DNA from: Candidatus Iainarchaeum sp.
Lineage (GTDB): Archaea > Iainarchaeota > Iainarchaeia > Iainarchaeales > JAZDFD01
Direction of reading: 5' to 3'
Assembly (NCBI GenBank): GCA_043808155.1
Contig: JAZDFD010000035.1
Span: 1-21,053, forward strand
Length of the DNA stretch: 21,053 nucleotides
In this document: in pieces, positions 1 through 21,053 of the stretch
Layout of the letters: every line of letters starts with the position of its first letter
How positions within the stretch are numbered: the first letter of the stretch is position 1
The notes under the pieces: model-generated
What the model was told of the DNA's origin: nothing
Databases searched by the model: none
What the model saw: the letters and a program-made list of their open reading frames with translations, nothing else
Program-made: the position numbers and the translations under genes

Positions 1-1
1 T

Positions 2-2062
2 GTCTGAGATTGTTACTTCAATTCCTTCAAAGTAATCATTGACTTCAATGTCAACATTTTCTTCAAAGTCGCCTGTGTTTTCAACAAGCAAAGTGAAAAC
101 CTCAAACTTTCCTCTTTCAATTTTTAGATCGTTATTCACAAGGTCTACATCTACTTCGTTTGTGCCTTCCAAATAAACACATGTACTTTCTTTTGTGTTA
201 TAGTCGTCATCCCATGCATATACTATGATTTCGTGTCTTCCAGTGTCATCTGTTTTTCTTGATTTGACTTCAAATTCAAGAGTTACACGTTCATAGCTGT
301 CTAAGTAAACAGGTACGTGGTCTTTCAATTCAGTTGGAAGATCTGAAACAACCTGCAGGTCAACTCTTATGTCATCGTTTGTGATGTTTTTAAGAGTGAA
401 AGTGTATGTTGTTTTTTCACCTTTCTCAATTCTTTTGCATGAACTCTGCAAAGTTAATGTAAATTCTTTATCTTTATTTATAGGGTTAGGAATACCACAA
501 TCCTTAACATAGATTCTTGCTGTATCTGAATAAGTTTTGCTTCCTGACTTTGCATAGATGTTAATGTATTTTGTTCCTGTTGAAATTCTGTCTGGAACCC
601 AGATTTTCAGTGTAACATCTTCTGAATCATAAGCGCTCAGATAAATGTATTTATCTGTGAAATAAGGCAGGAACATTTCTGGCTCTGCTGAGAGTTCTAT
701 ATCTCTTCCGTAGTTTGCGTTGTTTTTGATTTCAACATTAACTTCATTATATTCGCCTCTGCAAACTGTTTTGTATGTTGCATCTAATGTGATTGAATCA
801 GTTATAGGTCCATCCGCATTTACGTAAACTGTTATGTTTTCAGTTTTGGGTCCATTAATGTACTTTGCTTCAAGTTCTACATTATATGTTCCGGTATTTG
901 CGTTGTTAGTTTCGATGTAAACTGTAACACTTTTGGAACTGTCTGCACCTAACCAAAATCGGTCTGTGTTAACACTTGAATTAATGTAGCTTGAATTGTC
1001 ACTTACTGATAAATCAACGTAAGTTTCTTGGTCACCTGTGTTTCTAACATCGTATGAAACACTGTCTGAATCATATCTGTCCATAGTGACTGTTCTGCCA
1101 CTTGGTGAAAATTCAATGTTAGCGTTTACAGGAGGTGTAGGTGTATTTACATTAACAGTTGTAACCACAATTTTTCCTTTGCCGTCATAATCTGCGCGTA
1201 AATTAACTCCGTATGTTCCGTTAGGTGCGTTAGTTGTTGTAATATTAACAGTAACGTCTTTTGAATTCCCAGGAGCTAATGAAAATCCGCCTGTATTTAC
1301 ACTTGAACTAACGTAATTCGCTTTAGAGTTCTTGCTTGTACTGAGCGTAACGTAAGCTGCTGTTCCGCCTGTGTTCTTAAGTGTGTAAGTAACACTTGTA
1401 GAACCATTTTTCTCCATGTTGACACTTTTGCCACTCGAAGTAAATATTATATTAGCGTTTGGAACTGAAGGAATTGGTTTGTTTAATGCGGCTTCAATTT
1501 CGCCTATTAATGTATTGTAATTTGGATCAAATAATTTCTTGCCGTTAACAAACACAGTAGGAGTATCATAAACTCCGTTTGCCTTCCCATCCTGGTAGTC
1601 ATCTGTGATTTCGCTTAAGTGTGCATTGTTTTCAAGGCATCTGGTGAAACCGTCGTTTGTTATTCCGTTGTATTGGGCAATGGCTTCGAAAACATTTTTC
1701 TGTGTTTCGTCGTTTTTACCTGCCCACTGATTATATCTGTTGAACAGTCCGACATAAAACTGAGTAAATTTTCCATAGTCATCTGCACATTCCGCTGCGT
1801 TTGCTGCATCAAATCCCTCATCGCTTGCAAAGTCCTTCACAATTAGCTGGACTTTACCTGCGTCTATGTAGTCTGACCACAAAGGAATCAGTACCTCGTA
1901 CATAAAATCTCTGTCGTCTGCATCTGAAAAGTCAACAAACTGTATTACTTTTACAGGTGCATTTGATTCACCCAAATATGGGTCTCCTAATGTTGGAATT
2001 GCTGCAAAAACATTTGTTGCAAGAACCAACACCATTGCTATTGCCAATAATATTTTTCTCAT
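2..2062 (-). CDS. Secreted/surface protein, truncated at window edge (>=687 aa): signal peptide + DsbA/BdbD-like thioredoxin-fold domain lacking CxxC + >=5 tandem Ig-like (CARDB/NEW3-like) beta-sandwich repeats
   Basis: Manual translation (not in ORF track because it runs off the window): MRKILLAIAMVLVLATNVFA-AIPTLGDPYLGESNAPVKVIQFVDFSDADDRDF...AANAAECADDYGKF...FTRCLE...GVYDTPTVFVNGK, then repeats with 'TYTLKNTG', 'SYDVRNTG', 'NVEIKNN', 'TFTLKNIT', 'TLLVENTG'. No stop to position 2. GGGGGG SD-like motif upstream of ATG at 2062. Confidence 0.9.
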   Translation of the reverse strand, partial: MRKILLAIAMVLVLATNVFAAIPTLGDPYLGESNAPVKVIQFVDFSDADDRDFMYEVLIPLWSDYIDAGKVQLIVKDFASDEGFDAANAAECADDYGKFTQFYVGLFNRYNQWAGKNDETQKNVFEAIAQYNGITNDGFTRCLENNAHLSEITDDYQDGKANGVYDTPTVFVNGKKLFDPNYNTLIGEIEAALNKPIPSVPNANIIFTSSGKSVNMEKNGSTSVTYTLKNTGGTAAYVTLSTSKNSKANYVSSSVNTGGFSLAPGNSKDVTVNITTTNAPNGTYGVNLRADYDGKGKIVVTTVNVNTPTPPVNANIEFSPSGRTVTMDRYDSDSVSYDVRNTGDQETYVDLSVSDNSSYINSSVNTDRFWLGADSSKSVTVYIETNNANTGTYNVELEAKYINGPKTENITVYVNADGPITDSITLDATYKTVCRGEYNEVNVEIKNNANYGRDIELSAEPEMFLPYFTDKYIYLSAYDSEDVTLKIWVPDRISTGTKYINIYAKSGSKTYSDTARIYVKDCGIPNPINKDKEFTLTLQSSCKRIEKGEKTTYTFTLKNITNDDIRVDLQVVSDLPTELKDHVPVYLDSYERVTLEFEVKSRKTDDTGRHEIIVYAWDDDYNTKESTCVYLEGTNEVDVDLVNNDLKIERGKFEVFTLLVENTGDFEENVDIEVNDYFEGIEVTISD
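820..1459 (-). repeat. Two closely similar ~111-aa Ig-like domains (intragenic duplication)
   Basis: NANIIFTSSGKSVNMEKNGSTSVTYTLKNTG...SSVNTGGFSL...GTYGVNL vs NANIEFSPSGRTVTMDRYDSDSVSYDVRNTG...SSVNTDRFWL...GTYNVEL; repeat starts at 1459 and 1126 (period 333 nt). Confidence 0.85.
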
Positions 2063-2076
2063 TGTTTTATCCCCCC

Positions 2077-2610
2077 TCACTTAGTAATCCTCTTGGTATA
2101 TCTTGAAATAAAGGCAATTAACAGAATTGCTGCGATTACAACAAGCACAACATTAAAGACTATTTCTGAAAGTCCTGCATTGCTTGCTGCACCAAATAAT
2201 GTGAAAAAACCGCTTGCAAGCGCAATCTCACCTACCGCTTCTTCACTATTTTCTGTTCCTCTAAATTTAATTATCATATTTGTAACTTGAGTTTCGTTTC
2301 CGAGATTTATAATCAACTGACTTTCAAAAACAGATCCTTCAAAACCTTTTTCAGGATAAATAGTCATAGACACTTTTCTCGATTCATGAGGTCTAAGTTC
2401 ACTTGGATAATTACTTATGTCATAATCTGCAGAAGTTGCAAAATTAATCTGCAGTTCTTTTGAAACTGAACTTCTGTTTTCTACAACAAATGTAATTTCT
2501 TTCGGACTGTCAAAAATATACACTGGATTTGGAACATATGTTTTAAGCTCCATTGCTGACACACTTGAAATAAGCAATGCCAACATGATTAGTAATGCTG
2601 TTAGTCTCAT
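2077..2610 (-). CDS. Membrane-anchored single Ig-like domain protein (signal peptide, C-terminal TM helix)
   Basis: N-terminal MRLTALLIMLALLISSVSA; beta-rich core 'ITFVVENRS...ELRPHESRKVSMTI'; C-terminal hydrophobic helix followed by basic tail SRYTKRITK; GGGGG SD; 14-nt gap to the next gene suggests an operon. Confidence 0.85.
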   Translation of the reverse strand: MRLTALLIMLALLISSVSAMELKTYVPNPVYIFDSPKEITFVVENRSSVSKELQINFATSADYDISNYPSELRPHESRKVSMTIYPEKGFEGSVFESQLIINLGNETQVTNMIIKFRGTENSEEAVGEIALASGFFTLFGAASNAGLSEIVFNVVLVVIAAILLIAFISRYTKRITK

Positions 2611-2676
2611 GTCTTGACCCCCAAGTTATGTATTAACTTATTAACATTAACACTAATATAAACTGCTCCCCCTATC

Positions 2677-2701
2677 CTTTATAAAGCTTACGGAAAGCTT
2701 A
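2677..2701 (-). promoter_or_regulatory. Putative TATA box for the surface-protein operon, with an AAAGCTTA direct repeat
   Basis: CTTTATAAAG palindrome at 2677-2686, about 70 nt upstream of the 2610 start; AAAGCTTA occurs twice 11 nt apart. Confidence 0.4.
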
Positions 2702-2774
2702 GAATCCATACTTTCAGCCATAAATGACATTTTTGGGGTATTTATCTTCTGTTATAAATAGTATTAGGATATCT

Positions 2775-3371
2775 CTAAATATAGTCTTCTAATTCTTCCT
2801 GTGTCATTCCAATTTCTTCAATATTTTGCTTAGTTATTTCTTCGTTAATAGTTCCGCCTTCCATTAGGATTAGCACAGAATCTTTCTGAAGCAGCAATAT
2901 TACATCTCCCCCTGCAGGAGATATAAAAACATTACAAATATCCTCATAATCTAATCTTGCTCCAAAATCACCGCCGTTTACAACAAAACTAGCTTCTAAT
3001 CCAGTCATATATTTTGCAGCAGAAGCTGCATTCTCAAATTTAAGAACCATTATTTTCGCGTTTAATCCATCTATTTCCGCGCCCTCAACCCCGTCCTCAA
3101 CAAAAGTTTCTGCCTCTCCCTCGTACATGGTTTCAGCAATTTCTCTTGGAGACCTATTTTCCAGATTCAAATTTTTAATTTTTTCAATTTCATCAATTAC
3201 AATCGGAATTTTAAGGGAAGTATCATCCAGCGCTCCAAATTTATCTGCCACAGCTGCAGGAGAAACTCTCCCAAAGAAAAACAAAAAGTAAATTGCTAAA
3301 ATTAAAATAACCGCCCCGCCTGCAGCAATGTAAAGGTTCTTTTTATTTTTCATCAAATTTTTAATATCCAT
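2775..3371 (-). CDS. Hypothetical membrane-anchored acidic protein (single N-terminal TM helix)
   Basis: Basic N-terminus, then LYIAAGGAVILILAIYFLFFFG; start overlaps the upstream stop (TAATG). Confidence 0.8.
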   Translation of the reverse strand: MDIKNLMKNKKNLYIAAGGAVILILAIYFLFFFGRVSPAAVADKFGALDDTSLKIPIVIDEIEKIKNLNLENRSPREIAETMYEGEAETFVEDGVEGAEIDGLNAKIMVLKFENAASAAKYMTGLEASFVVNGGDFGARLDYEDICNVFISPAGGDVILLLQKDSVLILMEGGTINEEITKQNIEEIGMTQEELEDYI

Positions 3372-6235
3372 TATTCAAAACCCGCTTCTTCTTTAATTTC
3401 TTTTAAATGCTCATGCATCTCATCATATGTTTCCATAAAATCATCGTAATCCTGCTTTTTTTCTTCCATATATTCATCAATATCTACAGCTCCTAAAAAG
3501 TTCATAACTTTTACAGAAAGAGCTGGTTTTTCCTTGTAAATCATAATGCTGTCCCTGTACTGCATTATGTTTTCTATTTTTTTCATAACTATGAATCCTT
3601 CTGCATGCGAAAAATATTCCTGAAATTGTTCTTTTGTTCTCGTTTCTGATTCTGATTTTGGAATTAGTTCGTGTATTTTTTGTGCGTGATATGCTGAAGC
3701 CAAATTTATTGAAGCCATTTCTATTTCATAGTTCATTGAAGCATTTGCAATTTCTTCATTGAACACTGCATTTGAAATATCTGCAAGCAGAACCATTGGT
3801 CCTGAACCTGCAACAGCAATTCCCTTCATAATAATATAATCGACTTTTGGAATTCCGACTTTTCCAGACGCAAGCTGGTCTGCCTCATACATTCCGCCAT
3901 AAATTGACGTCATGTTGTCTGTAAAACTGAATAAAGTTCCGGCATTCCCTGCAAGGTCTCCTGCAGTTTTAAGATTTCGCAATGTTTCAAACTGTTCAGG
4001 TGCCTGCAAAGCAGCATCTACTACAGAAGCGAATGTATGCACATACTTAATTCCTTTCGAAAGTGTTTTGAAATATCCTAAATTTTTTGCATTGTACATG
4101 TGCAGTTGCGCTTTTTCAAATTCATATCTTGCTATGTCCTCCCAATTATTTGTTGCAGCAGCATAACCCCCCAAGCCATAAAACATTGGCCTGACATAAT
4201 CTTTTCTGTAATCCTCAATAGCCTGTTCCGGAGAGCCAGTTAACTGCCTTCCAAAAAGATCATATGCCGACCCCAAATTTGAAATCCCTTCTGCATAACT
4301 GACACAAAAATTTTCTACGCACTTTCCATTAGAACAATCACCTTCTCCGCAGCAATTTGGCACACCTTCATCAGTACCTTCATGAACTATTTCTAATTCC
4401 CCATTGCAGCAAATACTCGAACGCAAATATCCCCCTCCGGAATCTTGTGCTCTGACTACAACTCCCTCCTTGTTTTTTATGCAGCCTTTTGAATCTCTTT
4501 GTGCTCCCTTGTAAGAGTCAGTATACAAACAACAACCATCTGCACAATCTGAATTAGCTTCACACCTTCCGCCAGAAGGGGAAGGCGGTTCATATATTTC
4601 ACCGCATTTGTAATTCCTGCATTCATAATCCGAGTAACAGCCATAATTCGGGTCATCTGTGGTGCAGCAGTCAGTTCCTTTCACAAAATTTGGAATCCAG
4701 GTTCCATCTCCGCAGCACGTTCCTGATTCTCCAGTAGTACATTTTTTGATGCCGCCACTAAATTCATTGCAAGTAAAACCTTGAGAGCAATCTATGTGTG
4801 ATGTGCAAATTTCACAAGCTCCTTTCCTTACAGATTTTCCTGAAGCAGATAAAAAGATTTCATCAAAATAACCATTACCGTTTGCATAAGTACTGCTTGT
4901 TCCCATGCAAACATATATGTAAGAAACTTGCGGAGTGCAGCTTACAGAATATTCAACCCAGGTTTCCTTGTTGTTAATCCCGTGCACATAACCTTCTTTT
5001 GTTTCACAATCTCCGCCACCCATCATCTCATCCGGATCTTTAGTTGAAAGCCAGAATGAAAGATCACTTTCAGCTTCTGTGTAAAGTCCTTCAGGAGACT
5101 GGTATTCAATACCCTCAGTCCAGACCCAGGCTTTTGCAACATATCTTGTTCCTGAAGAAACATTTACTTTTTGGCAAAGATAACCTGCCTTTTGGGTGTC
5201 ATCATCATAAACATAGTAACCCCTTTCTCCATTGTAAGTTTCCCATTGCAGTTCTATACTTGCGTTATCTTCTTCGTAAACCCATCCATAGTGAACCCAG
5301 GAAGTTTCATCATCATAATCCTCAAAGCTTGGGTTCTTTAGAAGATTTTGGAAAGCATTTTCTCTTTCACAATAATTGTAAGTTCTGTTGCACACGAAAT
5401 TTGGTTTACACTCGTTATCAAAAACACAGCAGGTTCTGAAGAAAGGGCAACAGTACGCTGCATCAATTCCTTTTTCCCTGTTGCACCAAGTTCCTTTTAC
5501 GCATTGGACTTCATTGGTACACTGCGCTCCCTGAGGCCTGTCCCAGAACTCAGAGTCATCTTCAGTATACTGGCTGTAATCAACTTCCCAAGGTTCTAAA
5601 TCATCATACTCATAATCGCTGTCAGAGTCTGCATCACTATCTGAATCCCCATCTGAGCCTCCGGCTTCAACACATGCATAATTTACACAAACATCTCCTC
5701 CATAACAATCTGCAGTTGTTCTGCAGCAATCAGGCCAGACATCACAGCAAATGTTCATTGACCCACTGCACATTTCTGATTTGCAGTCTCCATTATCATT
5801 GCAATAATCTCCTGCATCTCCCTTTTCAGTCACTCCGCAATCTGAAGGGCAGGAACTATCCTCACCCCAGTCACATTCATTATCCCCGCAGTAAGGGTCA
5901 GAGGGCCTGCAGACTAAGTGCACACAATTTCCAGAAATGCATTGATTGTCCACAGAACATTCATACCCGTTTTCAAACTGGTTTTTAACACATTTAAAAT
6001 TAGATTCATCACAATTCCATGAAATTCCCTTTTCTTTACAATCATAATCTTCTATGCAGCAATCATAACCTGCTGCACAGCAGAGGTTGGTATATTGCGC
6101 AGGAACCCAGTCGCAATTTCCGGAATCGCAACCATTATCACTATTGCAGTATTCCCCATCCGCTGCTGCAAAAACAAAGGGCATAATTGAAATTACCATA
6201 ATCAGCAGAATGAGAGCTATCTTTTCAGAAACCAT
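3371..6235 (-). CDS. Large secreted cysteine-rich repeat protein with central CBM4/9-like beta-sandwich and Cys-free helical C-terminal domain
   Basis: Signal peptide (..MPFVFA); repeated C-x5-C-x4-C...CC-x4/5-CC-x5-C modules; DSDSDADSDSD linker; 'NLLKNPSFED...YFDEIFL' typical of galactose-binding/CBM4_9-like folds; last ~300 aa have no Cys and look helical. Confidence 0.85.
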   Translation of the reverse strand: MVSEKIALILLIMVISIMPFVFAAADGEYCNSDNGCDSGNCDWVPAQYTNLCCAAGYDCCIEDYDCKEKGISWNCDESNFKCVKNQFENGYECSVDNQCISGNCVHLVCRPSDPYCGDNECDWGEDSSCPSDCGVTEKGDAGDYCNDNGDCKSEMCSGSMNICCDVWPDCCRTTADCYGGDVCVNYACVEAGGSDGDSDSDADSDSDYEYDDLEPWEVDYSQYTEDDSEFWDRPQGAQCTNEVQCVKGTWCNREKGIDAAYCCPFFRTCCVFDNECKPNFVCNRTYNYCERENAFQNLLKNPSFEDYDDETSWVHYGWVYEEDNASIELQWETYNGERGYYVYDDDTQKAGYLCQKVNVSSGTRYVAKAWVWTEGIEYQSPEGLYTEAESDLSFWLSTKDPDEMMGGGDCETKEGYVHGINNKETWVEYSVSCTPQVSYIYVCMGTSSTYANGNGYFDEIFLSASGKSVRKGACEICTSHIDCSQGFTCNEFSGGIKKCTTGESGTCCGDGTWIPNFVKGTDCCTTDDPNYGCYSDYECRNYKCGEIYEPPSPSGGRCEANSDCADGCCLYTDSYKGAQRDSKGCIKNKEGVVVRAQDSGGGYLRSSICCNGELEIVHEGTDEGVPNCCGEGDCSNGKCVENFCVSYAEGISNLGSAYDLFGRQLTGSPEQAIEDYRKDYVRPMFYGLGGYAAATNNWEDIARYEFEKAQLHMYNAKNLGYFKTLSKGIKYVHTFASVVDAALQAPEQFETLRNLKTAGDLAGNAGTLFSFTDNMTSIYGGMYEADQLASGKVGIPKVDYIIMKGIAVAGSGPMVLLADISNAVFNEEIANASMNYEIEMASINLASAYHAQKIHELIPKSESETRTKEQFQEYFSHAEGFIVMKKIENIMQYRDSIMIYKEKPALSVKVMNFLGAVDIDEYMEEKKQDYDDFMETYDEMHEHLKEIKEEAGFE

Positions 6236-6273
6236 TTGATTAAGTAATATTTTTCTAATATTTAAAAGTTGCC

Positions 6274-6858
6274 TCAGTACTCATATACTCTCAAAGCCTT
6301 CTTTCTGAGCATTACTTTCAGCAAATCTGCTTTTGTAACAATCCCTGTCAGTTTCCCTTTTTTTGACACAAGTAAGGCTGCATTATAATTCAAAAGATCT
6401 GAAACAATCTCAACAGGTGTTGAAGCCTGTATCACTGGCAAAGATTCATCCATCACTTCTGAAACTTTAATGTCACTCAAATTCTTACTCCCAATTTCAT
6501 TTACTTTTGAAAGTATGGTTTTTTCAGAAACAGTTCCAATGCAGTGGCCATGTTCAATTACAGGGATTTGTGAAATTCCCTTTCGCTCCATTAATGAAAT
6601 TGCTTTTTTTATAGAGTCATTTCCTTTAACTGATTCAATTCTATTGATCATAATGTCTGAAACTTTCAGTGCAGATTCCATTCCAAGTTTTTCAAGTGAA
6701 TCAAAAATCCTTTTTGCTTTGTCATAAGTAGGAATGATTTTACCTGATTCAACTTTTGCAATCAAACTCTGGGAAACTTTTGTAATGTTAGCCAACTCAC
6801 TCTGTGTCAGATTCATCTGTTTTCTTCTTCTTTTGATTTCGTCAATTTCGGGAAGCAT
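6274..6858 (-). CDS. XRE-type HTH + tandem CBS domain transcriptional regulator (COG3620-like)
   Basis: IKRRRKQMNLTQSELANITKVSQSLIAKVESGKIIP HTH_3 signature; two CBS repeats (VSDIM...GISQIPV...; VSEVM...GIVTKADLL). ATG at 6858 (MLPEID) is preferred over the track's 6888 start. Confidence 0.92.
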   Translation of the reverse strand: MLPEIDEIKRRRKQMNLTQSELANITKVSQSLIAKVESGKIIPTYDKAKRIFDSLEKLGMESALKVSDIMINRIESVKGNDSIKKAISLMERKGISQIPVIEHGHCIGTVSEKTILSKVNEIGSKNLSDIKVSEVMDESLPVIQASTPVEIVSDLLNYNAALLVSKKGKLTGIVTKADLLKVMLRKKALRVYEY

Positions 6859-6895
6859 AATCAATTCACTACTAAATTTATACCACAAATCTTTT

Positions 6896-6911
6896 TATTC
6901 TTATTGGAATA
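6896..6911. promoter_or_regulatory. Candidate operator palindrome TATTC-N6-GAATA in the divergent regulator/metK promoter
   Basis: Inverted repeat visible near the centre of the intergenic region; it is short and AT-rich, so it could be chance. Confidence 0.35.
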
Positions 6912-6952
6912 TTTAATGCAAAAAATTATGATTATAAAGATAAGGTGATTCA

Positions 6953-6973
6953 ATGCTTCAAGAAATTACTTAA
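6953..6973 (+). CDS. Candidate leader peptide / uORF MLQEIT upstream of metK
   Basis: AAGGTGA SD + TTCA + ATG CTT CAA GAA ATT ACT TAA TAA; the 13-mer AGGTGATTCAATG is identical to the initiation region of the gene at 13425. Confidence 0.5.
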
Positions 6974-6999
6974 TAATTAACAAAATTTGGAGTGATAAA

Positions 7000-8160
7000 A
7001 TGAGTGATAGAAAATATTTCTTTACTTCGGAGTGCGTAACAGAAGGCCACCCTGATAAAGTGTGTGATCAGATAAGTGACGGCATTTTAGATGCAATCTA
7101 TACTGATGACCCTCAGGGAAGAGTTGCTGTTGAAACACTTGTAACAACCGGAATGGTTATTGTTGCCGGCGAAGTAACAACAACCACATATGTTGATGTT
7201 CAGAGCGTAGTAAGAAACGTTTTGAAAAGAATAGGTTATGACAATCCTGAATGCGGATTTGATTACCAAAGTGTCGGAGTTTTAACTGCAATTCACGAAC
7301 AAAGCCCAGACATTGCACAGGGTGTTGATGAAAAAGCAGAACATGAACAGGGTGCAGGTGATCAGGGTTTAATGTTTGGTTATGCAACAAACGAAACAGA
7401 AAATTTCATGCCATTACCAATTGACTTAGCACACAAACTTACAATGAAATTAACAGAAGTAAGAAAAAACGGAACTCTGGATTACTTACGACCCGATGGA
7501 AAAAGTCAGGTAACAATTGAATACGAAGACGGAAAACCAAAAAGAATCGAGGCAGTTGTAATTGCTGCACACCATTCTGCAGATGTAGACATGGAAAAAC
7601 TAAGAGCAGACATTAAAGAAAAAGTAATAATGCCTGTTTGCGGTGATTTGATTGATGAAAACACAAAGTTTCACATTAACGCAACTGGTGCATTTGTTTT
7701 AGGCGGACCTCCAGCAGATACAGGGCTTACAGGAAGAAAAATAATTGTTGACACTTATGGCGGTCATGGATCACATGGCGGAGGTTGTTTCTCAGGAAAA
7801 GACCCTACAAAGGTTGACAGATCTGCATCCTATATGGCAAGATATATTGCAAAGAACATTGTTGCCGCAGGTTTAGCAGACAAATGTGAAGTTCAGCTTG
7901 CATACTGTATTGGTGTTGCAGAACCTGTAAGTGTTTTAGTTTCCACTCACGGAACAAACAAAGTTCCTGAGGAAAAAATTGAAGAAGCAGTAAAGAAAAT
8001 ATTTCCTCTTAAACCCGCTGCAATTATTAAACACCTGAACTTAAGAAGGCCAATTTTCAGTAAAACAGCAGCTTATGGCCACTTCGGAAGAAACGACCCG
8101 GACTTCACTTGGGAAAAAACCGATAAAATTGAGGAACTTACAAAAGCAGTAGGGCTGTAA
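7000..8160 (+). CDS. metK: S-adenosylmethionine synthetase (bacterial/eukaryotic-type MAT)
   Basis: [66 protein letters not shown] motifs; GGAGTGA SD. Confidence 0.98.
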
Positions 8161-8181
8161 TGCCCTTTTTTATTTCTTTTT
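8151..8181 (+). terminator. Hairpin + T-tract terminator after metK
   Basis: AGGGC-TGTAAT-GCCCT spanning the stop codon, followed by TTTTTATTTCTTTTT. Confidence 0.6.
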
Positions 8182-8201
8182 ATTTATTATATCTTTAACT
8201 T

Positions 8202-8603
8202 ATGTTAGAAGATTTTCTTAAATCAAATGATTTTTCTGCAGAATTTACATCACGCGCGCAGAAGGATTCACTTGCAAAATGCAACTTATTCTTTAGTGGA
8301 AATGAAGCTATTGTAAGCATAACTCATTTCAGAGAAACCCCCTCAATTGAAAAATTAGAAGCTGTTTCAGGATTAACGAATCTAAAAAAAGCAGATTCTG
8401 ATAAAACAGAACAAATCACGGGTTATGATTCTGATTCACTCCCGCCAATTTCAATTTACGGTGTAATTGTAATCATTGACAAAAAATTAATGGACAAAGA
8501 ATTTCTATTTTTTGAAATTGCAGAAGGAAAATTCCTGAAAATCAAACCCTCCAAGCTAATTGAATTAAATGAAGACTCTGAAATTGAAGAAATTTCTGTT
8601 TGA
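8202..8603 (+). CDS. YbaK/ProX-like aminoacyl-tRNA editing domain protein (degenerate)
   Basis: 'LAKCNLF' (conserved Lys), 'EQITGYDSDSLPPISIYGVIVIIDKKL' resembling TGYxxGGxPP..V+ID, and C-terminal 'LKIKPSKL'. Confidence 0.7.
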   Translation: MLEDFLKSNDFSAEFTSRAQKDSLAKCNLFFSGNEAIVSITHFRETPSIEKLEAVSGLTNLKKADSDKTEQITGYDSDSLPPISIYGVIVIIDKKLMDKEFLFFEIAEGKFLKIKPSKLIELNEDSEIEEISV

Positions 8604-8634
8604 AAATTTAATTGCTAAATTTAAGCTGAAAAAA

Positions 8635-9861
8635 TCATTTAGAAAAAGCATCTGTTATTATTTTCAGAGTGTCAATAAACAAATCAATTTCTTCTTTTGT
8701 ATTGTAAAGATAAAATGATGCTCTCGCCAAACCCGTGTGATTTAATCTTGACATTAAAGGATGTGAACAATGGAAACCGCTTCTTACTGCAATGTTTTCT
8801 GCTTCATCTAATGATAATGCAACATCATGTGCATCTATCCCATCCACTGCAAACAAAATAATTCCGACCTGCTTTTCAGAATCTTTTGGAGTGTAAACAT
8901 TAATTCCTTTAATTTCCTGAATTCTTTCCAGTGCGTGATTTGTAAGTTCTTTCTCGTGTTTTCTGATGTCAGCCATTCCAATACGTTCTAAATAGTCAAC
9001 TGCTGCTTTCATACCATATGCGCCTGCAATGTCTGGTGTTCCTGCCTCAAACTTTCCCGGAAGTTTTGCCCATGTGCTTTTTTCAATTGTAACATCCTCA
9101 ATCATCCCGCCTCCGTAAAGAAATGGCGGCATCTCTTCAAGAATTTCTTTTTTTCCGTACAGCCCGCCTATTCCTGACGGAGCTAACATCTTATGGCCTG
9201 AAAAAGCAAAGAAATCTGCATCAATTTTTTTAACATCAAGTTTAATATGCGGTGCACTTTGAGCACCATCCACTAAACAATAAGAATTTTTCTCATGCGC
9301 AATTTTGCATATTTCTTTCACATCATTAATTGTTCCGATTGTATTTGATGCGTGTGCCACTGCGACCATTTTTGTTTTATCTGTGATTTTATTTTCCAAA
9401 TCTTCCATATTTAAAGTAAAATCATCATTAATTTCAACAACTTTCAATTCAATTCCGACTTTGTCACGCAAAAATTGCCAAGGCACAAAATTAGAATGAT
9501 GTTCCATAATTGTAGTTACAATTTCATCCCCCTTCTTAAAATAATCATCCACAAAAAGAGAATACATCACTGTGTTAATTGATTCAGTTGTGTTTCTGGT
9601 AAAAATCATTTCTTCAGGTTTTGAATTGATGAATTTTGCAGTGGTTTTTGTCGCATTGTCAAAAACACGCGATGCTTCCTCACTCATTTTATGAACTCCG
9701 CGGTGAATATTTGCTTTTGCACCGTGAAAATATTCACAACAGGCATCTACAACCTGAACTGGTATTAATGAAGTTGCTGTATTATCCAAATATACTATTT
9801 TTTTGCCGTCGTATTTTTTTTCAAGAATTGGAAAATCTGCTCTTATTCTCTTAACATCCAT
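8635..9861 (-). CDS. sufS: Cysteine desulfurase, SufS/CsdA (group II)
   Basis: IRADFPIL, YLDNTAT, ANIHRG, EHHSN, DGAQS, FSGHKM (PLP Lys), FEAGTP, RSGFHCSHPL catalytic Cys loop. Confidence 0.95.
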   Translation of the reverse strand: MDVKRIRADFPILEKKYDGKKIVYLDNTATSLIPVQVVDACCEYFHGAKANIHRGVHKMSEEASRVFDNATKTTAKFINSKPEEMIFTRNTTESINTVMYSLFVDDYFKKGDEIVTTIMEHHSNFVPWQFLRDKVGIELKVVEINDDFTLNMEDLENKITDKTKMVAVAHASNTIGTINDVKEICKIAHEKNSYCLVDGAQSAPHIKLDVKKIDADFFAFSGHKMLAPSGIGGLYGKKEILEEMPPFLYGGGMIEDVTIEKSTWAKLPGKFEAGTPDIAGAYGMKAAVDYLERIGMADIRKHEKELTNHALERIQEIKGINVYTPKDSEKQVGIILFAVDGIDAHDVALSLDEAENIAVRSGFHCSHPLMSRLNHTGLARASFYLYNTKEEIDLFIDTLKIITDAFSK

Positions 9862-9875
9862 GGTATTTTAAGGTC

Positions 9876-9893
9876 TCAAAAACTTTAAAAATC
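9876..9893. promoter_or_regulatory. Shared/bidirectional TATA box for leaderless sufS and PHP genes
   Basis: Palindromic TTTAAA at 9884-9889 lies 22 nt from the sufS ATG and 24 nt from the PHP ATG; neither gene has an SD. Confidence 0.55.
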
Positions 9894-9913
9894 CGAACTA
9901 ACTCAGTACTATC

Positions 9914-10579
9914 ATGCCCCTGCGTATTGATATGCACATGCATTCTCATTATTCCTGTGACGCAATCACTAAACCTGAAACAATGATTAAAACTGCAAAA
10001 AAGAAGAATCTCGGAATTGCAATAACTGATCACAATAACTGCAAAGCATGGGGTGAACTCAAATCACTTGCAAAGCAACATAATGTTCCCTTAATTCTCG
10101 GAGAAGAAATAAAAGTATTTGATAAAGGAAAAGTTATTGGAGAACTCCTCGGCTTTTTTATGAACCACGAAGCTGAACCCGCTCCATATTTAGATGTAAT
10201 AGATGCACTCCATGCACAGGACGCTTTTGTAAGCATCCCTCACCCTTTTGATACTTTTCGAAAACCTTTTCAGAGAATTGAACAAGTGAAACACAAAGTT
10301 GATGCAGTGGAAATTTTCAATGCCCGCGGATATACAAAATCATTTAATGAAGAAACAAAAGAGTTTGTAGAAAAAAACAAACTTGCATTTACTGCGGGTT
10401 CTGATGCACACACACCTGAAGAAATCGGAAACGCATACATCGAAGCCGAAGCAACTGATTTGGAAGAGTTCAGAAAGTTATTAAAGAAAGGAAATGTGAA
10501 ATATAATGGTGAATTAGCACCATTCACAGTGCATATAAAAACCCAGCTTGCCAAGTATGGAATCTTAAAACCGAGATGA
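9914..10579 (+). CDS. PHP-domain metal-dependent phosphoesterase
   Basis: DMHMHSHYSCD, IAITDHN, GEEI, PHPF, VEIFN, AGSDAH motifs. Confidence 0.93.
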   Translation: MPLRIDMHMHSHYSCDAITKPETMIKTAKKKNLGIAITDHNNCKAWGELKSLAKQHNVPLILGEEIKVFDKGKVIGELLGFFMNHEAEPAPYLDVIDALHAQDAFVSIPHPFDTFRKPFQRIEQVKHKVDAVEIFNARGYTKSFNEETKEFVEKNKLAFTAGSDAHTPEEIGNAYIEAEATDLEEFRKLLKKGNVKYNGELAPFTVHIKTQLAKYGILKPR

Positions 10580-10583
10580 TTTT

Positions 10584-11225
10584 ATGATAGGCCAACTCCG
10601 TGACAAAGTAAAAAAATCATTCTTACTCCTTGCAAAACCATTCGTAGCTTTGCGCATTCATCCAAACATTGTGTCTTTCCTCGGAATTCCTCTCGCATTA
10701 ATTTCCGCATATTTCATTCTTCAAAACGATTTCACTTTTGCATTAATTTTCGCAGTTCTCGCAGTAACAATGGATATGATTGACGGAAGTGTTGCAAAAC
10801 TCCTCAACAAACGCTCAAACTTCGGAAACTATTTTGAAACAATGATTGACAAAATTGTTGAAGTAATTCTAATTGCACCTTTTGCACTTCTTTATCCCCT
10901 CCCTGCATTTCTCGCAATTTCATTCTCATTAATTGCAAGCTATGCAAAACCAAGAGTTGCACTTGTGATTATAACTGATAACAGAGATTGGTCAGCAATA
11001 GGGGAACACGGAGACAGACTTTTGCTTTTGCTTTCAGGAATATTCATTTCAATTTTCTATCCCGTAATAAACTCAATCCCCGTAATGGAATTAGTCCTAT
11101 ATTTAATTTTCGCAATCACTTTAATTGGCACAGTGCAAAGAATCCTCTATGCAAAAAAACTAATTTCAGAAGCAGAAAAGAAAGGAACTTTGCTCCCTTA
11201 CATTAAAGAAAAAAAAGAACGATAA
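10584..11225 (+). CDS. CDP-alcohol phosphatidyltransferase family (archaetidylinositol-phosphate synthase/PgsA-like)
   Basis: 'IHPNIVS', DMIDGSVAK-x8-G-x3-E-x3-D motif, SYAKPR, multiple TM helices, 'TVQRI'; 4 nt downstream of the PHP gene. Confidence 0.88.
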   Translation: MIGQLRDKVKKSFLLLAKPFVALRIHPNIVSFLGIPLALISAYFILQNDFTFALIFAVLAVTMDMIDGSVAKLLNKRSNFGNYFETMIDKIVEVILIAPFALLYPLPAFLAISFSLIASYAKPRVALVIITDNRDWSAIGEHGDRLLLLLSGIFISIFYPVINSIPVMELVLYLIFAITLIGTVQRILYAKKLISEAEKKGTLLPYIKEKKER

Positions 11226-11235
11226 AATGCACTAA

Positions 11236-12363
11236 CTATTTCTTAAAAATTTTATTTAACTCACTAATCAAAGTATCAATATCCTGTTCATTGTTATACA
11301 TGTGAGTTGAAACCCTGAGTCCTTTGCCTCTTGCAGAGACTCTGATATTTTTTTTATGTAATTTGTTAACAGTTTTTAATGCATCATCCATTTTTACAAT
11401 TGTAATTCCTGATCTGTATTTCTTTTCAATAGGTGATGTAATTTCATAACTATTTTCTATGAGTTTTTCATGTAAATAATCACTCAAATAATAAATTCTT
11501 TTTTCAATATTTTCTTTTCCTATTTCATTTAACAAATCTATTGCACCTCCTAAAGAAAAAATAAGTGAAAAGGGATGACAACCAACTTCAAGCGCAGTAG
11601 TGGTTGGTCTTATATCCAAGTGTCTGTTATCTGTAGGATATGAATCATATGTACTTTGCCAGCCAATACGGGGGTAATGTAGTCTTTTAGTCCATTTTTT
11701 ATTCATGTATAAAAGTCCTACGCCATAATTGGCGCAAAGCCACTTAAATCCCGAAGCAACCAAAAAATCAATTTTACTTTTTTTAACATCTATGGGAAAT
11801 GCACCTGCAGACTGTGTTGCATTAACAACAAAAATCAAATCTTTTTCTTCACAAAACTCCCCTAGTTCATTCAAATCCTGTTTGAACCCTGTGCTTGATT
11901 GAACATGACTTGTTACTAAAATCCTTGTTTTATTTGTTATTTTTTTACTAATTTTTTCTGTTGTGTAAACGTCTTTATCTGGCATTACAAATCTGACTTT
12001 GTATTTTCTGTTTAACCATGGAAACGTTGATGATGGAAATTCATCATGCATTGTTATAACTTCTCCCTTGCCTTTCAGCATTAGTGCGAATAAATTCATA
12101 CCTACTGAGGTATTTTTTGTAAATGCAACTTCCCCCATATCTGCGTTAATGAATTTTGTAACAGGTTTTCTGATTTTTTCCTTTTTAATCTGCCACTCAT
12201 CCCAATGATCTCCAAAATTGACAACTTGGTCATAAAATTTAGCAGATTCATTTGCAGCTCTTTTGGAAATAGGGGCACCACCCGCGGTATTGAGATAAAC
12301 GAGATTTTTTGCTGCAGGAAATTCATCTCTGACTTTTTCCCAAAACTCGTAATTTTTTTCCAT
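11236..12363 (-). CDS. Aminotransferase class V PLP enzyme (cystine lyase C-DES/CefD/EgtE-like; no catalytic Cys loop)
   Basis: RDEFP, YLNTAGGAP, NTSVG, EFPS, SHVQ, ATQSAG, SGFKWL (PLP Lys), LRVSTHMYNNEQDID. Confidence 0.88.
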   Translation of the reverse strand: MEKNYEFWEKVRDEFPAAKNLVYLNTAGGAPISKRAANESAKFYDQVVNFGDHWDEWQIKKEKIRKPVTKFINADMGEVAFTKNTSVGMNLFALMLKGKGEVITMHDEFPSSTFPWLNRKYKVRFVMPDKDVYTTEKISKKITNKTRILVTSHVQSSTGFKQDLNELGEFCEEKDLIFVVNATQSAGAFPIDVKKSKIDFLVASGFKWLCANYGVGLLYMNKKWTKRLHYPRIGWQSTYDSYPTDNRHLDIRPTTTALEVGCHPFSLIFSLGGAIDLLNEIGKENIEKRIYYLSDYLHEKLIENSYEITSPIEKKYRSGITIVKMDDALKTVNKLHKKNIRVSARGKGLRVSTHMYNNEQDIDTLISELNKIFKK

Positions 12364-12555
12364 TATCTCACTTTATTAACAATCAGAATTATCCATTTTC
12401 TATCCCAAAAGGTTAAAATATCCACTTGTTTAATTTTTGCTTATTGAAACATTTTTTGGGGAAAATATGTCTCTTGCAATCTGTTTAAATCTGCATTACT
12501 GCTTTTTGAATTTTGCTTTGGAAACCTATTTATTCTGGAAACGCGTGTTTAATAT

Positions 12556-13371
12556 ATGCCGTCAGCTAAAAAACCACGCTCACTTTTTGAGTTAATGAAA
12601 ACCCGCGGAACTCAAAATCCGCCGATTCTGAGAAAAATTAGCCTATTGGTAAAGCCTGTGTCCATGATGTCACCAGACGAATATTTTTGTCATTATTATC
12701 ACCTCAAAATGTCAACAAGAGAAACAATAAGGGCCTTAACGAAAAATCCTGGTGTTACCACAAAGGAAAGATTTCAATTTATGATAGACAATCATAGAAC
12801 AATGGCAGGCCCTCTGGATTATATGTTAAATCACCGAGGGTTGATCAATGGGCTTGACGCAGTTGGAATTCCTGAAAATGCTACTATCGTAAGTTATGGT
12901 GCTGGTTTAATGCAACACGAAAGTTTTCTTTTAAAAAAATATCCTCAAATTAAACATTTTATTGGGGTAGAATCCCTTGATAATTTTGCTAAACTAACCC
13001 CTAAAGTTTGTAAGTCAATTATGGGCAATGATTGGGAAAAGAAAATTACTGTAAAACCTGGTTTTTTTGAAAGTTCTCCTGAAATCAAGGATGCTTCCGC
13101 AGATGGCATTATTAGCACAGAAGCATTTCACCATGTTGTGGACATTGAAAAAGCAGCTAAAAATTTTCATAGAGTCTTGAAAGACAATGGCTTTCTTGTT
13201 TTTGTTTATCGTCCTTTAGGTAGGACTGATCCACCAAAACCAGATGAAATACAAAATGTTTTCAGCAGAGCAGGATTTAATTTGGTACGTGGAGAAATAA
13301 TGAATCATATCCCTGGTGATGAAGGAAGTACACTTTATATGATGGCATTTAAAAAAATAAATTCTGGTTAA
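12556..13371 (+). CDS. Class I SAM-dependent methyltransferase with N-terminal extension
   Basis: Motif I variant IVSYGAGLM, FIGVE, 'DASADGIISTEAFHHVVD', 'FHRVLKDNGFLVF'. Confidence 0.85.
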   Translation: MPSAKKPRSLFELMKTRGTQNPPILRKISLLVKPVSMMSPDEYFCHYYHLKMSTRETIRALTKNPGVTTKERFQFMIDNHRTMAGPLDYMLNHRGLINGLDAVGIPENATIVSYGAGLMQHESFLLKKYPQIKHFIGVESLDNFAKLTPKVCKSIMGNDWEKKITVKPGFFESSPEIKDASADGIISTEAFHHVVDIEKAAKNFHRVLKDNGFLVFVYRPLGRTDPPKPDEIQNVFSRAGFNLVRGEIMNHIPGDEGSTLYMMAFKKINSG

Positions 13372-13424
13372 TCTTTTAATTATTTTTAAATAACCCTCGC
13401 CTCCATGTTATTTCAGGTGATTCA

Positions 13425-13751
13425 ATGGAAGAAATATCATTTAATGAGTTTAAGAAAATGGATTTGAGAGTTGCAAAAATAAGCAATGTGGAAGACTTAG
13501 AAGGAAAAGACAAGCTCTATAAAATAACAATTGATACTGGGGAAGAGAAAACAATTGTTGCGGGTATAAAACTATTTTACACTAAAGAAGAGCTTCAGGG
13601 TAAAAATATCATTGTAGTGAACAATATGAAACCCGCACTCATCAGCGGAGTAAAAAGCAATGCAATGCTCCTTGCAGTTCAGGGTGAGGACGGGAAATAT
13701 GTCTTAGTCACAACTGACAAAGAAGTACAAGCAGGTTCCAAGGTTGAATAA
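13425..13751 (+). CDS. Stand-alone tRNA-binding OB-fold protein (Trbp111/CsaA/EMAP II-like, MetRS C-terminal domain)
   Basis: ISFNEFKKMDLRVAKI, DKLY, TIVAGI, NMKPA..GVKSNAMLLA, AGSKVE; AGGTGA SD. Confidence 0.92.
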   Translation: MEEISFNEFKKMDLRVAKISNVEDLEGKDKLYKITIDTGEEKTIVAGIKLFYTKEELQGKNIIVVNNMKPALISGVKSNAMLLAVQGEDGKYVLVTTDKEVQAGSKVE

Positions 13752-13807
13752 GCCGAAGCAGGTTCCAAGGTTGAATAAGCAGATGCTGGCTCCAAGGCTG
13801 ATTAATC
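13729..13807 (+). repeat. 27-bp-period tandem triplication of the gene 3' end including the stop codon
   Basis: AAGCAGGTTCCAAGGTTGAATAAGC at 13729-13753 and 13756-13780 (identical); diverged ATGCTGGCTCCAAGGCTGATTAATC at 13783-13807. Confidence 0.95.
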
Positions 13808-13857
13808 CAGAAAACTTATTAACAACTTAAGCACTATTCTATAATAGGGGGATTTTT

Positions 13858-14226
13858 ATGGGGGACATTTACATAAACACATCACTTTTTCCTTACAGGT
13901 TAAGCCTGTCTCAGGACAGAAAAGCTGCAATGGATCTAACTATTGAATTAAAGAATCAGGGAGATTCTGAAAAAATGGTTTCTATGGATTTAATACTCCC
14001 TGAAACTTTCGGTGCAGACAAAACAGGAATGATGAGACAATTCAGTAAGAAATTAGATTCATTAAAAGCAGGAACTTCGGCATCAATTGTTATCCCGTTA
14101 TATCTGTCCGGAAGAGCAAGACAAGGGGAATATACTGCCTCTTTGAAAATTTCTGAGTATTTCAATAATTACAACTACCTAACTAAAACCTACTCAAAAA
14201 AGCTTATTTTGAGGGTTGTAGACTGA
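13858..14226 (+). CDS. Hypothetical single Ig-like beta-sandwich protein without signal peptide
   Basis: 'LTIELKNQGD...LDSLKAG...GEYTASLKI' pattern like CARDB/NEW3 domains; GGGGGA SD. Confidence 0.75.
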   Translation: MGDIYINTSLFPYRLSLSQDRKAAMDLTIELKNQGDSEKMVSMDLILPETFGADKTGMMRQFSKKLDSLKAGTSASIVIPLYLSGRARQGEYTASLKISEYFNNYNYLTKTYSKKLILRVVD

Positions 14227-14310
14227 AAATTTCCACCCATATATATACTTTTCCTCATGTGTCAAGATTTAAATACTCTATTAAATATACATTAAACTCG
14301 GGGGCAAGCT

Positions 14311-14955
14311 ATGAATCACATTGTCAAACGAAGAGCAAGACTGGAAGATTACGTGCAGATTGGTGCATTGTTAGAAGCTAACTCTGCAGAATGGAAACCA
14401 ATGTGGACAGCGAAGCGAACAGCAAATCAGATTGACCTCTTTTCAAAAGGCATGTTAGATGCATTTGTTCTTGTTGATAAAAAACTGAATAAAATTGTGG
14501 GTTATATCAGTTACTCAGTTGATGAAACTTATTTTTCAAAATATATTGCAAAGCACAAACTTGCAAGATACTTAATCCCTGGAAATTTTGTATGCGGAAT
14601 CCATCAGGTTATCATGGTTGATCCATTATACAGAAAAATGGGTCTTGGTGCAAAATTAACCAAAACAATGATGCACGATATGAAAAGAAAAGGTGCAGAT
14701 TTCCTTTATTACATACGCCATGAAAAGAATTTATCAGGAAAAATCCTTGATGCAATTTCGGGTGTTAAAATGATTGCAATCTTCATAGATCCCTGGAGAG
14801 GGGAATCTTACATGAAAACCCGTTTCTTAGTAAAAGGAATTTCAGGTTCAGCAAACAAACTTGTTAAAACACTTGAAAAAGCAAATATTCTCCAGTATCC
14901 TCTTTCTAAAAATGAACAGAAAAAAGTAGAGAAAAAATTAACAAACAAGAACTGA
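14311..14955 (+). CDS. GNAT family N-acetyltransferase
   Basis: VKRRARLEDY start, IVGYI, acetyl-CoA loop IMVDPLYRKMGLGAKL; GGGGG SD; TTTAAATA box upstream. Confidence 0.85.
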   Translation: MNHIVKRRARLEDYVQIGALLEANSAEWKPMWTAKRTANQIDLFSKGMLDAFVLVDKKLNKIVGYISYSVDETYFSKYIAKHKLARYLIPGNFVCGIHQVIMVDPLYRKMGLGAKLTKTMMHDMKRKGADFLYYIRHEKNLSGKILDAISGVKMIAIFIDPWRGESYMKTRFLVKGISGSANKLVKTLEKANILQYPLSKNEQKKVEKKLTNKN

Positions 14956-15009
14956 TTATACAAATAAAGTACAGAAAACCTTTAACTTCTCAGAAGAAGC
15001 AAATAATAA

Positions 15010-16272
15010 GTGAACATTCCAAAAAAGCTTAACATTCTGTCAATTGGAGAATACCCTCCTTTTCCTGGGGGTTCTTCCGGGGGCGGGTTGAGTGTTTGTG
15101 AAGAATTAACAAAATTGGGTCACCATGTTACAATCGTTACTCAAACAGTATCTGGAAAAGAATTTCCAACACATTCAAAAATTAAGTTTGTTCCGGTTGA
15201 AACAAAAAGAGTACTTGATGTTGATCCAAAACTTTATGAGATTATAAGATGGCACAAACAGTTCAGAGGATTGGGTGGAGAAATTGCCAGAATTCCATTT
15301 GTTGAAGCAATGAAAAGAGAAATAAAACAACAAAGACCAGATGTTATACTGGTTAATTATGGCGTGCCTTATTTACATTTTGTACTGCCTCTGGCAAAAA
15401 AAGAAAAAATTCCTGTCATAACAATTTTGTCAGGTTCAGATGTTCATACTCTTCCAACAAGGCCATATAGGAAAGTAAAAAAACCTCTTCTAAATGCGTA
15501 TCGTAATTCGGACGGACTCATAACAATTTCAGACTATTTAAAAAATATTCTTCATCAGTTAGGTGTGAAAAATGCTGTTACAATTAGAAATGCAATTGAT
15601 ACAACTGTTTTTCATCCCTTAGATCCACGTGAAAAAGCAAAAGAACGAGCAGAGCTTGGAATTCGTGAAAACGAGACTGTGTTTGTTCATGTTTCAACAT
15701 TAAAACCAATAAAAGATCCTCTTAGAATAGTAGAAGCTGCTGCAATTGCTCTTAGAAAAAATCCTAATTTGCATTTTTTAATAGTTGGAGATGGGGAATT
15801 ACGAGGTGCAATGGAAAAACTTGCACAGGAAAAAAATGTCAGGAACAAGTTCAAATTTGTTGGAACACAAAAACCAGATAGGGTTAGAAAATATCTTGGT
15901 TTAGCAGATTGTTTTGTGATATCTTCATTAAATGAGGGGCTTGCAAATGTTATTCTCGAAGCTCAGGCTGTAGGAATTCCTACAATTGCAAGCATTGCAG
16001 GAGCCATGCCTGAAATAGTAAAGCACAATGAAACAGGGCTGTTATTCGAACCAAGAAATGCTGAGGATTTTGCAAAGTGCATGGTTCAAATGTCTAACCC
16101 GACTGTTCGTGAACGTCTGACAAGGAATGCGCGTAAAGCGTCAAAAAATATTTCGCTTGAAAAAATGGGTCAGATATACCACGAATTTATTCTAAGGACA
16201 ATAGCACTTCATGAATCACGAGGTAAGCACATTCCACGAGAACACCTTCCAACGGGACCAAGACGGCATTAA
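15010..16272 (+). CDS. Glycosyltransferase family 4 (GT-B, retaining)
   Basis: EYPPFPGG, LGHHVTIVT, RPDVIL, GSDV, IRNAID, IVGDG, EGLANVILE (E-x7-E), HNETGLL; GTG start. Confidence 0.92.
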   Translation: MNIPKKLNILSIGEYPPFPGGSSGGGLSVCEELTKLGHHVTIVTQTVSGKEFPTHSKIKFVPVETKRVLDVDPKLYEIIRWHKQFRGLGGEIARIPFVEAMKREIKQQRPDVILVNYGVPYLHFVLPLAKKEKIPVITILSGSDVHTLPTRPYRKVKKPLLNAYRNSDGLITISDYLKNILHQLGVKNAVTIRNAIDTTVFHPLDPREKAKERAELGIRENETVFVHVSTLKPIKDPLRIVEAAAIALRKNPNLHFLIVGDGELRGAMEKLAQEKNVRNKFKFVGTQKPDRVRKYLGLADCFVISSLNEGLANVILEAQAVGIPTIASIAGAMPEIVKHNETGLLFEPRNAEDFAKCMVQMSNPTVRERLTRNARKASKNISLEKMGQIYHEFILRTIALHESRGKHIPREHLPTGPRRH

Positions 16273-16321
16273 AATAAACTAATTAAAACAATTTTAAAAT
16301 AATGTTCTGATTTCCAAATTC

Positions 16322-17476
16322 TCAACCAATCAAACTCAAAATATAAGGAATCGCAATCACAACTCCGATTGTCGCACCTATATTCGCGTAAGCAGTTACT
16401 AAGAGAATGTGCATTGCTCTGTTTTTGTTAAAATCAGAGAATGAATTCATGTTTTTTAAATTCTCAAAATCCATCACTCTTGGAGGTCGAATTTTAGCTT
16501 CCACTAACCCGACAAACCAGCCAGCTGCAAGTGCAGGGTGAAGAGTTGTTATTGGCGCAGCTAAAAATGCAGTTGCAATTGCAAAGGGGTGTGCCCCGCC
16601 AATCAATGCACCAAGTGCAGCTAACCCGCCGCTAAAAATTATCCAGTAAAAAACCATACTCAGAACAATTCCTGTTCCTTTAAAATAAAATCCTGAAAAA
16701 AGAATCACAACAAACAAAGCAGGAATCAAATACTTCAGCACACTTCCCCAAACACTCTTATTTTCAACCACCTTATTTATGGATGAAATATCCCTCGGCA
16801 TATCAAGATATTTTTTAATTCCGTCAATATGTCCTGCACCAACAACTGCAACAATTTTCTTTCCCGGACTCGCAAGAATTCCATTTGCAATAAACAAATC
16901 TCGTTCATCAACAAGAACTTTTTTTATTGACGGCATTTTCTGGCCTAATTCATTCATAAGCTCAGTCATCACATCTTTCTTTTTCAGTTCCTCTACTTTT
17001 TCAGCAGTTAATTCTTCATCTGCGAAAAACATTGCAGCTACAATTGCGTAAAGCATTTTCAGTTTCTCAAAAATAGACATTTCATTTATTGCGCGTTTCA
17101 AAGTAATTCTCACATCTCTGTCAAGTAGAATAATTCTCTTCTGATTTTTTTCAGCAGCTTCAACTGCCTTCAGCATTTCCATTCCTGGTTTAACTCCCAG
17201 GTCTTCACCAATCTTTTTCTGCATTGAAGCAAGCATCATATTCAGAATAAAAAGCTGGGTTTGGTTTGTTTTGATAATTTTTAAAATATCTGTTTCCTGC
17301 CATTTGCTTCCTGATTTAAGCTGAATAAATCTCTGCTTATCAAGCTCAATTCCCACGATGTCAGGGTTTTCTTCCTCAATAACTTTTTCAACTAACTCAA
17401 CACTCTTCTGGGACACATGTGCAGTCCCAACCAGAACAATTTCTTTGTCACCGTATTTGAGCCTTTCCACGTCCAT
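16322..17476 (-). CDS. TraB/PrgY/GumN family protein with C-terminal membrane domain
   Basis: LVGTAHVS, VGIELD, PGMEM, DRDVRIT, LVDERD, VAVVGAGH, APITTLHPALAAGW, ANIGATIG. Confidence 0.93.
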   Translation of the reverse strand: MDVERLKYGDKEIVLVGTAHVSQKSVELVEKVIEEENPDIVGIELDKQRFIQLKSGSKWQETDILKIIKTNQTQLFILNMMLASMQKKIGEDLGVKPGMEMLKAVEAAEKNQKRIILLDRDVRITLKRAINEMSIFEKLKMLYAIVAAMFFADEELTAEKVEELKKKDVMTELMNELGQKMPSIKKVLVDERDLFIANGILASPGKKIVAVVGAGHIDGIKKYLDMPRDISSINKVVENKSVWGSVLKYLIPALFVVILFSGFYFKGTGIVLSMVFYWIIFSGGLAALGALIGGAHPFAIATAFLAAPITTLHPALAAGWFVGLVEAKIRPPRVMDFENLKNMNSFSDFNKNRAMHILLVTAYANIGATIGVVIAIPYILSLIG

Positions 17477-17499
17477 GTGATTATGTAACTACGTGCCTC

Positions 17500-17516
17500 T
17501 TTTAAAACTTTTCAAA
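17500..17516. promoter_or_regulatory. Overlapping divergent TATA-like boxes for the TraB and agmatinase-like genes
   Basis: TTTTAAAA (17500-17507) 23 nt from the TraB ATG; TTTTCAAA (17509-17516) on the + strand. Confidence 0.45.
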
Positions 17517-17541
17517 GCGAGTTATACTATAGGTGAAATCA

Positions 17542-18270
17542 ATGAGTAAAATAAATTATATCTCCATTCCCTTTGATGGAAATGCAGAAAGAAAGGGTTG
17601 TGCAAAAGCACCATCATTTCTTTACAAATACCTGCGTGAAAGATTTAGTGACATCGAATATGCTGAAAAATTCAAAGGAAAAACAAATTCAGATTTAGAG
17701 AAATTTACTTCAGAAGTTGCAAAAAATCCAAAAATAAAAAAACCATTTTTTATTGGCGGAAATCATGTAATTTCTTTCTCTATTTTCAAATCACTCATCC
17801 AAACAAATCCAAAATTGGATTTCATTTATTTAGATGCGCATTTTGATGCTGATGACATTAAACTATTCAATTCCTCTGTTGTAAAACACAGTTATAATTT
17901 ATCAAAACCAATAATTCTTAATATTGGTTCACGTGAAAAATATCAAAAAGATAAACCAAAATTTATTGACACAGTTCCTGCAATGCAGTTCTCGGAAAAA
18001 TCACTTTTAAAAAAACTCTCAAAATTCAAAAATCCAGTTCACTTATCAATTGACGCTGATGTTTTAGAACCTGCAATAATGCCGGGAGTTTCACACCCTG
18101 AAGCCTTTGGATTAACTCCGCGTGAATTGCACGATTCTCTAAAAGTGATTTTTGCAAAATGTAATGTCGTTTCCGTGGATTTAGCAGAATTCAACCCAAC
18201 TGTTGAGAAAAAATACTCTTTAGAAACCTTTGCCTCAATAGTAAATTTAGTTTCCCAGTTTTGGAGATAA
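17542..18270 (+). CDS. Arginase/agmatinase family ureohydrolase (shortened)
   Basis: IPFD, GGNH, LDAHFD, SIDADVLEP..PGV..PE..GL, DLAEFNP. ATG 17542 is preferred because the track's GTG at 17533 lies inside the AGGTGA SD. Confidence 0.88.
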   Translation: MSKINYISIPFDGNAERKGCAKAPSFLYKYLRERFSDIEYAEKFKGKTNSDLEKFTSEVAKNPKIKKPFFIGGNHVISFSIFKSLIQTNPKLDFIYLDAHFDADDIKLFNSSVVKHSYNLSKPIILNIGSREKYQKDKPKFIDTVPAMQFSEKSLLKKLSKFKNPVHLSIDADVLEPAIMPGVSHPEAFGLTPRELHDSLKVIFAKCNVVSVDLAEFNPTVEKKYSLETFASIVNLVSQFWR

Positions 18271-18271
18271 C

Positions 18272-18527
18272 GCGAGCAAAAGGCGAGCAAGTGCTACCGA
18301 AGGTGCACCCGCACTCGCCGGGCGTTCGGCGGGGACGTAGTGTAGTCTGGTCTAGCATCGGTGCTTCGGGGGTACCTGACGGGAGTTCAAATCTCCCCGT
18401 TCCCATGCGCGCTTTCGATCGCGCGTGCCGAAATATGTGTGCTGCACTCTTTCAATTGACAATTGAAAGGTGCCCATTTCAACGAAGTTGAAATAGGGTT
18501 TCGTTTTGCTCAACAGCACAGTAATAT
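18272..18527 (+). ncRNA. Candidate large structured RNA (or DNA) element enclosing tRNA-Pro
   Basis: Seven helices outside the tRNA, including two leader-trailer pairings (see findings); the 5' flank 18271-18330 is 41/60 G+C in an AT-rich genome. Confidence 0.6.
18331..18405 (+). tRNA. tRNA-Pro(CGG), archaeal type, no intron, CCA not encoded
   Basis: Acceptor GGGGACG/CGTTCCC + A73; D arm GTGT-AGTCTGGTCTA-GCAT; anticodon arm GGTGC-TT CGG GG-GTACC (anticodon 18367-18369); T arm GGGAG-TTCAAAT-CTCCC. Confidence 0.96.
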
Positions 18528-18696
18528 GTCGTACATTTATTAACTTTTCCAACACAAGTATTTAGTGCTAGTTCTTGCACACTTGTAGAGATTTCTTCCG
18601 CGATTTTTTTGGTACTTTTTCCTGCACATGCAAAAGCTTTAAATAAAACTATCTTCTTAGTATTAATCTGTTTTTAAAGTTTTAAGTGGGGTTGAA

Positions 18697-20337
18697 ATGA
18701 AAAAAGTAAAATATGTTGTAGTAACTGGTGGTGTACTTTCTGGTCTGGGCAAGGGAGTTGTAACTTCCTCAATTGGAAAACTAATTCAGGCACAAGGCTA
18801 CAATGTATCAATTGTAAAAATAGACCCCTATATCAACGTTGATGCAGGAACAATGCGCCCTACTGAACATGGAGAAGTGTATGTAACTGATGACGGCGGA
18901 GAAACAGACCAGGACATCGGAAACTATGAACGATTTTTAGATCAGTCACTTTCACGAAAACACAACATCACAACAGGGCAGGTATATTTAGAAGTAATCC
19001 AGAGAGAAAGAAACTTAGAATTCGAAGGAAAATGCGTTGAAGTAATTCCTCACATTCCCAATGAAGTTCAAAGAAGAGTGAAAGAAGTTGCAAAGCATGA
19101 TAATTCTGATTTTGTAATTATTGAAATCGGCGGAACAGTCGGCGATTACCAGAATGTTTTATTTTTAGAAGCTTTCAGAGAAATGAATTTACACACTGAC
19201 AGAGTTGTGTTTGTTCATGTCGTGTTTTTACCAATTCCCTCAAATCTCGGGGAAATGAAAACAAAACCCGCACAGCACTCAGTAAGAGAATTAAACAGTA
19301 TTGGAATCCAGCCTGATTTTATAATTGCAAGATCAAGATGTGATATTGATGATGTCAGAAGAAAGAAACTCTCTCTGTTCTGTAATGTGCTTCCTGAAAA
19401 TGTAATTAATGCTCCTGATTTAAAATCAATTTATGAAGAACCTTTGGTTTTTGAAAAGCAGACTCTTGTTAAAAAAATCCTTGCTGAATTTAAACTGAAA
19501 TACAAAAAAGACACTCCAAAAATGAAAGAATGGAGACGCTTTGTTTCAAAAATGGGTAAAGTAAAGAAAAAAGTCAAAATTGGTATTGTGGGAAAATACT
19601 TTGATATTGGGGATTTCACATTAGATGATTCTTATATTTCTGTTATTGAAGCAGTAAAACACGCATCTTGGAAATATGGACTTTGCCCCGAAATTGAATG
19701 GTTAGATTCCAAAAAGTTTGAAAATGGAAAATCCTCGCTGAAAGAACTGAAGAAACTTGATGGAATTATAATTCCTGGCGGTTTTGGAAGTTCCGGAGTT
19801 GAAGGTAAAATAAATGCAATTCGCTTTTGCAGAGAAAATAAAATTCCCTTCTTGGGTTTGTGTTATGGTCTGCAGTTAGCAGTTGTTGAATTCTCAAGAA
19901 ACGTAGCTGGGATGAAAAATGCAAATTCAACTGAAATAAATCCTGACACCAAATATCCTGTTATTGATTTACAGCCCGAACAAAAAGAATTAATGAAACA
20001 GCATAATTACGGAAACACAATGCGTTTAGGTGCTTATCCTGCAAATTTAAAAAAGGGTTCACTTGTCTGGAAACTTTATGGTAAGAAAGACAAAGTTTCA
20101 GAGCGTCACAGACACAGATATGAAGTCAATCCTGAATTTGTTCCAGTGTTAGTTGAAAACGGACTGATGTTCTCTGGAGTTTACCCCAAAAGAAACTTAA
20201 TGGAATTTATTGAGTTAAAGAATCATCCTTTCTTTGTTGCAACTCAGGCACATCCTGAGTTAAAATCAAGACCTCTGAATCCGCATCCTTTATTTTTAGG
20301 ATTCATAAAAGCAGCTTCTGAAAGAAAGAAAAAGTGA
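18697..20337 (+). CDS. pyrG: CTP synthase
   Basis: VTGGVLSGLGKG, KIDPYINVDAGTM, EIGGTVGD, KTKPAQHSV, GLCYGLQ, ERHRHRYEVN, TQAHPELKSRP. Confidence 0.99.
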   Translation: MKKVKYVVVTGGVLSGLGKGVVTSSIGKLIQAQGYNVSIVKIDPYINVDAGTMRPTEHGEVYVTDDGGETDQDIGNYERFLDQSLSRKHNITTGQVYLEVIQRERNLEFEGKCVEVIPHIPNEVQRRVKEVAKHDNSDFVIIEIGGTVGDYQNVLFLEAFREMNLHTDRVVFVHVVFLPIPSNLGEMKTKPAQHSVRELNSIGIQPDFIIARSRCDIDDVRRKKLSLFCNVLPENVINAPDLKSIYEEPLVFEKQTLVKKILAEFKLKYKKDTPKMKEWRRFVSKMGKVKKKVKIGIVGKYFDIGDFTLDDSYISVIEAVKHASWKYGLCPEIEWLDSKKFENGKSSLKELKKLDGIIIPGGFGSSGVEGKINAIRFCRENKIPFLGLCYGLQLAVVEFSRNVAGMKNANSTEINPDTKYPVIDLQPEQKELMKQHNYGNTMRLGAYPANLKKGSLVWKLYGKKDKVSERHRHRYEVNPEFVPVLVENGLMFSGVYPKRNLMEFIELKNHPFFVATQAHPELKSRPLNPHPLFLGFIKAASERKKK

Positions 20338-20372
20338 TTTATTTAAAATAACTTTTGAATTCTTTTTGTACT

Positions 20373-20834
20373 ATGCTTAAGAAACCAAAAATTGAACACC
20401 AGTCTTTAAGAGATGGGTCTGCTCTTGAACGAATGGATTTTAATCCTGATGAAAGAAATGCTCACTTAAGGAAAATAAGAGAATGGTACAGTAAAAATTC
20501 TGATTTTAAAAGTTTTTTTAAAAAATTGGAGCAAAGCGGATTTTGGAATAATTTGGGAAGAATGCCAATGCCCAAGCTAGTCCGTTACATGCTTGAAGAT
20601 AGATATTTTAATGGTGAAAATGAGCAACTTTATTTAAATAAAATAAAAGATATTTTAAGTCCTGAAAATAGTTTTATAGGGAAACTTAAGGCTGAAACAA
20701 GCAAGGAAAGGAGATTGGAAGTTATTGGTCGGGAAATATCAAATAAACTTATTGATGGAGAACATCTTGAAGCAGAGATACTGCATATGCTTTATACTGC
20801 AGAATTTCACGATTTGAAATATCTTTCAGATTAA
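20373..20834 (+). CDS. Hypothetical helical protein
   Basis: Open frame; ATG at 20373 (MLKKPK) lies ~23 nt after a TTTAAAATA box, preferred over the TTG at 20355. Confidence 0.7.
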   Translation: MLKKPKIEHQSLRDGSALERMDFNPDERNAHLRKIREWYSKNSDFKSFFKKLEQSGFWNNLGRMPMPKLVRYMLEDRYFNGENEQLYLNKIKDILSPENSFIGKLKAETSKERRLEVIGREISNKLIDGEHLEAEILHMLYTAEFHDLKYLSD

Positions 20835-20871
20835 ATTTCATTTTCTAAATTATAATTTTGAAGAAAAAAGA

Positions 20872-20995
20872 AATGGGTTGGAGACAGACCCTTCAACCTG
20901 ATTCCGAGTTTTTTGCCCAGTACGCCGGGAGAGCTTGAGTCAGGTTCTTTTTGAATTGATGCCTTAATAATAACCAATCTGTCTCCACTAGCATT
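20872..20995. ncRNA. Candidate ~120-nt structured small RNA (minus strand slightly favoured)
   Basis: Nested helices 20879-20888/20978-20987 (10 bp perfect), 20895-20904/20937-20946, 20916-20920/20925-20929; minus-strand TTTAAATA at 21013-21006 and T-tract at ~20873-20861. Confidence 0.55.
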
Positions 20996-21053
20996 ATACT
21001 TTCTTTATTTAAAAACCTAACTAAAACTTTCATTAGTGAATAAATTAAAAAAA

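Follow-up and report, generated by a model that had tools for sequence, protein, structure and literature searches.

The window, by which we mean the whole 21,053-nt stretch of DNA that was analysed, belongs to a host genome of 1.08 Mb (35 contigs, 88% complete, 35% G+C) in which ARAGORN finds 45 tRNAs, many of them with long introns. Its sole tRNA gene encodes tRNA-Pro with the anticodon CGG and lies at 18331-18405; it is intron-less and has no encoded CCA. This gene is on the + strand, as are the modules around it and the two promoter-like motifs located below. The tRNA-Pro that the earlier note had placed here is confirmed by the ARAGORN call and by the Rfam tRNA model RF00005, which in E-value mode scores 48.1 bits (model positions 1-71, full length), a cloverleaf above the gathering threshold of 29 bits. 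When the whole window was scanned in gathering mode, no family was reported, not even the tRNA. The identity of the gene with the tRNA-Pro(CGG) orthologues of relatives reaches 89%.

The gene sits in a G+C island, since the stretch 18272-18527 has a G+C content of 0.60-0.64 within a 35% G+C genome. As the earlier note had stated, its leader is 68% G+C (0.68 over 60 nt) and starts right after the upstream stop codon, which is the TAA of an arginase-family ORF ending at 18270. The region folds well: for a 263-nt stretch, the folding energy is -97.3 kcal/mol as against -84.7 +/- 5.0 kcal/mol for shuffles (z = -2.5; 1 of 200 shuffles equal). Between 18100 and 18750, no Rfam family other than tRNA was matched at E <= 10.

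Within the 3′ end of the arginase-family ORF, a candidate archaeal TATA box, TAAATTTA, can be read at 18242-18249, 22 nt upstream of the first base of the leader. Since archaeal TATA boxes usually lie at -26/-27, this is a possible TATA box of a transcript that would start at the first leader base and run into the tRNA. Downstream, pyrG (18697-20337, identified by Pfam) is preceded by a promoter-like motif, AAAAGCTTTAAATAAAA, read from the sequence at 18632-18648, which is met again some 30 nt ahead of tRNAs that have AT-rich leaders. It probably marks the start of the next transcription unit, so that the stretch discussed here would end upstream of it.

We found that 18272-18527 is a mosaic of three repeat modules, called L1, T1 and H2, around the tRNA gene. 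The leader module L1 (18272-18331; nhmmer E = 4.6e-14; covariance model R2, 71.6 bits at 18266-18330) comprises the double box GCGAGC-AAAA-GGCGAGC at 18272-18288, a variable hairpin (“b top”, 18291-18298 with 18302-18308) and, at the 3′ end, a cap hairpin (18316-18320 with 18327-18331) that takes in G1 of the tRNA (G18331) as its final base. In the host genome, nhmmer and R2 together give 35 L1 matches. Among these paralogues, 4-5 pairs of “b top” covary with changes on both sides, and the cap is an invariant hairpin; covariation links its closing pair to the base that follows the module (C-G in 15, A-T in 14, exceptions in 2 of 31). The cap runs precisely up to tRNA +1 or to a 3′ exon; L1 ends adjoin five full tRNAs, one 3′ exon and a second leader type, and further neighbours are tRNA 3′ fragments, antisense tRNA ends and other DNA. 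As in the window, an AT-rich, TAAT-like stretch is found just ahead of the first box in other L1 copies.

The trailer module T1 (18407-18527; nhmmer E = 2.6e-8 for its 5′ part) scores 29.4 bits with model R1, a low value because H2 is nested in the loop of its second hairpin. It is composed of a first hairpin, hp1 (18407-18411 with 18420-18424), a pseudoknot between the hp1 loop (18414-18417) and the linker (18429-18432), an AU helix of four pairs that closes an internal loop (18433-18436 with 18524-18527), and a second hairpin, hp2 (18439-18444 with 18514-18519), whose loop carries a conserved motif at 18499-18513. Both hairpins and the pseudoknot are supported by covariation in the family, and the AU helix by the family structure. 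The host genome holds 42 T1 matches (nhmmer and covariance models, E <= 0.1). In a structure alignment of 48 copies, 20 from the host genome and 28 from relatives, 93.3% of the cells are paired and 18 of the 22 pairs show changes on both sides. None of 500 shuffles paired as well, a test that overstates the structural support because paralogue alignments share ancestry, and slid controls were 28-42% paired. One loop-linker position covaries perfectly (U-A 35, G-C 5, C-G 4, unpaired 0). Because the hp1 loop covaries with the downstream linker, T1 is predicted to open with an H-type pseudoknot. The first hairpin begins one spacer base past tRNA position 73 or, in introns, past position 37. A T-run is often found behind T1.

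The third module, H2 (18445-18504; nhmmer E = 3.1e-13), consists of two tandem long hairpins and is nested in the T1 hp2 loop, an arrangement also found elsewhere in the host genome at C14:53260, C13:16449 and C20:7331. H2 is nearly palindromic and its loci, about 11 in the host genome, are matched on both strands; the stem sequences of the copies differ and the hairpin frame is constant. Alternatively, H2 occupies the T1 linker or stands in place of the L1 variable hairpin. At six loci, the T1 model matches one strand and the L1 model the other, so L1 and T1 are related units in opposite orientation. They follow one plan: a cap hairpin with a pseudoknot forms one end, a variable hairpin comes next, and the far end is TAAT-like. 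In the window both caps point toward tRNA-Pro. We rejected the rule that the cap end always lies nearest the tRNA, since three L1-type units have their TAAT-like end against a tRNA 3′ end. The combination of L1, tRNA-Pro, T1 and H2 is unique to the window locus; the modules recur separately.

These families allow the helices drawn earlier from the single sequence to be sorted. All the inverted pairs that had been named are present, the palindrome of helix d included. Helices d (T1 hp1), e (T1 hp2, with an inverted pair spanning 18438-18444 and 18514-18520), f (18449-18458 with 18460-18469, 10 of 10 pairs) and g (18473-18483 with 18487-18497, 91% paired), the last two forming H2, are family features, each supported by covariation among paralogues. 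Hairpin b stands in part: its top covaries, but outer b (GGCGAG/CTCGCC, 18282-18287 with 18314-18319) is paired in 66% of the cells among L1 paralogues, shows no double change and competes with the L1 3′ hairpin. Because 274 nt of the region contain 20 inverted pairs of 6 nt or more, some single pairs of 6-8 nt, the class to which helices a and c belong, are likely due to chance. Helix a (18274-18281 with 18504-18511, 8 of 8 pairs) had been proposed to join the far ends of the structure. It finds no support in the family and links the variable L1 box to the conserved T1 hp2-loop motif, which contains its 3′ arm and is also present in T1 copies with no L1 nearby; we regard it as incidental. Helix c (18325-18330 with 18427-18432) overlaps the L1 3′ hairpin and the T1 pseudoknot, both better supported by covariation. 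At the only three loci that carry both modules, the pair examined is U-A (the window), C-G (tRNA-Leu(CAA)) and U.G (tRNA-Ala(UGC)); helix c may form but is not established. The idea that a three-way junction buries the cut sites of RNase P and RNase Z depends on helix c, which competes with two family-supported pairings.

The leader and trailer motifs of the window flank many of the 45 host tRNAs. By our tally, about 16-20 of the 45 tRNA loci carry modules of the family, and most host tRNAs have none. The 42 T1 matches, classed with a crude ORF rule and gene model, lie directly 3′ of a same-strand tRNA (10), inside ARAGORN-called tRNA introns (4), reversed at a tRNA 5′ end (1), within 120 nt of a tRNA (6), reversed just upstream of ORF starts (5) or right after ORF stop codons (2), and 14 are unclassified. 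About half of the copies are at, inside or within 120 nt of tRNA genes and, because by simple arithmetic these genes make up only ~0.4% of the genome, the association of T1 with tRNAs is far beyond chance. The earlier suggestion of a structured element that targets tRNA genes comes near to these findings, the modules being strongly enriched at tRNA borders and in introns. A self-processing or regulated pre-tRNA, which had also been suggested, may or may not be realised here; no ribozyme family was matched. The flanks of tRNA-Pro(CGG) vary: among the orthologues of 10 relatives, a T1-like trailer is present in two and L1 about 85 nt upstream in one, and the remaining flanks are AT-rich or unrelated.

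Across the order, T1 was found in 46 of 121 genomes (up to 22 copies; 23 of the 51 high-quality genomes) and L1 in 37 of 121 (up to 30 copies), the number of copies per genome ranging from 1 to 30. No T1 or L1 match was obtained in the nine genomes that a phylum-wide sample added from families absent from the order sample, a set too small to draw a boundary, and the exact 27-letter pattern of the T1 core, a weak search, matched no viral contig. Among 38 T1 matches of relatives, five lie in introns, where they sit directly after the anticodon loop, five directly 3′ of a tRNA and one reversed at a 5′ end. The same tRNA species can be affected in different families: T1 occupies the same intron position of tRNA-Glu(UUC) in two families, and T1 trailers follow tRNA-His and tRNA-Ala(UGC) in two families. 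Some copies of the family, none of them those of the window, thus lie at tRNA position 37/38, the position of BHB introns. In one relative (G040), the 144-nt intron of tRNA-Ala(CGC) is made of T1 (61 nt), 16 nt, L1 (61 nt) and 8 nt. Drawn by eye, the introns of tRNA-Glu(UUC) and tRNA-Tyr accommodate a central helix with its two 3-nt bulges, but no canonical outer intron helix.

Many copies are bounded by direct repeats. Following sequence recurs as a copy of at least 13 nt within 500 nt upstream for 14 of 32 L1 ends, and for 18 of 41 T1 matches 12 nt or more of the upstream flank recurs downstream, counts that carry no shuffle control and include some matches due to chance or tRNA paralogy. 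Individual loci are more telling. At an AT-rich, promoter-like site, direct repeats of 29/30 nt surround a 113-nt L1+H2 insert and abut both of its ends. Repeats of 20/22 nt surround a 58-nt T1 and duplicate a gene's ribosome-binding site together with its start codon, and the duplicated 3′ ends of tRNA-Arg(CCU) and tRNA-Glu(CUC) form repeats of 20/20 and 20/21 nt, respectively. The 3′ end of a C/D-box-like sRNA is also repeated around an element. Moreover, a promoter-adjacent T1 is present in one species and the matching intergenic region of five congeners is empty. Some L1 copies are followed by orphan tRNA 3′ fragments, which are one arm of the direct repeats that flank the element. The layout at such sites is the tRNA, the insert and then a second copy of the tRNA's 3′ portion, reaching from the T-loop to position 73. 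A split or permuted tRNA was considered and rejected: tRNA-Pro is intact and the orphan 3′ fragments copy the adjacent tRNA's own 3′ end; a 7-nt motif search for matching 5′ pieces returned only noise. One locus holds a 96-nt tandem duplication rather than an insertion repeat, and tandem T1 copies exist in relatives.

For the L1 and T1 copies of the window, no flanking direct repeat was detected. Around the whole L1-tRNA-T1 unit, the best repeat found by eye is 10/12 (18241-18252 versus 18531-18542); it does not abut L1 and was not counted. Among intron copies, flanking repeats beat shuffles in 0 of 7. It is from family membership only that we infer the insertion of the two window copies.

The units share with MITEs their small size (~60-120 nt), non-coding nature and dispersal in many copies, as well as target-site duplication, with 20-30 nt repeats abutting the ends at four checked loci. 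They depart from MITEs in that single units have unlike ends in place of terminal inverted repeats, inverted caps at both ends occurring in T1+L1 pairs only, and in that the flanking direct repeats of the family vary in length from 13 to 30 nt, which is atypical for MITEs. These repeats would be unusually long and variable for the product of a transposase. In the 88%-complete host genome, searches for the Y1 transposase (PF01797) and for reverse transcriptase and Cas1 gave no match, and the RAYT (Y1 HUH) association required of REP/REPIN elements is missing there. One full tyrosine recombinase gene and one partial match were found, neither beside a module. An origin from TnpB omega-RNA was rejected, the flanks and ends of the two tnpB loci being unlike T1 and L1. 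On the side of RNA processing, the genome encodes RNase P RNA (124 bits), which answers a question raised by the earlier note, RNase Z (382 bits) and one copy of EndA (180 aa).

The mismatches tolerated in the stems bear on the strand at which the fold matters. G.U and A.C mismatches number 13 versus 15 in relatives, 2 versus 6 in the host genome and, in a tally of tRNA-sense copies only, 4 versus 7, a comparison that cannot separate RNA-level from DNA-level selection if both strands are used. Copies are conserved in both orientations relative to neighbouring genes. Selection on one strand would favour G.U pairs; because there is no G.U excess and both orientations are conserved, the fold does not appear to be tied to one strand. 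This pattern suits a fold that matters for propagating the elements themselves, or on both strands, more than one that acts as a functional RNA of a single strand, and RNA-level roles would be compatible with it.

Altogether, we consider it probable that the locus is an ordinary tRNA-Pro(CGG) gene flanked by mobile, folded, G+C-rich mini insertion elements of one superfamily. Insertion with long target duplications and dispersal through the genome and the order are observed, and the elements occupy tolerant sites: leaders, trailers and introns of tRNAs, positions before ribosome-binding sites and positions after stop codons. In the window, L1 and T1 would be co-transcribed with tRNA-Pro, probably from the TATA-like box at 18242-18249. 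L1 would then form a 5′ leader that RNase P cuts off, and T1+H2 a 3′ trailer that is lost after RNase Z cleavage, just as EndA would excise the intron copies. The conserved fold would serve the propagation of the element, or make transcripts that contain elements harmless, rather than build a functional RNA of 250 nt, and copies would persist where host RNA processing or target duplication keeps the adjoining gene intact. The strong conservation of the fold and the presence of T1 on the same tRNAs across families fit a retained function as well as a selfish spread.

A broader proposal can be made more tentatively. The modules could represent an undescribed superfamily of pseudoknot-capped mini insertion elements that land by preference at the borders of stable-RNA genes and constitute one route of tRNA intron gain; their copies would survive through excision by RNase P, RNase Z or the splicing endonuclease, and the cap would either enable excision or be recognised by an integrase. 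Some introns at the canonical position consist almost wholly of module units, whose sister copies elsewhere have fresh target duplications.

It seems to us rather unlikely, even though several observations speak for it, that the modules are instead cis-acting RNA elements domesticated for the metabolism of pre-tRNA and mRNA. In that case the pseudoknotted caps would mark or shield the sites of processing, bring leader and trailer together through helix c, block exonucleases or end transcription. Indeed, caps lie 0-2 nt from mature ends at fixed spacing, the L1 cap ending exactly at tRNA +1 or the 3′ exon, T1 accompanies the same tRNA species in different families, the structure is strongly conserved, and helix c shows one compensatory change among the three paralogous cases. 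However, a cis-acting signal would hardly occur in both orientations with respect to transcription and beside protein genes, be present in L1-type units with the TAAT-like end against tRNA 3′ ends, and be absent from most host tRNAs. Nor does the transcribed strand show the G.U excess, helix c has to compete with two family-supported pairings, and the insertion repeats, together with a presence that varies between congeners, point to mobility.

We give very little credence to the idea that T1, L1 or both are small self-cleaving ribozymes that free tRNA ends, intron copies then supplying 2′,3′-cyclic phosphate and 5′-OH ends to RNA ligase. HDV-like theta ribozymes sit 3′ of phage tRNAs, and T1 resembles them in being folded, pseudoknotted and placed immediately 3′ of a tRNA. 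Its site directly 3′ of the discriminator base or directly after the 5′ exon, its compact pseudoknot with invariant loop and linker bases and its many copies, which other small ribozymes have too, would suit such a function. On the other hand, no Rfam ribozyme family matched 18100-18750 at E <= 10 or any of 16 T1/L1 loci at E <= 1, and the topology, a simple H-type pseudoknot plus a hairpin, is not the nested double pseudoknot of HDV-like ribozymes. Reverse-oriented copies, and those beside protein genes, are also at odds with theta ribozymes, the reversed ones being equally conserved, and the genome has its own RNase P RNA, RNase Z and EndA.

Finally, the earlier reading of 18272-18527 as a single multi-helix, pseudoknotted functional RNA of ~250 nt with the tRNA as a domain is the least probable of all, for although every proposed helix is present and the folding energy beats that of shuffles, the flanks consist of modules that can be separated and have dozens of copies away from tRNA-Pro, their full combination occurs at this locus alone, the flanks differ around the orthologues of the 10 relatives, and the T1 loop motif used by helix a is found in copies with no nearby L1.

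Elements that share some of these features are known. Thermoproteales reportedly possess transposable tRNA introns, which Fujishima et al. are said to have described in 2010. A mobile-element model of tRNA gene disruption was put forward by Sugahara et al. 2012 (PMC3293823). As far as the consulted portions of this literature go, related intervening sequences common to different tRNA genes are shared with the modules, as are tRNA fragments beside inserted DNA and the creation of tRNA introns by mobile DNA. In contrast to both, the modules also fill leaders, trailers and mRNA flanks, their ends are defined, their fold is conserved and direct repeats flank them; the introns here are all at the canonical position, and no adjacent recombinase-carrying element was found.

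REPs are bacterial and tied to RAYT (Y1) transposases. They are not known to make target duplications or to be concentrated at tRNA borders and within introns. The modules differ from them by their long duplications and by a host genome in which no Y1 transposase was found. In the parts of the sources consulted, bacterial REP, BIME and REPIN elements are G+C-rich extragenic palindromes present in many copies (PMC2817692, PMC3184786), and REP/BIME and the modules are alike in occurring in both orientations, in forming mosaics of several modules and in keeping their stems by compensatory change.

Among Archaea, Pyrobaculum calidifontis has MITE-like elements that carry C/D box sRNA-like sequences (Lui et al. 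2018, PMC6009581). In the text examined, these have conserved, imperfect inverted repeats on either side of a small stable-RNA gene and are present in 15 copies in one species; they are proposed to mobilise or diversify RNA genes, and target duplication is not mentioned (PMC6009581). On that basis, both kinds of element are short, non-coding, multi-copy and archaeal, but the sRNA of P. calidifontis lies inside the element whereas the modules described here lie outside or within tRNA genes, and they are single-capped, order-wide, pseudoknotted and associated with long target duplications. Integrative elements that target tRNAs hold the duplicated 3′ part of the tRNA in attL/attR, according to the consulted part of the source (PMC3218864). 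The layout tRNA - insert - tRNA 3′ copy is therefore common to both, but by the same partial comparison the inserts here are gene-less and 60-180 nt long, and the same duplication occurs at non-tRNA targets. Our search of the full-text literature found no description of L1, T1 or H2 modules, and supplementary tables could hold relevant data. As far as the portions consulted go, none of the systems compared unites a covarying pseudoknot cap, long variable target duplications, an order-wide spread and the occupancy of tRNA leaders, trailers and introns.

The headline of a novel tRNA-containing ncRNA thus falls, and a family of folded mini-elements, found in about one in three of the genomes sampled from the order, takes its place. 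In annotation, the modules account for orphan tRNA 3′ fragments, for decoy start codons ahead of genes and for G+C-rich islands that, if the modules were overlooked, would be mistaken for new ncRNA genes. One and the same family is met in two states, as recent insertions with target duplications and as the bulk of tRNA introns at the canonical position. How archaeal tRNA genes come by their introns is a question that a 2026 preprint, in its consulted part, still regards as open, and these elements are a concrete candidate for the route.

Besides the L1 repeat module, which leads into the tRNA-Pro(CGG) gene of the window and ends in a 3′ cap hairpin, the genome (G000) carries a second type of tRNA leader, L2, at C34:12195, C28:16873, C6:22236, C1:10353, C6:35270, C24:25660 and C12:37630. 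L2 terminates at its 3′ end in a hairpin of 5 bp, which either borders on tRNA position 1 or takes it in, and this hairpin covaries (CGAGG/CCTCG versus CAAGG/CCTTG). The tRNAs lying downstream of L2 are tRNA-Val, Asp, Arg(GCG), Trp, Pro(UGG), Glu(CUC), Cys and Ile(UAU). As for the window itself, the whole-length Rfam scan at gathering thresholds returned no match, the tRNA included; this tRNA scored 48 bits against a threshold of 29 bits in an E-value scan of a sub-region, and seems to have been dropped by the fast filters of the whole-window scan.

L1-type caps also lie downstream of a C/D-box-like sRNA gene on the minus strand of C12 (about 70035-70100, locus L207). The gene has a GTGATGA and a CTGA box, and a GCC/GGC stem closes its ends. 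Two repeats of its 3′ end lie downstream, each directly after an L1-type cap, and similar GATGA...CTGA stretches follow such caps in two relatives (L197 and L202).

The trailer module T1 forms tandem arrays of T1-containing units with a period of ~72-100 nt, at C12:29510-29659 in G000 and, among relatives, at L043 (G018 C4:39122-39291), L066 (G010), L065 (G101) and L063 (G091). The same short motif (CYTCAGTCCGCC) precedes T1 in four genomes, and its opposite strand would encode a gene start (M..DGRTE). Reversed T1 copies lie directly upstream of ribosome-binding sites at C31:6384-6485 (L205, 45-146) and at four genes of the cluster at C28:47.9-56.4 kb. Upstream of the reversed element at the C31 and C28 loci, target duplication has left behind a decoy ATG with its ribosome-binding site, from which short ORFs open and read into the element. 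Regarding mobility genes, the G000 assembly has two intact TnpB-like ORFs of 413 and 414 aa (C23:24585-25826 and C7:8169-9413), and no Y1 transposase was found in it; the flanks of both ORFs bear no resemblance to L1 or T1.

Two T1-like units, one inside the intron and one as trailer, accompany the tRNA gene on the minus strand of C20 (3956-4108), labelled tRNA-Pyl(CUA) by ARAGORN. Its anticodon loop, read by eye as CUUCUAA, makes tRNA-Arg(UCU), otherwise absent from the G000 tRNA set, the more likely identity. Finally, the CTP synthase of the window (18697-20337) shares about 60% identity with Patescibacteria (bacterial) and Woesearchaeota MAG proteins alike, a hint that this archaeal lineage carries a pyrG of bacterial type.
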